In this document: one piece after another, positions 1-64,000 of the stretch
How the letters are laid out: the number at the start of each line of letters is the position of its first letter
Position numbering within the stretch: position 1 is the stretch's first letter
Virus record (IMG/VR): IMGVR_UViG_3300032285_002884
Source: a virus
Length of the DNA: 64,000 nt
Strand: one strand, 5' to 3'
Notes under the pieces: generated by a model
Told to the model about the DNA's origin: nothing
The model's input: only the letters and a program-made list of their open reading frames with translations
Databases searched by the model: none
Position numbers and translations under genes: made by a program

Positions 1-22
1 AGGCCAACGCCTCGACCATGGG

Positions 23-64
23 TTGACAAAGTGCCGAGAGTGGTGTATAATACCACTCTCGGCA
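23..64 (+). promoter_or_regulatory. sigma70-type promoter whose -10 box lies in the loop of a 13-bp inverted repeat
   Basis: TTGACA(23-28)-17 nt-TATAAT(46-51); tgccgagagtggt(32-44)/accactctcggca(52-64). Confidence 0.75.
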
Positions 65-89
65 TCCCCTTTATATCATGGAGTACATT

Positions 90-1028
90 ATGGACAAGGA
101 CTTTCTCTGGGTCGAGAAGTATCGACCACACGCGATCGCTGACACCATCCTTCCTGCCGAGCTCAAGACTACTTTCCAGCAGTTCGTAGATCAGCGCAAC
201 ATCCCCAACTTAATCCTATCTGGTAGCGCGGGCGTCGGCAAGACCACCGTGGCTCGAGCCATGCTTGAAGAGCTCGAGTGTGACTACATCGTAATCAACG
301 GGTCTATGAATGGCAACATCGATACCCTTCGAAACGAGATCCTTAACTTTGCCTCGTCTGTCTCACTGTCTGGAGGTCGCAAGTATGTTATTCTTGACGA
401 AGCTGACTATCTTAATGCCAATAGCACTCAGCCTGCTCTGCGTAACTTTATGGAAGAGTTCTCACGGAATTGTGGCTTCATCCTTACATGTAACTTTCGC
501 AATCGTATTATTGAGCCTCTCCATTCTCGTTGTTCTGTCATAGACTTCAAGATCGTTAAGGCAGACATCCCTAAGCTTGCCGGTCAGTTCTTCAAGCGCG
601 TCACCGGCATCCTCGAGAAGGAGGGCATCGAGTTCGACCAAGCGGTAGTCGCAGAGGTGATCAAGAAGCACTTCCCCGACTGGCGTCGCGTACTCAACGA
701 GCTTCAGCGCTACTCGGCCACCGGTCGCATTGACTCCGGCATCCTCAACAACATGATCGAGGTATCCATCAAGGACCTCGTTCTCATGATGAAGAATAAG
801 GAGTTCAGTAACATCCGTAAGTGGGTCGGTGAGAACTCCGACGTAGACCAGATCACTGTATTCCGTGGCCTGTACGACGCGTCAAGCACCATCCTCAAGG
901 CTCAGTCGGTTCCCGAGCTCATCCTTATCTTGGCTAAATACCAGTATCAGGCTGCCTTCGCCGCCGACCATGAGATCAACCTCATGGCCTGCCTGACCGA
1001 GCTCATGATGGAGCTCCAATTCGCATGA
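90..1028 (+). CDS. 44: Sliding clamp loader ATPase subunit (T4 gp44-like)
   Basis: WVEKYRP, GSAGVGKTT Walker A, ILDEADYL, SRC motif; GGAG before ATG at 90. Confidence 0.97.
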   Translation: MDKDFLWVEKYRPHAIADTILPAELKTTFQQFVDQRNIPNLILSGSAGVGKTTVARAMLEELECDYIVINGSMNGNIDTLRNEILNFASSVSLSGGRKYVILDEADYLNANSTQPALRNFMEEFSRNCGFILTCNFRNRIIEPLHSRCSVIDFKIVKADIPKLAGQFFKRVTGILEKEGIEFDQAVVAEVIKKHFPDWRRVLNELQRYSATGRIDSGILNNMIEVSIKDLVLMMKNKEFSNIRKWVGENSDVDQITVFRGLYDASSTILKAQSVPELILILAKYQYQAAFAADHEINLMACLTELMMELQFA

Positions 1029-1402
1029 ACCCGTTTGATGTAATCAAAGCCGTCGGCCAGACCAAGGAGAATCTGCTCACTGAAGACGTATCCGAGGGAT
1101 CCTACCCATCTTTCATGGTGAACCGTGGACTCTCATACTTCGTCGACTGTATCGCCTACGCCCAGGAAATGAACGTAAACCACCATCTAGATGGCCGTCT
1201 TCAATTCGACTATCTAATAAATACCATCAGAAAAGGCAAACGCTTCTCAAAGTGGCACAAACCGCAGCGGGACGTTGACTTTAAGCTCGTTCAAGAGTAC
1301 TTCGGATACAACACTCGGAACACCGAGGTTGCCCTAAGGATACTTACCAGAGAGCAGCTTGATGAGATAAAACAAAAACAAGAAAAGGGTGGTATTAAAT
1401 GA
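1025..1402 (+). CDS. 62: Clamp loader small subunit (gp62-like)
   Basis: YxxFMVNRGLSYFxD, RKGKRFSKW; lies between gp44 and regA. Confidence 0.93.
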   Translation: MNPFDVIKAVGQTKENLLTEDVSEGSYPSFMVNRGLSYFVDCIAYAQEMNVNHHLDGRLQFDYLINTIRKGKRFSKWHKPQRDVDFKLVQEYFGYNTRNTEVALRILTREQLDEIKQKQEKGGIK

Positions 1403-1797
1403 ACCTCGTCGATACTCTGGTCGAGATTAAGATAGGAGAAGAAGAAGACTTCCTGAAGATTAAAGAGACTCTGACCAGGATCGGCGTCGCTTCACGTAAG
1501 GAAAAGAAGCTCTATCAGTCTTGTCATATCCTACACAAGCAGGGTAAGTACTACATCGTCCACTTCAAAGAGCTCTTCGCGCTCGACGGTAAGCCTACTA
1601 ACTTCTCAGACGAGGACAAGGGCAGGAGGAACGTCATCGTGTCACTCCTAGAGCAGTGGGACCTAGCCAAGGTAGTCGACCCCGACGTCATAGCAGACCC
1701 TCGTGCCCCTATGAGTCAGATCAAGATCCTACCTCACAAGGAAAAGAATGAGTGGGAGCTGGTAGCTAAATATAACATCGGTAGAAAGAAAGTTTAA
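1399..1797 (+). CDS. regA: Translational repressor RegA
   Basis: DFLKIKETLTRIG, LYQSCHILHKQGKYYIVHFKELF. Confidence 0.97.
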   Translation: MNLVDTLVEIKIGEEEDFLKIKETLTRIGVASRKEKKLYQSCHILHKQGKYYIVHFKELFALDGKPTNFSDEDKGRRNVIVSLLEQWDLAKVVDPDVIADPRAPMSQIKILPHKEKNEWELVAKYNIGRKKV

Positions 1798-1813
1798 TAG
1801 TGGAGTCTATATC

Positions 1814-2011
1814 ATGCAGAGTCCTCCGGACTATGAAGAACCTCCGGTAAACACCGAGAGCGTGAATAAGCCATATCGCGAACAGCGATTAGAACTATGT
1901 AGATCATGTGAGAACTATAACAGCACGTTCAAGACGTGCAGCCTCTGCGGCTGCTTTATGCCTCTGAAGAGCTGGCTTAAGTTCTCAATCTGCCCAGCAG
2001 GGAAGTGGTAA
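1814..2011 (+). CDS. Small Cys-rich hypothetical protein
   Basis: CxxC...CxxCGCFMxxK...CPxGKW. Confidence 0.7.
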   Translation: MQSPPDYEEPPVNTESVNKPYREQRLELCRSCENYNSTFKTCSLCGCFMPLKSWLKFSICPAGKW

Positions 2012-2370
2012 TGTTTAAGATATTTGGATATAAGAAGAAGACACCGGCGGAACAGAAGCTCGCAGATCTTACGGAGATCTTGTTCCCTAAGCCTAAGGTT
2101 CAGATCGGAGCAGACGGCTCTAAGTACCATATCGAGTACTCATTGGACTACAACCTAGAAGGCGCGCTGACGGACCTCGAGATGGGCCACAACGACGCCG
2201 TAGTCCAGAAGACTCTTAGAGAGATATGTAAGTCTCTCGGTAAAGCTCGTAGGCTACTACAGCCTAGAGAAGACGTCGACGAGGACATCACGTTCTTCAT
2301 CGTCGACACACCTGAGGTCTCCGATGAGAGTCCGACGGATCGCGTAGAGGCCCGAGAGGAAGGCTTCTAA
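2011..2370 (+). CDS. Hypothetical protein
   Basis: ORF coupled to upstream stop (TAATG). Confidence 0.65.
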   Translation: MFKIFGYKKKTPAEQKLADLTEILFPKPKVQIGADGSKYHIEYSLDYNLEGALTDLEMGHNDAVVQKTLREICKSLGKARRLLQPREDVDEDITFFIVDTPEVSDESPTDRVEAREEGF

Positions 2371-2461
2371 TTCTTATCATCATAAATAGTAAATCGCACT
2401 GTATCCTTTGGTGCGAAGTAAGGTATTGGCAGAACCGATGCCCCAACCCTAAGGAGAATAA

Positions 2462-2920
2462 ATGAAGATAGCAGCAATTGCAGCCGCTGCATTGCTATCG
2501 ATGCCGACGATGACCATCGACAACGACTACGTACCGATGGTGTCAATTGGAAGGGCCCACGCCCAAGAATCAATCCAAGAAATGGTATCGAGAAAGGCGG
2601 CTGACCATGGTGTGCCTGAGAGATTCGCGCACGCAGTGGTCAAAGTAGAGTCTAACTATGACCCTAAATTGAGAGGCTCTCATGGTGAATATGGACTCGG
2701 TCAAATCAAGTGCTCAACGGCACGAGATGTGGGATTCACCGGTAAGTGCCAAGAGCTCGCAATGCCTGAGATCAACCTCGAGTACAGTATGAGGTATCTC
2801 AGTGAAGCTTTAAAGGTAGCAGACGGCAACCTCTGCGGCGCTTCCACAGTCTACAATGCTGGCATAAATCATAAGCCTACCAAGTCCCAGTATTGTAGGA
2901 TGGTGCTCAGTCAAATGTAG
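2462..2920 (+). CDS. Secreted lytic transglycosylase (SLT domain)
   Basis: Signal-like N-terminus; VESNYDP, GLGQI, YNAG; CATAAATA late-type promoter at about 2381. Confidence 0.9.
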   Translation: MKIAAIAAAALLSMPTMTIDNDYVPMVSIGRAHAQESIQEMVSRKAADHGVPERFAHAVVKVESNYDPKLRGSHGEYGLGQIKCSTARDVGFTGKCQELAMPEINLEYSMRYLSEALKVADGNLCGASTVYNAGINHKPTKSQYCRMVLSQM

Positions 2921-2933
2921 CACATATAAAGAG

Positions 2934-2962
2934 AAAAGGAGGGGAACATCCCCTCCTTTTTT
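2934..2962. terminator. Bidirectional intrinsic terminator
   Basis: aaaaggagggga-aca-tcccctcctttttt between convergent genes. Confidence 0.85.
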
Positions 2963-3443
2963 ATGTTCTAGCTTTTTCCATCTTACCGAGAGTGATGACC
3001 AGACGGTTGTCTCTCTCGTCTTTGTATGGCTTTAGGTCTAGGTCTTTCGGCACGCTCGTGAGCTTCTCGTGACCTTCTAGCTTGATGTACCTGTCGATGA
3101 ACCTGCTGTACTTTTCCCAGTTGATCCCTGCCTGTACTACCGCGTCGTGCTCTACTGCAGTCGCGATGAGGTGGGCTTCTTGGTACTTTAGTCCGAAACC
3201 GTCGATTAAAGCCTTCTCAACTTTCTCGTGCATCTCGATGAACTTCTGTATGTCCTTGCCGTTCGGCATCTTGAAGTTGGCGTGTCTGTCGAAGTAGACC
3301 GTGCTTCCGTCTCTTGAGTATCCCCCGACATACGGTACGTCGAACGTCTTGACTACCCTGTATGGTCTATTGAACAGTCTCTTGAACTTCGGGTCTGTGA
3401 GGTACTTGAACTCACTAAAGGACAGCTTTCTTGGAAGCTTCAT
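2961..3443 (-). CDS. Hypothetical protein (HExxE...H possible metal site)
   Basis: Start MKLPRK with AGGAG; MHEKVE and EAHLIA. Confidence 0.65.
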   Translation of the reverse strand: MKLPRKLSFSEFKYLTDPKFKRLFNRPYRVVKTFDVPYVGGYSRDGSTVYFDRHANFKMPNGKDIQKFIEMHEKVEKALIDGFGLKYQEAHLIATAVEHDAVVQAGINWEKYSRFIDRYIKLEGHEKLTSVPKDLDLKPYKDERDNRLVITLGKMEKART

Positions 3444-3445
3444 GA

Positions 3446-4126
3446 TTACTCCTTCTTGAAAAGCTCGTTGAGCTCCTCTAGGGTATTGACGGACGCGTCT
3501 GATCTGCATAGATCTAGATATTTATCCTTGTCCGTGCTCCATGTATCCCCGTCCCACCACTCAAATCCTGGAAAGCCAGCCTTATACAGGGAGCTCTCGT
3601 CGTATCCAGGACCGAAGTAGATGTGCTCACATCCGAGGTCTTTGGCGAACTGGATCTCGAAGTCTACTATCTTGCGTCCGAGCGACAGCTTAGGCTCAGC
3701 GTAGTCCCAAGCTGTGAACTGGCTCTCTACTCCGCCGTCGTACTCGATGAACTTGGTAAACGCTACCATGACGCCGTCTTTCTTGATGGCGACTAGGGAT
3801 GCCCTGTCGAGGTCGCAGTAGAGGTCGAAGTGTGGTGTGAAGCCTCTTGCCTCAAGGAACGCCGCATAGACACGATCCACCTCTGGAGTCTTCTCCATGG
3901 TGAGTATGTATTCGACAGTGTGTCCCTTGATAGGCTTTGGATTCTTGACGAAAGCGTCGACCCTGATGCGGGTCAGACGGGACTGCAACCACTTTCCGTC
4001 GTAGATAGACCAACCGTTATCGAGCGCCACGCTCTCAGGCGTGTCGCCAAGCTCCAAGCTGAGTTTAACCAGCTGGAGATCGAACGTGTCTTGTCTCCCG
4101 AAGAAGTGGTTTATCTTGGTCTTCAT
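3446..4126 (-). CDS. ATE1/Bpt-like aminoacyl-tRNA-protein transferase
   Basis: LDNGW..; SQFTAWDY..PKLSLG...EIQFAKDLGCEHIYFG..Y....YKAGF matches the ATE C-terminal pattern. Confidence 0.7.
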   Translation of the reverse strand: MKTKINHFFGRQDTFDLQLVKLSLELGDTPESVALDNGWSIYDGKWLQSRLTRIRVDAFVKNPKPIKGHTVEYILTMEKTPEVDRVYAAFLEARGFTPHFDLYCDLDRASLVAIKKDGVMVAFTKFIEYDGGVESQFTAWDYAEPKLSLGRKIVDFEIQFAKDLGCEHIYFGPGYDESSLYKAGFPGFEWWDGDTWSTDKDKYLDLCRSDASVNTLEELNELFKKE

Positions 4127-4541
4127 GTTCCTTCAGCATATACAATGCTGACCTCCCGTCCTCGTAAAAGTTGTCTACCGTCTCAACGATCTTAAATCCG
4201 CATGACTCATAAAGAGATATGGCCGATTGGTTGTCTGATGAGACGTGGAGGGAGTAGATCGAATTCTCAGTGGAAATGAATTTATCAAGTAGCAGTCGTG
4301 AATATCCCTTACGTCTACTATATTTATTCACTGCCAGACTGTATAGGTAGCAGTTTCCAGAAATATTATCATAATTAAAATACCAAACCGCATAGGCGAC
4401 GACTTCTCCATCGACTTCTAGCACGTAGGTCTCTGGGCTCTCGTCCAGCAGTTCCTCGGTAATGAAGTCGGTGGAGAAGCTGGAGTACTCTATCTCGAGT
4501 ATCTTGGGATAGTCCTCCCTCGTCGCCCTGCGAACTATCAT
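4065..4541 (-). CDS. RimI-like GNAT N-acetyltransferase
   Basis: LAV...RRKGYSRxLL; LHVSSDNQSAISLYESCGF...NFYEDGxxALYM. Confidence 0.88.
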   Translation of the reverse strand: MIVRRATREDYPKILEIEYSSFSTDFITEELLDESPETYVLEVDGEVVAYAVWYFNYDNISGNCYLYSLAVNKYSRRKGYSRLLLDKFISTENSIYSLHVSSDNQSAISLYESCGFKIVETVDNFYEDGRSALYMLKEHEDQDKPLLRETRHVRSPAG

Positions 4542-5407
4542 CTAAACTTGCTCTCCATAGCCTCTCTGAACTTGCTGGCGCGGTCGTACTGGTGTACGAT
4601 AGAGAACGGCGACCCTGCTTGCCCTACCACTAAGCCTAGCTCGTCGAGCTCTGGGTCTGGACACACCATGTTGTCCCTGACGCTCTTCTCGGTGATGTAG
4701 CCCCTGACGAAGTGCTGGCCTATCTCACCCGAGCCTTCCCTGATGGCGTGGGTAGACGTTCCTAGGTGGCATACGAAGCCTGTATTGGTATCTTGGAACG
4801 AAGTCTTGCTGATGAAGGCATCGAGAGACAGCACTAGGTTCATCGCAGACTGGTCAGCGATACCGTTGGGTCCGTACTGGAGGATTGGAGCCTTGCACAG
4901 CATGTAGGAGGCCCAGAGAAGGTCGGCCACGGCGTCCCTCTTACCTCCTATGACTCCACAGCAGTAGACAGGAGTGTCGAGCATGCGGTTGAGGCTGTCG
5001 CGACCAAACATCTGGAGCATGTTGTTCTTGCTCCACGGCTCGTCTCGGTACTTGAAGTTCTCGGCTCCGACTACTAGGTCTCTGTTGAAGACGCTGAGCC
5101 ACTTCATAGGATCTGTCTGGAAGACCACGTCCCTGACGTCCGTGAACACTACGCGCTCGACGTCTTCCATCCCATATAAGATCTCGGCGATCTGAGCAAA
5201 GCGCTGGACGTGAACTGCCTGCCCTTCTATACTGGCACGCACCACCTCAAAGCCGTTCTCTTTGATCTTGGCAATCGTATCGTCGCTGGCCCTGTAGACC
5301 ACCAACACCTTCCTGCCAGTGAACCCACACCTGTTTACGGAGTTGATCCACATCTTCATCTGGTCATATTCATAGTTATCGACAGCGCCGATTATCAAGT
5401 CAGTCAT
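4538..5407 (-). CDS. Glycosyltransferase-like protein (GT-A, TDVRD motif)
   Basis: VVFTDVRDVVFQTDP, DQSAMN, IVHQYDR. Confidence 0.7.
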   Translation of the reverse strand: MTDLIIGAVDNYEYDQMKMWINSVNRCGFTGRKVLVVYRASDDTIAKIKENGFEVVRASIEGQAVHVQRFAQIAEILYGMEDVERVVFTDVRDVVFQTDPMKWLSVFNRDLVVGAENFKYRDEPWSKNNMLQMFGRDSLNRMLDTPVYCCGVIGGKRDAVADLLWASYMLCKAPILQYGPNGIADQSAMNLVLSLDAFISKTSFQDTNTGFVCHLGTSTHAIREGSGEIGQHFVRGYITEKSVRDNMVCPDPELDELGLVVGQAGSPFSIVHQYDRASKFREAMESKFR

Positions 5408-5461
5408 CGTGTTCTCCATAAAGCAAGGGGGTCCATACTTTTATATATGGACCCCCGTAAT

Positions 5462-5549
5462 TGGCGGAGCGTATAGGAGTTGAACCTATTCTACCCTTGC
5501 GGGTAGTACGGTTTAGCAAACCGCTGCATTACCGTCCTGCCCACGCTCC
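5462..5549 (-). tRNA. tRNA-Ser(GCT)
   Basis: GCGGT-TTGCTAA-ACCGT, long variable arm, G73, CCA. Confidence 0.95.
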
Positions 5550-5557
5550 TTAGGTTA

Positions 5558-6223
5558 TCAGAACGAGAACTTGTAGCCTACGAGGACGCCGTCGTCCGTA
5601 GCGCCGAAGTCCTTGTCATAGCTGCGATAGACCTTGGCGTACACCGAGTGTGCGTCAGAGATCTTGTAGGTCACGCCGGTACCGATCTGGTGCGACTCAA
5701 ATCCTTTCGACGAATCGAAGGAGTCGCGGTAGCGGTACTGTACTGCGTTCCAAGTAAGGTTAGACGAGAGCTTGACGTCTGCGCCGAGACGGCCGACGTA
5801 GTAGCTGTACTCGTCGCCTGGAACCCAGCGTTCACCCACGCCGACCGAACCCTTGAGGTCGACCGAAGAGGTGACTGGAAGCTTGTAGCCGATCGAGCCC
5901 TCGACCGAGTCCTTCTCACCTGAAGCTACGGTGTCCTGACGCTGTACCTGACCAGCGATGAACGCGCCGCCGCCGAGCTGGTGCTCGACACCGAGTGTGT
6001 ATGCAGTCTTGTTACGGTCGTTAGTACCTGCATCTACCTCGACGCCGACGTCTGCAGACACAGATGTCGTAGGTGCCGATGGAGCTGGAGCAGCGACGGG
6101 GGCGACCTGAGCAGCTACTGCTGCAGGGTGCTTAGCGACGTGCTTCTTCTTTAGTGGGAGGTCCGTTGCATAAGCCGACGAAGCCACGGTAAGCGCTGCG
6201 AGCGCGATGATGAGTTTCTTCAT
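5558..6223 (-). CDS. Outer-membrane beta-barrel protein
   Basis: Signal peptide ..AYA/TDLP, amphipathic strands, C-terminal YKFSF. Confidence 0.85.
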   Translation of the reverse strand: MKKLIIALAALTVASSAYATDLPLKKKHVAKHPAAVAAQVAPVAAPAPSAPTTSVSADVGVEVDAGTNDRNKTAYTLGVEHQLGGGAFIAGQVQRQDTVASGEKDSVEGSIGYKLPVTSSVDLKGSVGVGERWVPGDEYSYYVGRLGADVKLSSNLTWNAVQYRYRDSFDSSKGFESHQIGTGVTYKISDAHSVYAKVYRSYDKDFGATDDGVLVGYKFSF

Positions 6224-6243
6224 TTAGTCTCTCCTTGTTGAAT

Positions 6244-6321
6244 TGGTGCCCCATCTCAGATTCGAACTGAGAACCTCTAGATTCTAAGTCTAGCACCTCT
6301 AACCAGTTGGGCTAATGGGGC
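6244..6321 (-). tRNA. tRNA-Leu(TAG), short variable loop
   Basis: CTAGA-CTTAGAA-TCTAG; 5-nt variable loop; CCA. Confidence 0.9.
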
Positions 6322-6355
6322 ATTATATTTACTATACTATATATTGCAGTTGTTG

Positions 6356-7417
6356 TCAATGGTATTTCATACTATAATCAGCCATGATGTGCGAGGGGAA
6401 GACTCCTCCTTGCTTATTTCTGATGTTTATCTTGAGTGACATCTTGGGTGTATCTACGTAGATGTCGACACGCTTAGCGGTACCGATTGGGTACCTGACT
6501 TTCACGCTGTTGATCGTCGTCGCTTCATCGAGAAACTTAGACGTTACGGGAAACTGGTGGACTACCTTTCCGGTCTTATGCACGAGATGGAAGCCGTAGC
6601 CGATACCTGACTTGAGAAAGTTTGATAGGATTCTCTTATCTATGTGTTGAGTGACGTCGACCATCTGCTCGTTACTTACTCCTCCGTACGCGTTGAACAC
6701 CGAGCAGAACTTGACATTGTCGATCCCAAACATATTTAAGAAAGTAAGACCGTTGACGTTCTTTATAGAGCCAGACTTTATCTCGTCCTGTGTTAGTATG
6801 CTCGCGACGCCGATGTTGAAGAACGTAACCGTGCCGCCAAACTTGGCACTGATGAATATCTTCTTTGAAGTGGTGGTGACAGTGACGTCGGTCACCGTCT
6901 GACCTATGTCTCCCGGAGGTCCACCGATGTACGGCTGACTTCCCATGAAGGTAAGAGGTCGACGCTGATTTAGTGCGCCTTCTGCTTTGACACCGCCTGT
7001 CAGTATCTTTAGAGTCGGCGAGCTGTTGAGACCATACATGGAGACGAAGTCGGATACAAACTGAGGGTTCTCAAACTTGGCGCTGAGACCTTCTTGGTCA
7101 AATAAGACTAGGTCCCTTACTATCTCTCCCTCGAACCCAATGCCCCTGTTACCTGCACCGGCATTTCCTCTGCTGCCGTTTCCGAAGTCAATAGAGAGTC
7201 CGGGAGCGTGCGATCTCATCTCAGCTAGAGTCACCTTGCTCGAGAAAGACCTCAAGACTTTGACCTTGTTAGGTGAGTTTCTGTCTATGGCCATGGGGTC
7301 TTTGACCGCTGGAACCTTAGCTGTCAAGAAGACGTAGAGGGCGTTGAGAGCCGTGAAGGTCCTAAGATTGGCTTTACCTATCTCTTCAGCAGACTTAGGG
7401 ACAAAGTTGTACGCCAT
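6356..7417 (-). CDS. Hypothetical protein, possible PD-(D/E)XK nuclease
   Basis: GFE...TDVTV....IFISAK pattern; AATAAATA late-type promoter upstream. Confidence 0.55.
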   Translation of the reverse strand: MAYNFVPKSAEEIGKANLRTFTALNALYVFLTAKVPAVKDPMAIDRNSPNKVKVLRSFSSKVTLAEMRSHAPGLSIDFGNGSRGNAGAGNRGIGFEGEIVRDLVLFDQEGLSAKFENPQFVSDFVSMYGLNSSPTLKILTGGVKAEGALNQRRPLTFMGSQPYIGGPPGDIGQTVTDVTVTTTSKKIFISAKFGGTVTFFNIGVASILTQDEIKSGSIKNVNGLTFLNMFGIDNVKFCSVFNAYGGVSNEQMVDVTQHIDKRILSNFLKSGIGYGFHLVHKTGKVVHQFPVTSKFLDEATTINSVKVRYPIGTAKRVDIYVDTPKMSLKINIRNKQGGVFPSHIMADYSMKYH

Positions 7418-7447
7418 AAAGAAGTTCTCCGTTTATGGTGTATTTAT

Positions 7448-7523
7448 TGGCTGGGGATCAAGGGCTCGAACCTCGGACATCCAGATTCAGAGTCTGGCGT
7501 TCTACCAACTGAACTAATCCCCA
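7448..7523 (-). tRNA. tRNA-Gln(CTG)
   Basis: CCAGA-CTCTGAA-TCTGG; CCA. Confidence 0.95.
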
Positions 7524-7524
7524 A

Positions 7525-7599
7525 TGGTGCTGACAGACAGGATCGAACTGTCGACCTCATCATTACCAATGATGTGCACTACCACTGTGCTATGTCAGC
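7525..7599 (-). tRNA. tRNA-Thr(GGT)
   Basis: CATCA-TTGGTAA-TGATG; CCA. Confidence 0.95.
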
Positions 7600-7612
7600 T
7601 CTAATCTATATA

Positions 7613-7689
7613 TGGTGCGACCGAGAGGACTCGAACCTCCAACGCCTAGCACCTCAAGCTAGTGTCTCTACCAGTTGGACTACGGTCGC
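7613..7689 (-). tRNA. tRNA-Leu(GAG), short variable loop
   Basis: CTAGC-TTGAGGT-GCTAG; 5-nt variable loop; CCA. Confidence 0.9.
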
Positions 7690-8300
7690 TTAATACGTCT
7701 GCCTTTAACAAACCCATTGTCTAGATATTCTTTTAATTCTTCGTTCTTTATCTTTTTGGAATTTGAACCGTCTGTAACCCAACACGTTCCATATTGAGAA
7801 TTTTTACTTCCAGAATGTGCTTCACTCATTCTCTTTTTTACATCATCAGTATGTTTCATACCAGTTGTATCTGGAATGAAAGTATATGTACCGTTTTTCC
7901 AATGTTGTTTTGCTGAAACTCTTTTCTCTTCTATCCATTCTGTTGTGACGTAAGAAGTATCTGTTTTTGAATAGTCACGCTTGTCAGCTATTTTTTGATT
8001 ATGTTCATGATGGTTTCTGGTACGATTTATATAGCTAAATCCTACTCGACCTCCTTCACAAAGATTATACGTTTCTTCAGAAATGACGACTAGTTCTTTT
8101 TCTGCATTATTCATATCTTCTTCATTATCAAAGATATGAAGTATTTCTTTTTTGAAGTTCTCAATCCCATACTTCTTGATAGCTATTTTTAAGAGTTTAC
8201 CAGAACCCATATATCCATCATTTAAGTCTTTAGTCTGATGTTTTCCAATATAGTATTTTCTATTGACTAAATTGGTGATTTTATATATGAGATATTTCAT
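7680..8300 (-). mobile_element. Free-standing GIY-YIG homing endonuclease (Seg-like)
   Basis: LIYKITN..N.KYYIGKH..Y.GSG; NUMOD3-like GMKHTDDVKKRMS; AT-rich; stop codon inside tRNA-Leu 5' end. Confidence 0.92.
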
Positions 8301-8302
8301 AA

Positions 8303-8355
8303 GAAAGACTCTGCTGCAATAGGGTTTACGAACTATTTATACAGCAGAGTCTTTC
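8303..8355 (-). promoter_or_regulatory. T4-type late promoter inside a 14-bp hairpin covering the endonuclease initiation region
   Basis: gaaagactctgctg(8303-16)/cagcagagtctttc(8342-55); TATAAATA at 8341-8334. Confidence 0.8.
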
Positions 8356-8567
8356 AATGTGGAGGATAGCGGAATCGAACCGCTGAGTCCTGCGTGCAAG
8401 GCAGGCATGTTCCCACTAGCATCAATCCCCCGTGAGTAGTACTTATTGTAGAAGAATAGCTCCGCCATGTCTGACGGGTACTCTTGAAACTTCTTTCTCT
8501 CAAGCTTAGGCAGCCTGTCAAACCATTCCCAGAACTTTGCTTTGAAGTCAGGGTTATCGAAGTCCAT
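8337..8567 (-). CDS. Hypothetical protein reading through tRNA-Ala
   Basis: Protein-like N-terminal 45 aa (FWEWFD..AELFFYNKYY); frame continues across the tRNA. Confidence 0.5.
   Translation of the reverse strand: MDFDNPDFKAKFWEWFDRLPKLERKKFQEYPSDMAELFFYNKYYSRGIDASGNMPALHAGLSGSIPLSSTLKDSAV
8360..8431 (-). tRNA. tRNA-Ala(TGC), CCA not encoded
   Basis: CCTGC-CTTGCAC-GCAGG; G3:U70. Confidence 0.9.
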
Positions 8568-9027
8568 CGTTTGACCAGTACGATACGTAGTCGCTGCAGA
8601 CGCCGTAGCAGCGCTGAGTAGCCTGTACCATGTTGTCGAGACCGAACGTGTGCTCGGGCAGGACCGCTATGCTGTTCTTGGTTAGGATCAGCTTAGGGTT
8701 AGGGTAGGTCCAGATGAACGTCTCCTCGATCAGCGTGCAGTCGTCGTCCTGATGAAAGAACATGTGAGGCTCTAGCGGTAGGTAGTCGATGGCCCAGTCG
8801 AGAGACTCGACGGTCTTGCAGTGTACCCAAAACTTCTCGTTATTGAGGAAGTCTAGGTCTACCTCGTACTGTGGTTCCCAGTGACCGAGAAACGGCTTGC
8901 CATCCTTGACGTGAAGGTCGATCTCGACGTCGTAGCCCCAGTCCAGTGCTCGCTGGATCTGGTCGGGATGGTTCTCTAACAAAATGTCTGGACCGTTGAA
9001 GAGTCCTCTGTGTGCGATTAGCTTCAT
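8554..9027 (-). CDS. Glycerophosphodiester phosphodiesterase-like protein
   Basis: LIAHRG, EN, DVEIDL, WVHCK, GVCSD. Confidence 0.8.
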   Translation of the reverse strand: MKLIAHRGLFNGPDILLENHPDQIQRALDWGYDVEIDLHVKDGKPFLGHWEPQYEVDLDFLNNEKFWVHCKTVESLDWAIDYLPLEPHMFFHQDDDCTLIEETFIWTYPNPKLILTKNSIAVLPEHTFGLDNMVQATQRCYGVCSDYVSYWSNDGLR

Positions 9028-9626
9028 TGCGGTCTCCGAAACTTGATGTTGGCTTCTGTCTTGAACTCTGGATGGTCGTACTCTACGTCGTAGACGAAGC
9101 CCATCTCGGTCAGCCACTTAGAGACGCTGTCATATGAGTTATCAACGCCTTTGTAGAGCGGTACGTTGTAGGATACCTCTACCTGTCCTGCCTGCACGAT
9201 GTCTATGTATCTTCCGAGGCTCTTGAGAACGTTGAAGTCGCTGCCCTGTGCGTCGACGTGCAGGTAGTCAATGTTGGTGATGCCGTGCATCTCGATGAAG
9301 TTGTCGAGACGGATAGTCATGACCGACTGCTTGCCAGTAAAGTGGAAGTCAAACCCGTTCCACCTCTCCTTCACTCCGTCGGTGAACTCGTTGAGCGAGC
9401 TGCATCCCCAGTCCTGCCATCCAGCGACGTTGAAGGTAGTAAACCTGTTCTCGACGTCTACCGCGAGCGGGACGATCTTTACTCGCTCGTCCCAGCCGAA
9501 CTTCTCGTTGAGGGTCTTTACCAGCTCGATCGTAGGCTCAAATCCGTAAAGCACCATGTCTGACTGTGTAAGGTATCCAGGAGTGTCGGTACCTTGGTTC
9601 ATTCCAACTTCAAATACAGTTCTCAT
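9024..9626 (-). CDS. FkbM-family methyltransferase
   Basis: FEVGMNQG, GFEP, TIRLDNF, IDYLHVDAQGSD. Confidence 0.88.
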   Translation of the reverse strand: MRTVFEVGMNQGTDTPGYLTQSDMVLYGFEPTIELVKTLNEKFGWDERVKIVPLAVDVENRFTTFNVAGWQDWGCSSLNEFTDGVKERWNGFDFHFTGKQSVMTIRLDNFIEMHGITNIDYLHVDAQGSDFNVLKSLGRYIDIVQAGQVEVSYNVPLYKGVDNSYDSVSKWLTEMGFVYDVEYDHPEFKTEANIKFRRPQ

Positions 9627-9634
9627 AGCTTCTC

Positions 9635-10324
9635 TCAGTAATATTGTTTCTTGTCGTCCCTGCGAAGGACGTAGTCGACGAGCTTCTCCTGCACTATGTC
9701 GAGACCGAGATGCTTCATTGAGTTGAGGAGCAGTCGGTGAGGAGGTGTCTCGTGGCTGTCGTCATACTTAGGCGAATAGAACTCGTCCATTATGAACTCA
9801 GACATGCCGACGATGTTGTCGCGACTCGACATGAAGATCCAGTCGTTGGGGTACGTGTTAGCCGAGTCGATCGTCACTGAGCTCGGGTTGACCATGATCG
9901 GCGTGGTCGAGTAGACCAAGTCACACCTCGACTTGATGACGAAGTCGTACCTGAACCCCTGAAGCTTCTCGTGTGCCTCCATGAGCTGGACAGCCTGACG
10001 GAACTTTAGGTACTGATAGTAGGTGCTCTCGTGATCGCGATGACGAGGGTCGACGTTGTCGGGTACCTTGTAGTTCTCTGAGTTGTCGTCGATCAGGACA
10101 CCCTGAAGGTCTATTCCCGAGAACAGATCATAGATGCGGTCGCTGTCTAGTATCTCGTCGTCTTGGTATCCGAACTTACCCTGTATGTGTGGGTGGTAGT
10201 TGTATCGTCTGTTGTAAGTAGATAGGAATACGTCGGGCTTGAGGTGGGAAAACATTCCAAGAAAGCTGTCTTTGGTCTGGTCCCATGTTCGGACGTTTCC
10301 TGACAATAAGATAGCCGTCCTCAT
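9635..10324 (-). CDS. Putative glycosyltransferase-like protein
   Basis: AILLSGNVR, YDFVIKSRCDL; glycan cluster context. Confidence 0.6.
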   Translation of the reverse strand: MRTAILLSGNVRTWDQTKDSFLGMFSHLKPDVFLSTYNRRYNYHPHIQGKFGYQDDEILDSDRIYDLFSGIDLQGVLIDDNSENYKVPDNVDPRHRDHESTYYQYLKFRQAVQLMEAHEKLQGFRYDFVIKSRCDLVYSTTPIMVNPSSVTIDSANTYPNDWIFMSSRDNIVGMSEFIMDEFYSPKYDDSHETPPHRLLLNSMKHLGLDIVQEKLVDYVLRRDDKKQYY

Positions 10325-11694
10325 TTGTGGTGCTCCAGGAAGTAGCCGAGGTCTTCGGGAGTGCCGATGCCCCACATCTTCTTTACTTCCTTGATGCGGA
10401 CTCGCTTGCCGTCCTGAATAGCCTCGTTGAACACTGGACAGACGTAGAACTCGTTGTTGACTCGGATGTCCTTGGCTATCATCTGCTCTGCGTACTTGAC
10501 GTAGTCGGATCCCTTGTTCCAGTAGTACACGCCTACGGTCGCGTGGTCTGAGATGACTTTCTTCTCAGCTACCTCAGAGACGAACCCGTTCTCATCTAGG
10601 CTGGCATACGACCACTTGGGATGGGTAGACTTGAAGGTCAAGATACCGGCGTCGATATTGTCGGCACCGAAGGCGTACATCGCCTCGTTAGAGTCCCACT
10701 CGATGAACTGGTCGCTGTTGGCGATGACTAGGTGCTCGTCGTTGTCGATGAACTCTTTGGCGAGGAGAGTAGTACAAGCTGCACCCTCGGTCAACCCGTC
10801 GACCTGAACGATCTTGCAGTTGGGAGCGATGAGTCCGAGTACGTACTTGAGGTTGTACTTCTCGTAGTGCTCTCGCTGGACGATGAAGACGTAGTTGGCC
10901 TGCATGTTCAGGTTGTCGACGACCACTTGGATCATCGGCTTGCCGTGCACCTCGATGAGCGGCTTGGGGAACGTGTAGCCGGCAGCTGCGAACCTAGAAC
11001 CCGCACCGGCCATCGGGATGAGCACGTTGAGCTTTGAATCGCGCCACGGCACTTTGACTTCAGTAAATTCACTCTCGAGTTCGTTCATCTTGTTAATCAC
11101 CTTCTCTACGCTGAGATCATATGAGTCTTCTACGGGAAGCAAGTGACCGCCGGAGTCGAGAGCGCCCCTGCGACCGATGTGAGAGTCCTCGACGATGAGG
11201 GTGTTCTTCGGCAGGGCGTTCAGCGCTATCATGCAGCGCCAGTACATCTCGGGGAACGGCTTGGCATACTTGACGTCCTCGTTACTCATTATATAGTCAA
11301 CCATCGGGAGGACGCCGATCGCGTTGAGTGCGATGCGGATGGTCTCACGGATAGAGTTGCTGGCTACCGCTACCTTCCACCCACGCCCCTTTGCGGTGGT
11401 GATGATGGACTGAGCGGCGTAGTTGGGACCGAGTCTAGACAGGTGGTAGAACGTAGCCTCCTGCTTCTTCTTCCAGATCTGGTCGAAGTACCTGCGGTCG
11501 AGACCCTTCCTAGTCGAGAGCATCTCTAGCTTCTTGGTAGTGTTTAGTCCGTCGTACGTGCTGAGGTGTTCGTCCCTCGATATGACGTACTCTTCTCCGA
11601 CTTCCCTGAGTGCGTCGTTGAGCGCTTCAAAGTGGATGTCGCGTGACTCGATGAGCGTCCCATCGAGGTCCAGTATTAGCAGCTTATTTGTCAT
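10321..11694 (-). CDS. HAD phosphatase fused to sugar nucleotidyltransferase
   Basis: LDLDGTL, KP.PE, VEDS; IPMAGAGSRF...PKPLI, EKK. Confidence 0.9.
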   Translation of the reverse strand: MTNKLLILDLDGTLIESRDIHFEALNDALREVGEEYVISRDEHLSTYDGLNTTKKLEMLSTRKGLDRRYFDQIWKKKQEATFYHLSRLGPNYAAQSIITTAKGRGWKVAVASNSIRETIRIALNAIGVLPMVDYIMSNEDVKYAKPFPEMYWRCMIALNALPKNTLIVEDSHIGRRGALDSGGHLLPVEDSYDLSVEKVINKMNELESEFTEVKVPWRDSKLNVLIPMAGAGSRFAAAGYTFPKPLIEVHGKPMIQVVVDNLNMQANYVFIVQREHYEKYNLKYVLGLIAPNCKIVQVDGLTEGAACTTLLAKEFIDNDEHLVIANSDQFIEWDSNEAMYAFGADNIDAGILTFKSTHPKWSYASLDENGFVSEVAEKKVISDHATVGVYYWNKGSDYVKYAEQMIAKDIRVNNEFYVCPVFNEAIQDGKRVRIKEVKKMWGIGTPEDLGYFLEHHK

Positions 11695-12652
11695 CTATCA
11701 ACCTCATAATATCGTCCACAGTGTTACTTATAAGGTGGTTCTCCATGGCGTATCGCTTGCGAGGTATCAGGACGTCGTAGTTCTTTGGTGTCCTGTAGTC
11801 GCGCATGAACTGCAGCAGCTGTTGGTCTTCCTTGTAGGTGAAGCCGTAGTCACGCATGAGTCGAGCGCCCGCGTTGTACCTAGCGGCCCAAGGTGTTAAG
11901 TTGACCATCGCTTCGAGCAGTACTAGACCAAACCCTTCCTTGAAGGAGTGCATGACGTATAGGTCGGCTTCCTTCAGTGCGTTGAGTACGTCTTGGCGGT
12001 CGTCGAGTATTAGGTTCTTGACGTACCTAGAGTCTTGTGGTATCAGGCTCGGGTCGAGTGAGTAGCCGGTGGTTACCATGGTGACGTCGGTGCGACCTAG
12101 CTGGTTGAACAGGTCGACAAGCTCCTTCATGGCCTTGTTCTGCCAGTATCCACCGCACGACAGGAACATGTACTCCGTGTCGATGCCGAACTTCTTCTTG
12201 AAGCCGTCGACACCGATTGCTTTCTTCATGTCGATGCCGTGACGGACCTGCACGCCCCTGCCTTGACAGTTGACGTCGGCCCATTCCCAGTCCTCCTCGG
12301 TAGAGCATCCCACGAACGCGACGTTCTTAGAGGCGCGCTTGTACAGGTCGCTGTTGGAAGGTAAGATGAGCATGAACAGGATAGGGGAAGGGATGTGCTG
12401 TGCCTGTCTGAGGACGAAGTCCTGTACTCCGACGTCCCCGCCGTGTACGATGATCAGGTCGAACGGAGTACCCAAGATGCTTGAGTCGCTCGTCACGTTG
12501 ACGCCGTTGATGTTGTTGCCCTTGTGGGTACCAGTAAAGACCCAGACCTCGTGGCCTCTCTTTACTGATTCCTCGGCCATGTCCCTGACGTAGTTCTCAG
12601 AGCCTCCGGGAAATGGTGCGTAGCGGTGTACTACGTACAGTAGTCTCTTCAT
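11684..12652 (-). CDS. GT4 (GT-B) glycosyltransferase
   Basis: YAP..GGSENYV; EGFGLVLLEAM. Confidence 0.9.
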   Translation of the reverse strand: MKRLLYVVHRYAPFPGGSENYVRDMAEESVKRGHEVWVFTGTHKGNNINGVNVTSDSSILGTPFDLIIVHGGDVGVQDFVLRQAQHIPSPILFMLILPSNSDLYKRASKNVAFVGCSTEEDWEWADVNCQGRGVQVRHGIDMKKAIGVDGFKKKFGIDTEYMFLSCGGYWQNKAMKELVDLFNQLGRTDVTMVTTGYSLDPSLIPQDSRYVKNLILDDRQDVLNALKEADLYVMHSFKEGFGLVLLEAMVNLTPWAARYNAGARLMRDYGFTYKEDQQLLQFMRDYRTPKNYDVLIPRKRYAMENHLISNTVDDIMRLIDDK

Positions 12653-12670
12653 GACAAACACTCCAAAGAT

Positions 12671-12745
12671 TGGAGCGGACGATGGGATTCGAACCCACGA
12701 CATTTTGCTTGGCAAGCAAAAACTCTACCCCTGAGTTACGTCCGC
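12671..12745 (-). tRNA. tRNA-Gly(GCC)
   Basis: TTTGC-TTGCCAA-GCAAA; U73, CCA. Confidence 0.95.
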
Positions 12746-12783
12746 ATTAAACATATATATCTATAGAGAACAGGAGGATAATT

Positions 12784-13275
12784 ATGTCTCTAGTATGGAT
12801 GAATACCGCAAAGAGCTTGGTAGGTACCAAGGAGTTTCCAGGAAACGCAAACAACCCTGAGATCATTCATTGGGCAAAGATGGTCGGAGGCTTCGCTTCC
12901 AAGTACTATACTGCCGACTCGATCCCATGGTGTGGACTGTTCGTCGCTCACTGTCTTGAGGCTGCCGATGCGTCGGTACCGAGCAACCCTCTCAGCGCAC
13001 TAGCCTATGCTGACTGGGGAACTCGCCTTAACGAGCCGTCGTTCGGCGCCGTCATGGTGTTCAAGAGATCTGGTGGTGGGCACGTAGGGTTCTACGTCGG
13101 TGAAGACGATGAGTCCTACCACATACTCGGTGGTAACCAGAGCGACATGGTCGACGTTACTCGTGTCGGTAAAGAGAGGCTTCATGCGATTCGTTGGCCG
13201 AGCGAAGTCGAGCTAGTCCACACTGGCCCGATAGTAGAGGAATACGCAGGACCCCTCTCGGTCAACGAACAGTAA
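12784..13275 (+). CDS. TIGR02594/NlpC-P60-like peptidoglycan hydrolase
   Basis: PWCGLFV, GGHVGFYVG, LGGNQSD. Confidence 0.88.
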   Translation: MSLVWMNTAKSLVGTKEFPGNANNPEIIHWAKMVGGFASKYYTADSIPWCGLFVAHCLEAADASVPSNPLSALAYADWGTRLNEPSFGAVMVFKRSGGGHVGFYVGEDDESYHILGGNQSDMVDVTRVGKERLHAIRWPSEVELVHTGPIVEEYAGPLSVNEQ

Positions 13276-13276
13276 C

Positions 13277-13351
13277 TGGAGCGGGCGAAGGGGATCGAAC
13301 CCTCGACAGTCAGTTTGGAAAACTGAAGCTCTACCACTGAGCTACACCCGC
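13277..13351 (-). tRNA. tRNA-Gly(TCC)
   Basis: TCAGT-TTTCCAA-ACTGA; U73, CCA. Confidence 0.95.
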
Positions 13352-13361
13352 AAAACTTTAC

Positions 13362-14138
13362 TTACTCTTGTGAATCAACAGTATAGTGGTGCACCCTGTA
13401 ATGCTCACCGTTATCATCGTGATGGTGAGTCGTATGACTATACGTGAGCTTAGTTCCAGCAGGTATAATCGTCTCGTGTTCTCCTTGGTACAGGGAACGG
13501 TTACCTACGTGAAAAGCTTTGTCTTTCGGCTTTAAGTGTACGTGCATTATATCGTATCCACGACTCTGTATTCCCTTTCGCTTTGCAAAATTTCTTGCAA
13601 TGTCTACGTCGTGAGAAGTAGATATGTGTGATGGGGAATAGAGAATCTTTGATTCTTTGGCAGCTTTTTCGCCGACAAAGCGCATTCCAGAATAGACGTG
13701 GGCTTCTCTGCCCATGGGTGTAGATGCAAGACCCGATATTCTTTTATGAATAGCTGCGTCATGTGTGCTTAAACCAGAAGTCGCGGGTAGCCCTTGCTCA
13801 TGATTTGATATAAGAGTTGTGTTTATTCTTGCAGAAGCGTTAGCATTACCATTTCTATTGTATGCGCTGTACTTATGTATGGCATTCTGGTCTTTTTTTT
13901 CCAGTTCACCATGAGACGCGTGAATCTCATCAGACTTCTTCATGAAGTGATCTAGACGACTACCTTCGACGCTCTGTCCAGGAAGAGTATGAAGATGAGA
14001 CGTCTCTGGTCTCGCATCTTCTTTTATTCCGGATCTTTTATCTTTCTTATGAACGATAGATATCGGCTTACTTGGAACTACATGACCATTATGATCTATG
14101 AAATAACCTTTGTCTATGTAGTTCTTAAACGTCAACAT
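13362..14138 (-). CDS. ADP-ribosyltransferase (Alt/Mod-like) with capsid-targeting-like N-terminus
   Basis: VYSG / ISTS / GEHETII motifs; MLTFKNYI start; AATAAATA at 14178-14171. Confidence 0.75.
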   Translation of the reverse strand: MLTFKNYIDKGYFIDHNGHVVPSKPISIVHKKDKRSGIKEDARPETSHLHTLPGQSVEGSRLDHFMKKSDEIHASHGELEKKDQNAIHKYSAYNRNGNANASARINTTLISNHEQGLPATSGLSTHDAAIHKRISGLASTPMGREAHVYSGMRFVGEKAAKESKILYSPSHISTSHDVDIARNFAKRKGIQSRGYDIMHVHLKPKDKAFHVGNRSLYQGEHETIIPAGTKLTYSHTTHHHDDNGEHYRVHHYTVDSQE

Positions 14139-14176
14139 TATGTTCTACTCCTTATGGCTCAAGCTTAAAATATTTA

Positions 14177-14647
14177 TTAAGCTACCATGTATTCCTTGAG
14201 CCTGTCAGCCGCATACGAAGCGGCGAAGGCGTTAGGCTTTACCATGGGAACCACGTTGCACATACCCCTGATGTACCCTACGGCCTCGTTGATTACGCAC
14301 GATGAGCCGTGGTGTTCGTCAGGGTTGATGTCGAGATGGACCTCGACGTATCGATCTTCAAGTACCTCGCCGAGTCTCAGGTAGAGCTCAGCGATCTTGT
14401 AGACCTCGTTCATGAGACGCAGCCTAGGCTTACCCTTGACGGTGTCGTAGTCGCGCTCGCGCTGGATCTCACCGAATATCTTGCATCCCCTCTTGCCGTC
14501 CATGTGTACCACTACGACTAACGTGTAGTCGGCGTGCCATTGACCCTTGATGGGAAATCTCTCGGAGTCGCAGCCGATGTAGATCTTCGTCTCCGGTCCG
14601 AGAGTTTCAAGGAACTCCTTTACTTCGTTGACGTCGATCTTCTTCAT
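14177..14647 (-). CDS. RNase H-like YkuK-family protein
   Basis: IYIGCDS, RLMNEV, EVHLDIN, KPNAFAASYAAD. Confidence 0.85.
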   Translation of the reverse strand: MKKIDVNEVKEFLETLGPETKIYIGCDSERFPIKGQWHADYTLVVVVHMDGKRGCKIFGEIQRERDYDTVKGKPRLRLMNEVYKIAELYLRLGEVLEDRYVEVHLDINPDEHHGSSCVINEAVGYIRGMCNVVPMVKPNAFAASYAADRLKEYMVA

Positions 14648-14668
14648 CAGTGCCTCCTGTCTTATATA

Positions 14669-14745
14669 TGGAGGACACGAGAGGACTCAAACCCCTAACC
14701 TCCGCGTTCGTAGCGCGGCGCTCTGTTCAGTTGAGCTACGTGTCC
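14669..14745 (-). tRNA. tRNA-Arg(ACG)
   Basis: CCGCG-CTACGAA-CGCGG; CCA. Confidence 0.92.
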
Positions 14746-14749
14746 GTTA

Positions 14750-14825
14750 TGGTGCTTGGAGACGGGATCGAACCGCCCACACTCGGTTCTTCAGACCGAT
14801 GCTCTACCAACTGAGCTACTCAAGC
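14750..14825 (-). tRNA. tRNA-Phe(GAA)
   Basis: TCGGT-CTGAAGA-ACCGA; CCA. Confidence 0.93.
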
Positions 14826-15482
14826 TTATCTCTTCATTAGTTCCTCTACAAAGTCTAGCAATAGACCGTGGTTCTTCTTCTCTATGTCTCCGTTCCATAC
14901 CTTCTTCATCCAGCTGTACTCGGTGTACCAGTGCTTCTGAGCTTCAGGGTGGGAACCTATGAGACCTATCCTGTCTTGATAGCCGGCCATCACGTCACCG
15001 TTTCCATATCTAGCGACCACGTCGAACCGGCCGCTGCCGACGATGCTGCAGCCGTCGTACCAGAACATCTTCTCTTTCTCGTCTTTCCACGTGACTTCTA
15101 GATGCTTGGCGTGCGGCCTTCTCGTATCCGTCTTAGGACGTGCAAGGTACTGTACGCAGTCGCGATTGTCTAAGATGTCTAGGTATTCTTTTCCAGCCCA
15201 GTAGGCGCCCATGCATATGCCGAGATAGCGACCTCCTCTGTTTAAGATGAAGTCTCTTATCACGGGTATATGCCACCTCATGATCATGCTAAACTTAGAT
15301 GCGTCGCCTAGACCTCCAGGAACCGCTATCATCTCGACGTCGTCGAACCAGTCATCATAGAGAATATCTTGTCTAGTAAAGATCTTAAACTGGTAGTACG
15401 GTTGAAGCACGTTCAGTATGCCGTTGACGCCGTGGATCGAGCAGTATGGATGGTCTATGAATAGCGCGATCTTCTTGTTCAT
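14826..15482 (-). CDS. BPL_N / class I glutamine amidotransferase-like protein
   Basis: VPGG, GGRYLGICMGAY, GSHPE. Confidence 0.8.
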   Translation of the reverse strand: MNKKIALFIDHPYCSIHGVNGILNVLQPYYQFKIFTRQDILYDDWFDDVEMIAVPGGLGDASKFSMIMRWHIPVIRDFILNRGGRYLGICMGAYWAGKEYLDILDNRDCVQYLARPKTDTRRPHAKHLEVTWKDEKEKMFWYDGCSIVGSGRFDVVARYGNGDVMAGYQDRIGLIGSHPEAQKHWYTEYSWMKKVWNGDIEKKNHGLLLDFVEELMKR

Positions 15483-15503
15483 ATAGTTCTCTGTTTAAGA
15501 TGC

Positions 15504-15578
15504 TGGCACCGGTCCTCAGAATCGAACTGAGTTCTCAAGGTTTTGGAGACCTGCGGATTACCACTTTCCCTGACCGAT
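15504..15578 (-). tRNA. tRNA-Trp(CCA)
   Basis: CAGGT-CTCCAAA-ACCTT; G73, CCA. Confidence 0.92.
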
Positions 15579-16331
15579 TTAAGCTTTGTAGGAGAACACC
15601 GGTGACTGCTTCTTCACCGCCTCGCTGGTAGTCTTGAACGGCTTGACACCATGTCTCAGGCCTCTCAAGAATCCAGGAAGGTTCTCCCAGTTCGTCTCGG
15701 CGTTCCCCTTCTCGGGGGCCTGAGCATACGTATCCCTGTCACCGACCTCGGCGACGACCAGCGGTGGGTCGACTGCCATGAGGTTCATGCCGAAGGAGTT
15801 GTTGACTCCCATAAGACCGTCCACGTTCATGGTGATGTGGTTGGTGTAGAATATAGCGCCGAGCATCTTCCTAGCCGTCATCGGCGTGATGGCATAGGCG
15901 TGTGTACCCTCGAAGTGGTCTACCTTCTTGAAAGATACCCTCTCGTTAGGTACTGAGTAGTCGTCTCGGTTCCATACGCGCGGGCCGAGCCATAGGATCT
16001 CGCCGTCGTTGACCTTGATGCCGTCGAGTGGTGCCTTGACCACCGCGTCGTGCTCGAGTACCACGGCCGGCTGGTTCTCTTGAATGATCTTCATCCAGAT
16101 AAACATGTGACCGAGTGAGCAGCAGAACTCTCTATGGTACTGACGATCGTCGTCGAAGGTTCCGGGACGACCCATGGTGTACCCGTACTTCTTCGTGATG
16201 TCGGCGTTGAGTAGTCCGTGCACTCCCTCGAAGAGCTCGGCGTCGACACCGTGCTCCTTGCAGGAGGCCAGCGTGTCGAGAGCGTACTTCTTGGAGTCAC
16301 CCTTGTCAATGTATAAGATGTAGGCCTTCAT
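15579..16331 (-). CDS. GT25-family glycosyltransferase
   Basis: CSLGH..IW, VVLEHDA, GTHAYAITP..A. Confidence 0.85.
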   Translation of the reverse strand: MKAYILYIDKGDSKKYALDTLASCKEHGVDAELFEGVHGLLNADITKKYGYTMGRPGTFDDDRQYHREFCCSLGHMFIWMKIIQENQPAVVLEHDAVVKAPLDGIKVNDGEILWLGPRVWNRDDYSVPNERVSFKKVDHFEGTHAYAITPMTARKMLGAIFYTNHITMNVDGLMGVNNSFGMNLMAVDPPLVVAEVGDRDTYAQAPEKGNAETNWENLPGFLRGLRHGVKPFKTTSEAVKKQSPVFSYKA

Positions 16332-16372
16332 GATTAATCCTCGTCTAGCGTTGTCGTCACTAGTTTATATAT

Positions 16373-16447
16373 TGGTGCAGGAAGTTGGAGTCGAACCAAC
16401 CTTAAAAGCCTTATGAGGACTCCTCGACACCTTGCCGACCTACCTGC
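16373..16447 (-). tRNA. tRNA(CAT): Met or Ile2
   Basis: GAGTC-CTCATAA-GGCTT; CCA; identity not resolvable by eye. Confidence 0.85.
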
Positions 16448-16452
16448 GTCGT

Positions 16453-16527
16453 TGGTACTGTCTACTGGTATCGATCCAGTTCTACGAGTGCCACAAACTC
16501 GTGTGCAACCTTTAACACTTAGACAGC
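16453..16527 (-). tRNA. tRNA-His(GTG), alphaproteobacterial type
   Basis: CGAGT-TTGTGGC-ACTCG; G1:U72, A73, no encoded G-1. Confidence 0.9.
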
Positions 16528-16528
16528 A

Positions 16529-16602
16529 TGGTTGTCCTACTTGGTTACGATCCAAGGTCTCGCGATTATCAGTCGCGTGCTCTCCCATTGAGCTATAGGA
16601 CA
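16529..16602 (-). tRNA. tRNA-Ile(GAT)
   Basis: CGCGA-CTGATAA-TCGCG; atypical T-loop ATCGTAA; CCA. Confidence 0.9.
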
Positions 16603-16608
16603 ATGAAC

Positions 16609-16777
16609 TGGGCGGGAGAGAAGGACTCGAACCTTCAAGCTGCAGCTACTGTTTCCAGACAGCTCTCCCGAGGTTGTCGCTGGTCCGATTCGAACGGTGT
16701 CCTAGTGTTGACCATCTGCACTTCCCACAGTACTGACAGCGACTCAATGTAGCGGCTCTTTTCTCTAATCACTCCCG
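16609..16777 (-). ncRNA. tRNA-like RNA of about 169 nt
   Basis: 5' CGGGAG pairs 3' CTCCCG-C-CCA; T-arm GAAGG-TTCGAGT-CCTTC; no anticodon arm; second internal TTCGAAT hairpin. Confidence 0.65.
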
Positions 16778-16841
16778 ATAGATGCTGGCCAGCATAGGGC
16801 ATAGAGGTCTGAACGGTGGACGCCACCCTTTCACTACAATA

Positions 16842-16881
16842 TGGTGCCGGATGTCGGGATTGAACTGACGACCTACCGCTT
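16842..16881 (-). pseudogene. 3' half of a disrupted tRNA (Thr-like)
   Basis: AAGCGGT-AGGTC-GTCAG-TTCAATC-CCGAC-ATCCGGC-ACCA; matching 5' GCCGGATTAGCTC at 17394-17382. Confidence 0.85.
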
Positions 16882-17256
16882 CCTAGCACTGTTTTTATTT
16901 TTAGCTCTAAATGTGTCCGTTTGAGAATGACAGTTAGGACACAAGAACTCTAAATTCTCTAATATGTTATTGGATGCATTTCCATCAATATGATGGACTT
17001 CTAAAGTTATATCTTTCTCGAGCCAAGACTCTATTTTACAACTTTCACATTTATAACCTTTTTTATCGATCAATAAACGTCTAGACCATCCTCTAATTTG
17101 GAAAAGTTGACCACTGTTTTTACCATCTAAAAAACTTTGCATTTTATTTTTAGACTGATATTCATGCTGACATGAATTATTGCAGTATTTTTTACCGCGT
17201 AAGTTCTTTCTTCCTTTAGTTGGAATAAGCTCGTTGTTACAGTTTAGACAGTGCAT
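16873..17256 (-). mobile_element. HNH homing endonuclease
   Basis: CESC, LEVHHIDG..SNN..ENL..LCPNCHSQT; AT-rich; late promoter in hairpin 17267-17300. Confidence 0.92.
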
Positions 17257-17311
17257 TGTGTTTCCTTGTAAAGCATTTACTATATTTATAATGCTTTACA
17301 TTTAATAGTAC

Positions 17312-17385
17312 TGGTGCTCCCACTTAGAATCGAACTAAGAACTGATGCTTACAAGGCAACTGTTATACCATTTAACTATAAGAGC
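17312..17385 (-). tRNA. tRNA-Thr(TGT), AT-rich
   Basis: GTTGC-CTTGTAA-GCATC; CCA. Confidence 0.9.
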
Positions 17386-17400
17386 TAATCCGGCATAATA

Positions 17401-17493
17401 TGGTGGGTGAGGTTGGATTCGAACCAACAGTGTTTACCTATAAGGACCGGATTTACAGTCCGGGGATGCACACGCCGTAGCATCAACTCACCC
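17401..17493 (-). tRNA. tRNA-Tyr(GTA)
   Basis: CCGGA-CTGTAAA-TCCGG; long variable arm; CCA. Confidence 0.93.
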
Positions 17494-17500
17494 ATTGTAT

Positions 17501-17575
17501 TGGCGACCCGTAGGGGTTTCGAACCCCTCTAACTCGTTAGACAGACGAGTATCCACACCAGCTGATTCACGGACC
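17501..17575 (-). tRNA. tRNA-Asp(GTC)
   Basis: CTCGT-CTGTCTA-ACGAG; G73, CCA. Confidence 0.92.
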
Positions 17576-17758
17576 TTTATTCTTTAACCATTCCTGATAA
17601 TCTTTTTGATTATCTACATTAAAGAAAACATTTTTAGTTTCTAAAATAGAAAGGTTCTTATAAACTTCTTTATAATACTTATTGCATAAGAGCATAAGAG
17701 TTTGATGAATTAACAAGTTTACATCTTTATCTCCAGTAATGGAAGCTATTTTAGTCAT
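17567..17758 (-). CDS. AT-rich hypothetical protein
   Basis: GAGGAG SD; stop inside tRNA-Asp 5' end. Confidence 0.6.
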   Translation of the reverse strand: MTKIASITGDKDVNLLIHQTLMLLCNKYYKEVYKNLSILETKNVFFNVDNQKDYQEWLKNKGP

Positions 17759-17774
17759 TCTAATTACTCCTCAA

Positions 17775-17877
17775 TGGCGCCGCCGAAACATTCGTCTAAC
17801 CTCATGTCTTCACGGTAGCTAACTCCGTTACTAGCTAGGTAGGACTTCAGAGGTCCGTGTCTCGAATGTTCCAGCGA
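17775..17877 (-). ncRNA. Putative structured RNA (about 100 nt)
   Basis: Terminal stem CGCTGGAACATTCG/CGAATGTTTCGGCG, two internal hairpins, ends GCCA. Confidence 0.5.
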
Positions 17878-17882
17878 TTAGT

Positions 17883-17959
17883 TGGAGGGGAAGATGGGAT
17901 TCGAACCCACATTCCAAGGTTTTGCAGACCTCGCAGTAGCCATTCCTGCACACTTCCCC
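17883..17959 (-). tRNA. tRNA-Cys(GCA)
   Basis: GAGGT-CTGCAAA-ACCTT; U73, CCA. Confidence 0.93.
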
Positions 17960-17965
17960 ATGAAT

Positions 17966-18052
17966 AGCCACCGTACTTCCATTCGTCAATGGAGATCACC
18001 TGTTGATTCAGGTTCCTGATGTTGCGCTTCGTCGAGAGGCGTAGGCGGTGAA
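17966..18052 (-). ncRNA. Putative structured RNA (multi-stem junction)
   Basis: CACCG/CGGTG closing stem; ACCTG/CAGGT and TCCATT/AATGGA hairpins; no ORF. Confidence 0.45.
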
Positions 18053-18055
18053 TAA

Positions 18056-18132
18056 TGGCTCCGGGAGTTGGAATCGAACCAACCTGATGAACAGATTAAC
18101 AGTCTGCTGTCCCACCTTGTGACCGTCCCGGA
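18056..18132 (-). tRNA. tRNA-Asn(GTT)
   Basis: GCAGA-CTGTTAA-TCTGT; G73, CCA. Confidence 0.93.
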
Positions 18133-18144
18133 ATAAATCTTATC

Positions 18145-18423
18145 TTACTGACTCGGCTTCTTGTCGTCGTAGCCGAGCCACTTCTTTACGGCTCCAACTG
18201 CCTGCTTACCAAGTCTAGCGCCGTAGGTGGCGCCGAGACCGACAGCTATCGGCTCGGTAACCGGAGCGGCAGGACCACCCAGTGAACCTAGAGCGGCACC
18301 AGCTGCGGCACCTGCAGCTCCACCTACTACCTTACCTGTAGTGGTGGCTAGGTCGTCCTCGTCGTCGTCCTCGTCGACTACCTTTTTATTTCCGGTCTTA
18401 GTAAATTCTCTAAAAGACTTCAT
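18145..18423 (-). CDS. Late glycine-zipper protein with capsid-targeting-like N-terminus
   Basis: MKSFREFT; GxxxG repeats; TATAAATA at 18456-18449. Confidence 0.7.
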   Translation of the reverse strand: MKSFREFTKTGNKKVVDEDDDEDDLATTTGKVVGGAAGAAAGAALGSLGGPAAPVTEPIAVGLGATYGARLGKQAVGAVKKWLGYDDKKPSQ

Positions 18424-18584
18424 CATCGATCCTCTGCGTCGGTCGACTTATTTATAGACCGAGATGAAAGCGAGGGTTTTGTTGTGTCAGGATGACCCTC
18501 AAACCCCGGACCGACAGCCCATCTCACATTTCGTCGGTCGCGGAAGCGGAAGCAGCACATGGAGCGCCGATGAGTCCGCTGTAT

Positions 18585-18661
18585 TGGTGATCCCCCTTGG
18601 ACTCGAACCAAGGACCCGCTGATTAAGAGTCAGCTGCTCTAACCAACTGAGCTAGGGGATC
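18585..18661 (-). tRNA. tRNA-Lys(CTT)
   Basis: GCTGA-CTCTTAA-TCAGC; CCA. Confidence 0.96.
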
Positions 18662-18691
18662 AAAGATTATTTATGATCCCCTCTGAGTAGC

Positions 18692-18934
18692 TCAGACGAG
18701 ACCGGCAGCCAGTGCCTTGTAGCCTGCTGCGATGACCTTACGCGAAGCCGAGCCGAGACGATAGCGTGACGTCTTGCCTGACTTGTTGAGATAGATCGGA
18801 TAACCCTGCATACGAAGTGTCGAGACAGTCGCGGTCGGGTTGGCTACGTTGAAGCGAGAAGCGATCTGCTTCGATGTAAGCTCTTCACCGGACTTGAATG
18901 CTTCGAGTACGCGCTGTGTTGCAGAAGTCGTCAT
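18692..18934 (-). CDS. Winged-helix DNA-binding protein
   Basis: ELTSKQIASRFNVANPTATVSTLR..GY.I; own TTGACA-17-TAGTAT promoter. Confidence 0.7.
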   Translation of the reverse strand: MTTSATQRVLEAFKSGEELTSKQIASRFNVANPTATVSTLRMQGYPIYLNKSGKTSRYRLGSASRKVIAAGYKALAAGLV

Positions 18935-19022
18935 TAGTATGTTCTCCATTACGATTAAACTCGTGGGCTCTTCCCACTATCTAATACTACCATAGTTTAG
19001 ATTACTTGTCAACTAGAAAGAT

Positions 19023-19098
19023 TGGCGCTCCCAACCGGATTTGAACCGGTGTGATCCGCGTGAGAGGCGGGTATCCTAGGCCGCTAGATGATGGGAGC
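19023..19098 (-). tRNA. tRNA-Glu(CTC)
   Basis: CCCGC-CTCTCAC-GCGGA; CCA. Confidence 0.93.
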
Positions 19099-19104
19099 GG
19101 ATAT

Positions 19105-19181
<77 letters not shown>

Positions 19182-19188
19182 ATTATAC

Positions 19189-19265
19189 TGGCGCGGCGTA
19201 TCGGACTCGAACCGATATTGTTCTCCTTGAAAGGGAGGATTCCTATGCCGTTAGAAGAACGCCGC
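19189..19265 (-). tRNA. tRNA-Glu(TTC)
   Basis: CCTCC-CTTTCAA-GGAGA; CCA. Confidence 0.93.
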
Positions 19266-19393
19266 TTGTTCATAAATATCGTCGTATGATGTTAAGGTGG
19301 CACGACGAGGATAGTAGACCAGAGTCTTTTCCACCTTTCGATTCTGGGCTCAACGAATTGGCAGTCGAGTACTCGAATCGTCTCATACAAACT

Positions 19394-19468
19394 TGGTGCA
19401 TCCTGCAGGGATTGAACCTACGACCTCTACGATGTCAACGTAGCGCTCTACCGCTAAGCTAAGGATGC
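19394..19468 (-). tRNA. tRNA-Val(GAC)
   Basis: CTACG-TTGACAT-CGTAG; CCA. Confidence 0.95.
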
Positions 19469-19477
19469 GTTGTCTAT

Positions 19478-19553
19478 TGGTGATCACTCTGGGACTCGAA
19501 CCCAGCACATGCAAGTTAAAAGCTTGCCGCTCTACCAACTGAGCTAAGTGATC
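19478..19553 (-). tRNA. tRNA-Lys(TTT)
   Basis: GCAAG-CTTTTAA-CTTGC; CCA. Confidence 0.96.
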
Positions 19554-19559
19554 GAGTTA

Positions 19560-20045
19560 GTTGGCATTTGTTCTGTTTGATGATCGATGATCAACCGCAT
19601 TCCTACCATCTCCGTAGGTGCTTCACCGGCAGTGCCACGCTGCCACGATTAGTTGTTTGGCTACTAGTGGGACTGGCATCCCTCGTTCGTGTCCCTGCCA
19701 GAGGACACAGATACCAGCGCGCTGGCCAGTACCGTCCAAATCCTATTGTCTCTGCAAAGATACTACATAGAATCGAATTTCGGAGTCGGGTGCTTCCCTT
19801 CCTTAGCCATTGATCGGGTTGTCTCAGGATGGCAAGATGGCCCTATCATCCGTAGTGCATGCGTCCATGCACGATACCCCGTGTAGTATCCGTGGAGAGA
19901 CAACAATTGTCTCTGCAAGGATACACCGCACCTGCAACAGTGCCTACGCTGCTCGTTGCAGAGCTTATAAGCCATAGCACCGCAGTCGTGTATCCGTGGA
20001 GAGACAACCGAAGTTGTCTTTCGTTTAACGATGTCAATCAGCCAT
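19560..20045 (-). ncRNA. Large structured leader RNA of the tRNA operon (about 490 nt)
   Basis: No credible ORF; duplicated long-range helices TTGTCTCT-CCAC-GGATAC / GTATC(C/T)-TTGC-AGAGACAA; many hairpins. Confidence 0.6.
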
Positions 20046-20060
20046 TCAGATTATATTAAG

Positions 20061-20089
20061 ATAGTACCATAGTCTGAATTATTTGTCAA
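20061..20089 (-). promoter_or_regulatory. sigma70-type early promoter of the tRNA operon
   Basis: TTGACA-17 nt-(TG)-TACTAT. Confidence 0.85.
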
Positions 20090-20091
20090 CT

Positions 20092-20134
20092 GAAAAGAGA
20101 AGGGGCGCCTCACTCTTTACTGTGGGCGCCCCTT
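20092..20134 (-). terminator. Intrinsic terminator (putative attenuator)
   Basis: AAGGGGCGCC-CAC..GTG-A-GGCGCCCCTT then CTCTTTTC. Confidence 0.75.
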
Positions 20135-20159
20135 GAACTTACTCTTCTGAGTCAAAGAT

Positions 20160-20267
20160 TCAAGATCGCCCTCGCGTTGGTTCGCGACCATTATCCCATG
20201 TCTGGGCAATGACGCAGAACGCGCTCGGCATGCTATACGGAAGAGGGTGTTTAACTGTTGTGTTCAT
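20160..20267 (-). CDS. Putative attenuator leader peptide, 35 aa, contains all 20 amino acids
   Basis: MNTTVKHPLPYSMPSAFCVIAQTWDNGREPTRGRS*; ATG 5 nt after TATAAATA (20280-20273), no SD. Confidence 0.7.
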   Translation of the reverse strand: MNTTVKHPLPYSMPSAFCVIAQTWDNGREPTRGRS

Positions 20268-20285
20268 ACTTTTATTTATACGACA

Positions 20286-20465
20286 TCAACTTAAAAAGTC
20301 GACGATGTTTCCATTTTTATCTACTGCTCGCACCTGCCACTTCTTAGAGGTCTTGAGCTCTTGCATGAGCTGACGGATGCGCTGTGAGTTACCCGCTGGT
20401 GTGTCGCTGTACGTACGCCAGATGCCCATAGGGTCACACGCCTGTATCTTTACGTAGTCTATCAT
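20286..20465 (-). CDS. Hypothetical protein (59 aa, below the ORF-track cutoff)
   Basis: MIDYVKIQACDPMGIWRTY..VRAVDKNGNIVDFLS; ATGA-coupled. Confidence 0.7.
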   Translation of the reverse strand: MIDYVKIQACDPMGIWRTYSDTPAGNSQRIRQLMQELKTSKKWQVRAVDKNGNIVDFLS

Positions 20466-20866
20466 CCCCTCCGTGAACGTGACCCCAGCCCAGTCTTATC
20501 CGACTCAGGACTGAAGTACATGGTAGGTCCCTTGTTGTACGCGACCGTGGTACGCTGAGCCTTCTCAAGGATGGCCTTCTGTACCTCGGGCTTCTCCTTG
20601 TGCAGGTTCTCCATGATGCCGCGCTTGAAGCCGTTGCCGACGCCGTTGGACAGCTCGTACTTGGTCTCGACGCGCAGGTCAGGCAGAGCGATGGTGTGCT
20701 TGCCCTTGAATGCTCGCTGCAAGTTACGCTGCTCGGGATGCAGGCCGCGGTCGCGCAGCCACTGATCGTGCTTAGCGGTAGACTCAGCGAGCTTCTTGCT
20801 CTTGGACGGCTTGCGCTTGGTCGAGCCGGTGGTCGTGAAGTATACTGGTGCTAGATGCATTGACAT
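20462..20866 (-). CDS. Hypothetical early protein
   Basis: MSMHLAPVYFTT...AYNKGP.MY; own sigma70 promoter. Confidence 0.75.
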   Translation of the reverse strand: MSMHLAPVYFTTTGSTKRKPSKSKKLAESTAKHDQWLRDRGLHPEQRNLQRAFKGKHTIALPDLRVETKYELSNGVGNGFKRGIMENLHKEKPEVQKAILEKAQRTTVAYNKGPTMYFSPESDKTGLGSRSRRG

Positions 20867-20925
20867 GGCTAAATCCTCATTATGATATATCATACCACAG
20901 GTTGGATTATTTGTCAACTAAAAAG

Positions 20926-21000
20926 TGGTAGTCCGAGAGGGGATCGAACCCCCGACCTTCTCCGTGTAAAGGAGCTGCGCTACCGCTGCGCCATCGGACC
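20926..21000 (-). tRNA. tRNA-Val(TAC)
   Basis: GCTCC-TTTACAC-GGAGA; CCA. Confidence 0.94.
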
Positions 21001-21005
21001 ATCGT

Positions 21006-21082
21006 TGGTGATCACGGCATGACTCGAACATGCGACCCCGAATTTAGGAAATTCGTGCTCTATCCTGCTGAGCTACGTGACC
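21006..21082 (-). tRNA. tRNA-Arg(CCT)
   Basis: CGAAT-TTCCTAA-ATTCG; CCA. Confidence 0.94.
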
Positions 21083-21091
21083 GTGAAAGAG

Positions 21092-21181
21092 TGGCGGAGT
21101 GATGGCGGAATCGAACCCCTGGCCTTACGGCTCCAACCGCTTTCAAGGCGGTGCTAGCATCCCCGGCTAGACATGCACTCC
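21092..21181 (-). tRNA. tRNA-Ser(TGA), atypical acceptor/T geometry
   Basis: ACCGC-CTTGAAA-GCGGT; variable arm; extended D stem CTAGC/GCTAG; G73, CCA. Confidence 0.8.
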
Positions 21182-21190
21182 GTGTTCTAT

Positions 21191-21919
21191 TTATTTCCAG
21201 TGGATGATCTCCCAAGTACCATCCATGTGTTCTACTAGAGCCGTGCAGCTCTCGACCCAGTCGCCGCAGTTCATGTAGTCAATCTCACCAACCTTACGAA
21301 TGTTTGGATGGTGTATATGACCACATATGATACCATCAGCTGACTTAGCCTTTGCATATGATGAGAGGTTCTCCTCGTAGCTGCCGATGAAGTTGACCGC
21401 TTCCTTGACCTTATACTTCAGCCACTTCGAGAGGGACCAGTACGGTAGGCCAAAGATGTTCCTTATCCTAGTTAAGAAGACGTTGACGGCGATGGACTGG
21501 TCGTATGCCCAGCTGCCTAGGTGGCTGAGCCACTTAGCGTTGGTTATGACCGCGTCGAACTCGTCGCCGTGCATCACTATGTACTTCTTACCGGTACCAG
21601 ACACGTACACGCCGTTCTTGAGAAGAGAGACGTTGCCGAAGTGGTTGTCGCAGAACGAGCGAAGGAACTCATCGTGGTTTCCGGGAATGAACGTGATGTG
21701 CGTGTTCTTTCTAGCCCGTCTCAAGATCTTCTGTACTACGTCGTTGTTCTCCTGTGGCCAGAAGAAGTTCCGAGAGAGTGCCCAGCCGTCGATGATGTCA
21801 CCGACTAGGTAGAGCTGGTCACACTCAAACGTCTTCAAGAACTGAAGAAGAAGATCAGGCCGACTCATCTTGGTGCCGAGATGGACATCGGAGATGAAGA
21901 CGGCTCGATACTTGATCAT
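21191..21919 (-). CDS. LpxH/YbbF-like metallophosphoesterase
   Basis: SDVHLG, GDIIDGW, GNHD, HGD, CGHIH, NCGDW. Confidence 0.9.
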   Translation of the reverse strand: MIKYRAVFISDVHLGTKMSRPDLLLQFLKTFECDQLYLVGDIIDGWALSRNFFWPQENNDVVQKILRRARKNTHITFIPGNHDEFLRSFCDNHFGNVSLLKNGVYVSGTGKKYIVMHGDEFDAVITNAKWLSHLGSWAYDQSIAVNVFLTRIRNIFGLPYWSLSKWLKYKVKEAVNFIGSYEENLSSYAKAKSADGIICGHIHHPNIRKVGEIDYMNCGDWVESCTALVEHMDGTWEIIHWK

Positions 21920-22323
21920 AGCTTTGCACGCTTACGCAGCTCAGTGGTAGACCAACCATGCCTGCGCTGGTTGTAGAAGATCTCGATACCGTTCTCTACG
22001 CAGTACTGGAAGCCGGTGAACTCGACGTGCCGGTACTCCTCACCGACGAACCTGACGTGCATCGGTATGGTGGCCAGCATGTCCATCAAGTCCTTCTCGG
22101 TAGAGTAGGGGACGATCTCGTCGACGAACTTACAGCCATGAAGCTGGACGAACCGCTCGTACACGCTCTGTGCCGGCTTGTTCTTCGTGTCGGGTCGATC
22201 TATGGTGGGATCGGTCTGGAGACCTACGATCAGCCAGTCACAGTTCTCTTTGCACTCACGCAGCATGGCCACGTGTCCGGCATGTAACAGGTCGAACGTA
22301 CTGCAGGTGAAACCGATCTTCAT
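21916..22323 (-). CDS. TagD-like glycerol-3-phosphate cytidylyltransferase
   Basis: FDLLHAGH, LIVGLQTD, STTELR. Confidence 0.9.
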   Translation of the reverse strand: MKIGFTCSTFDLLHAGHVAMLRECKENCDWLIVGLQTDPTIDRPDTKNKPAQSVYERFVQLHGCKFVDEIVPYSTEKDLMDMLATIPMHVRFVGEEYRHVEFTGFQYCVENGIEIFYNQRRHGWSTTELRKRAKL

Positions 22324-22343
22324 ATCAAAGTCTCCAGTAAATT

Positions 22344-22416
22344 TGGTTGCGGTCGCTGGTGACGCTCCAGTTCTCTAGCTTATGAGGCTAGCGTGGCACT
22401 TTTCCACTACCCCGCA
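22344..22416 (-). tRNA. tRNA-Met(CAT), atypical
   Basis: CTAGC-CTCATAA-GCTAG; degenerate T-loop AGCGTCA and acceptor mismatches; CCA. Confidence 0.7.
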
Positions 22417-22422
22417 GTGAAC

Positions 22423-22716
22423 TCAATTCTGTTGGCAGACCCGACGCCAACCTACCTGATAGCCGTCCTCGTATACGGGACGCTTGAAGCAGATGACTAT
22501 TGGACCGTCTTCGTCCATCGGGTAGTCGTACCGCTGATAGTTGTTGTAGCGCTGGTAGTGATCGTAGTGATCGTACCGAGGGTGATTGATGGCCTCGTTG
22601 AGGATGGCACCTGCAAACAGACCACCTACGAACGGCCAAGGGTTGCCACCTGCATGGGCGGCCTGAGAGGTGACCAGAGTAGACACCAATGTAGTAACCA
22701 ATAAGAACTTCTTCAT
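22423..22716 (-). CDS. Small secreted hypothetical protein
   Basis: Signal peptide ..AHA; Tyr-rich linker; two Cys. Confidence 0.7.
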   Translation of the reverse strand: MKKFLLVTTLVSTLVTSQAAHAGGNPWPFVGGLFAGAILNEAINHPRYDHYDHYQRYNNYQRYDYPMDEDGPIVICFKRPVYEDGYQVGWRRVCQQN

Positions 22717-22735
22717 CTTCACCACCTATCTAATT

Positions 22736-22893
22736 TGGCGTGGGCTACGCTCGTCTCAGGAGACTCCCGTTGTCTTAAGCGTGACCCCCACGCAGTCACG
22801 CAGCACTCCCCGAACAAGCTGGGCGGGCCCAGGTCCCAGACAGCCGCTAGGGAGTGCAGCGATCTAGCTAGTCGGCTCTTTAGCTCCGACTCA
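22736..22893 (-). ncRNA. Putative late structured RNA
   Basis: TATAAATA at 22905-22898; stems AGTCGG/CCGACT, GCACTCCC/GGGAGTGC, GCGTGGG/CCCACGC-CA. Confidence 0.5.
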
Positions 22894-22906
22894 TTTTTAT
22901 TTATAC

Positions 22907-23149
22907 TCAGAAAGTGAATTTGCTAGGACACCGTGAGTGGTTACACACCATGCTTAAAGCAATAGTACGACCCATTGAGTCAGTGAACGACTTGCCGCAT
23001 ACCCGACAGCAGGCCTGCATCTCAGGGCTGGTCGGATAGGCAGGGATGCTCGGGAAGGGAACTGGAGGGAGCTGTGGCTTTATACCCCAGCCCTCGAGAT
23101 ACCCGTCCTTGAACCCGTCGCGGTACCCGTCTTTGTACTCTTCACTCAT
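22907..23149 (-). CDS. Hypothetical protein
   Basis: YKDGYRDGFKDGY repeat; Cys cluster. Confidence 0.65.
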   Translation of the reverse strand: MSEEYKDGYRDGFKDGYLEGWGIKPQLPPVPFPSIPAYPTSPEMQACCRVCGKSFTDSMGRTIALSMVCNHSRCPSKFTF

Positions 23150-23160
23150 CTTCTCTCTCC

Positions 23161-23994
23161 TCAGTTCTTGCAGCAGGTGACTCGGGCCACCTTGCGGAAG
23201 TTGGCGGCGCCCATCTTGCGGACGTCGGCGATCTTGATGACCATCCGGAGCGAGAGCTCGCGGAGGCGGTCCTGCTCTTCCTCGATGAAGGCGACGACGT
23301 CAGCCCGCTGACCAGCGTCGAGACCTGACAGGAGACCTGCGTCGATGACCTGCTTGATGCGGACCAGATAGTCACGCTTGGTCTTCATGGCCAAGTCGAT
23401 GTAGTGCGACCGAGACACGAGGGCCTGAAGGTGAGGGGCAAGCTTGTGACCCTTGTCGATCAGGGCATCGAAGTCGAGGTTGGTGATGAACACCACCGTG
23501 CCGTTGAAGGTGAACGACCGAGGCATGCGCTCACCGGTATCCTCGTCGATCAGGGAACCCTCAGCGCGCCAGCCGACACGACGGACACCGGTGGTGTCGC
23601 ATACCGCCTTGAGCAGGTTGAGGCTGATGTCGTCGAAGAACACCGAGTCGGCGTCGTCGAGCACCAACACCTGACCCTCGTTGGAGTGCTGGTACAGGAG
23701 CTTGTAGAGGCCGGTGGCACGAACGAAGCCCTTGACGAAGGTGTAGCGCTCACCGGTCGGGTCGATCTCGTTGAGGACCTGCTCGACCGTGTGGGACTTG
23801 CCGAGACCGGCAGGGCCCGAGACGATCATGGAGCGGCATGAGCCCATGGCACAGGCCTCGGTGAAGGTCGACAGGACCTCGAACCGCTCACCGATGCGCT
23901 TTGAGATCTGTTCGTCAGACTCGAACTTGACGACGTTGGTGAAGGAAGGAACCGACTTGGACTGGGACTTGCGAGCGTAGACACCACGTGGCAT
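23161..23994 (-). CDS. AAA+ ATPase
   Basis: GPAGLGKS, LVLDDAD, FITN, ALVSR. Confidence 0.88.
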   Translation of the reverse strand: MPRGVYARKSQSKSVPSFTNVVKFESDEQISKRIGERFEVLSTFTEACAMGSCRSMIVSGPAGLGKSHTVEQVLNEIDPTGERYTFVKGFVRATGLYKLLYQHSNEGQVLVLDDADSVFFDDISLNLLKAVCDTTGVRRVGWRAEGSLIDEDTGERMPRSFTFNGTVVFITNLDFDALIDKGHKLAPHLQALVSRSHYIDLAMKTKRDYLVRIKQVIDAGLLSGLDAGQRADVVAFIEEEQDRLRELSLRMVIKIADVRKMGAANFRKVARVTCCKN

Positions 23995-24057
23995 GAGATA
24001 GACTCCTGATTGACTATATTAAGATCTTATCACAAGAACGAATTATTGTCAACCACT

Positions 24058-24264
24058 TTATGCGGCGACCACCATCTTGTCGAGGTACTGCTCATCAGCG
24101 AAAGCCGACATCTCGAGGTCGAGCTCGTCAGCGAGGTTGCGGTACTCGCTCGCGATCTTGCGGATCTCGTAGCGGAGGTCATCCGCGTCGTAGAAGTACG
24201 TGTGTGAGCGGCGGACGAGAGACTCGAGACGCTCGGCGAGGTCGACTGCTTCATTGACTGTCAT
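24058..24264 (-). CDS. Early hypothetical protein
   Basis: Promoter + AAGGAAGGG SD cassette. Confidence 0.7.
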   Translation of the reverse strand: MTVNEAVDLAERLESLVRRSHTYFYDADDLRYEIRKIASEYRNLADELDLEMSAFADEQYLDKMVVAA

Positions 24265-24318
24265 TGCGTTATCCCTTCCTTGATTATGATATAATCTTAT
24301 CACAAGAACGAATTATTG

Positions 24319-24540
24319 TCAATAGGCTAAACCCTCGAAGAAGCGGATGTCGGCCTCGGACGCGTAGGGATCCATGGCACGGATGCGGCTCGTCAGAGCC
24401 TCCATGAGGCCGTCGATCTTGTCCTTGAGGGCAGCCGCCAGCCCATAGGCTTGACAGTCCATGGCGAACCCATAGTTGGCCTCCATGTGGTCCAGAGCGG
24501 CTCGGATCTGCTCGATAGTGAGGTCGTTGTACTTAGCCAT
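24319..24540 (-). CDS. Early hypothetical protein
   Basis: Cassette; stop overlaps next -35 box. Confidence 0.7.
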   Translation of the reverse strand: MAKYNDLTIEQIRAALDHMEANYGFAMDCQAYGLAAALKDKIDGLMEALTSRIRAMDPYASEADIRFFEGLAY

Positions 24541-24591
24541 GTCGGGTCCTTTCCTGATCATGATTAAATATACCATGGGATCGAATTATTG

Positions 24592-25008
24592 TCAACCCTT
24601 AATTTCGTCGAGACGTTCGGCGAGGGATGAGTAGCCACCCTTGTATCCGGCCCGCTTGAACTTCCACTCGAGACCGTCGAATACGTAGAAGTAGTCCACA
24701 CCCTTGTGGGCGCCCTCCGCGTAGTGGAGTGAGTGGAAGTCCTTTGCATCCACACCACCCTCTCCACGGTCACGTCCGTAGGCCAGACACCACTCCTTGT
24801 TGGTCGGCTTATTGAAGTCCTGCTTCTCACCGATCTGAGTCCCGAGAGACGAGAGGTCGCCGAGTTCCATCAGGGACTCGACCTTCTCGATCGTGTCCCA
24901 GTAGTTCTTGAGAGTGACACCTACGCCCTCGATGTATCCATCGAAGTGGCAGTAGATGGCGGTGATGTTCGAGCCGTTGTCGAAAGCAATCATCGAGCGT
25001 GTTGACAT
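24592..25008 (-). CDS. Early hypothetical protein
   Basis: MSTRSMI..IYCHFDGY..GVG..L..GDLSSL..AYGRDRGE. Confidence 0.75.
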   Translation of the reverse strand: MSTRSMIAFDNGSNITAIYCHFDGYIEGVGVTLKNYWDTIEKVESLMELGDLSSLGTQIGEKQDFNKPTNKEWCLAYGRDRGEGGVDAKDFHSLHYAEGAHKGVDYFYVFDGLEWKFKRAGYKGGYSSLAERLDEIKG

Positions 25009-25010
25009 GA

Positions 25011-25325
25011 TCAAGCAGCCTTCAGCATGTTGAGGGGAACGTTGTACAGTACAGTCGCAGGGACCGGCTGCATTCTGGAGTTGTATGCTCGGGTGTTCGG
25101 CATGAGACACTCGACCACGGCTTTCTTGACCTTGACAGACTTCAGAGTACCGTTGTAGGTGACGCCCTTGTGAGTAAAGACGACGGGCATGCCGGCCTTG
25201 AAGGAGTACTTTGCAAGCTTAGAAAGCTTCTCGCGGCGGAACTTCATCGCCTCCATGAGATTCTCGAGTTGGTCTTGAGTGGCGTCGAGGGTGACGAAGG
25301 AGAGAACGGTATTGAAGTCGGTCAT
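25011..25325 (-). CDS. Early hypothetical protein
   Basis: Cassette with AAGGA SD. Confidence 0.7.
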   Translation of the reverse strand: MTDFNTVLSFVTLDATQDQLENLMEAMKFRREKLSKLAKYSFKAGMPVVFTHKGVTYNGTLKSVKVKKAVVECLMPNTRAYNSRMQPVPATVLYNVPLNMLKAA

Positions 25326-25373
25326 GGTGTTTTCCTTAGTTGTCATCATAAGAAGATATTACCACAGGTAGGA

Positions 25374-25568
25374 TTAAATGTCAACCGTCTTTGGTGAGGA
25401 GAAGAGGACGGTCTCGTGGATCTGGAAGTCGGTCTTGGTGTAGTCGACGTGGTGACGGCCGTAGTCGTGGGCACCAGCCCACGAGTCGAACACCATCGGG
25501 TTACCGATCATGCGCCCGAACGACCGGTCGGTGCCGACCTTGTGGAACGTGAGGATGTAGTATGTCAT
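25374..25568 (-). CDS. Early hypothetical protein
   Basis: Cassette with promoter and SD. Confidence 0.65.
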   Translation of the reverse strand: MTYYILTFHKVGTDRSFGRMIGNPMVFDSWAGAHDYGRHHVDYTKTDFQIHETVLFSSPKTVDI

Positions 25569-25658
25569 GTCGGTAGCCCTTCCTTGATTATGATATTATA
25601 TTATCATGAGAAAGAATTTTTGTCAACTCATCCAAGGCATACCTGCCATGACGAGAAG

Positions 25659-25847
25659 TCATACCTCGACGGCCTTGATGCCGTGGATGACGAGCTCGTA
25701 GGAGCGGTCGTGGGCGTACTTCTTGATCTTGGCCTGAAGGTCGGCGACTCGAGAGTCGAGAGCCTCACGGGTGTCGTATGTCTCAGTCCACTCGTCGGCA
25801 CTCTCTGGATCCCGCTGGCTCAGGGTGATCTCGTACTTGGTGGTCAT
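25659..25847 (-). CDS. Early hypothetical protein
   Basis: Cassette with promoter and SD. Confidence 0.65.
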   Translation of the reverse strand: MTTKYEITLSQRDPESADEWTETYDTREALDSRVADLQAKIKKYAHDRSYELVIHGIKAVEV

Positions 25848-25901
25848 GTCGGTATCCCTTCTCTGATTATGATATGATCTTATCATGAGAACGAATTATT
25901 G

Positions 25902-26015
25902 TCAACCCTTCTGCCGAGCCTTCTTGCGGTCATAGGAGCCCTTGCCCCTGCGGGGCTTGACGACTCGTTGACGGTACTTGGACTCGGCGAGGGCCTTGGC
26001 ATATGGGCAGCGCAT
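25902..26015 (-). CDS. ArfA-like ribosome rescue factor (37 aa)
   Basis: MRCPYAKALAESKYRQRVVKPRRGKGSYDRKKARQKG; own promoter and AGGAAGGA SD. Confidence 0.7.
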   Translation of the reverse strand: MRCPYAKALAESKYRQRVVKPRRGKGSYDRKKARQKG

Positions 26016-26103
26016 GACTCGTTCCTTCCTGATCATGATGTTATCCTATCATGGAAACGATTTTTTGTCAACTCATCCAAGGCATACCTGCCATGACGAG
26101 AAG

Positions 26104-26286
26104 TCATGGCTCATTGATCTCTTCCTCGTAGGTAAACACCCAGTAACCGACGGGGCTGGGCTTCCCCATGTAGGTAGGCAGGGTCAGGGGCTTGACGTTG
26201 TACTTGCGGATGAGCATGGCAAGGTAGGCATGACCCTGAGCCTCCGTGAACGTATCCCTAGACCTAATCACTTTCTTCTTCTTCAT
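26104..26286 (-). CDS. Hypothetical protein
   Basis: MKKKKVIRSR; ATGA-coupled to upstream micro-ORF. Confidence 0.5.
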   Translation of the reverse strand: MKKKKVIRSRDTFTEAQGHAYLAMLIRKYNVKPLTLPTYMGKPSPVGYWVFTYEEEINEP

Positions 26287-26475
26287 CTCGACCAATACAC
26301 CAGCAACACGACCAACACGACGACCAGATGGAGGGCCAGCCACACGACTCAGCTCCCTATTATCAAGAACGATACCAGTATGAACACCATTATAGAGAGC
26401 AGACCCATGACCTACCCCACGACCAGCAAGTAGACCAGACCACCCAGCACGACCAGCTCCAGTATAGAGACCAGA

Positions 26476-26811
26476 CTACTCATCGAGAAGCTTCCTACTG
26501 ACAGCAGTCCAACCCATCAGGTCTTCCGACCTACGAGTATGACCTACCGGCGGAGCTGACAATCGACCCGGAACGCTACCCGGCTCACGACCTGCACTGT
26601 ACCTCTCCCGAAGATATACTCCGACAGCTTCACGAATACAAGCAGAAGGATCCTTACCAATAGACACCGCGTAGTCATACAGCCTCTCGTACAAGATCTC
26701 GTTCATTCTAAAGGATACGATACGGTTCTCCATACCACGCTTATTAGTATAGAAAGTAGTAGCCTCGTCGTGCTTTCGATGCTTCCTAGGCTTATCTTCC
26801 CTCTTACGCAT
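26476..26811 (-). CDS. Ribbon-helix-helix (CopG-like) protein
   Basis: IVSFRMNEILYERLYDYA..GKDPSACIREAV..YL. Confidence 0.6.
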   Translation of the reverse strand: MRKREDKPRKHRKHDEATTFYTNKRGMENRIVSFRMNEILYERLYDYAVSIGKDPSACIREAVGVYLRERYSAGREPGSVPGRLSAPPVGHTRRSEDLMGWTAVSRKLLDE

Positions 26812-27129
26812 ATAGTCTTTCCCTATAAAGAAACAAACGGCACCTATAAAGATACCAATACAATGACCAGAGTATAGACCAGCATCGATACCAGCCATTA
26901 GACCAGCATGTAGACCAATAGAATGGCCTACAGTTGGGCCTATTCTTAGATCAGAACACTGATCCTCCTGACCTATTTATTAAAAAAGGCCAAAGTTTGT
27001 AATACTAGTATGACTATGCCTCCGGCAGCCCAGAGCCAACTAGGCCACCAGAGAGCACACCTATATAGCGGCCAGAACAGTAACCTGCACTGAGACCTAA
27101 AGAGAGACCAGTAATCGCGCCAGATCTAG

Positions 27130-27444
27130 TCAGTTGTACGTGCGCACTTCTGCTAAGTACACGTCGAACCGAGAGCCGTGCTCTTTGCGGATGCACTGAG
27201 AAGACCAGCGGTAGTACAGACCACCGCGGCGGTAGAGTGAAGCAAAGGGAGAGTCCTTGCCGAGACGAGCCCGCACTACTACACGGAACCGCTTGGTGTA
27301 CATCTTGGGCTTACCCTTCGACTCGGCCACGATCTCCTCGGCCTTCTGCTCGAGGCCCATGAGCTTGGCCTTGACTTTCAGGTCGGCGATGCGAGTGTCA
27401 GAGAGGTCGGTCGTGGTGAACCGGTAGGCGGAGGTGCGAGTCAT
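27130..27444 (-). CDS. Early hypothetical protein
   Basis: FRVVVRARLGKDSP...FDVY; cassette. Confidence 0.7.
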   Translation of the reverse strand: MTRTSAYRFTTTDLSDTRIADLKVKAKLMGLEQKAEEIVAESKGKPKMYTKRFRVVVRARLGKDSPFASLYRRGGLYYRWSSQCIRKEHGSRFDVYLAEVRTYN

Positions 27445-27516
27445 GCAGTGTTTCCTTACTGTTGATAGAATCATTATACCATATTTGGATTAAATGTCAA
27501 GGCACTTGTTCAGTGC

Positions 27517-27717
27517 TTAACCCATATCGTTGAGGCCGGACTCGACCTCGTCGGCCACTCTGAGTACGATCTGGCCGACGACGGGCATGAGCTTGTCCTC
27601 GAGGGCTCCGGTGAGCGAGTCGAGGAAGTAGTCGTCGAACTCGTAGGAGGCCTTGTTGAACGCGTTGAGGATGGCCTCCGTGACCGGTATCCGGAGAGTG
27701 ACTGTGATCTCTTTCAT
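27517..27717 (-). CDS. Early hypothetical protein
   Basis: Cassette with AAGGAAAGG SD. Confidence 0.65.
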   Translation of the reverse strand: MKEITVTLRIPVTEAILNAFNKASYEFDDYFLDSLTGALEDKLMPVVGQIVLRVADEVESGLNDMG

Positions 27718-27909
27718 GGGTAACCCTTTCCTTGATTATGATTAAATCTATCACGGTTCTCATTATTTGTACACCACCTTTTAGGCATAGGTGGTATGAC
27801 TTTTTTGCATACCTCCGGAGGCGCGCAGGTCCAGCGTTCCCATTCTACTCCCTTTCGGGTATCTTTGAATTAAGAATATAGTATCACAAGAAAGATTATT
27901 TGTCAACCC

Positions 27910-28098
27910 TTATTTCTCGAGGTCGACGATCTTTTCCTCGATTGAGGAGATGACTTCCTCGATGGCGCAGTGGAGGTCGTAGCACTCGATGGCCTCAGAG
28001 TCTTGAGTGTCGACGAAGGCAGCCTGCATTTGGGAGTCCGCGGCGTCGAGGATGTCGATGGCGTTTTTGAGGAGGGCGATGCGTTCGAGGTTTGTCAT
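27910..28098 (-). CDS. Early hypothetical protein
   Basis: Cassette with AGGAAAGG SD. Confidence 0.65.
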   Translation of the reverse strand: MTNLERIALLKNAIDILDAADSQMQAAFVDTQDSEAIECYDLHCAIEEVISSIEEKIVDLEK

Positions 28099-28465
28099 GT
28101 TTGGTCCTTTCCTGATCATGATTAAATCTATCACGGTTCCAATTATCTGTCAACTCATTTCAGGCATACCTGCCATGACGAGAAGTCATACCTCTGGAAG
28201 CGCGCAGGGCCGACGTTCCCATCCCCTTGGATTAAGATAATAGTATCACAGATTCGAATAAATGTCAACCCCCCTATCTCGATAGACTGTGTTCTGGAGA
28301 GAGGCCTCAAAAATGGGCCGAAAACAGCCCTGAAAACCCTGCATTGAGGCCCAAAACCCAGGGTTTCGAGGCCTTTTTTGGGCCGTTTTTGAGGCACTTC
28401 CAGAAACCCTGCACAGCACTGCTCTGGGTAGGGTACCATGGCTGGCCCGTGTAGAACCCTGCGTT

Positions 28466-28594
28466 CTATCGCGAGAGGCTGTAGACGCACACGGAGTGGG
28501 AGTGGCTGACCTCGCACTGGGCCATGGAGCCGTCGTCGCGGAGGACGAGGTAGACGGAGGCGAGGATGCCGAGGACGATGAGGAGCTTGGCCAT
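28466..28594 (-). CDS. Small membrane protein (42 aa)
   Basis: MAKLLIVLGILASVYLVLRDD... Confidence 0.55.
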   Translation of the reverse strand: MAKLLIVLGILASVYLVLRDDGSMAQCEVSHSHSVCVYSLSR

Positions 28595-28595
28595 G

Positions 28596-28805
28596 TCAGT
28601 TGCCTTTCGTGAGGAGGTCGCGGAGGAGGAAGAGGGTGGTGAGCATCTCGTCGAGGCAGTTGATCTCGGTGATCTGGGCCTCGGTGGGACGGGAGTAGGT
28701 GTCGAGGGCGGTCAGGCGGGTCTTGATGGCCCCGATCCGGTAGGAGACGAGGAGGGTAGGGTCGGCGTAGATGTGGTCCATGGCGGACATCGCGGTCTTA
28801 GACAT
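28596..28805 (-). CDS. Early hypothetical protein
   Basis: First gene of the leftward arm; promoter 28860-28832. Confidence 0.65.
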   Translation of the reverse strand: MSKTAMSAMDHIYADPTLLVSYRIGAIKTRLTALDTYSRPTEAQITEINCLDEMLTTLFLLRDLLTKGN

Positions 28806-28961
28806 TGGTGTTTCCTTTTTGATCATGATACATCCTACCATGGATCGGGATATTTGTCAACCCCTGAGGTATGACATTTTGTCATAGGAGGTATACCGTA
28901 GGAGGGTTGACATTTATTGGCGGTGATGGTATATTAAATCATGATCAAGAAAGGACTCCAT

Positions 28962-29126
28962 ATGAACCGCTACCGCTGCACCTTCATCCCCTTCACCCCG
29001 TGGCACGGGCCCGAGTACAACTACGGCATGGTCATCTACCACGACAAGACTAATGGGGCCACCCCGAGCTCCTGCAACTGGATAATCCTCGACATCGACG
29101 ACCGGTGGAACTCAGATATCGGTTGA
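28962..29126 (+). CDS. Early hypothetical protein
   Basis: First gene of the rightward arm; TTGACA at 28907. Confidence 0.6.
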   Translation: MNRYRCTFIPFTPWHGPEYNYGMVIYHDKTNGATPSSCNWIILDIDDRWNSDIG

Positions 29127-29180
29127 CATCTACCCAGACTCGTGTATAATAGATCTATCAGCAGTGACAAAGGAATCAGC

Positions 29181-29342
29181 ATGAAGCTCACGTTCACAAG
29201 CCTCCTAGCCCTAGTGTTCATCACCCTCAAGCTCGTGGGGTACATCGACTGGTCGTGGCTCTGGGTGCTGGCCCCCATCTGGGTAGAGTGGCTCGTCGCG
29301 GGCGTGCTCGTCTCCATCGACGTCTCGCTGAGGGGCAAGTGA
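29181..29342 (+). CDS. Small two-TM membrane protein
   Basis: FITLKLVGYIDWSWLWVLAPIW. Confidence 0.75.
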   Translation: MKLTFTSLLALVFITLKLVGYIDWSWLWVLAPIWVEWLVAGVLVSIDVSLRGK

Positions 29343-29506
29343 TGGGGTACGACCGCCTCGCCGAGCTCGTGGTGGACTACTGCGCCTCCCGCAACCTCGA
29401 CCTCGAGTACTACGTCCAGGGGCTGCTCAGGGGTGGTCCCCTGTCAGAGCCCATGGTCGCCACCCTCATCCGCTACCACAGGGACTGGCTTCGGATCGAG
29501 GTATGA
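29342..29506 (+). CDS. Hypothetical protein
   Basis: Coupled ORF. Confidence 0.55.
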   Translation: MGYDRLAELVVDYCASRNLDLEYYVQGLLRGGPLSEPMVATLIRYHRDWLRIEV

Positions 29507-29595
29507 CTTCTAGTCATAGGAGGTATACCGATAGGGGGTTGACAAATAATGGTACCCGTGGTATATTAAATCATAATCAAGGAAAGGACTACCCC

Positions 29596-30156
29596 ATGAA
29601 GCTCTCCACCCCCTTCGCCCACTTCGCCCCTCAGGTCGAGCTCGCCGGCCTCACCCCCGTCAAGCAGTCCGACTCGATCTACTTCGTCAAGGTCGGCTCG
29701 GTCAAGGTCGAGTTCAACTGCAACTCCGGTACGTTCAAGGTCATCGCCGGCGCCCCGCTGGCTGCCATCACGGACGCCCTGTCGGACTGGACCATCGTCT
29801 CCCGCAACAAGGGCTGGACGGTCATCGCCATCCCTGCCCTCGGCGTCTCGGGCTCGTCTGAGATCGTCGCCTCGTTCATCCGTCTGGCCCACGAGGTCGG
29901 CTCGGTGACTCCCCTCAAGGCCAAGGCCGAGAAGGTCGCCAAGGCCCCTAAGCAGAAGACGGTCAAGATGTCGTCGATCCTCAAGGTGGTCGGCAAGAAC
30001 TTCTCTGAGAAGCAGGCCATCCGCGCCCGCAACCTCGAGCTCATGAAGAAGGTCTCGGCCCGACTCAAGGGCGACGAGCAGGAAGCCCTCCCCTCCTTCG
30101 ACTCCTTCGAGGAGCAGGGTGAGCGTCTCGACCTCCGCGAACTGGGAGTGATGTGA
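29596..30156 (+). CDS. Early hypothetical protein
   Basis: Cassette; strongly biased codons. Confidence 0.75.
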   Translation: MKLSTPFAHFAPQVELAGLTPVKQSDSIYFVKVGSVKVEFNCNSGTFKVIAGAPLAAITDALSDWTIVSRNKGWTVIAIPALGVSGSSEIVASFIRLAHEVGSVTPLKAKAEKVAKAPKQKTVKMSSILKVVGKNFSEKQAIRARNLELMKKVSARLKGDEQEALPSFDSFEEQGERLDLRELGVM

Positions 30157-30157
30157 G

Positions 30158-30427
30158 ATGGGTAGGTTCACAGTCAGTCACGTGCCGCGCGTCTATATAG
30201 ACTACACGGCCGATCAGTGGGAGCTCTACGACCATCCGGACTCGGTCGTGGCCGCTCAGGCCCTGAACCGCGTCTTCGTGGAGCTCGTCGACGTCGGCTA
30301 CGGTCGAGATCAAGTCATGATGGGTATGGAGGTCGTCATGCGGCTCTGGGCCCACGTCGGCGCTCTGGACAGCGAGCCCTACCGCACACTGCAGTACCTC
30401 CTGGACAAGACGTTCCCGGTGGATTGA
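30158..30427 (+). CDS. Early hypothetical protein
   Basis: GALDSEP motif; stop in next -35 box. Confidence 0.7.
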   Translation: MGRFTVSHVPRVYIDYTADQWELYDHPDSVVAAQALNRVFVELVDVGYGRDQVMMGMEVVMRLWAHVGALDSEPYRTLQYLLDKTFPVD

Positions 30428-30480
30428 CATTTATTCCCCTCTATGGTACTATCTTAATATAATATAACAGGAGCCAATTG

Positions 30481-30888
30481 ATGTCAACTTCAGTCACGCT
30501 ACCCGCCGGCCGCTATCTCATAGGCGACCTCTGCTACCTCGATCAAGAAGATGCGGATGAGCTGTTCGCTGATTATCAGCCGGGCAGGGTTAGGACCCTT
30601 CACGATGGTCGCAAGTACGTCTATCTCAACACCGCGTACGGCGACGGTGAGTACCTCGATCAGGACGGTGAGGGCTACTTCGTCGACAGCGGCACGATCG
30701 GCGTCATCCAGTTCGACGGCGTCGCGTCTACGGGCATGGGACGGACTCACGACTTCCCAGAGCCCTTCGAGGTCTACTCTGAGGACGGGCTGCTCGTCTT
30801 CGGACACGTGTGCATCCAGACGGGCGCCACTGACGAGGCCCGCGACTGGGGCATGGAGTGGTACGACACTAGCATGGAGCTCGCGTGA
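30481..30888 (+). CDS. Early hypothetical protein
   Basis: YLIGDLCY, TAYGDGEY, VDSGTIG. Confidence 0.75.
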   Translation: MSTSVTLPAGRYLIGDLCYLDQEDADELFADYQPGRVRTLHDGRKYVYLNTAYGDGEYLDQDGEGYFVDSGTIGVIQFDGVASTGMGRTHDFPEPFEVYSEDGLLVFGHVCIQTGATDEARDWGMEWYDTSMELA

Positions 30889-30994
30889 TGATCGAGATCG
30901 GACCCAACTTAATGGTGGCTATCGAGGTCGTATGCGCGGTACTCGGCGGCACTTCATTCTTGTTTTTCATGTACAGACTGGTGAGGGATAACTA

Positions 30995-31342
30995 ATGACT
31001 AAGATCGTATACAACGGCAGCTACGGCGGGTTCAGCCTGTCTGAGAAGGCTGTACAGCGCTACTCGGATCTGGCTGGGCTAGGTCTCACCTACAAGAAAC
31101 ATGAAGATTCACCGTGGAGTAATTGGTATACACCCGGTGGTGAGTGTTGGTATGATAGGGATCTGAATCGCTCAGATCCCCTGCTGGTGCAGGTGGTCGA
31201 GGAGCTGGGTGAAGAGACTAATGGTCTATACGCGCGCCTGGATATCATGGACCTCCCTGAGGGTACTCTGTACCGCATCGACGAGTACGACGGCATGGAG
31301 TCGGTGATGACGCAGGACGACTACGATTGGAGTGTGGCGTGA
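30995..31342 (+). CDS. Conserved-looking phage hypothetical protein
   Basis: YGGFSLS, RSDPLLVQVVEELG, YRIDEYDGMESV. Confidence 0.8.
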   Translation: MTKIVYNGSYGGFSLSEKAVQRYSDLAGLGLTYKKHEDSPWSNWYTPGGECWYDRDLNRSDPLLVQVVEELGEETNGLYARLDIMDLPEGTLYRIDEYDGMESVMTQDDYDWSVA

Positions 31343-31424
31343 TGACTCTTGCGTGGATCTGCTACGGATATGATGAAGAGGAACCAGTGATCCTGTTCGA
31401 TGAGCCAGAGCGTTATATGGATTA

Positions 31425-31476
31425 TGCTCGAGTGATCCCCATCGTGTTTGCTCGAGTGATCCCCATCGTGTTTGCT
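31425..31476 (+). repeat. 24-bp perfect tandem duplication within small ORF 31342-31498
   Basis: tgctcgagtgatccccatcgtgtt x2 (ARVIPIVF x2). Confidence 0.9.
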
Positions 31477-31496
31477 GAGTTGAAGGAGAAGAAGTG

Positions 31497-34400
31497 ATGC
31501 TGCGTTGGTTATGGGACCTGCTGTTCACTCGCAGCCAGTGGACTATTATAAACACATACCCTCTGGTCTGGGGTGCTAATACTACCCCACACGGCACGCG
31601 CTACGTCCTGCAGGATCAATGGGGTAACATCAAACAGAAAGATGTGACGTCATGACTAGGTTTCAGATTAGAGCCCACGCGCTGGTCACCCTGATCATGA
31701 TCTTCGGCGGGTGCACACTCCTTGGGTACGCCACTAGTTGGCTGGTAGGCCTCGGCGTGTTCTTTAGCCTGTGGGGTCTCGCTGGAGTCATAGAGATGAT
31801 CATTGGATGGAGAAGTGAGTGATGGACGGTTACACGATTGAGGACGATGGCAAGGGCAACATCAGGTTGCGCTGTGAACACGGTGAGGAATATACCCGCA
31901 CCTCAGCCATTGGAATGTTCTGCGACAAGCAAGATTGCACCTGCGAGTTCCTGACACGCGAGATGATGGCTGACATCGGTCAGTTCATGAAACAGTTAGG
32001 CTTCTCAGAGACACCACCTGCAGCAGGTTGGAGATAAGTGATGGGTGCAAGAGAGGACATACACGAGCTTCGTGCAGTAATAGCTATGCACGATGTAGTC
32101 TATGGCGACAGGATCAAGGAGCTCGAGTCCGTCATCCGTGAGATCCTATCGCAGATCGATCAGGGCGGGTCAGGTGGTAAGGTATTTGCTCGGGATTATT
32201 GTATCGAGCGTGCACGTGATGTGATGGAGAAGAAGTGATGTACACGGTCACTAACACTTATTACGGCACAGGTGAGGGTCTCACGTACATGGTTCTGTTC
32301 ACCAAGGGTTACGTGAATTTTAGCTAGGAGAAGAGTGATGAAGTACATCAAGAAGCCCATCCCAGTCGACGCGTGGCAGATCGACACGCTGGAGATCGAG
32401 CACCAGGGGAACATCCCTGACTGGGTGCACGAGGCGCTGAAGGCTGATAGAATAATGAGAGGCTACAGGTGTCTTATCATACTCTCACTTGAGGGAATGA
32501 TGGCTGCTCATGACGGAGACTACCTCATCAGGGGTCCCAAGGGCGAGTACTGGTTCAACAAGCGAGACATCTTCGAGGAGATGTACGAGCCGGTTGACAA
32601 ATAGTCTGATGTGGTGTACTATGGCTATATTAGCAATGGAGGCGGGTGATGAGCGGCGGGCACTTCGACTACAATCAGAATAGGATCCTATACATAATCG
32701 AGGACATCGAGCGTCTCTTTGATGGAGATGTAAGGTACAGCCCTGGGACTATGGTGGAGTTCGGTGAGGCCATACGTGCGTTGAAGATTGCTTATGTGTT
32801 TGCCCAGCGTATCGACTGGCTGGTGTCTGGCGACGACGGCGAGGACACGTTCCACAAGCGCCTCAAGCAAGAATTATATGAGTTGAAGTGATGCACATTG
32901 ATGGCTTCGTGATTGTGCCTCCTCTCAATCTTTGGGATGAGAAGGACAGAGAGACAATTATACCACGCATGTCTTATAATACTTTTGCTTTAACAGCAAC
33001 GGAAGCATGGGCTAGACACGCTCAGGTACAACCATACGAAGATGACTACTCCAGGAGAGTTCAAGCTTGGCATGACAATGGATACCGCCTCAGAGAAGCC
33101 ACACTAACTATCAAGGGAGTAGAGTAATGATGCACAGCACGTACGACGAACAGAGAATACTAGACTGGATTGCTAAACGGGATGACGGCGAACACTTTAC
33201 GCGGGATACCGTAATCAACCACCTGTCTCCTATCAGCTTTAGTCTCGTCGACTATATCCTTGATCGGGAGGTCGAGAGGGGCAGCATATATCAGAGTGGC
33301 CCGACGGGTAAGTACTACATGAAGAAGGATTCTTATAGGATGGACACTGGAATTGAAGAGGCGCGGCGGGTAGTACACTGGATCGACATGCTGCGAGATG
33401 ATCGGACGTTCACGCGTAAGGACGTCTTTAATGAGTTGAACGGCGACGGCTTGCCCGTTCCGATGTCGGTGATCGACAACGTGCTGGACTGGCAGGTCAT
33501 CAACGGAAAAGTAGAAGTCGTCTCTAGCATGTCTAGCCTGATGCGCACCGTACTGAGGAAGGTCAAGAAAGTGGACAATGAAGTTCGTAGGCAGCTCGAC
33601 GAGATCGAGGCCCTCCTCAAGAAGATCTCCGAAAAGGTAGACGCGCTCCCCGACAAGAAGCCCCGTCTGTGGCGCCCGATGACCCACTCGACAGACCATA
33701 ACAGCCCCGCATTCTTCGCCGTCAACGGCAGTCTCATCGACGTCATGCTCGCGAGCGGCGAGGTGGTGACTAAGATGGAGCGCACTCGAGTCCCCGTGAG
33801 GGACTACCCCGACGACCCCAGGAACGTGATCGCTTGGCGGGAGTCAGAGTGATGAGTGACCATTATGAGGAGCTCCCTCTCAAAGCGGTGGTGTCCATGA
33901 TCTACGAGGACGAGATCGAGAGTCTAAATGCCTTCAAGAAAGTGGTGAGGTTCATCTGCAGCGACAGCATTGAGCTGAGCTACGAGAAGGCCGTGCTGCA
34001 GCGGGACGACTGGAAGAAGCGCTGCGAGCATGCACTCGAAGAGTACCACAGCGCTGGAGGACGATACAGTGTCACAAGAAATGATTGAGAAGTTCGCCAT
34101 CCGACTAGCCCTAGGCAACAACGGCGGCAAGTGGGCAACGCACTACAACGAGGATCAGAAGGAGCACTGGCGACAGTTCGTCCGTGACCTAATCAAGGAG
34201 CTGAGTGATGGACTTTAAGTGGTACTTCATCATGATGACGGTGGTCGCCGCGCTGATCTTCGGTGGGATCGGCGTCTCCGAGTGGCGCAAGATGGACTGT
34301 CGACTCTCGCTTGGTCAGGCAGGGCGTCCCGTAGCCGAGATCACGGAGATCTGCAAGTGAACCGCCGCTCCCTATTTGGAATGTTCGCCCTCTCTCCCCT

Positions 34401-37015
34401 GATGGCGGTCTCTGCCTTCGCCAAGGAGGAGGCTTCCGGCGCTCCCCCGAAGCACGCGGTGAACCTCACACTGATGGGTACCGTCAAGGAGAAGAATCAG
34501 AACGACCTCATGTACCTCAGCAACGGTCCCGCCTCTAACCTCAACATGCCTGTCGACCCCAGCAAGTCCGTGGCGATGGCTGTGGGCGACGACGGCAGGC
34601 TCTGGCTCAAGTCTAAGGGCGGTCAGTGGAAGCGAGTGATGACGGAATGACTGAGGAGTACGTCGACGTTCTGGCACTGAGGGAGGAGGTTGCGGAGCTG
34701 GTCTCTCGTAACAGGTACCTCGAGCGGTCTCTCATGGACCTCAAGCAGACCATCTCCGACAAGGAGGACGAGATCTACCGTCTGACACAGAAGATCAGGG
34801 AGGGCCTCCGTGATGGAGAAGAGTGAGGTCAAGGACATCGCGTATAAGCAGGCGAAGTACGCCGTACTGGACATGCTGGCCGACTTGACTGTCTCTCATC
34901 ATATAGAGAGGGTCTCGATCACGGGGCACGGTAAGAAGCAGGTCTGTCTGGTGACCACGGTGTCGGTCGCCGGAAAGACAGTGAGCGCCGGGGCCATCCC
35001 CATTAGGGACCTCAAGGAAGTCTTGGACTACATGGAGTAAGGGCTCCAAAAAATTTCCGCACACCTATGTGGTAACAGAGGAAGAACAGATGGACATTAC
35101 AGATCGACTAGAATCGTGGGCAGAGCAGTGTGAGGGTCCGCTGGACGACGACATCAGAGAGATCGTGAACGAGCTTCGAGTCACTCGAGCCGACCGCGAC
35201 CTCTGGATAAGTAAGACTCAGACGGCAGTCTGGTCTGACTCCGAGTACTGCAAGTTCTTGGAAAGAGAGCACCGTAGACTCTACAGCGTCATGTTCTCCA
35301 TCTCTACGGAAGAACTAGAAGTAGCGCCCGAGATGGTCAAGTTTCAGCGAGACGAGTGGCGTCGTCGAGCCAAGGAAGTAGCCGACGTAAAGATCAACGA
35401 CTAAGTCAGGAGATATACTATGTTTGAAGAAGAATACGAGACCACCGTAACCATGATCGCCACTTCTCGCAGCGACGATCCCGACTTTCCCAGTAACCGC
35501 GTGACCATCACCTTCGACGCCACTGACGCGCACATGAGCGTCATGCTCCGTAAGTTTCAAGACCTGCTCAACGCCATGGGATACGTCACGGACGGTCGTC
35601 ACCTCGAGCTGGTAGACGGCCACGCCATATGAGCGACGAAGTAGACGAGGCGGATCTCAAGCTCGTAGAGGCCTGCGACTACCAGACTAGGCTCGCGGTC
35701 ACCGCTTGGGTGTTCAAGAACGTCGTAGATCAGGCTCGAGAGGGTGGTTCTTTTCGATACTTGATCTACGATCGCCTTGGATTTGAGCCTGATGCCTACG
35801 TTCCTCTCTACATGGCGGGCGGGATGACTATCTCTAACGAGTTCGACCTCACGAGAGACGAAGAAGTCAGAGAAGTCGTGAGAGATAAGCGGATAGAAGA
35901 GCTAAAACCTCTTCTTGGGATGTGTGACGAGCCTGGATGCTTTATGACTGCCTCTAGCGGGTGGCCCGAAACCGCTCCAGAGGGTGAATCTAGGTATCGT
36001 CACACATGTTCCGCTCATTCTAAGCACGATAAATAGGTAGAAGATGACTTTCTGACGCTTTTTAGGATGAAAAGTGCGTGATTTTGCGACAAAAGTCGTG
36101 TTTTCACGCATTTTTTGACCTAGAGAGGCCGAATGAACGTCGTAAAACACATAATCAAGATAGAGCCATACAGCGCAGCTGGGAAGACGACCATTGTCGT
36201 GCCCTCTAACTCGAAGTTTCTTGAGTTCTCGACAGATCATCACGGAAACATCGTCGCTTGGTTCCTAGAACCCAACTCTCGCGACCAAGAAGAGTGGACG
36301 ATCAAGCTCGCGTACCCCGGACCTAACAGACACGTCGACTACGACGACATATATCTCGGAATGCACGTCGAGGAGAACCTAGTCAGACACTATTTTGCGA
36401 CGATCCGCGACATCTAGGGTTGACATTTAATTCTCGTTGATATATAATGATAATATGATCAAACGTGGAGGTCAATATGTCTGGATACAAGTACGCGGTC
36501 AAGTGGGACGTCAAGTTTACTACTCCTAAGCACAGCCTCTATGGAGTCATCGTGACTAAGGAGTGCAAGTTCCCCGACGTATCGTCGGCGACTAAGTTTG
36601 CAATGCGTATTCAGGCTAAAGTCTTGTCTGGAGAACAGCTGATCGGTAAGCCGATCTTGGAGAATTTATAATGCAGGCACATTACAAGTATAACATCGGT
36701 ACTACGTTCTTCGTCCCTCGCGTTAAGGAAGACCACGAGCGCTTGACTACGGTAGTCGACGGTCTTGAGTACGAGCACATCAAGACCTCGTATCACCCAC
36801 ACGTTAAGCAGAAGAAGATCGTAGACGTTCAGATCCAGATCACCGAGCGCGACACTGCTGTCACGTACTACGTCGAGAACGTAGAAAAAAATGAGTACGA
36901 GTACGACATGGGCACGTACGTCGACGAGGAAGACTTGAACTGCTTCTCGGAGTACGAGGCCTTCAGGATAGCTGAGGAGTACGCAGCAAACGAAAAGACC
37001 TGCTACGACTACTGA
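31497..37015 (+). other. Run of about 20 small, translationally coupled hypothetical genes
   Basis: Contiguous ORFs with ATGA/TGATG overlaps (e.g. 31819, 32041, 32338, 32649, 32888, 33127, 35420, 35629, 36133, 36477, 36671). Confidence 0.75.
34357..34650 (+). CDS. Protein with twin-arginine-like signal peptide
   Basis: GTG start: (M)NRRSLFGMFALSPLMAVSAFA. Confidence 0.55.
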   Translation: MNRRSLFGMFALSPLMAVSAFAKEEASGAPPKHAVNLTLMGTVKEKNQNDLMYLSNGPASNLNMPVDPSKSVAMAVGDDGRLWLKSKGGQWKRVMTE

Positions 37016-37287
37016 TTGACGGTCTTCTTAGCGCTGTCTATGTAGGTCTTGATCGACTCGATGCTTACCCTGCAGGTTCTGTTGTTTCTCTGCAGCGTGA
37101 CGATGATCCTAGCGACTTCTACGTCGGTCAGGGTCTCTACCTTAGGGTAGCTCGCCATGACTGGGCAGTTATACATGCTAGCTGGCGGCTCGACTACCGT
37201 GAACTTCTGAGTAGTGATTACTTGAGTTCCAGTCGACTGACAGGCAGCCAGTAGCAGGAACGCTGGAATTAAGAAGAGCTTCTTCAT
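37009..37287 (-). CDS. Outer-membrane spanin (Rz1-like lipoprotein)
   Basis: Lipobox LLLAAC; PP..MYNCP. Confidence 0.8.
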   Translation of the reverse strand: MKKLFLIPAFLLLAACQSTGTQVITTQKFTVVEPPASMYNCPVMASYPKVETLTDVEVARIIVTLQRNNRTCRVSIESIKTYIDSAKKTVNQ

Positions 37288-37288
37288 T

Positions 37289-37663
37289 TTATTCTCCAGC
37301 CAGCTTCTTGATAGTCTTCTTAAGGACTTCAGATGCTGGTCTATTAGACTTCTGAGCTTCGGGTGAAGACAAGAACGAGTCGATTGAGTTGAACTTCTTC
37401 GTGATGACTTCGTTCTGTCGAGCTAGACTGTCAGACAGAGACTTCTGAGTATCCTCGATGGTCCTCATCTTGTTCTGAAAGTCTTGCTGGTCTTGGATTA
37501 CCTGTTCCAGCTGTTTCCGGTTATAGTCGGAGAGAGCTGCTGCCTCGATCTGGTGCTTCCAACCGATGTACCCTATCGTGAGCATACCGATCAGAAAAGT
37601 ACCTATGGCTAGATACAGCTGTATCTTACCAAAGTTAATGAAGCCTAATAAGAACTTTAACAT
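37289..37663 (-). CDS. Inner-membrane spanin (Rz-like)
   Basis: N-terminal TM + coiled coil; TATAAATA at 37694-37687. Confidence 0.78.
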   Translation of the reverse strand: MLKFLLGFINFGKIQLYLAIGTFLIGMLTIGYIGWKHQIEAAALSDYNRKQLEQVIQDQQDFQNKMRTIEDTQKSLSDSLARQNEVITKKFNSIDSFLSSPEAQKSNRPASEVLKKTIKKLAGE

Positions 37664-37864
37664 GATAACCTCCGTGTCAGACCGGATATTTATAGGAGAA
37701 ACAAATGGAAGTAGTTGAGATCATTAAGAACGAAGACGGAAGCGGCGTGTTTCAATTCGACTTCACCGAAGAAGAGATGAAGATCTTTGCCCGCTACGGC
37801 ATCATCTACGCGCTGAAGAAGGCGATCGAGGAAGACGAGTTTAATCCTCAAGAGGAGACGACTG

Positions 37865-38527
37865 ATGAAGGTTGATATTGGACCGTACGTCTCTACATGG
37901 AGCACATATCGTGTCTATAGGAAGTGGCTCGAGTGGCGCTACGGCGAACACATCTTGCTGATTGAAGACGAAGACACCGACGCGTATGACTTCATCATCG
38001 AGAAGGTCCTCGACGCTTGGCAGGTCGTCCTAGACGCTACGATCAACAAGTTCATCACTTGGCGCGGTCGTCGTGAGAAGGTCCGCATCGACCCCTATGA
38101 TACTTGGAGCATGGACCACACCCTCGCCCTGATCATCGTGCCGATGCTCAAGCAGCTCAAGGTCACCAACCACGGCTTCCAGTTCACCGATCCCGAAGAC
38201 GCTCCCACTATCGGCAAGGGAGACGAGGTTGACTTCGGTCACTCTGACACTAAGGCGTCGGAGCGCTGGGACTGGGTCATGGACGAGATGATCTGGGCCT
38301 TCTCTCAGATCTCTAGAGAGTGGGACGACGGTGAAGAGACCTACTACGACAAGTACCAGCCAGACGAAGAAGTCAGTCGTGTAAAAGTCGGCGACAAATA
38401 CATCGAGACCGAAGAAGAAGCCCGCGAGCGCGGAAAGTTCAATCCCGATAAATACAAAGAGTACAACGACAGGATCGCCAACGGTCTTCGCTTGTTCGGA
38501 AAGTACTATCGTGGTCTTTGGGACTGA
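37865..38527 (+). CDS. Hypothetical protein
   Basis: IDPYDTWSMDHTLA..PML, WDWVMDEMIWAF, LFGKYYRGLWD. Confidence 0.8.
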   Translation: MKVDIGPYVSTWSTYRVYRKWLEWRYGEHILLIEDEDTDAYDFIIEKVLDAWQVVLDATINKFITWRGRREKVRIDPYDTWSMDHTLALIIVPMLKQLKVTNHGFQFTDPEDAPTIGKGDEVDFGHSDTKASERWDWVMDEMIWAFSQISREWDDGEETYYDKYQPDEEVSRVKVGDKYIETEEEARERGKFNPDKYKEYNDRIANGLRLFGKYYRGLWD

Positions 38528-38835
38528 GGAAATGGTTCGCGTAAGCAACATCCAGATCATCGACGAGGAGATCGTCTTGCAGGCAGCTGAGTTCCTCGGA
38601 GGAAACAGCGCCTTCACTAAGATGCTGGGTGTCGCGGACGAGTACAGGGAGGCAGACATGACTCCTATGTTCCTGCTTGACTTAGACAGCAAGTACGTGT
38701 TCTGCGTCGCCAAGGAAACGTTCAATAAAAAATTGAACTGAGTCTATTGACTTTTTAGAAAAGATGACTAAATAATATCATGGGTTGCCATTTGGGACCC
38801 ATGATACATCAACCTTGCCTTACAGGAGGTCTAAT

Positions 38836-39366
38836 ATGAATAAGCTTTTTGATCACACCTTTGCTGAGCTCGACAAGTTCAACAAGTTCTTTGTCGGGAG
38901 TGACAAGTTCACGGAGCGCTGGAACGACGCCGTCAACCAGCTCGCCAACACCGCAGTCAACACTGCATATCCCCCTTTCAATCTCAAGAAGACAGAAGAG
39001 AACACGTACGTTATCGAGATGGCAGTAGCCGGATTCGGTAAGAACGATCTCGAGATGACTCTTGAAGATAACAAGCTCACCGTCAACGGAAAGACTACCA
39101 TCGATAATCTCGTAGCCGACGGTATTGAGCAGACCTTCCTCCACAAGGGCATCTCCGACCGCCCATTCACTCGTACCTTCACCCTCGCTGACAACGTCGT
39201 CATTAACAACGCGGCACTCGTAAATGGCCTGCTTAAGATCTGGCTTGAACACATTATCCCCGAGGATAAGAAGCCTAAGAAGATCGACATCACCGACGAG
39301 GAAACTTCAAACGTGAAGACTCCTCGCGCAAAGCAGCCGTACACAGACGAAGATAAGGTAAGATAA
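38836..39366 (+). CDS. Small heat shock protein (IbpA/Hsp20)
   Basis: YPPFN, YVIEMAVAGF, LHKGI..R.F.R.F.LA, NGLL. Confidence 0.95.
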   Translation: MNKLFDHTFAELDKFNKFFVGSDKFTERWNDAVNQLANTAVNTAYPPFNLKKTEENTYVIEMAVAGFGKNDLEMTLEDNKLTVNGKTTIDNLVADGIEQTFLHKGISDRPFTRTFTLADNVVINNAALVNGLLKIWLEHIIPEDKKPKKIDITDEETSNVKTPRAKQPYTDEDKVR

Positions 39367-39519
39367 ATGTCAGACATCATAAAGAACGTTCGTTCTTGGC
39401 TTAAGCGCCAGGAGCGAGTACGAAGGACTATCTATGAGCTATCGTCTCTAAACGACAAAGAGCTATCAGACATCGGTGTCAACAGGTCAGACATCTATAG
39501 AATCGCTAGGGAGGTCTAA
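39367..39519 (+). CDS. DUF1127 protein (50 aa)
   Basis: RRTIYELSSLNDKELSDIGVNRSDI. Confidence 0.88.
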   Translation: MSDIIKNVRSWLKRQERVRRTIYELSSLNDKELSDIGVNRSDIYRIAREV

Positions 39520-39570
39520 CATGTGGCCATACACGGTAGACGAACTAGTGATAATCAACGGTAAATAATC

Positions 39571-39601
39571 AGAGGGGGGATCTTCCCCCTCTTTTCTTTT
39601 T
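39571..39601 (+). terminator. Intrinsic terminator
   Basis: agaggggga-tct-tccccctct-tttcttttt. Confidence 0.85.
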
Positions 39602-39638
39602 GGTTGACAAATATCTCAAAACATGGTATATTAACACT

Positions 39639-42155
39639 ATGAATTTCTATACACACGTCCATATCATGCGAGACTCGATCTACCTTCGCGGCTACTCTAA
39701 TGGGAAGCGCGTTCTAGAGACGATCGAATATGAGCCGTACCTGTTTGAGGTAACCGGACGCAAGTCCGAGTATTCTACCCTCGACGGAAAGCCCGCCGAG
39801 AAGATCCCATTCAAGTCCATGCGCGAGGCCAAGGAGTACGTCGAGCTATACAAGGACACTATGGGTAAGCGAGTCTATGGACTCACCAACTTCCAGTACG
39901 TCTTTCTCAACGATGAGTATCCGGGCGAGCTTGAGTACGACCCGAGTCAGATCTCGGTAGTAAGCCTCGACATCGAGACCGACTCGAGCGGTGGATTCCC
40001 GAACATCAAGGAAGCCGACAAGGCCATCACTGCGATCTCGATATCTAAGAACGGTAAGAAGATCGTCTTAGGTACTCGCTTCTATAAGTCAAAGTCGAAC
40101 GACGTCGTCTACAGAATGTGTAAAGACGAGAAAGACCTGCTCAATAAGTTCCTCGTCGTTTGGACACATGAGGACTGGGCTCCCGACGTCGTGACCGGCT
40201 GGAACGTCGAGATGTTCGACATCCCTTACATCTACAACCGAATCCGAGTCGTGCTAGGTGAGAAGAGCGCCAAGATGCTGTCGCCTTGGGGTCGAGTACA
40301 CGAACGTGAGATCGTTCGCGGTAAGTCTTCTTCTAATGCCAGCAAAGACCTCGAAGGTAGAGTAGACCATGTGTACGACATGGTCGGCATCGCCGTTCTC
40401 GACTACCTCCAGCTGTACAAGAAGTTCTCGTTTAAGAACCAAGCGTCCTACAAGCTCGACCACATCGCCAACGTCGAGCTCGGTGAGAGGAAGCTAGACT
40501 ACTCAGAGTACGGGTCACTCAACGACCTCTATGAGAAGAACTACGAGCTCTTCATTGACTACAACATCCACGACGTCGTCTTGGTCGATCGACTCGAGGA
40601 GAAGCTTGGTCTTATCAAGCAGGTGTTTGCCATGGCCTACGACGCCAAGGTGAACTACGTCGACGTCTTGACTACGGTGCGCCCTTGGGACGTCATCATC
40701 CACAACTACCTTATGGGCAAGAAGACCGTAATCCCTCAGTTCGAGAAGGGTGACGACGACTTCAACCTCGTCGGCGGTCACGTCAAGGAACCTCAGCTCG
40801 GTATGCATAAGTGGGTCGCGTCTTTCGACTTGAACTCACTCTACCCGCACCTGATCATGCAGTACAACATCTCTCCCGAGACGTTCGTCGAGAAGCTCGA
40901 CTCTTTTCCAAGCATCGACTCTCTGCTCGAGCGGTCGACAGACTATGAGTACAACGAGGAGTGGTCGTACGCCGCAAACGGCTGCGTGTACCGCAGGGAC
41001 AAGCTTGGGTTCCTTCCCGAGCTGATGCAGAAGATGTACGACGATCGCGCCAAGTACAAGAAGATGATGATCGAGGCGAAGAAGAGGTACGAGGAGACTC
41101 ACTCTCGCAAAGACGAGAACGACATTGCTCGATACCACAACCTTCAGCTCGCCAAGAAGATCCAGCTAAACTCGGCTTACGGCGCACTCGGCAACGCGTA
41201 CTTCCGCTGGTTCAACTTCGATCACGCCGAGGCCATCACCACTTCTGGTCAGCTGTCTATTCGCTGGATCGAGAAGCGGATGAACGAGTTCCTAAACAAG
41301 CTGCTCAAGACTGATAACTTCGACTTCGTCATCGCCTCCGACACCGACTCGATCTACGTCAACCTTGAGCCGCTGGTCAACTCGGTATTTCCAGGCGAGA
41401 CCGACAAGCTTAAGATCGTCGACGCCCTCGACAAGTTCATCGAGGTAAAGATCCAGCCGTTCATGGACAAGACGTATCAAGACCTCGCCGACTACATGAA
41501 CGCTCGTCAGCAGAAGATGAAGATGAAGCGTGAGACGATCGCCGACAAGGGGATCTGGATCGCGAAGAAGATGTACATGCTGAACGCTTGGGACATCGAG
41601 GGCGTGCGCTATGAGAAGCCAAAGCTGAAGGTGATGGGTATCGCGTCCGTAAGGTCTTCTACTCCGGCGTCGTGTCGCTCGGCACTCGAGACCGGCATCA
41701 CCAAGATCATGAATGAGGACGAGGAGTCAGTCATCGACTTCATCGCGAAGTTCAGGGAAGAGTTTGAGACTCTCCCGTTTGAGGAGATCGCGTTCCCTCG
41801 CGGTATTAAGAACATGAACAAGTATCGCGACAGCCTGACCATCTATAAGAAGGCTACTCCGATTCAGGTCAAGGGAGCCTTGATATATAATAAGTTCGTC
41901 CAGAAATTCGGCAACAAGTACATGCCGATCTCGGACGGTGACAAGGTAAAGTTCGCATACCTCAAGATCCCAAACATAGTCCATGAGCACGTGATCGCAG
42001 TTCCGGACGAGATGCCCGACGAGTTTGATCTCAACAAGTATCTCGACCGCGACATGCAGTTTGATAAGGGCTTCCTTGAGCCTATAAGGTCTATTCTCGA
42101 GGTTATCGGCTGGTCGACCGAGAAGAAGTCGACTCTTGAAGACTTCTTTGGATAA
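39639..42155 (+). CDS. 43: Family B DNA polymerase (gp43)
   Basis: DIET exonuclease motif, SFDLNSLYP, KIQLNSAYG, SDTDS. Confidence 0.98.
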   Translation: MNFYTHVHIMRDSIYLRGYSNGKRVLETIEYEPYLFEVTGRKSEYSTLDGKPAEKIPFKSMREAKEYVELYKDTMGKRVYGLTNFQYVFLNDEYPGELEYDPSQISVVSLDIETDSSGGFPNIKEADKAITAISISKNGKKIVLGTRFYKSKSNDVVYRMCKDEKDLLNKFLVVWTHEDWAPDVVTGWNVEMFDIPYIYNRIRVVLGEKSAKMLSPWGRVHEREIVRGKSSSNASKDLEGRVDHVYDMVGIAVLDYLQLYKKFSFKNQASYKLDHIANVELGERKLDYSEYGSLNDLYEKNYELFIDYNIHDVVLVDRLEEKLGLIKQVFAMAYDAKVNYVDVLTTVRPWDVIIHNYLMGKKTVIPQFEKGDDDFNLVGGHVKEPQLGMHKWVASFDLNSLYPHLIMQYNISPETFVEKLDSFPSIDSLLERSTDYEYNEEWSYAANGCVYRRDKLGFLPELMQKMYDDRAKYKKMMIEAKKRYEETHSRKDENDIARYHNLQLAKKIQLNSAYGALGNAYFRWFNFDHAEAITTSGQLSIRWIEKRMNEFLNKLLKTDNFDFVIASDTDSIYVNLEPLVNSVFPGETDKLKIVDALDKFIEVKIQPFMDKTYQDLADYMNARQQKMKMKRETIADKGIWIAKKMYMLNAWDIEGVRYEKPKLKVMGIASVRSSTPASCRSALETGITKIMNEDEESVIDFIAKFREEFETLPFEEIAFPRGIKNMNKYRDSLTIYKKATPIQVKGALIYNKFVQKFGNKYMPISDGDKVKFAYLKIPNIVHEHVIAVPDEMPDEFDLNKYLDRDMQFDKGFLEPIRSILEVIGWSTEKKSTLEDFFG

Positions 42156-42166
42156 GGAAAGACAAG

Positions 42167-42445
42167 ATGAACATTGACGACGACTTTGGATTCTCACTAG
42201 TATCTGAGACTGAACTTAAAGCACACGAAGAGACTCTTAAGAAGAAAGTCGAGGAGCAGTCTCGAGTAGTCGAGAAGACCTCGAAGGAAGCTAAGGATAA
42301 GATCCACACGCTGCGTGACATGATCATGCCTCTTCTCAACAACCTATCAAAGGATCCGTCTAAGGAGTACATCCTCTGGCCGGATCGCGCAGCCAAGATT
42401 CAAGCATTTATCAAGAAGATCAACGACTTCGTGGATGAGAAATGA
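42167..42445 (+). CDS. Hypothetical protein
   Basis: DDFGFS..PLLNNL....YI.WPDR. Confidence 0.75.
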   Translation: MNIDDDFGFSLVSETELKAHEETLKKKVEEQSRVVEKTSKEAKDKIHTLRDMIMPLLNNLSKDPSKEYILWPDRAAKIQAFIKKINDFVDEK

Positions 42446-43296
42446 TCGACTACATCGCTCTGTCGATAGCCCTCTCGGTGTCAGCTGTCTCGGGATACTA
42501 CTCAATCATCGGGTTGACTACTATCTTCTCGGCTTCTTTCTGGCCAGTTGTGGTCATGGGCTGCGTACTCGAGGCAGGTAAGCTCGTCTCTGCGTCTTGG
42601 CTGTACCGTAACTGGAAGACTGCGCCGCTCTTTCTCAAGTCATACCTTACACTGGCAGTAGTCGTCTTGATGCTCATCACGAGCATGGGTATCTTTGGGT
42701 TCCTATCCAAGGCACACATCGATCAACAGATAAACATAACTACCGGCAACGCCGATAAAGTACTCGTCATCAATAATAAGATCGATGTCGAGACTCAGAC
42801 AATCAAGGACATCGATCTGCAGATATCACAGATCGACAACGCAGTAACTAAGATGACAGACAAGGGGCAGGCCCAGTCGTCTCTGAACGCGGCAGACAGA
42901 CAGAGGAAGCTTCGAGATGATCTCACTAAACAAAAGAACGCACATGTCGATACGCTATCAAAGCTTAAAGAAGAAAAGATACCGCTTGAGTCTAGTCTCA
43001 AGAAGATGGAAGCTGAAGTCGGACCAATCAAGTACATCGCTCAGCTACTATTTACCGATGCTGGCAGCGAAAATCTCGAGAGAGCCATCAGAGGTGTCAT
43101 TCTTCTCTTGGTGATCGTGTTCGACCCTCTCGCGGTAGTCCTTCTCATCGCAGCGAACAGCGGGCTAGCTCGCAATCAAGTCGAAGAAGAAGTGAGACCT
43201 AAAAAGAAGCAGTTGACAAATAAGCCAAAACGTGATAATATATTAAAGATCGATAATAACAACATTACGCAGTTCATAGACAAGGAGAAGCCATGA
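42442..43296 (+). CDS. Multi-TM membrane protein with coiled coil
   Basis: ITSMGIFGFLSKAH, EVGPIKYIA, VFDPLAV. Confidence 0.75.
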   Translation: MIDYIALSIALSVSAVSGYYSIIGLTTIFSASFWPVVVMGCVLEAGKLVSASWLYRNWKTAPLFLKSYLTLAVVVLMLITSMGIFGFLSKAHIDQQINITTGNADKVLVINNKIDVETQTIKDIDLQISQIDNAVTKMTDKGQAQSSLNAADRQRKLRDDLTKQKNAHVDTLSKLKEEKIPLESSLKKMEAEVGPIKYIAQLLFTDAGSENLERAIRGVILLLVIVFDPLAVVLLIAANSGLARNQVEEEVRPKKKQLTNKPKRDNILKIDNNNITQFIDKEKP

Positions 43297-44366
43297 GTAA
43301 TTTCTTTCGTAACTTCGTTGAGCAGATCAAGGACGACGATACCTCGATCATGGCCGACGGCAAGGGCTCAGCCGAGTTCAGCGGAACCATCGACACAGGC
43401 AGCTACATCATGAACGCTGTCTTGTCTGGAAGTCTCTATGGCGGCATCCCAAACAACAAGATCACTGCCTTTGCGGGTGAGTCAGCTACCGGTAAGACGT
43501 TCTTCGTCCTCGGCATCGTTAAGTCGTTCCTTGACCAGAACCCCAATGCCGGTGTAGTCTACTACGACACCGAGGCAGCGGTCACCAAGAACATGATGGA
43601 GGAGCGCGGCATCGACACGCAGCGAGTCGTCATCGCCGAGGTCGACACTGTCCAGAAGTTCCGTCACCACGCTCTCAAGATGATCGACTCCTATGAGAAG
43701 GTCAAGGAGAAGGAGCGTCCGCCTATGATGTTCATCCTTGACTCGCTCGGCCAGCTGTCGTCTACCAAGGAAATGGAAGACACTGCCGAGGGCAAGGAGA
43801 CCCGCGACATGACGAAGGCACAGATCATCAAGGCAGCCTTCCGCGTCTTGACTCTCCGACTCGCCAAGGTCGGCGTCCCTATGCTCGTCACCAACCACGT
43901 CTACGCTGCCATGGGTTCTATGTTCCCGACCAACGAGATGGCCGGCGGCTCTGGTCTCAAGTACTCTGCCTCCACGATCGCCATGCTCTCGAAGCGCAAG
44001 GAGAAGGACGGCAACGAGGTCATCGGCAACATCGTCCACGTCAAGATGTACAAGTCTCGTCTCTCCAAGGAGAACAAGATGGTCGACGTCCTCCTTACCT
44101 ACAAGGACGGTCTCGACCGCTGGTACGGTCTGCTCGAGTTGGCCGAGCGTCATGGCGTGTTCAAGAAGGTCAGCACTCGCTTCGAGATGCCAGACGGCTC
44201 TAAGGTCTTTGGTAAGACGATCAACGACAATCCCGAGAAGTACTTTACCAAGGAAGTGATGGCGATGCTCGAGGCTGCGGCCAACAAGGAGTTCCGCTAC
44301 GGCTCCGGTGACGAGCCGGTCAAGTATGACCCAGAGACCGGAGAGATCAATGAGACTGACGAATGA
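43293..44366 (+). CDS. uvsX: RecA-like recombinase UvsX
   Basis: GESATGKT, YYDTE, LDSLG, GGSGLKY. Confidence 0.96.
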   Translation: MSNFFRNFVEQIKDDDTSIMADGKGSAEFSGTIDTGSYIMNAVLSGSLYGGIPNNKITAFAGESATGKTFFVLGIVKSFLDQNPNAGVVYYDTEAAVTKNMMEERGIDTQRVVIAEVDTVQKFRHHALKMIDSYEKVKEKERPPMMFILDSLGQLSSTKEMEDTAEGKETRDMTKAQIIKAAFRVLTLRLAKVGVPMLVTNHVYAAMGSMFPTNEMAGGSGLKYSASTIAMLSKRKEKDGNEVIGNIVHVKMYKSRLSKENKMVDVLLTYKDGLDRWYGLLELAERHGVFKKVSTRFEMPDGSKVFGKTINDNPEKYFTKEVMAMLEAAANKEFRYGSGDEPVKYDPETGEINETDE

Positions 44367-44613
44367 GGTCTTCTACAGTCTAGATAGAAGGCGCAAGGGT
44401 GAGGTCAGAGTAGACGGCGACGTCTACGTCTGCCTCTTCTTTGAAGATGATAAACTGATTGGTGTCCAGCCATGTCCAGACAAGAGCATCTGGTGGGCTC
44501 GCGACGTAGCTGAGAACTTTACACTGGGGATTCTGAATGTCGATAGAGAAGGTGATCTTCGCGAACCTGCTGGCGACGGAGGGGTTCGGACGGAAGGTAA
44601 TCCCGTTCCTTAA
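44350..44613 (+). CDS. Hypothetical protein
   Basis: KSIWWARDVAENF; overlaps neighbours. Confidence 0.5.
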   Translation: MRLTNEVFYSLDRRRKGEVRVDGDVYVCLFFEDDKLIGVQPCPDKSIWWARDVAENFTLGILNVDREGDLREPAGDGGVRTEGNPVP

Positions 44614-45940
44614 GTCTGAGTACTTTCTCGATCACGGCGATCGAGTAGTATTCGACGTCATCAACGAGTACGTCAACAAGTACAACGGCTTTCCTTCCAA
44701 GGAAGCGCTGCTCATCGAGCTCTCGAACAGGTCGGGAGTCGGTGAGAACCAATACAAGTCAATCAAGGAGACTGTCGAGTCACTCGATGTCAGAGGCGAG
44801 ACCAACGTCGACTGGCTCGTAGACCAGACCGAGAAGTTCTGCAAAGACAAGGCAGTCTACAACGCGATCATGGCGTCTATCCAGATCATCGACGACAAGA
44901 CGGGTAAGCTGTCGCCGGGGACCATCCCTCAGCTCCTCAGCGACGCACTCGGCGTAAGCTTCGATACGAACATCGGTCACGACTTCATCGAGGACGCCAC
45001 AGAGCGATTTGACTTCTATCACCAGAAACTAAACAGGGTTCCGTTCGATCTCGAGTACTTCAACACGATAACGAACGGAGGGTTGCCGAACAAAACACTT
45101 AACGTTGCTCTAGCCGGTACAGGCGTGGGTAAGTCTTTGTTTATGTGTCACTGTGCCGCCGGCAACCTAACCAAGGGACAGCGAGTGCTCTACATCACTA
45201 TGGAAATGGCTGAGAAGGAGATAGCAAAGCGCGTCGATGCTAACCTTCTCGATGTGACGATGGACGAGCTCTCGCTGCTTCCCAAGGACTTATATGACAA
45301 GAAGGTGGCAAAGGTAAGGGCCAAGACTGTCGGCAAGCTTATCATCAAGGAGTACCCGACTGCCGGTGCCGGCTCTGCCAACTTCAGACACCTTCTCAAC
45401 GAGCTCAAGATCAAGAAGAACTTCACGCCGGACATCATCTATATCGACTACCTGAACATCTGTCTGTCGTCTCGTCTCAAGCTCAGTGCCAACGTCAACT
45501 CCTACACCTACGTAAAGGCAATCGCCGAGGAGCTTCGCGGCCTAGCCGTCGAGTTCAACGTCCCGATCGTCACCGCTACCCAGACTACTCGTTCCGGCTT
45601 TGCCTCGAGTGACGTCGAGCTTACCGACACGTCAGAGTCGTTCGGTCTTCCAGCCACTGCCGACTTCATGTTCGCCCTAGTCTCAAACGAGAAGCTGGCC
45701 GACCTGAGTCAGCTTCTGGTCAAGCAGCTCAAGAACAGGTACAACGACCCTGCTAAGAACCGAAAGTTCGTAGTCGGTATTGACAGGTCAAAGATGAGAC
45801 TCTACGACGTAGAGGACTCAGCGCAGGAAGACTTACTCGACGGTCCAGTCTTCGACTCATCGAAGTTCGGGGATGAAGACAATGAGCGCGGTAAGAAGGG
45901 TAAGAAGTTCGACAAGTCAAAGTTTGAGGGATTCAAATGA
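44537..45940 (+). CDS. 41: Replicative helicase (gp41)
   Basis: AGTGVGKS, IIKEYPT, IDYLNI, SESFGLPATAD, KQLKNRY. Confidence 0.97.
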   Translation: MSIEKVIFANLLATEGFGRKVIPFLKSEYFLDHGDRVVFDVINEYVNKYNGFPSKEALLIELSNRSGVGENQYKSIKETVESLDVRGETNVDWLVDQTEKFCKDKAVYNAIMASIQIIDDKTGKLSPGTIPQLLSDALGVSFDTNIGHDFIEDATERFDFYHQKLNRVPFDLEYFNTITNGGLPNKTLNVALAGTGVGKSLFMCHCAAGNLTKGQRVLYITMEMAEKEIAKRVDANLLDVTMDELSLLPKDLYDKKVAKVRAKTVGKLIIKEYPTAGAGSANFRHLLNELKIKKNFTPDIIYIDYLNICLSSRLKLSANVNSYTYVKAIAEELRGLAVEFNVPIVTATQTTRSGFASSDVELTDTSESFGLPATADFMFALVSNEKLADLSQLLVKQLKNRYNDPAKNRKFVVGIDRSKMRLYDVEDSAQEDLLDGPVFDSSKFGDEDNERGKKGKKFDKSKFEGFK

Positions 45941-46152
45941 ACTGCGAAGTAGTCAAGTGGAACGACCGAAAGTTCTCAGTAGTCGAGAAGAGGACAGAAT
46001 GCATACTATCTGACTTTCCTAACCACAAAGATGCTAAGAACTACGCTAGGTTCTTAAACATGGGTGGTGGGTTTGACGGGTGGACTCCCTTCTTTATTTT
46101 GAAAAAAATTAATGTAGATGAGCTAGAAAATACGAGAGACTCGTATAAATAA
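45937..46152 (+). CDS. Hypothetical protein
   Basis: LNMGGGFDGWTP.F. Confidence 0.7.
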   Translation: MNCEVVKWNDRKFSVVEKRTECILSDFPNHKDAKNYARFLNMGGGFDGWTPFFILKKINVDELENTRDSYK

Positions 46153-46156
46153 CTTC

Positions 46157-46311
46157 ATGATTATATTTTTTGATCATCTCGACGTGTTTGTGTCTGCAGC
46201 ACAAGTGGCAAGCCGTAAGGATTGGAATTGACAGGTCGCCGTCTAGGTAGGTGGGGTTCCTCCTGTCCGCGTTGTTAAAGCAAGGGAAGCTCGAAAGGGC
46301 TTCCCTTTTTT
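46157..46311 (+). ncRNA. Putative late structured RNA with its own terminator
   Basis: TATAAATA 46144-51; GACAGG/CCTGTC and GGAAT/GTTCC pairings; terminator 46282-46311. Confidence 0.45.
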
Positions 46312-46356
46312 ATTAGATAAATATCATATCGCGGCTATGAGCTAATAGGATTAAGC

Positions 46357-47304
46357 ATGAAGTCTTTTAAGAGCTTTATCACCGAAGGCATAAGACAGGG
46401 TCTTCCTCACATCACTACTATGGACCATAACCAGATAAGCGATCTGGTTCACGGTGGAAAAGTCAAGATAGATCAGGCGACTGAGAAGACTGACGGATCT
46501 ACCATGATGATGGGCCACGACGAGCATGGATTCTATACACAGAGTTCGGGTTCCGGTGACGAGAGGATGAGGGAGCCCGCCGACTATATCGATAGAGCCA
46601 AGAGACGAGCTGAACAGACTGGTAAGCCTCTCGACCTGACCGCCGCTAACGCGTTCGGCGAGGCACATGCTCAGATGCAGGGCAACAAGAACCTTACCGA
46701 CCATCTTAAGCAGAGGGCTGAAGAGTCCGGCGGTGAGACCAAGGTCCGCGGTGAGCTATTCTCCAAGAGACTCTCCCGACCTTCTGAGACTCCTGGCGAG
46801 ATCAAGTTCGTCGGAACGTCTTACGACCCCAGCCACATGGGCAGCACCGGAAAGTTCGTCATCCATACCAAGCTCCCAGAGAACCAAGGACACGATGTCG
46901 AGAAGTTTAAGAACGAGTTGTCTACTCCCGGACTCAACTTCGACGACGACAACATCAAGGGCTTCAAGCCAAGCGAGATCGATGTCGCCAAGGAAGCCAA
47001 GGACCTCGGCAGCGTGAACAGGGAGCTCCTCTCTTCTAGGACTACCCCTAAGAACAAGGCTGCTAAGGAAGCCGAGAACGAGAAGCTGATGGAGATCAAG
47101 AAGAGGGTCTCCGACAAAGTCGACACACACATCAAGTCTCAAGGATTCTCTCCTAAGTGGGGTTCAGGATCCGAGGGTATCGTAGTCCACCCACCTAAGA
47201 ACTCGACAGCACCAAGATTCAAAGTAACGTCTGACGCATTCAGGGAGTACAAGGCTGACCCTGAGAACGCGAAGAAGTTCAAAGAAAGGACCCCGAAGCA
47301 ATGA
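46357..47304 (+). CDS. ATP-dependent ligase-fold nucleotidyltransferase (RNA ligase-like), capsid-targeting-like N-terminus
   Basis: EKTDGS (I), RGELF (III), SEGIVV (IV), RFKV (V); MKSFKSFITE. Confidence 0.65.
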   Translation: MKSFKSFITEGIRQGLPHITTMDHNQISDLVHGGKVKIDQATEKTDGSTMMMGHDEHGFYTQSSGSGDERMREPADYIDRAKRRAEQTGKPLDLTAANAFGEAHAQMQGNKNLTDHLKQRAEESGGETKVRGELFSKRLSRPSETPGEIKFVGTSYDPSHMGSTGKFVIHTKLPENQGHDVEKFKNELSTPGLNFDDDNIKGFKPSEIDVAKEAKDLGSVNRELLSSRTTPKNKAAKEAENEKLMEIKKRVSDKVDTHIKSQGFSPKWGSGSEGIVVHPPKNSTAPRFKVTSDAFREYKADPENAKKFKERTPKQ

Positions 47305-48785
47305 TCACTTTCAAGAACTTCATACTCAAAGAAGGCGGCAACATCAAGGTCAAGACCGTCGACGGCGAGGTAGCTGCGGCTCCGTTCAAGGTCAAGGACA
47401 GGTCAAAGCAGGCAGGCGATATCAAGGACGCTCTCGGAGCCATGCACGACTCCTTTAGTAAGGAGCACGGAGCAGACCTCTTTGGTAAAGGTAAGAAGGC
47501 ACTTAATTCAGGTTCAATGTTTGCTGGCTCGACTCGTCAGTTCATGGACTCCAGTATCCCTGATGATGAGTTCAAGAAGCACAAGCCGATCGTCGGCGAC
47601 ATCGACGCACAGTTCCCAGCTGAGCACAAGGACAAGCTAGTTACACACCTGACTCCTGGACGCAAGTTCGGTAAGTATACTGTAATCGGTACAAGGAAGC
47701 ACGGCACCGAGGTCTCTGCGGTAATCAAGCACGACAACGGCGAGCACCATCAGGTCGACTTTGAGCCAGTTCACTATCATAACGATGAGCCGACTCCAGG
47801 CGAGCAGCTTTTGCACAACTCATCATGGGAAGACACTAAGGCCGGCATAAAGGGTCTCCACCACAAGGTGCTCCTCAACGCAACGGGTCTCGACCACCAT
47901 AAGTTCTCTATCAGCCACGGACTAAGGTCTAGGTCTGATGAGTCAGACATGGGAGTCAAGGAACCTGAGCAGGTCACATCGGGACTGTTCGGCAAGAAAG
48001 CAGATCCGAGCAAGATAACGTCATTCCAGGGCGTAACGCAGCTCATCAAGAAGCACATCCCTAAGGAACAGCATCAGGCCATCTACGAGAAGTTCAGGGA
48101 CAGCGTAAGCAAGATGAAGGGTACCGACCACTCGGCAGCCCTAGCCCACCTCAGACAGCATCTGGACGTCAAGGACGCCGTCAGCGAGGAGAGCATGGGC
48201 GACCAGCACGCCTCGGCCATCCCTATGGTAGGTTTCAGCCCGATCTCTCACATGGGACACGCGCAGGACCTCGGCGGAGCGCTGAAAAAGCTTCCGGGAT
48301 CAAAGCACATCGGCATCTCCTCTAAGGCTGACGCTTTCTCTCCCGAAGAGAGAAAGTCTATCCTTAGCAGACAGTGGGGCGACACCGACAACAATCACGT
48401 CCATATCGTAGGCGGTGCAGGCGAGACTATCAGGAGAGCCCATGACTCGATGACTGGTCCTGGAAGAAAGATCCTACATATTCTCGTAGGTAAGGACAGG
48501 GCATCGTTTGCCGAGGGTCTCAAGAAGTCACTCGAGCAGGGCAAGATAAAGGAGATGGAGGGTCGCAAGTTCGACGAGGTCCACGTTCACTATCCCGAGG
48601 ATACCGAGCGGACCCACGGCATGAGCGGTACTAGGATGAGGGCGGCGGCTAACGAGGACGGCAAGGATGCCGCCGACGAGTTCCACCGCCACTTAGGTTC
48701 GATGTTCAGTCGCGATGAGTCGAACAACATCAAGAGCAAGATCAAGGCAGGAATCCAGTCAGGTAAGATCCCACTTAAGAGGTAA
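47301..48785 (+). CDS. Pol-beta-type nucleotidyltransferase fused to HIGH-type cytidylyltransferase domain
   Basis: FAGS...GDID; FSPISHMGH, VGKDR, GMSGTRMR; MITFKNFILKE. Confidence 0.65.
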   Translation: MITFKNFILKEGGNIKVKTVDGEVAAAPFKVKDRSKQAGDIKDALGAMHDSFSKEHGADLFGKGKKALNSGSMFAGSTRQFMDSSIPDDEFKKHKPIVGDIDAQFPAEHKDKLVTHLTPGRKFGKYTVIGTRKHGTEVSAVIKHDNGEHHQVDFEPVHYHNDEPTPGEQLLHNSSWEDTKAGIKGLHHKVLLNATGLDHHKFSISHGLRSRSDESDMGVKEPEQVTSGLFGKKADPSKITSFQGVTQLIKKHIPKEQHQAIYEKFRDSVSKMKGTDHSAALAHLRQHLDVKDAVSEESMGDQHASAIPMVGFSPISHMGHAQDLGGALKKLPGSKHIGISSKADAFSPEERKSILSRQWGDTDNNHVHIVGGAGETIRRAHDSMTGPGRKILHILVGKDRASFAEGLKKSLEQGKIKEMEGRKFDEVHVHYPEDTERTHGMSGTRMRAAANEDGKDAADEFHRHLGSMFSRDESNNIKSKIKAGIQSGKIPLKR

Positions 48786-48790
48786 GGTAG

Positions 48791-49396
48791 ATGAAGAGCT
48801 TCAGCGAGTACATCATAGAGAACAGCGTACACTTCTTCGACGTCGACAAGACGCTGATGGACACGGGTAGTACTCACGTGCACGTCAAGGACGAGAACGG
48901 CAATACCGTGCAGAAGCTCGACCCGCAGGAGTACAACCATCACAAGCTGCAGCCCGGTCACAGCTACGACTTCCACGAGTTCAAATCATCCGATAAGTTC
49001 GCCAAGTCAGCAAAGCCTATCCGCAAGGTGCTGGCTAAGATGAAGGCTATCAAGAAGAACGGCGGTAGGACTGAGATCTTAACTGCCCGCGCTGACTTCG
49101 ACGACAAGGACAAGTTCGCTAAGAAGTGGAAGTCTTTCGGTGTCGACATCGGTCCAGGTCAGACCCACGTCAGGCGAGCCGGTAACATCAAGCTTCCAAC
49201 TCACGAGGCTAAGGCTAAGATCATATCTGATCAGATCAAGAAGAACGGATATAAGAAAGTTCACCTGTACGACGATCACTTACCTAACATACAATCGATG
49301 ATGGACCTCAAGAAAGATCATCCCGACGTCGAGTTCCACGGATATCACGTAAAGCACGGTCCCGATGGCGTGACCATGGACCACTACAAGGCATAA
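48791..49396 (+). CDS. HAD phosphatase (PNKP 3'-phosphatase-like)
   Basis: FFDVDKTL, ILTAR, K, LYDD; MKSFSEYIIE. Confidence 0.75.
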   Translation: MKSFSEYIIENSVHFFDVDKTLMDTGSTHVHVKDENGNTVQKLDPQEYNHHKLQPGHSYDFHEFKSSDKFAKSAKPIRKVLAKMKAIKKNGGRTEILTARADFDDKDKFAKKWKSFGVDIGPGQTHVRRAGNIKLPTHEAKAKIISDQIKKNGYKKVHLYDDHLPNIQSMMDLKKDHPDVEFHGYHVKHGPDGVTMDHYKA

Positions 49397-49397
49397 G

Positions 49398-50126
49398 ATG
49401 ATAGACGAAGAGAAGCTTCTAAAAAGTTTTGCCAAGGCTCTCGGCGCTGAGAATGTGCTGTCTGCTATGGAAGAGAAGAAGATTAAAGAGAAGAAGCTTC
49501 TCGAGAGTATGGACAGGGCTCTCTATAGAATAAGCAATCCGCCGATTGAGGACTTAGCTCCAGCTGTTAATGTTAAAGAAGAACTCAAAGAAGAAGCCGT
49601 TAGTGAAGAAGTCACTCTGATTACTGAGATCGGCAGGCAACCAGAACCTCAGCTTCCAAAGAACGACATCATCAACGCTACGGTCAAGGCACTCTCTGCA
49701 GCGCCTCAAGAAAAGATCCAGCAGGTAGCAGACGGGATTCCAGACTCATACCGTAAAGAGCTCGACATCATAAAGAAGTCAATAGCCGACTTCCACAGGT
49801 TCGCTCTAAACCATTCACAGCTCGGCGGTGGCGGTGCAGGAGACATGGTCCATCTCGATCACCCTGCAAAGACCGTCTATTCAGACTATACATTTACAAA
49901 CAAAGACTACTATGTCGGAGTCGGAGCTACCCCTGCTACGATAACTTTGCCGGCCAAAGCTAAGAACGGCAGGTATATAATAATCAAAGACGAGGTCGGT
50001 AACTGCTCGTCTAACCCTATTACAGTACTCGGAACTGTCGACAACGACTCAGGCGGGTTCATTCTCGCAGAGAATAACGGCGGCGTTCAAATGATCTATA
50101 ACAATGGAAGTTGGAGAATAGTATGA
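49398..50126 (+). CDS. Hypothetical late protein
   Basis: GGGGAG linker; TITLP..GR..IIKDE.G beta domain. Confidence 0.65.
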   Translation: MIDEEKLLKSFAKALGAENVLSAMEEKKIKEKKLLESMDRALYRISNPPIEDLAPAVNVKEELKEEAVSEEVTLITEIGRQPEPQLPKNDIINATVKALSAAPQEKIQQVADGIPDSYRKELDIIKKSIADFHRFALNHSQLGGGGAGDMVHLDHPAKTVYSDYTFTNKDYYVGVGATPATITLPAKAKNGRYIIIKDEVGNCSSNPITVLGTVDNDSGGFILAENNGGVQMIYNNGSWRIV

Positions 50127-51559
50127 CGTATCTCTTTAGCAATACCATCGGCGGTAACGTCAGCATCTTCAACAGCAACAGCGTCGCTATCACGGCGACT
50201 AACAGGCTTCCGGTCGATATCGGCAACTCATCAGTTAACTTCCCTGCTACGCAGAACGTTCAGGTACTCTCGAATACTACAAACTACGTCTTCGTACAGC
50301 AAGCCCCTACTTGGTCGGTCGATGCCCTATCAAAGCTTAGGGTGTCTACTATTCAGAATCAAGACTTCTTTACTCCAGTCGTCGACGATGATACCACGTA
50401 CAAGTGGAATCAGGCAACTGTCGGTACTCTAGCAAACTCGTCTTTCCTAGCAAACACGTCTGAGATCTCCATGACATCGGGTAACTCGGCGTCAGGTTCA
50501 GTGATAAGACAGACCTACGTCAAGTACAAGATCATTCCTGGAACTTCACATACCGTCTATACTACAGTCAACTTCAGTGCAAACAGCACCGACAGCGGCG
50601 TGACTCGTCGTACTGGAATGTTTGATACCAATGACGGCATCTTCTGGGAACAGAATGCCAACACTCTCGCAGTCGTTGTTAGGAGAACTCTGGCTAACGG
50701 GTCTATAGTAGAAGATAGGACGTATGCTAACAACTTCAACACAGACAAGCTCGACGGTACCGGACCTTCAGGGTTCAATATATTCTCAAAAGGTCTGAAT
50801 AACTACTATACTTTCTGGTTCGACATGATCGGAGGCAGGACAGGTCGTATTAGATTTGGTATGGGCGGCCCCAACGGTCCTCAGATCTGTCATGTTCAGA
50901 GCTACAGCGGCGTCAACGCGCAGAACACCAACTTTATATCTGCTGCGAGCTTGCCTCTCAGAAGAGAGATCTTCAACAGCACGGTACAGCCGAACATCCC
51001 ATACTTTAACATGTCGGGAATCGCGTATCAGGCAGAAGCCCCGACTAGATACAACTCATCACCGGCTACCGCCTACAACATCAATGGCTTCGTTCCAGGA
51101 AATTCTTTGACTCCGATACTGACCATCGGTCTGAGATCGGGTACACCGTACGACCACTCAGACATATCTCCAGGAGAGTTCACTCTCGTAGAGCAGAACA
51201 ACCAAGGTAAGAACGCGACTGCGGGTACCTTCCTCTACACCGTAGTCTACAACGCAAACGTGAACGGGACTTACGCCTATGCCGGCAACAGCTCAGTCTC
51301 TAACTCGACGATAGGAAGGTCGGCTAGGCAGTGGACTTGGTCGAACACCGCTACGATCTCAGGAGGTCTAACAGTTCTCTCAGGGGTAACTCAGTCGGGC
51401 ATCGGACAGCAGATCTTCGACGGATTGCCGGACACGTTCAACCTCGGTTCGGACATAAACCGCAATCCCGCTACGCTTACCATCTGCATCCAGCAACTGA
51501 CTGCTGGCGGCGGTGCTTCAAACGTAGTCTGTACTTGGAACTTCGTAGAACAGCTCTGA
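50123..51559 (+). CDS. Probable virion structural protein
   Basis: N/T/S/G-rich; FNTDKLDGTGPSG, GRIRFG. Confidence 0.65.
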   Translation: MTYLFSNTIGGNVSIFNSNSVAITATNRLPVDIGNSSVNFPATQNVQVLSNTTNYVFVQQAPTWSVDALSKLRVSTIQNQDFFTPVVDDDTTYKWNQATVGTLANSSFLANTSEISMTSGNSASGSVIRQTYVKYKIIPGTSHTVYTTVNFSANSTDSGVTRRTGMFDTNDGIFWEQNANTLAVVVRRTLANGSIVEDRTYANNFNTDKLDGTGPSGFNIFSKGLNNYYTFWFDMIGGRTGRIRFGMGGPNGPQICHVQSYSGVNAQNTNFISAASLPLRREIFNSTVQPNIPYFNMSGIAYQAEAPTRYNSSPATAYNINGFVPGNSLTPILTIGLRSGTPYDHSDISPGEFTLVEQNNQGKNATAGTFLYTVVYNANVNGTYAYAGNSSVSNSTIGRSARQWTWSNTATISGGLTVLSGVTQSGIGQQIFDGLPDTFNLGSDINRNPATLTICIQQLTAGGGASNVVCTWNFVEQL

Positions 51560-51640
51560 TGTATAAATAAAAATGCGGTGCAGTAAAAAGGCTACGGCAA
51601 TCCTGCGCGATGTTCATGGATAAGCCCAAGGGAAACTCCA

Positions 51641-52492
51641 ATGCTAAGAAAGAACGATCTCCCTAGTCCTCAGCTAGAATTGGTTGAGCATGGCGCAGGA
51701 GATGTCGTAGTCCTCACCGACAAGATCAAGCTCTCCCTATACAAGAAGTCTAAATCCAGCGGGTTCGACACGGACACGCTAGAAGAAGTGTACCTTCGTG
51801 GGCTCGAGAGCTTCTATTCACTATACGAGAGCGTCGAGATCACAGAGACGCCAGAACAGTACGCATTCAACAGGGTTAACTCATTTATAGCGGGTGGAGC
51901 TGCAGCAGAGATGGATAAAGATCTACAAGAGAAGCGCGGCCTTTGGGACAACATCCACGCCAAGCGCGAGAGAATCAAGCACGGTTCTGGCGAACACATG
52001 AGAAAGCCTGGATCAAAGGGAGCCCCTACTGCTGATGACTTTAGATCGTCACAGGTCAAGGAAGGCGAGACCCAGTCCAAGGATCAAGACGACCCGAGCT
52101 CAAGGTTCGTCGGCACAGACTCACTGGTCAACATCTACAAGAAAGACACTCCTGGCTACATCGACACCATCAAGAAGACGGTTCGTGAGTCGGTCGAGAG
52201 GTCTGAGTGTGAGAACGGTACCTGCCCATGCATGGTCAATGAGGCCAAGTTTCAGGGCAGAGAGGTACCACTCAACAAGCCTATGAAGGGCGACGTCAAG
52301 AAGTCAAAGGTGTTCGTCAAGGATCCATCGACTGGAAACGTTAAGAAGGTAAACTTCGGCGACAAGACCCTCAGCATCAAGAAGAACCAGCCAGCTCGCA
52401 AGCGCTCCTACTGCGCACGCTCGAGTGGACAGGGTAACCTCACAGACAAGACCAAGGCTAACTACTGGTCACGTCGCGCTTGGGACTGCTGA
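51641..52492 (+). CDS. Late multi-domain protein (probable internal head protein)
   Basis: YAFNRVNSF; GLWDNIHAKR; KKVNFGD..R.SYCAR..ANYWS; TATAAATA at 51562. Confidence 0.7.
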   Translation: MLRKNDLPSPQLELVEHGAGDVVVLTDKIKLSLYKKSKSSGFDTDTLEEVYLRGLESFYSLYESVEITETPEQYAFNRVNSFIAGGAAAEMDKDLQEKRGLWDNIHAKRERIKHGSGEHMRKPGSKGAPTADDFRSSQVKEGETQSKDQDDPSSRFVGTDSLVNIYKKDTPGYIDTIKKTVRESVERSECENGTCPCMVNEAKFQGREVPLNKPMKGDVKKSKVFVKDPSTGNVKKVNFGDKTLSIKKNQPARKRSYCARSSGQGNLTDKTKANYWSRRAWDC

Positions 52493-52493
52493 A

Positions 52494-52649
52494 ATGAAGA
52501 AGTTTAGAGAATATATAGCTGAGCTGGACGTCAGAGACGCTTCTGGTAAAGTTATACATATAAAGAAGGTACCGATCAGAATGGCTGACGGCACCATCAA
52601 GATGAAAGATCCCGGTAAGAGCGGAAGCTCCGGCGGGGGTGGAAAATAA
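52494..52649 (+). CDS. Small protein with capsid-targeting-like N-terminus
   Basis: MKKFREYIAE. Confidence 0.65.
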   Translation: MKKFREYIAELDVRDASGKVIHIKKVPIRMADGTIKMKDPGKSGSSGGGGK

Positions 52650-52664
52650 ACAGGAGAAGTTAAG

Positions 52665-52895
52665 ATGGAATTTATTGTATTCTCACTATTTGGTCTCTTG
52701 ACTCTACTCGGAGTGTGGATCATCTATACTATGATGACTAAGAAAGAGAGTCTCCAGGACGCTATCAGCGACGTTGAAGTTCAAGTAAAAGCCGATGCGG
52801 TTAAGCTTGAGCAGGAAGTCGTTGATGAAGTCAAGACGGTCGTGAAGAAGGTCAGGGCTAAGAAGGCTCCAGCAGCAAATACGGCGGCTCAGTAA
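52665..52895 (+). CDS. Small membrane protein
   Basis: N-terminal TM; AGGAG SD. Confidence 0.7.
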   Translation: MEFIVFSLFGLLTLLGVWIIYTMMTKKESLQDAISDVEVQVKADAVKLEQEVVDEVKTVVKKVRAKKAPAANTAAQ

Positions 52896-52896
52896 G

Positions 52897-53331
52897 ATGA
52901 ATGAACTCATCGAGAAGATGAAGGTACTTCAGGCCAGCGTCTTCTCGCTGTACTTGAAGGCCCACTACTTTCACTGGAACGTTGAGGGACCAAACTTCCC
53001 TCAATATCATGAGTTCCTTGGTAACCTATATGAAGAGATCTTTGGCTCGATCGACACGATAGCCGAGGAGACTAGGACTCTTGGAGCCTATGCTCCAGGA
53101 TCGTTCAAGCGCTTCTCTGAGCTGACCCTCGTCGAGGACGAGCTCAACGTGCCTGATCCTCTGAGGATGATGAAGATCCTTCAGATGGACAACATGATCG
53201 TCATCGGGGAGTTGAAGAAGGCTAGAGAGCTCGCCGACACAAACGGTGCTTTCGGCTTGGTTAACTTTCTCGAAGACAGACTAGACAAGCACTGGAAACA
53301 CAACTGGATGCTGACATCCATTATCAAGTAA
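52897..53331 (+). CDS. dps: Dps family ferritin-like protein
   Basis: HYFHWNVEGPNF..YHEF, D.IAE, KHNWML. Confidence 0.93.
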   Translation: MNELIEKMKVLQASVFSLYLKAHYFHWNVEGPNFPQYHEFLGNLYEEIFGSIDTIAEETRTLGAYAPGSFKRFSELTLVEDELNVPDPLRMMKILQMDNMIVIGELKKARELADTNGAFGLVNFLEDRLDKHWKHNWMLTSIIK

Positions 53332-53342
53332 GGCAGGCTTAA

Positions 53343-55520
53343 ATGAAGTACTCGAGCTTAGAATCACAGATCAGACGCGTTATGGAAGCTAAGGCTGACC
53401 GTAACTCTAAAGCGCGTGAGAAGATAGTCAACGTCGCTAGACAAGACGACGCAGCCCCGACTGACCCTAGGTCTAAGCTCGTTAAGCAGGCCGAGATCAA
53501 GACCAAGGTCATCGACGAGAACGAGATCCTCAGCGAGGTCAACCGAGACCCAGACTTTCAGAGCTTCCTAGACCAGAATAAGTGGAAGACTGGAAGCGAG
53601 ACTAAAGTTGGACAGTCTTTCACGTTTGGTGGAAAGTCGGATGCAGTTCGCGCAGGTGAGGGGCCATATCAGGTCTATCAGCGTCTAAGCACGCAGAAAG
53701 AAAAGCCTGCCGTTCCTTCATCTACCCCTTCTGACAACGGTCCAAAGCCTACACCTAAAGACACGACTCCGACAGCGACACCGAGCGCTGCCGACGATTC
53801 AAAGAGCGGCAACAGCCCACTCGCAGCAGGGATCAAGTCGTACGACAGGGACGCGCTCGATAAGATGAACGACAAGATGAGCGCTGATCAGCAGGCACTG
53901 CGCGATCGCTCATACGAGCGTTCCATTCCAAAGCCGCAGGTCGCTGCTTCTGTACCTTCTGACAACGGTCCAAAGCCGTCACCAAAGTCTCCAGAGCCTT
54001 CTCAGTCACGCGACTCTGGCGGATCTCAGTCGGCTCCTGCAAAGTCCCCTGAGCCTTCACAGTCACGCGACTCGGGCGGATCTCAGTCAGCGCCTGATTC
54101 CGGTGACAATGAAAGACTCAAGTCGACTTATGACCTCACCGATAAGTTTGCTGATCGTGGTCGTGAGACAATGTCGCCTCTCACTGGCACGCGTGCAGGT
54201 ACTTCTACCCGTTCATTTGCCGGCGATATGGCCAACATCGGCATCGACGTCAAATCAAAGAAAGACACAGTCAAGGAATCTATTCTTAGAGTAATAAACT
54301 CAAAAGATAATAGAAAACAAAAAGATGAGGAACTCTTGTTCGGAAAAGGTCCTCCGGATAACATGCCCATTCCTCCTTCCAATGTTAACGGCCGTATAGA
54401 TACTTCAATGTCTTCACCAAAGATGCCTCGCATAGATCCTGCAAAGGACGCGGCTCTATTAGGTATAACTAAGACTGCAAAGATGCCTAGCGTATATGAT
54501 TCGTGGCCATTTGCTAAAGCCATATCTGACGAGAAAGTCCCTGCTGTTAAGAAGTCTGTAAAAGAGTCGATCTTAAAAGTTACTGATCCTAAGGCCAACG
54601 ACGCTAGGAAGATCATGGGTGGTCAGACTCAGATCGATCTAAACCCTAAGACCGACGATCGCCCTGAGATCGAGCAGCAGGCTAAGAAGAAGCCGGTCTT
54701 CAAGAGCAACTTCAATGCCCCTATCAAGGAGCAGGACTCACATTATGGCTCTGCAGGTACTAGCCTTCATCAGAAGGAGAGGGAAGCAAAGCGCCGTCGC
54801 GACGATCTAGAAGACAAGAGTCAGACTAGAGCACAGATGAATAAACTTAAGCCAAAGATGGAGGAAGAAGAGATGTCAGACGCAGTATTGACGGAGAAGG
54901 AGCTGGCAGCTCTCGAGGAGATCGCAGCCTCATTCTCTGAAGGTAAGAAGATCAAGGAAGGCAGCAACAAGCCTACCGTCGGCAACCAAGCCGGTGAGAA
55001 GGGCGACCAGAGCGGTGAGAACCCAAAGAACAGCACCGCTCGCTACGACATCAGCGACGAGGTAGTCGTTGAGAAGCTCGTAGGCGGTCAGAAGAACCTT
55101 GACAAGAACCACAACGGTAAGATCGACGCAGAAGACTTCAAGCTTCTAAAGAAGAGCAAGATGAAAGAAGAAGTCGAGATGACTATTCTCTCAGCAGAGC
55201 ATATAGAGCGCTTCAACGCCGTACTCGAGGCAGAGGCAGTCAAGCGCGGTCGCGGTCGTCCTAAGAAGAACCCAGAAGGTGACGAGCCACGTCCAGAAGG
55301 TCGTGACCCACGTCAGCACATCCAGGTCATCGCTGGTCAGGCCGGTGCAGGCCGCGTCATCGACTTCAAGCACGACGACGGCTCGTCGACAAAGATCACA
55401 GCCCCTATGGGCAGGTCAATCGTCGCCCATCTAAACAACCTCAAGCCAAAAGAGCGTCACGACGCCGTCCAGTCTATCCACGGCAGTGCCGGCGGTCTAA
55501 AGAAGACAATGGGAATCTAA
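53343..55520 (+). CDS. Large low-complexity late protein (probable internal head protein)
   Basis: Many (V/I/M)KE sites; EF-hand-like DKNHNGKIDAED; AT-hook KRGRGRPKK. Confidence 0.7.
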   Translation: MKYSSLESQIRRVMEAKADRNSKAREKIVNVARQDDAAPTDPRSKLVKQAEIKTKVIDENEILSEVNRDPDFQSFLDQNKWKTGSETKVGQSFTFGGKSDAVRAGEGPYQVYQRLSTQKEKPAVPSSTPSDNGPKPTPKDTTPTATPSAADDSKSGNSPLAAGIKSYDRDALDKMNDKMSADQQALRDRSYERSIPKPQVAASVPSDNGPKPSPKSPEPSQSRDSGGSQSAPAKSPEPSQSRDSGGSQSAPDSGDNERLKSTYDLTDKFADRGRETMSPLTGTRAGTSTRSFAGDMANIGIDVKSKKDTVKESILRVINSKDNRKQKDEELLFGKGPPDNMPIPPSNVNGRIDTSMSSPKMPRIDPAKDAALLGITKTAKMPSVYDSWPFAKAISDEKVPAVKKSVKESILKVTDPKANDARKIMGGQTQIDLNPKTDDRPEIEQQAKKKPVFKSNFNAPIKEQDSHYGSAGTSLHQKEREAKRRRDDLEDKSQTRAQMNKLKPKMEEEEMSDAVLTEKELAALEEIAASFSEGKKIKEGSNKPTVGNQAGEKGDQSGENPKNSTARYDISDEVVVEKLVGGQKNLDKNHNGKIDAEDFKLLKKSKMKEEVEMTILSAEHIERFNAVLEAEAVKRGRGRPKKNPEGDEPRPEGRDPRQHIQVIAGQAGAGRVIDFKHDDGSSTKITAPMGRSIVAHLNNLKPKERHDAVQSIHGSAGGLKKTMGI
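53985..54096 (+). repeat. 57-bp in-frame tandem repeat (2 copies)
   Basis: KSPEPSQSRDSGGSQSAP x2 with synonymous differences. Confidence 0.85.
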
Positions 55521-55753
55521 TACATGACGATTGATGATGAAAGATCGGGGCCGGCTTCAGAGCCGGCTCAAGACTTCGAAGAGCGCGGGGCCATGAGATC
55601 CCCAGCTCCACCAAACACGCATGATGAGAAGCACCACACCCTGATTGTGAACGGTGTGGAGAAGAAGATAAGCAAGAAGTCTCGTTACCTACTCGACATG
55701 TTGACTCTTGATGATGAATAAATAAGCAAAGAAACTCATAAGGAGACACGACT

Positions 55754-56518
55754 ATGGCCCAGTGGGGAAGAAACGATCAGGCGGTTACTGCTAACAGCAC
55801 GACCACTAAGGAATCATCTAACGGCGCGCCGATTGGAACCTACGCCCTCGTCAAGGGTAGCGGCGGCGGTGTCGTTCCAGTAAGCATGAGCGCTAACGCG
55901 CACTTCGGCAACTCATCGGGTGGATCGCGTGCAAACGTCGACGTCGCGATGTTCAACAATACGACTCCAGGCGCGTTCATTTCTGGACAAGCTGTCGGTA
56001 TCTTCGGCGTAAGCGCTACTGAAAAAGCAAACAACACGACCAACAGCTCAAAAGAAGCGCCCGCACATGCTGGTTGGGTAGTCCGCAAAGCTGGAACTGG
56101 TCCAGTAATCAGCGTATCTATCAGCGGTACACCTACAGCGTACAACAACAACGACGTCCTTACAGTAGCTTCACAGCAGGCTGGCGGCAACTCGACCGTG
56201 AACTTCACGACAAACTCGACCGGCGGCAACCTAAGCTTCACCGTCACGACAGCGGGTGCAGGTTTCACCAACTCGACTATCAACAGCTCGATGTCGATCA
56301 TGGCTATCACCAACTCGACCGGTGGAACTGCAGCAGGAAACTCTTCAGTCAACAGCATCACCGTCGCAGTCGGTGGACGTGCAGGGCGAGTACATACTGA
56401 GGTTCTCGTGGCTATGGGTTCTCTTGGTGTCAACAGCACGTCATCGACTGGTGTGGTCGGCGCTGCTGGTACCGTCACCGACGCTTCTACGGATAATACT
56501 CAGTATCCTGGCGTCTAA
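55754..56518 (+). CDS. Probable virion structural protein
   Basis: MAQWG, HAGWV, GRAGRV..EVLVAM; AATAAATA upstream. Confidence 0.7.
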   Translation: MAQWGRNDQAVTANSTTTKESSNGAPIGTYALVKGSGGGVVPVSMSANAHFGNSSGGSRANVDVAMFNNTTPGAFISGQAVGIFGVSATEKANNTTNSSKEAPAHAGWVVRKAGTGPVISVSISGTPTAYNNNDVLTVASQQAGGNSTVNFTTNSTGGNLSFTVTTAGAGFTNSTINSSMSIMAITNSTGGTAAGNSSVNSITVAVGGRAGRVHTEVLVAMGSLGVNSTSSTGVVGAAGTVTDASTDNTQYPGV

Positions 56519-56536
56519 TAACTAGGATATAATATA

Positions 56537-57355
56537 ATGGCTAATGAGCAGAGAAGACTTTCTGATCTTCCTCAAGCCTCGGCAGTGCAGGGTTCTGATA
56601 GGATAGTTTTCCTTCAGAACTCTGCATCTACCCCGATGGCCAGAACTATAAATGTCACTAACTTCGCTAACTCAATCTCTATCAGCACACTCCGAAACAG
56701 TGGTCAGACGGTAGCCCTGTCCAACAGTGGAACGCTGACTTTTACCAATGGTGGCAAGCTCGGCGCTAACATCGAGGGCGATGCTATAGGGTTTGAACTC
56801 AGCGGGCCCGCTACTCTAGACTATGTCGGCATATCTTACGGCCAAGATCCGGTCAACGGCAACTCTAGCTACTTGTCGTTATATAAAGAAAACTACGGAT
56901 CAAACAGCTCGCATGGTTTCACAATTCAGATGTGGAAAGGTAATTCAGCTGGTAACTTTGCACAGTGGACTTTTAATTCTAATAACACGCTATCGATCCC
57001 AGGACCGATCGCGGGTGCTACAGAGACCCAGACCTACGTTAGCACTACTATCGAGTTAGACCTTAACAAGACGGTCAACAAGCTGACTCCACATGCAGCA
57101 GCGGGTGCCCCACACTACCACCTCAGTAGCGGTACCGAGGGGCAGATCATGTATCTCGTCCCAAATGATAATGGTCCGACAAACGGCTCAGAGTCTACTA
57201 CCATGAGCTTTAGTGCTGCACGATGGGTAGGTAGCGGCTATGTCAGCAGCTACGCTCCGGCTAACGGCTGGAAACCTTTCGGCAACGGTTCTGCAGTAGT
57301 CACTCTACTCTTTTCAGACGGCTATTGGAACCTTCCTCACACAGTCTTCGGCTAA
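56537..57355 (+). CDS. Probable structural/fibre protein
   Basis: RLSDLP..; N/S/G-rich. Confidence 0.6.
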   Translation: MANEQRRLSDLPQASAVQGSDRIVFLQNSASTPMARTINVTNFANSISISTLRNSGQTVALSNSGTLTFTNGGKLGANIEGDAIGFELSGPATLDYVGISYGQDPVNGNSSYLSLYKENYGSNSSHGFTIQMWKGNSAGNFAQWTFNSNNTLSIPGPIAGATETQTYVSTTIELDLNKTVNKLTPHAAAGAPHYHLSSGTEGQIMYLVPNDNGPTNGSESTTMSFSAARWVGSGYVSSYAPANGWKPFGNGSAVVTLLFSDGYWNLPHTVFG

Positions 57356-57361
57356 TGGTTC

Positions 57362-57748
57362 ATGGACAGACTTGATGATTCTAACTTCTTGATATACTGC
57401 GCGAAGCACTACGATAATCCTCAGTGTCAATCCACCGAGGAGTTCCTTGAAGACCTTAAACGAATAAAGTACATCAAGAAGTTGATTACACGATACATTG
57501 AGACGGGTGAACTTAAAGAGAGGTTGATCTTGAATCACCTCATCGTCCTGAGTAACGTGTTCAGACCTGAGCATCTCTGTAAGATACTGTACTTAAAGGT
57601 AAATAAGCATATGAAGTATGTGAAGCCTTTCATCATACTTCTCAACGTAATGCCGTCCACTATAAAGTACGTTAACGACGAAGTTATCATAAATATGGAT
57701 GAGATCCCCATGGACGAGGGGGTTATAAGAGTACTAAGGAAGATCTGA
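57362..57748 (+). CDS. Conserved T4-like hypothetical protein
   Basis: YDNPQC..EEF.EDLKR.KYIK, LKERLILNH. Confidence 0.8.
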   Translation: MDRLDDSNFLIYCAKHYDNPQCQSTEEFLEDLKRIKYIKKLITRYIETGELKERLILNHLIVLSNVFRPEHLCKILYLKVNKHMKYVKPFIILLNVMPSTIKYVNDEVIINMDEIPMDEGVIRVLRKI

Positions 57749-57936
57749 TGATCAAGGAAGACGCAACATCGACGGTGCCGGCTAACTCAGCTCAGGCTGG
57801 AGGCGGCGGTGTCGCAGGTCTAGGCGGTGCTTCTGGCGAGCCGCCAGGAATACCTGCTTCTAAGAAGAAGCGTAGGCCGCTGAGCGCTATCTTGACACAG
57901 ACTCCTATCAAGCGCAAGCCACCAACGGGAGTCTAA
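57748..57936 (+). CDS. Hypothetical protein
   Basis: Coupled ORF MIKED..PANS. Confidence 0.6.
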   Translation: MIKEDATSTVPANSAQAGGGGVAGLGGASGEPPGIPASKKKRRPLSAILTQTPIKRKPPTGV

Positions 57937-57937
57937 A

Positions 57938-58360
57938 ATGGAACCGTCACTGGGAACTCTAGACATAGTTAATCCACGCCTCGACAGAATGGAGAGCGTA
58001 CTCGAGCGACTCAGTGAAGTCTCTGTAGACATCAAGCAGCTGCTTGCAGTACACGAGCAGCGTCTCGGCCAGCACGAGAAGTTTCATGACTACATCGATA
58101 ACCAGCTTGAGAAGAGAAAAGAAGACCTAGACTCAAAGATCGACGCAGTTTACGTTACAATGAAAAAACAAGACAACAGCGTCTTTGATGAGATCAAGAA
58201 GCTCCGAGAAGAGTCTCTCTCACAATATGATAAGATCAATGATAAGATCTCTCACATGGAGAAGTACATCTGGATCGCGATCGGCGGTACCGGATTCTTA
58301 TCATGGCTGATCGCGTACGGACTTCCTGGACTCTCTAAAATAATTGCCGTCGCACACTAA
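57938..58360 (+). CDS. Coiled-coil protein with C-terminal TM
   Basis: LLAVHEQRL; EKYIWIAIGG. Confidence 0.7.
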   Translation: MEPSLGTLDIVNPRLDRMESVLERLSEVSVDIKQLLAVHEQRLGQHEKFHDYIDNQLEKRKEDLDSKIDAVYVTMKKQDNSVFDEIKKLREESLSQYDKINDKISHMEKYIWIAIGGTGFLSWLIAYGLPGLSKIIAVAH

Positions 58361-58437
58361 ATAATTCACCTTTCCTATTTACAAATATTCTAAACCGTGT
58401 ATAATAGCTTTATGCACAGTAAAAAAGGATATTGTCG

Positions 58438-59469
58438 ATGAGTTGGCTTGAAGAGAAGTATATCGGGCTGATGTCCGGAAGGCTTAGGAACTTCAAGCGC
58501 AGGGGTCCAGGTCGGTACTCGTTCTCGTGTCCTATCTGCGGTGATTCTGAGTCTGACAAGCGCAAGGCCAGGGGCAACATCTATACCAAGCAGGGACGAC
58601 TCATGTTCCACTGCTTCAACTGCTCAGCCTCGACCAACGTACCCAACCTCATCAAGTCCATAGACGCGTCCCTCTACTCTGAGTACTCCATCGAGCGACT
58701 CAGGGAGGAGAAGTCACCTCAGCAGGTAGAGCTTGAGGAGTTCGTCATGAAGATGAAGACTCCGGTGTTCATGAGCTCTGGTCCGCTCAGGGGTCTCAAG
58801 AAGGTCAGCCAGCTGTCGCCCGACGACCCTATCAAGAAGTACGTCGACTCGCGCAGGATCCCAAACCCCTACCACGCCAAGATGTTCAAGTGCCCCAACT
58901 TCTTCGCTTGGGTCAACGAGGTCGTGCCTGGAAAGTTCGAGACCTCGGCGCTGACACACGACGAGACTCGACTACTCATCCCCTTCCTAGGTAAGGACAA
59001 GATGATGCACGCCTTTCAGGGCAGGTCACTCAGCGTCAAGAGCCGCACCAAGTACATCACCGTGGTTAACGACGAGACTCAGCCGAAGCTCTACGGCCTC
59101 GACGCGGTCGACCTAAGTAAGACGACGTACGTGATGGAGGGTCCAATTGATTCTATGTTTATCAATAATAGTATTGCTACTGCTGGCGGTGATCTTGTTT
59201 CTAGTCTCAGTCCTCTTAACTCCTCCAAGTCTTCCTTGGTAGTAGTCTACGACAACGAGCCGAGGTCGGTCGAGACGATCAAGAAGATCGACAAGGCCAT
59301 CATGCAGGGCTACAGCGTCTGCATCTGGCCGGACAACCTCGAGCACAAGGACGTCAACGACATGGTGATGGCGGGGTTGACATCTGAGTTCATTCAGTAT
59401 ATAATAGACCAGAACACTGTTCGGGACCTGCAGGCAAAGCTGGCGCTGCAGCGGTGGAGGAGGGCGTGA
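58438..59469 (+). CDS. 61: DNA primase (gp61)
   Basis: CPICGDS..HCFNC, FQGR, EGPIDSMF, DNEPR, KDVND. Confidence 0.96.
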   Translation: MSWLEEKYIGLMSGRLRNFKRRGPGRYSFSCPICGDSESDKRKARGNIYTKQGRLMFHCFNCSASTNVPNLIKSIDASLYSEYSIERLREEKSPQQVELEEFVMKMKTPVFMSSGPLRGLKKVSQLSPDDPIKKYVDSRRIPNPYHAKMFKCPNFFAWVNEVVPGKFETSALTHDETRLLIPFLGKDKMMHAFQGRSLSVKSRTKYITVVNDETQPKLYGLDAVDLSKTTYVMEGPIDSMFINNSIATAGGDLVSSLSPLNSSKSSLVVVYDNEPRSVETIKKIDKAIMQGYSVCIWPDNLEHKDVNDMVMAGLTSEFIQYIIDQNTVRDLQAKLALQRWRRA

Positions 59470-59750
59470 TGCTTACTAAGCAAGAGATGGAAAATATATG
59501 GAACTACGAGCGTGTCGACTTCTTAAAGAACCTAGTTAAGAAGAAAAAGAACCACGTTAAGTACAGGGTTACCTTTATGCCTTACGAGCGCGTGTATCAC
59601 GATCCAATCGAAGTCGAGGTGTGGGCTAAAGACAGAGCATATGCGATAGACGAAGCAGTGATGGAAGGTGACATACACAATACTATGCGTGAGAAGTTCG
59701 GCGCAGATAAATGGTATGGATACGATACTAAAGTGGAGCAAGTAAGATGA
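59469..59750 (+). CDS. Hypothetical protein
   Basis: Coupled ORF. Confidence 0.65.
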   Translation: MLTKQEMENIWNYERVDFLKNLVKKKKNHVKYRVTFMPYERVYHDPIEVEVWAKDRAYAIDEAVMEGDIHNTMREKFGADKWYGYDTKVEQVR

Positions 59751-60409
59751 ATACAGCAAACATCATTGCAGTGACTAGGCCTACGAGCGGGCTGGACGTC
59801 GATGACTTCATCGCGTACATCGCTCGAGTATCAAACCCTTCTAACCAGAACAATAAAGAGACTGCGCAGAAACTCATTAAGTATCTCATGAAGAACAAGC
59901 ACTGGTCGCCGTTCGAGATGGTGCATGTAGTCATGGAGATCAATACCACTCGTGATATCGCTAGACAGATTCTACGCCACCGTTCATTCTCTTTCCAAGA
60001 GTTTAGCCAGAGATACGCGGATCCAACCCAAGACCTTGGATTCGTCACTCGTGAAGCCCGTCTCCAAGATACAAAGAACAGACAAAACTCAATCGAAGTT
60101 AAAGACGATCCAGAGCTCAAACACATGTGGAATGAGCGTCAAAAGATAGTAATTGAATATGCACAAAAGGAATATGATTGGGCTATTAAAAATGGAATCG
60201 CAAAAGAACAAGCTCGTTCAGTTCTTCCTGAAGGTCTTACTGTCTCTCGTCTTTATATGGCTGGTTCTCTTAGAAGTTGGATACACTACTGCGAGCTACG
60301 TATGGCTAGTGGCACGCAGAAAGAGCATCGAGAGATAGCCCTCGACGCTTGGTACAAGATCACAGAGGTATTTCCCTCGCTTAGGGACACACTAGACATC
60401 GGTAAATAA
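59747..60409 (+). CDS. thyX: Flavin-dependent thymidylate synthase
   Basis: HWSPFE, RHRSFSFQEFSQRY, EQAR.VLP. Confidence 0.97.
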   Translation: MNTANIIAVTRPTSGLDVDDFIAYIARVSNPSNQNNKETAQKLIKYLMKNKHWSPFEMVHVVMEINTTRDIARQILRHRSFSFQEFSQRYADPTQDLGFVTREARLQDTKNRQNSIEVKDDPELKHMWNERQKIVIEYAQKEYDWAIKNGIAKEQARSVLPEGLTVSRLYMAGSLRSWIHYCELRMASGTQKEHREIALDAWYKITEVFPSLRDTLDIGK

Positions 60410-60419
60410 AGAGGAATAG

Positions 60420-62708
60420 ATGACAATAACAGTAACCAAGAGGGACGGATCTAAAGAGCCCCTTAACCTAGAGAAGTTTCATCGAGTAGTGAGCTGGGCC
60501 TGCGAGGACCTCAGCGGGGTCTCTGAGTCCGAGATCGAGCTTAGGTCCCAGATCCAATTCTACAGTGGCATCAAGACCTCTGACATCCAAGAGACGCTCA
60601 TCAAGGCAGCGGCTGACCTCATCAGCGACGAGGCACCCAACTACCAGTACGTAGCCGGCGCACTCATCAACTATCACCTGCGCAAGAACGTCTATGACAA
60701 GTATGAGCCGAACAACCTCAAGGACCACATCCGCTACGTGGTGTCCGAGGGCTACTACGACCCCGAGATCTTAGAGTGGTACACCGACGACGAGCTCTCA
60801 AAGCTCAACGACTTCATCGACCACGACCGTGACTTTGACTTGACCTACGCTGCTATGGAGCAGCTTCGCGGCAAGTACCTCGTCAAGAACAGAGTCACCG
60901 GTAAGTACTACGAGACTCCTCAGATGTCGTCGATGCTCATCGCGATGGTCCTGTTTCGTGAGTACCCAAAGGGTACCCGTCTCAAGTGGGTACGTGAGCT
61001 CTATGACTCGGTAAGCAAGTTTGAGATCTCACTACCGACCCCCATCATGGCTGGCCTCCGTACCCCGCAGAAGCAGTTCAGCTCTTGCGTGCTCATCGAG
61101 ACCGACGACTCTCTGGACTCGATCAATGCAACCGCTTCTTCTATCGTCAAGTACGTTTCTCAGAAAGCTGGCATCGGCATCGGTGCAGGTCGCATTCGCG
61201 CTGTTGGTAGTCCTATTCGTAATGGTGATGCGTCTCACACTGGCGTCATTCCGTTCTATAAGCACTTTCAGTCAGCAGTCAAGTCTTGCAGCCAAGGAGG
61301 CGTACGAGGTGGCGCGGCTACTCTGTACTATCCTGTATGGCATCTGGAAGTCGAGGACATCTTAGTACTCAAGAACAACAAGGGCACGGAGGACAATCGT
61401 GTACGACACCTCGACTATGGAGTCCAGTTTAACAAGGTTATGTACGAGCGCCTTCTTTCTGGGCTCAACATCACTCTTTTCAGCCCTAACGATGTACCAG
61501 ATCTATATGACGCCTTTTATATTGACAATGACAAGTTTCGAGAACTCTATGAAAAGTATGAGCGAAACCCAAAGATCAAGAAGAAGGTAATCTCGGCCAT
61601 CGACCTGTTCTCTGCTTTCATGCAGGAACGCAAGGACACCGGCCGTATCTACCTAATGAATGTCGACCACGCAAACGACCACGGCTCGTTCATCAAGGAG
61701 CTCGCACCGATTCGTCAGTCGAACCTCTGCTCAGAGATCGATCTCCCTACCAAGCCGCTCAAGGACCTCAACGATCCCGACGGCGAGATCTCGCTCTGCA
61801 CCCTAGCTGCCATCAACTGGGGCAAGATCCGTGTAGCAGCCGACTTCGAGCGTCCGTGCACCCTAGTCGTCCGCGCACTCGATGAGCTGCTCAGCTACCA
61901 AGACTATCCGGTCCTTGCGGCCAGAAACTCTACTATGGCTCGTCGCCCACTCGGCATCGGCATCATCAACCTCGCGTACTGGCTCGCCAAGAACGACTTC
62001 ACGTATCAGGGCATCAGCCAAGAGGGTCTCGCAAAGATCCATGAGTTCGCCGAGGCCTGGTCCTACTACCTCATCAGCGCGTCGATCGACCTAGCCGAGG
62101 AGAAGGGCGCGCCGAGTAAGTCAAACGAGACGAAGTACTCACAGGGAATCTTCCCGATCGACACCTATAAGCGAGAAGTCGACGAACTTGTAACTCCAGT
62201 TTACAACTTGGACTGGGAAGCCTTAAGAGAGAGGGCAAAGAAGTATGGCATCCGCAATTCCACGCTCATGGCACTCATGCCCGCGGAGACCTCCGCTCAG
62301 ATTTCAAACTCGACCAACGGGATTGAGCCTGCTAGGTCTCTGGTCACGGTTAAACAGAGCAAGGACGGAGTTCTCAAGCAGGTGGTACCCGATATCAGAA
62401 AGCTTAAGAAAAAGTACGATCTACTTTGGGACCAAGTATCCCCTGAGGGTTACCTTAAGATCGTCGCCGTCCTACAAAAGTTTATCGATCAAGGCATCTC
62501 GGTAAACACCTCTTACAACCCTAAGTTCTACGAGGGCGAGCAGATCCCAATGTCGACCATGCTCCAGCACATCTTGATGTTCTACAAGTACGGCGGCAAG
62601 CAGCTCTACTACTTCAACACCAACGACGGCGCCGGCGAGATCGACGTCAAGCCTGAGTTGGCCCTAGGTGAGATGGACGACGAGAACTGTGTGGCATGCG
62701 TGATCTAA
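60420..62708 (+). CDS. nrdA: Ribonucleotide reductase class Ia alpha subunit
   Basis: ATP cone VTKRDG, QFSSC, SNLCSEI, C-terminal CVAC. Confidence 0.98.
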   Translation: MTITVTKRDGSKEPLNLEKFHRVVSWACEDLSGVSESEIELRSQIQFYSGIKTSDIQETLIKAAADLISDEAPNYQYVAGALINYHLRKNVYDKYEPNNLKDHIRYVVSEGYYDPEILEWYTDDELSKLNDFIDHDRDFDLTYAAMEQLRGKYLVKNRVTGKYYETPQMSSMLIAMVLFREYPKGTRLKWVRELYDSVSKFEISLPTPIMAGLRTPQKQFSSCVLIETDDSLDSINATASSIVKYVSQKAGIGIGAGRIRAVGSPIRNGDASHTGVIPFYKHFQSAVKSCSQGGVRGGAATLYYPVWHLEVEDILVLKNNKGTEDNRVRHLDYGVQFNKVMYERLLSGLNITLFSPNDVPDLYDAFYIDNDKFRELYEKYERNPKIKKKVISAIDLFSAFMQERKDTGRIYLMNVDHANDHGSFIKELAPIRQSNLCSEIDLPTKPLKDLNDPDGEISLCTLAAINWGKIRVAADFERPCTLVVRALDELLSYQDYPVLAARNSTMARRPLGIGIINLAYWLAKNDFTYQGISQEGLAKIHEFAEAWSYYLISASIDLAEEKGAPSKSNETKYSQGIFPIDTYKREVDELVTPVYNLDWEALRERAKKYGIRNSTLMALMPAETSAQISNSTNGIEPARSLVTVKQSKDGVLKQVVPDIRKLKKKYDLLWDQVSPEGYLKIVAVLQKFIDQGISVNTSYNPKFYEGEQIPMSTMLQHILMFYKYGGKQLYYFNTNDGAGEIDVKPELALGEMDDENCVACVI

Positions 62709-62895
62709 CTATCAAGATTGCTAAATACGCAAGGTGGTCTAGTTTTGACTTGGCGATCCAGTTTAATCCAGTCCGTTGGTGGGTGGTTAGCTGGTTCGCT
62801 CAAGGCCCGACCGACATGGATCCGGGTAGTTACTGCTTAAGCATTAGGTTTATCATGTTCAGGTTAAACGTAATCTTAGACGACGGGAGCTACTA

Positions 62896-63102
62896 ATGAG
62901 CGATCATAAAGTTCTAGAAGAAGCTAACAACGTAATCTTTAGAAAGATGGAGATAGGAGACTACTGCATCGTGCACCTTAAAGAGTCGATGGAACCAAGG
63001 ATATATGACCAAGACTCTAAGACCCTCTACGTACCGCCAGAGGGATACATGAAGTTCGACAACGACAACTTTCAAAGAAGACGCAGGATCGCAGGGATTT
63101 AA
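62896..63102 (+). CDS. Hypothetical protein
   Basis: ORF between nrdA and nrdB. Confidence 0.5.
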   Translation: MSDHKVLEEANNVIFRKMEIGDYCIVHLKESMEPRIYDQDSKTLYVPPEGYMKFDNDNFQRRRRIAGI

Positions 63103-63104
63103 CT

Positions 63105-64000
63105 ATGAGTTTTTCAGTATTCGACGCAACTAACAAGAAGGACTCGACCAAGGTTCGAGCCTTCTTTGACAGCCCTCCAACAATCGCTCGTTATGATAAG
63201 CAGAAGTATCCGTTCCTCGAGAAGTTGACCGAGAAGCAGCTCGGCTTCTTCTGGAGGCCGGAAGAGATCGACGTGTTTCGTGACGGCAAGGACTTTAAGG
63301 CACTGACAGATCATGAGCAGCACATCTTCACTTCTAACCTTAAGCGACAGATCTTACTGGACAGCGTACAGGGTCGCGCTCCTACTGCAGCCTTCGGCCC
63401 AATTTGTAGTCTACCAGAACTAGAGAACTGGATCCTTACATGGGCGTTTAGTGAGTCCATCCACTCGCGCTCCTATACTCACATCATTAGAAACGTATAC
63501 GCTAACCCATCAGTCATCTTCGACGGTATGATGGACATGCAGGAGATCGTCGACTGTGCAGGCGACATCAGCGAGTGCTACGACCAGCTTATCTCCCTCA
63601 ACAACGACGAACTGGTCGGCGGTGGGTACGGACACAAGACAGTCTTGTGGAAGACTCTCATGTCGGTCAACATCCTTGAGGGCGTACGCTTCTACGTCAG
63701 CTTTGCCTGCTCGTGGGCGTTCGCTGAGGTCAAGAAGATGGAGGGCAACGCTAAGATCATCAAGCTGATCGCTCGCGACGAGAATCTCCACCTTGCTGGA
63801 ACCCAGCAGCTGCTCAAGGTACTGCCTACAGACGACCCCGACTTCGCTAAGATCCGCGAGGAGACCAAGGAAGAGTGCATCAATATGTTCATCTCCGCGG
63901 TCGATCAGGAGAAGGCATGGGCTCGCTACCTCTTCAAGGACGGGTCGATGATCGGTCTAAACGAGAAGCTACTGAGTGAATATATAGAGTGGATCGCACA
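63105..64000 (+). CDS. nrdB: Ribonucleotide reductase beta subunit (runs off window)
   Basis: FFWRPEEI, LDSVQGR, ESIHSRSY, LEGVRFYVSF, RDENLH. Confidence 0.96.
   Translation, partial: MSFSVFDATNKKDSTKVRAFFDSPPTIARYDKQKYPFLEKLTEKQLGFFWRPEEIDVFRDGKDFKALTDHEQHIFTSNLKRQILLDSVQGRAPTAAFGPICSLPELENWILTWAFSESIHSRSYTHIIRNVYANPSVIFDGMMDMQEIVDCAGDISECYDQLISLNNDELVGGGYGHKTVLWKTLMSVNILEGVRFYVSFACSWAFAEVKKMEGNAKIIKLIARDENLHLAGTQQLLKVLPTDDPDFAKIREETKEECINMFISAVDQEKAWARYLFKDGSMIGLNEKLLSEYIEWIA

Follow-up and report, generated by a model that had tools for sequence, protein, structure and literature searches.

We analysed the first 64 kb (hereafter the window) of a 150.6-kb IMG/VR virus record, a metagenome-assembled contig estimated to be 91% complete; the DNA polymerase encoded in the window is ~50% identical to gp43 of cyanomyoviruses, and we therefore regard the source as a T4-like phage. 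ARAGORN identified 27 tRNA genes on the minus strand of the window, and within this cluster the site described here reads, in minus-strand order, tRNA-Tyr, a 6-nt spacer, the 5′ stump of a tRNA gene, an intact tRNA-Thr(UGU), a hairpin with a ribosome-binding site (RBS), an HNH ORF and a 3′ stump. The GC content is 0.28–0.36 over about positions 16900–17400, with flanks of ~0.5 and a value of 0.51 for the whole window. The features are as follows (all on the minus strand):

17401–17493 (−): resident tRNA-Tyr(GUA), called by ARAGORN; this upstream flank is identical to that of locus L004 and fixes the start of the old tRNA-Thr 6 nt downstream
17382–17394 (−): 5′ stump of the resident tRNA-Thr(UGU), GCCGGATTAGCTC, nt 1–13, made up of the acceptor strand (GCCGGAT), nt 8–9 (TA) and the 5′ strand of the D-stem (GCTC)
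16882–17381 (−): AT-rich insert replacing tRNA nt 14–36, 500 nt, GC 0.32; the break in collinearity with L004
17312–17385 (−): incoming intact tRNA-Thr(UGU), called by ARAGORN, Rfam tRNA 63.3 bits
17267–17300 (−): conserved 11-bp hairpin, TGTAAAGCATT...AATGCTTTACA, with TATAAATA in its loop (17283–17290)
17260–17266 (−): RBS AAGGAAA, 3′ of the hairpin and before the HNH ORF
16873–17256 (−): HNH endonuclease gene, 127 aa; Pfam PF01844 at 22.9 bits (cut-off 21.4), and PHROG HNH families
16842–16881 (−): 3′ stump of the resident tRNA-Thr(UGU), nt 37–76, comprising the 3′ strand of the anticodon stem, the variable loop, the T-arm, the 3′ acceptor strand ATCCGGC, A and CCA

A resident tRNA-Thr gene in two pieces

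We sought relatives by an exact search of IMG/VR with a 19-mer from the very 3′ end of the presumed old tRNA, which returned 10 contigs; in 10/10 this 19-mer was the 3′ end of a tRNA-Thr(tgt). The most informative was L004 (IMGVR_UViG_3300021137_000030), which is collinear with the window and 93–98% identical to it in blocks over 4 kb of the tRNA cluster, with the tRNA order Val, Glu, Pro, Glu, Lys, Asn, Asp, Tyr, Thr, Ile, His, Met, Trp, Phe, Arg, Gly, Gly, Ala common to both. A first-pass annotation made from the sequence of the window had predicted that a relative without the HNH gene would carry an intact tRNA-Thr(TGT) beginning GCCGGAT, and this is what L004 has: an intact 75-nt tRNA-Thr(tgt) at 1638–1712, directly after tRNA-Tyr. 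The same annotation had placed an old tRNA in two pieces at 17394–17382 and 16881–16842, and comparison with the L004 gene bears this out exactly, in that the longest exact matches in the window to the two ends of the L004 tRNA-Thr are a 13-nt prefix, at 17394, and a 40-nt suffix running from 16881 to 16842 (...TTCAATCCCGACATCCGGCACCA), each with a single occurrence. A tRNA-Thr profile searched with nhmmer also matched the 3′ stump (profile positions 36–75, E 3e-5). Upstream, window positions 17575–17382 are 97.9% identical to L004 1457–1650; the window then has 500 nt (17381–16882) in place of 22 nt of L004 (1651–1672; tRNA nt 14–36, from the D-loop to the anticodon), and within the tRNA-Thr gene collinearity breaks only between the two stumps. 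With 53 of 53 stump positions identical at a syntenic place, chance is excluded: a resident tRNA-Thr(UGU) of normal GC content lost nt 14–36 and gained 500 nt of AT-rich DNA. Of the loci with stumps, the window alone has both stumps of one tRNA-Thr.

As had been proposed, the DNA between the halves is foreign in composition (GC 0.32 vs 0.51) and absent from the near-identical L004, and an intact tRNA-Thr(TGT) and an HNH gene within it were recovered by ARAGORN, Rfam, Pfam and PHROG; the insert thus holds this tRNA, a hairpin with a T4-type late-promoter motif and the 127-aa HNH gene. Having lost nt 14–36, the old tRNA-Thr could not be restored by any splice, and a search of window positions 15000–19600 gave no Intron_gpI match at E-values up to 1. 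We accordingly discarded two candidates, an endonuclease encoded within an intron, as the region has no ribozyme and the old tRNA is missing nt 14–36, and a residual intron in the window, which the lack of an Intron_gpI match rules out.

The two joints differ in character. At the left joint, old ...ATTA-GCTC meets new GCTC-TTATAG, the GCTC serving both as the D-stem of the old gene and as the start of the acceptor stem of the new one, so that the junction is ambiguous by these 4 nt (17382–17385). This microhomology, pointed out in the first-pass annotation, is real, and a donor resembling L206, with TTA before its tRNA, would extend the overlap to 7 nt (TTAGCTC). The right joint shares at most 1–2 nt (0–2). 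An assembler might in principle have joined reads of an AT-rich phage into this contig at tRNA repeats, the record being metagenome-assembled and L004-like and L162-like phages occurring together in one metagenome (3300021137); we consider this highly improbable, however, as overlaps of 4–7 nt and 0–2 nt at the joints are much shorter than the words used by any assembler, the old gene resumes after the insert 22 nt beyond the point where it was left, with the ORF fused in frame to a stop, and similar stumps occur in independent assemblies (L216–218, three ENA samples).

The new tRNA-Thr has a GC content of 0.39, the lowest among the 27 tRNAs of the window. It keeps G1–C72, C2–G71 and the discriminator A73, has a U–U mismatch in its anticodon stem, and differs from the old gene in that stem (GTTGC/GCATC in the new tRNA vs ACCGC/GCGGT in the old). 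The window has no other tRNA-Thr(UGU), and the new one therefore replaces the lost function, in agreement with its earlier description as a replacement tRNA. Its sequence is 97% identical to L162:4849-4922 and 96% identical to that of L206. L162 is an AT-rich contig (GC 0.37) with no HNH gene, from the same metagenome (3300021137) as L004, and its native tRNA-Thr(UGU) directly precedes the same ~240-nt RNA as comes after the old tRNA in both the window and L004. Based on the identity to L162 and this shared downstream RNA, we take the new tRNA-Thr to be an orthologue from another lineage of related phages.

Several further elements of the cluster deserve description. The conserved ~240-nt non-coding RNA after tRNA-Thr(UGU) lies at 16603–16841 (−) in the window, at L004:1713-1952 (96.6% identical) and at L162:4923-5085; it gave a weak Rfam match to YrlA (E 0.87), and its 3′-terminal ~62 nt make up a tRNA-like mini element that begins CGGGAGA, has the T-arm GAAGG-TTCGAGT-CCTTC, ends TCTCCCG-C-CCA and has no anticodon arm. 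In L029 (2803–2864) this mini element occurs alone right after tRNA-Thr. A second AT-rich insert is present in the window at 17576–17774 (−), with a GC content of 0.21–0.29, where L004 has 4 nt; its 63-aa ORF, for which searches of the fetched loci, Pfam and PHROGs gave no homologue, stops at a TGA inside the 5′ end of tRNA-Asp, whose position 3 is T in the window and L162 and C in L004. Lastly, positions 19280–19388 (+) match the Rhizobiales sRNA Atu_At1 in Rfam (62.1 bits; gathering score 60); the match lies between tRNA-Glu and tRNA-Val, on the other strand from the tRNA genes, and could point to a host among the Rhizobiales or be a false match of tRNA-related origin.

The HNH gene and its association with tRNA-Thr

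The 127-aa protein matched PHROG HNH endonuclease families at 1.8e-24, 7.9e-24 and 1.9e-18. It has an N-terminal CxxC...CxxxC zinc ribbon, the core residues H89, N101 and H110 and the zinc ligands C70, C73, C106 and C109; H89, N97/N101, H110 and the four cysteines are invariant in 14 relatives and all are present in the window protein. An AlphaFold model of the protein had a pLDDT of 85, and the top Foldseek matches in the PDB were all HNH domains (EcoKMcrA, GVE2 HNH, ScoMcrA, Cap5 and I-HmuI), if weak (best E 0.027); a search of the PDB by sequence came back empty. The closest relative among 5.8 billion proteins has 72% amino acid identity, the best in IMG/VR has 57%, and the 150-kb genome holds no further copy. 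The 14 relatives are 131–142 aa long and end ...AKNKNSAR-TYR(R/K)K.., while the window protein ends AKNKNSAR-KR-stop. The last codons of its gene, AAG-CGG-TAG, are nt 37–45 of the old tRNA, the stop coming from the old variable loop, just as had been noted from the sequence; given the longer ends of the relatives and these borrowed codons, the ORF lost its last ~6–10 codons at the right joint. With the family-invariant residues kept and a confident model, the gene still looks active.

The hairpin upstream of this gene (−11.1 kcal/mol, z −1.6) also precedes the HNH gene in L216–218, with variants in L212 and L219. The window holds eight occurrences of its loop motif TATAAATA, where 0.63 would be expected, and each lies on the local coding strand:

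8334, 17283, 18449, 20273, 22898 and 37687 (−): TATAAATA
46144 and 51562 (+): TATAAATA

Being both enriched and oriented with the genes, the motif fits a T4-type late promoter, and the hairpin region probably combines a predicted late promoter with translational control of the HNH gene.

We then asked what part of the insert is shared with other HNH loci. DNA similarity to the closest of these (L212–215; 73% at the DNA level, 72% at the amino acid level) is limited to window positions 17303–16885, that is, from 9 nt after the new tRNA to 3 nt before the right joint, and starts at the conserved hairpin. In L212–215 a tRNA-Asp lies upstream of the HNH gene and a tRNA-Thr downstream, overlapping the end of the ORF; L219 has a tRNA-Thr on both sides, likewise L026, L029 and L087; and L216–218 have a quite different tRNA-Thr upstream. 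As homology spans the hairpin and ORF only, we regard these two as the mobile module and the tRNA as a neighbour in the particular donor. New-type tRNA-Thr genes are in addition common without the enzyme: 91 of the 96 copies with enough flanking sequence have no family HNH gene within 700 nt (5/96 do), the corresponding count for old-type tRNA-Thr loci with a family HNH gene within 700 nt being 0/10. The idea that tRNA and HNH gene travel as a fixed co-mobile cassette, put forward in the first-pass annotation, is therefore rejected, since the closest relatives share hairpin and ORF only and the new-type tRNA is common without an HNH gene; the new tRNA-Thr makes better sense as a marker that flanked the endonuclease gene in the donor genome and was copied along with it. 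Such an L162-type donor marker inside the insert is a feature of intronless homing, and so is a gene that one of two otherwise near-identical genomes has and the other lacks, as in the window vs L004 and in HdH2 vs T5. The donor arrangement itself, a new-type tRNA-Thr followed by an HNH gene of the window type, was not found in protein, IMG/VR or metagenome searches, and pattern scans of metagenomes for the tRNA end plus hairpin, and for the hairpin alone, were both empty.

The survey of HNH genes and tRNA-Thr that had been suggested showed a strong association of the family with tRNA-Thr. It covered 93 HNH copies in 89 loci. A tRNA-Thr called by ARAGORN was the immediate same-strand neighbour of 52 of the 93 copies, or of 60 when intron-bearing genes and stumps are counted, and tRNA-Thr makes up 79 of the 630 tRNAs in these loci (12.5%). 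When the Thr label was mapped on a maximum-likelihood tree, 10 changes sufficed vs 26.9 in shuffles (0/500 as low), a clustering that we read only as showing the association to be clade-wide, because near-copies inflate such values. In the clade of the window (SH-aLRT 98, 10 rows) the association with tRNA-Thr holds for 10/10, in every arrangement. Among cultured phages, a family member (41% identical) was found in the T5-like HdH2, where it lies between the T5.059 homologue and tRNA-Thr; T5 has none at this place. Taken together, sequence comparisons suggest that the window enzyme belongs to a large HNH family specialised on phage tRNA-Thr genes. Members of sister clades adjoin tRNA-Gly(GCC), tRNA-Val(UAC) or tRNA-Met (L064, L079, L054:5338-5733, L071/L072, L016 and L036), which suggests clade-specific tRNA targets. 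In L012 (3403–3488) the tRNA-Thr(UGU) after the HNH gene is 86 nt long and has a long extra arm, unusual for tRNA-Thr.

The candidate cut site and the origin of the insert

Damaged tRNA-Thr genes also lie near family members elsewhere. Partial tRNA-Thr matches fall within 300 nt of a family ORF in 15 of 23 cases, vs 12% of the sequence, although the 23 include duplicates and intron halves and correspond to ~10 independent cases near an ORF and 6 far from one. Stumps were found at about five loci besides the window, with 3′ stumps following the family ORF in L216–218, L069 and L067 and 5′ stumps preceding an intact tRNA or the ORF in L066 and L029; many family ORFs also extend into a tRNA-Thr downstream. 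In L216 and L069 we found no matching 5′ stump ahead of the intact tRNA. The end of the L066 ORF was considered as a tRNA 3′ end and rejected, being tRNA-like but without pairing to the L066 5′ stump.

In other relatives, the tRNA gene beside a family HNH gene is interrupted by a group I intron without an ORF (Rfam RF00028; gathering score 50):

L017:2510-2719: ORF-less group I intron in tRNA-Thr(UGU), 62.2 bits
L030:3369-3568: ORF-less group I intron in tRNA-Thr(UGU), 54.5 bits
L068:2668-2871: ORF-less group I intron in tRNA-Thr(UGU), 49.6 bits
L042:~3410-3610: ORF-less group I intron in tRNA-Asn(GUU)

Deleting the 200–210-nt intron restores a 76-nt tRNA-Thr(tgt) in L017, L030 and L068 (ARAGORN), and, following the rule of a U at the end of the 5′ exon and a G at the end of the intron, we placed the introns between nt 34 and 35. 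The claim that the incoming tRNA makes an intron unnecessary is apt in one respect, as these three relatives do carry an intron in their tRNA-Thr. Family members thus coexist with three states of the neighbouring tRNA-Thr: a group I intron at nt 34/35, a sequence variant, and a destroyed gene.

The stumps lie around the same position. The 3′ stump starts at nt 37 in the window and at about nt 36 in L067, the 5′ stumps all end at or before nt 27, and nt 28–35 are kept in no stump; moreover, the old anticodon stem-loop differs from that of the L017 exons by one base pair. On these sequence comparisons we lean slightly towards a family enzyme that cuts in the anticodon loop, with resection mainly leftward. 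Against this, L029 has an intron-free anticodon stem-loop of the old-like type 207 nt from a distant family member. The anticodon stem-loops of HNH-adjacent tRNAs and stumps in the clade of the window gave no consistent pattern for a recognition sequence. The tRNA-Thr genes of T5 (L224:4668-4742) and HdH2 (L221:1581-1655) differ in all five anticodon-stem pairs, with compensation, and hardly elsewhere. This contrast is only suggestive, because the Salmonella phage 'phagemcphageface' (L225:905-978), which has no HNH gene, has an anticodon stem of the HdH2 type; for the same reason the two alleles do not make a clean pair of target and immune variant, and we dropped them as such. The anticodon stem-loop of the T5 tRNA-Thr equals that of the new tRNA in the window.

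We consider it probable that the locus was left by the entry of a free-standing HNH homing endonuclease gene into the tRNA cluster of an uncultured T4-like phage, with the neighbouring tRNA of the donor copied in. In a mixed infection, the endonuclease would have cut the resident tRNA-Thr gene in or beside the anticodon loop; the left end would have been chewed back about 23 nt, to the D-stem, and the break repaired with copied donor DNA joined at microhomology, and not by ordinary homologous recombination. The donor tRNA-Thr would have come along as a neighbouring marker, to become the sole tRNA-Thr(UGU), and it is presumably not cut, because the anticodon-stem sequence of the old gene is missing from it. 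The truncated but otherwise intact HNH gene would then probably be transcribed late in infection from the TATAAATA motif. That the HNH enzyme made the break we infer from its association with tRNA-Thr, and tRNA fragments that occur away from HNH genes in tRNA clusters count against it. Homing, moreover, normally ends in homologous repair, and here both joints are illegitimate, though L162-type and window-type phages share the conserved downstream RNA, which could have served as a homologous arm; the actual donor may have had its HNH gene in another context, or a donor fragment may have been taken up during repair through microhomology.

These same observations bear on the alternative that the HNH gene was a passenger, the 500-nt segment having arrived by illegitimate recombination between co-infecting phages in a tRNA cluster prone to recombination and the enzyme having had no part in the break. 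Joints that are either blunt or at microhomology, the presence of a second, nuclease-free AT-rich insert 200 nt away at 17576–17774 that is absent from L004, and tRNA fragments away from HNH genes would all be accommodated. We nevertheless hold it unlikely, as it leaves unexplained why most of the 93 family copies adjoin a tRNA-Thr in unrelated contigs, and why stumps and introns of the same tRNA cluster around family members. Another alternative separates arrival from damage: the HNH gene would have come in by homologous recombination, giving two flanking tRNA-Thr genes, and the resident copy, still sensitive, would later have been cut by the enzyme now resident and partly deleted. Loci with tRNA-Thr on both sides (L219, L026, L029 and L087), the many ORFs that run into a downstream tRNA-Thr, and a right joint exactly at the anticodon would suit such a course; the 13-nt 5′ stump, however, lies upstream of the new tRNA and not beside the 3′ stump, which means that the insert split the old gene, as a single deletion from a tandem cannot give this order. 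We therefore think this two-step course quite unlikely, and retain homing by the HNH gene, with the donor tRNA carried along, as the preferred reading.

A broader picture is offered tentatively, as a real possibility short of a probability: the enzyme may represent a large and as yet undescribed HNH family specialised on the anticodon region of tRNA-Thr and driving an arms race whose outcomes would be ORF-less group I introns (possibly the first in phage tRNAs), swapped anticodon-stem variants and, at the window locus, loss of the target gene together with gain of a substitute tRNA ('replacement homing'), with sister clades acting on tRNA-Val, Gly or Met.

Comparison with known homing systems

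A close precedent is SegB of T4, a free-standing GIY-YIG homing endonuclease in a tRNA gene cluster that cuts tRNA genes at a T-arm motif; its homing transfers the gene with surrounding tRNA genes and excludes recipient tRNA markers, and it is absent from T2L, RB1 and RB3 (PMC2330249). The window locus is alike in having a free-standing endonuclease gene among phage tRNA genes that is absent from a close relative and has a neighbouring tRNA carried over with it. The window enzyme, however, is of the HNH type; SegB recognises a T-arm motif common to many tRNAs, whereas the window family tracks one tRNA species and within it probably the anticodon region; and the homing of SegB is homologous, in contrast to the window, where two stumps are what remains of the recipient gene. 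HNH endonucleases have also been described in the tRNA region of T5 (F-TflI, II, IV and hegC/hegD; Akulenko 2004, as cited in PMC2330249). By layout in the T5 annotation, these resemble the window and its relatives, with HNH genes interspersed with tRNA genes and ORF ends overlapping the next tRNA, hegD overlapping a tRNA-Gln annotated as a pseudogene; the T5 annotation differs in having no replacement tRNA or split target. With SegB and the T5 HNH genes as precedents, the kind of element described here is already known.

The intron-bearing relatives call to mind collaborative (trans) homing, as in F-CphI and the psbA intron of cyanophage S-PM2 or mobE and I-TevIII in T4, where a free-standing endonuclease gene adjoins a gene with an ORF-less group I intron that presumably disrupts the site of the enzyme (PMC6083498, PMC2790892, PMC3984707). 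L017, L030 and L068 match this layout exactly with tRNA-Thr(UGU); the difference is that collaborative homing targets protein genes and the target here is a tRNA gene. The window departs further, in that it has no intron and its resident tRNA-Thr was destroyed and another brought in. According to a 2014 review, all phage group I introns then known were in protein-coding genes (PMC3984707), and our literature search found no later report of group I introns in phage tRNA genes, which is weak evidence.

What we regard as new is the group I introns within phage tRNA genes, seen in the relatives; the HNH family and its apparent specialisation on one tRNA; and the split-and-replace outcome, which is preserved at base resolution. 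Phage tRNA clusters are now seen as a counter-defence against host tRNA-cleaving nucleases, and SegB amplifies such loci (PMC13096335). The locus would add a second way for a homing endonuclease to remodel the tRNA set, with the tRNA-Thr of one lineage swapped for that of another, and its stumps would document to the base, as is rarely possible, a homing event whose repair used microhomology. The relatives offer a natural system in which one endonuclease family can be set against a single tRNA gene in three forms, intron-protected, variant and destroyed, and tRNA-specific clades could supply compact site-specific nucleases.

A parallel for the split gene is mobE of Aeromonas phage Aeh1, a free-standing HNH gene inserted into nrdA, which it splits ('genes in pieces'). 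As in Aeh1, a free-standing HNH gene in the window divides its host gene in two; the nrdA halves of Aeh1 still make a working enzyme, however, whereas the tRNA halves of the window are dead and their function comes from an imported second copy.

Follow-up and report, generated by a model that had tools for sequence, protein, structure and literature searches.

Our analyses suggest, with moderate confidence, that the minus-strand module ahead of the tRNA operon of a T4-like uncultured phage is a ribosome-operated transcription attenuator, and that its short leader is matched to the set of tRNAs encoded behind it. The window that we analyzed, a stretch of 64,000 nucleotides, makes up the initial 64 kb of a viral record of 150.6 kb with an estimated completeness of 91%. 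The nearest cultured relative found for this T4-like phage was Caulobacter phage Cr30, in which one neighboring protein is 42% identical. The module, hereafter module A, contains the following features.

20280 to 20273, minus strand: T4-type late-promoter box, an exact match to TATAAATA, followed after 5 nt by an ATG (20267)
20267 to 20160, minus strand: leader ORF of 35 codons plus a UGA stop (20162 to 20160), without a Shine-Dalgarno sequence
20224 to 20174, minus strand: stable ORF-internal hairpin (transcript nt 44 to 94), from folding
20171 to 20124, minus strand: antiterminator hairpin, −22.1 kcal/mol, z −3.65
20134 to 20100, minus strand: intrinsic terminator with a singly bulged stem of 13 pairs, −25.3 kcal/mol, z −5.7
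20099 to 20092, minus strand: terminator U-tract, interrupted by C in the sequence

The original prediction had placed here a late box, an ATG 5 nt on that lacks a Shine-Dalgarno sequence, and a 35-codon ORF with all 20 amino acid types by codon 29, and all of its coordinates proved correct. Late promoters of the T4 type consist of an 8-bp TATA box located about one helical turn before the start (PMC2988020). The box ahead of the leader is an exact TATAAATA. This sequence occurs 17 times in the genome, compared to the ∼4 occurrences that we estimate from base composition, and copies are found upstream of the head scaffold gene, the head–tail adaptor gene and three homing endonuclease genes. 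The number and placement of the boxes fit a phage that uses T4-type late promoters. Three further boxes lie inside the tRNA array (18456, 17290 and 8341) and are ungated. Genome-wide, an ATG is found within 0 to 5 nt of 7 of the 17 boxes, which is above chance; these ATG-adjacent boxes could possibly give rise to leaderless late mRNAs or represent stop/start junctions that use the TAA inside the box. A second unit composed of a box, 5 nt, an ATG opening a 24-codon frame and a strong terminator is present on the plus strand at 46144 to 46311, after a helicase gene and not beside tRNAs. Module B (see below) likewise comes after a helicase-like gene in contig L035.

Because the ATG lies only 5 nt past TATAAATA, if transcription starts roughly one helical turn away from the center of the box, a leaderless or nearly leaderless mRNA would be expected, and we infer that transcription begins at or near the AUG and that the leader ORF is translated. 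Since the ORF has no Shine-Dalgarno sequence, its translation would hinge on the start site. Unpaired first nucleotides have been reported for leaderless mRNAs. The whole leader RNA folds with −63.2 kcal/mol (z −4.1), leaving the 5′ 20 nt unpaired, and in the full-length fold a CCCUC:GAGGG pairing (20247 to 20243 with 20173 to 20169) flanks the ORF-internal hairpin, which may act as a pause or timing hairpin. Leaderless mRNAs are frequent and well translated in alphaproteobacteria, including Caulobacter (PMC4117421).

The 20th amino acid type is reached at codon 29 of the 35-codon leader. It had been proposed that the frequency of such complete segments be computed, and the outcome was divided: across the six frames of the 150-kb genome, the leader is the sole segment that reaches all 20 types within 29 residues, but second-order Markov genomes of the same size and trinucleotide make-up contain a mean of 1.1 such segments. 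Open frames with the base content of the leader reach 20 types with a local P of 0.002, a value that is unimpressive for a feature that was selected by eye from a very large scan. The all-20 composition by itself is, thus, weak evidence. The peptide has none of the features of small proteins; an exact look-up in the protein collection was empty, and a search of representative proteins returned two unrelated repeat proteins and no homolog.

The pairing of the stop region with the 5′ arm of the terminator, which according to the original prediction would render the two hairpins mutually exclusive, was borne out. The 5′ strand of the antiterminator (20171 to 20159) consists of the last leader codons and the UGA; it is followed by an apical hairpin (20158 to 20138) and a 3′ strand (20137 to 20124), which overlaps the terminator at 20134 to 20124, that is, over 11 of the 13 nt of the terminator 5′ arm. 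Pairing of this arm with upstream RNA yields a gain of −15.4 kcal/mol (z −5.35), which was matched by 0 of 300 upstream shuffles and lies in the top 5% among 96 terminator-like hairpins from related DNA, for which the median is −4. The RNA wiring is clearly beyond chance. A simple terminator scan did not list the terminator at 20134 to 20092, probably owing to the bulge in its stem. The module, thus, combines two features of known attenuators, a short ORF directly before a terminator and an alternative hairpin that uses the terminator 5′ arm.

To model the ribosome, we imposed a 30-nt footprint on nascent RNA lacking the terminator 3′ arm. The antiterminator was present without a ribosome and with a ribosome at codons 1 to 28, and it was gone with the modeled ribosome at the stop codon. 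In minimum-energy folds of the full-length RNA with ribosome masks, the terminator won at every ribosome position. With the terminator favored in every equilibrium fold, the switch, if it operates, must be a kinetic one, and the two unpaired nucleotides in the terminator 5′ arm may provide a toehold for displacing the antiterminator.

A plausible sequence of events would be as follows. Late in infection, the TATAAATA box would start an RNA at or beside the AUG, and a ribosome would then read the 35 codons. With the ribosome at the UGA and the polymerase ∼60 nt ahead, the 5′ strand of the antiterminator would be covered, the terminator would fold and the late RNA would end at 20092. Were the ribosome absent, late or stalled at codons 1 to 28, the antiterminator would form first and sequester the terminator 5′ arm; the polymerase would then read through, past the sigma70 promoter, and transcribe the structured RNA together with the tRNA genes. 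Ungated early expression would come from the sigma70 promoters that follow the terminator. Because the leader contains all 20 amino acids, slow decoding of almost any codon class would raise late tRNA synthesis.

The surroundings of the module are organized as follows.

20917 to 20286, minus strand: upstream early unit with a promoter (20917 to 20889), a 151-aa ORF and a 59-aa ORF, from promoter and ORF scans
20089 to 20061 and 20078 to 20050, minus strand: two overlapping sigma70-type promoters, just after the terminator
20042 to 19560, minus strand: conserved structured RNA of ∼480 nt, between the promoters and the first tRNA
19553 to 5462, minus strand: 25 tRNA genes for all 20 amino acids with small genes interspersed, from a tRNA scan
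18949 to 18695, minus strand: intact wHTH gene of the window itself, within the array

The 25 same-strand tRNAs for 20 amino acids and the sigma70 promoter past the terminator are, hence, present as had been described. The sigma70 elements consist of TTGACA-17-TACTAT with a TG motif and of a TATAAT box 7 nt before the start of the conserved RNA, and the promoters are kept in the relatives L004 and L005. Copies of the early promoter at 20925 to 20893 (minus strand, 85% over 33 nt) and 30441 to 30463 (plus strand, 23 nt exact) suggest a shared promoter cassette. The structured RNA harbors a 17-nt 5′ motif (20042 to 20026) and a 20-nt hairpin (20019 to 20000) that recurs without any change in 21 viral contigs; it also contains long helices that are repeated and a single hypervariable hairpin. 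A search of Rfam with 19400 to 20950 gave no match, whether to leader families, the T-box or structured RNAs, at the gathering score or at E values up to 10. The terminator scan listed no strong same-strand terminator between the start of the array and 5456 to 5427. Two tRNAs are located upstream of the leader module, and the stop of the upstream unit lies 18 nt before the leader ATG. Two observations concern the interior of the array. Following the stop of the wHTH gene, the segment 18694 to 18662 (minus strand) contains 7 nt that can pair with the initial 7 nt of the tRNA that comes next (Lys-CTT), a pairing that would make a hairpin across the 5′ end of this tRNA. At 19280 to 19388 (plus strand), between two tRNA genes and on the strand opposite to them, there is a match to the Rhizobiales sRNA family Atu_At1, which scores 62.1 compared to a gathering score of 60.

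Relatives of the phage differ in what they carry at this position. L004, which has 94% identity on the neighboring protein, keeps the module with six base differences that all fall in codons 3 to 12; these amount to 2 replacements and 2 to 3 silent changes, while codons 13 to 35 and the terminator are identical. This substitution pattern is too sparse to test coding. In L005 and L006 (73% identity on the neighboring protein) the module is absent, with the preceding 59-codon gene running directly into the promoter, and the module is, therefore, dispensable in some relatives. In some other relatives a late box lies directly ahead of the conserved RNA. Most others have in this slot a wHTH gene of ∼90 codons, often with its own late box, followed in order by a hairpin, a terminator, a sigma70 promoter and then the same conserved RNA and tRNAs. 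No cultured relative with the module was found; the matches were tRNA-sized only, apart from Cr30, which has no tRNA array at the locus. A degenerate-codon search for the leader and a metagenome scan yielded nothing beyond copies of the A and B variants already known.

In nascent folds of the relatives with a wHTH gene in the slot, the last codons and stop of this gene pair with the terminator 5′ arm in eight of nine cases, so that the whole wHTH gene may be the sensor ORF of a switch of the same type. Examples of these pairings are located at L079:538 to 612 (minus strand), L024:1048 to 1123 and L010:4738 to 4811. The antiterminator helix of this group is 96% paired across the alignment and the terminator helix shows four compensatory pairs; the compensatory pairing anticipated for the antiterminator was not observed, as its changes are one-sided, with no compensatory pairs. 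The slot wHTH genes lack W and often C or F. Derivation of the leader from a wHTH gene was considered and rejected, since there is no similarity in any frame and the window keeps its intact wHTH gene at 18695 to 18949.

The layout of module A recurs in modules that share no sequence with it. Module B, found in L035, L107 and L108, is composed of a box, 5 nt, an ATG and 36 codons specifying 19 amino acid types, with F absent; its UGA lies in a hairpin strand that overlaps the terminator, and downstream there are a promoter, the conserved RNA and a tRNA. The competing hairpin of module B is marginal (z about −2). Homology between modules A and B was rejected, as they have nothing in common beyond promoter hexamers. 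We then searched viral contigs with an architecture pattern (box, N5, ATG, 150 to 180 nt, T-run, TTGACA) that set no condition on an open frame, a stop position or tRNAs. The search returned 58 new loci besides modules A and B, most of which are chance matches. Three contain a 31- to 41-codon frame and a strong terminator, and two of these three, chosen from the 58 matches by frame length and terminator strength, head tRNA arrays (modules C and D). A fifth leader, E, comes from the same viral record as D.

L112:7956 to 8054, minus strand: leader C, 32 codons with 18 amino acid types, lacking F and H
L146:3666 to 3761: leader D, 31 codons with 17 amino acid types, lacking C, H and Y
L170:2223 to 2312: leader E, 29 codons, with a Shine-Dalgarno sequence, same viral record as L146

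In modules C and D the UGA again lies in the 5′ strand of a terminator-overlapping hairpin (z −5.5 and −5.3, respectively). Modules A to D, thus, all have the arrangement box-N5-ATG, 31 to 36 codons, and a distance of 59 to 66 nt from the stop to the U-run, and after the terminators of B, C and D there are a TTGACA promoter and, downstream, tRNAs. The peptide sequences of A to D differ; it is the architecture and the place ahead of tRNA arrays that are kept. Leader E contains a copy of the 3′ arm of its own terminator, the classical attenuator design. Scanning 1 Mb of related loci for diverse mini-ORFs yielded many chance 19-type frames, none of them in a promoter and terminator context. At the far end of the tRNA array of L146 (11048 to 11452), ARAGORN calls a permuted tmRNA. 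The proposal of a trp/his-type attenuator wiring is, hence, supported, in that this wiring recurs in three sequence-unrelated modules that head tRNA arrays (B, C and D). The expectation that relatives would show both the layout and compositional completeness held for the layout in modules B, C and D but not for completeness: the full set of 20 types is confined to the leader in the window, and leader content tracks the array instead.

The clearest view of this relationship comes from the L146 record, which has two tRNA blocks, one behind leader D and the other behind leader E. The D block encodes tRNAs for N, M, T, L, W, G, D, V, Q, P, R and I, and all twelve amino acids are present in leader D; C, H and Y, which are absent from leader D, have no tRNA in its block. 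The E block encodes tRNAs for M, E, R, F, K, C, I, H and G, all nine of which are present in leader E, and the amino acids missing from leader E (L, A, V, D, P, Q and W) are those of the D block. The residues are split: the E block goes with C, H and F, and the D block with W, L, V, D, P and Q. More generally, in modules A, C, D and E the leader includes each amino acid for which the array behind it has a tRNA, although contig ends truncate the arrays of modules B and C; through this amino acid coverage, the leader codons relate to the regulated product, as they do in attenuators. Compared to open frames of the same base content, the probabilities of such coverage are 0.002 for A, 0.027 for C, 0.037 for D and 0.081 for E, and combining C to E by Fisher's method gave a P of 0.004.

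Codon usage shows a related trend. Array tRNAs read 70% of the codons of leader D, compared to 43% in the long genes of the phage, and 61% of those of leader E, compared to 32% (P of 0.003 and 0.0015, respectively; Fisher for C to E, 6 × 10⁻⁵), with the match being weak in A and C. In the window the match is 91% versus 80%, which is not significant relative to phage codon usage (P 0.07); the array there already reads most codons. The excess of type diversity has P values of 0.03 for B, 0.08 for C and 0.24 for D (Fisher, 0.02). If leaders cover the tRNAs encoded behind them, an array that serves all 20 amino acids is expected to be headed by an all-20 leader, as is seen in the window.

Our initial judgment, pure chance combined with a plain operon-end terminator, was overturned by the comparative data from relatives. 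Several points do speak against an attenuator, namely the imperfect U-tract, the ungated boxes, the two upstream tRNAs and the absence of the module in L005 and L006. A related explanation is that the module is an ordinary insulating terminator, which ends the upstream unit after an untranslated stretch, and that the ORF and the competing hairpin have no regulatory role. In keeping with this, the ORF is without a Shine-Dalgarno sequence and was not recorded by the gene callers of the protein collection that we searched, a hairpin, terminator and promoter behind a normal gene are a common layout in relatives, the terminator dominates all equilibrium folds, and the module is dispensable in L005 and L006. 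Yet an untranslated RNA would form the antiterminator first, which would defeat insulation. Moreover, the frame, its length, the ATG spacing and an in-frame UGA in the hairpin strand are kept in four unrelated sequences, where we estimate the chance of an open frame ending at that place as ∼0.07 each, and the content of the leaders matches the tRNA sets. We, therefore, consider simple insulation improbable. Still more improbable, in our assessment, is a stand-alone small late product unrelated to the tRNA genes, be it a 35-aa protein or a 175-nt RNA with its own terminator. The peptide has neither homologs nor small-protein features, and among A to D the peptide sequence is unconserved while the architecture and the position at a tRNA array are conserved; these findings outweigh the good fold of the leader RNA (z −4.1), the invariance of its 3′ two-thirds in L004 and the existence of the second late unit of box, 5 nt, ATG and terminator (46144 to 46311) away from tRNAs.

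A different question is what an attenuator at this site would sense. It could be a real translation-coupled attenuator that senses overall ribosome progress, with the all-20 content being an unselected by-product of a young, random-like peptide of balanced base composition. Random genomes contain ∼1.1 all-20 segments per 150 kb, leaders B, C and D are incomplete (19, 18 and 17 types) with a modest excess of diversity (Fisher 0.02), and the wHTH genes are wired alike without W and often without C or F, all of which would be explained by sensing of progress only. This explanation, which we deem unlikely, though the likeliest of the alternatives, does not account for the fact that the four testable leaders miss no amino acid having a tRNA in the array behind, nor for the way in which two leaders from one phage split C, H and F versus W, L and V like their tRNA blocks, nor for the codon match (P 6 × 10⁻⁵). 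An attenuator matched to the tRNA set, thus, remains the reading that we favor. A bolder form of it is possible, and we put it forward tentatively: the leaderless "pangram" would sense the whole decoding apparatus, such that depletion of any tRNA, for instance by a host anticodon nuclease, would lead to readthrough into a full replacement set, closing a feedback loop between failing translation and the supply of tRNAs, and the leader would be one of a wider, undescribed class of leaders fitted to phage tRNA blocks. Cleavage of tRNAs by host nucleases as the trigger is pure conjecture.

The enterobacterial trpL, hisL, leuL, thrL and multivalent ilv attenuators resemble the window module in having a short ORF, an intrinsic terminator and an antiterminator that includes the terminator 5′ arm, and in the logic proposed for it, whereby a ribosome at the stop favors termination and an upstream stall favors readthrough. 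The distance from the stop to the terminator in trp is ∼45 to 65 nt, which is of the same order as in the window module. Unlike the enterobacterial leaders, the window leader has no run of a single amino acid but contains each type once or a few times. The module would also regulate tRNAs rather than biosynthetic enzymes, it resides in a phage with a T4-type late box and probably a leaderless start, and in nascent folds its untranslated state gives the antiterminator and not a 1:2 hairpin. In T-box elements, too, readthrough at paired terminator and antiterminator structures depends on the status of tRNA, but they bind one uncharged tRNA directly and have no ORF, whereas the window contains no specifier or T-box motif. 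Also comparable is bmrB-bmrCD of Bacillus subtilis, a ribosome-stalling attenuator that senses translation inhibitors (PMC4191407). There, any delay of the ribosome while it reads a short upstream ORF refolds the RNA and permits readthrough, and the window module would likewise be a broad sensor rather than one specific for a single amino acid. Elements of the bmrB type answer antibiotics and control resistance genes, whereas the output of the window module would be tRNA supply; furthermore, in modules of the window type, unlike those of the bmrB type, the leader content tracks the tRNA set.

Our full-text literature searches turned up no paper in which a leader peptide controls the tRNA genes of a phage. 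The proposed switch would work like the trp, his, ilv and bmrB attenuators, with a new output, tRNA genes, and a new kind of leader. The usual explanations for the tRNA genes of phages are codon usage or a role as replacements when host enzymes destroy tRNAs, and, to our knowledge, little has been established about how their expression is controlled. The module is self-contained and spans ∼190 nt, and so can be tested directly although the phage is uncultured. If the proposed switch is real, the supply of tRNAs in such phages would answer actual decoding trouble, and attenuation, a textbook mechanism for amino acid operons, would extend to tRNA genes and to viruses.
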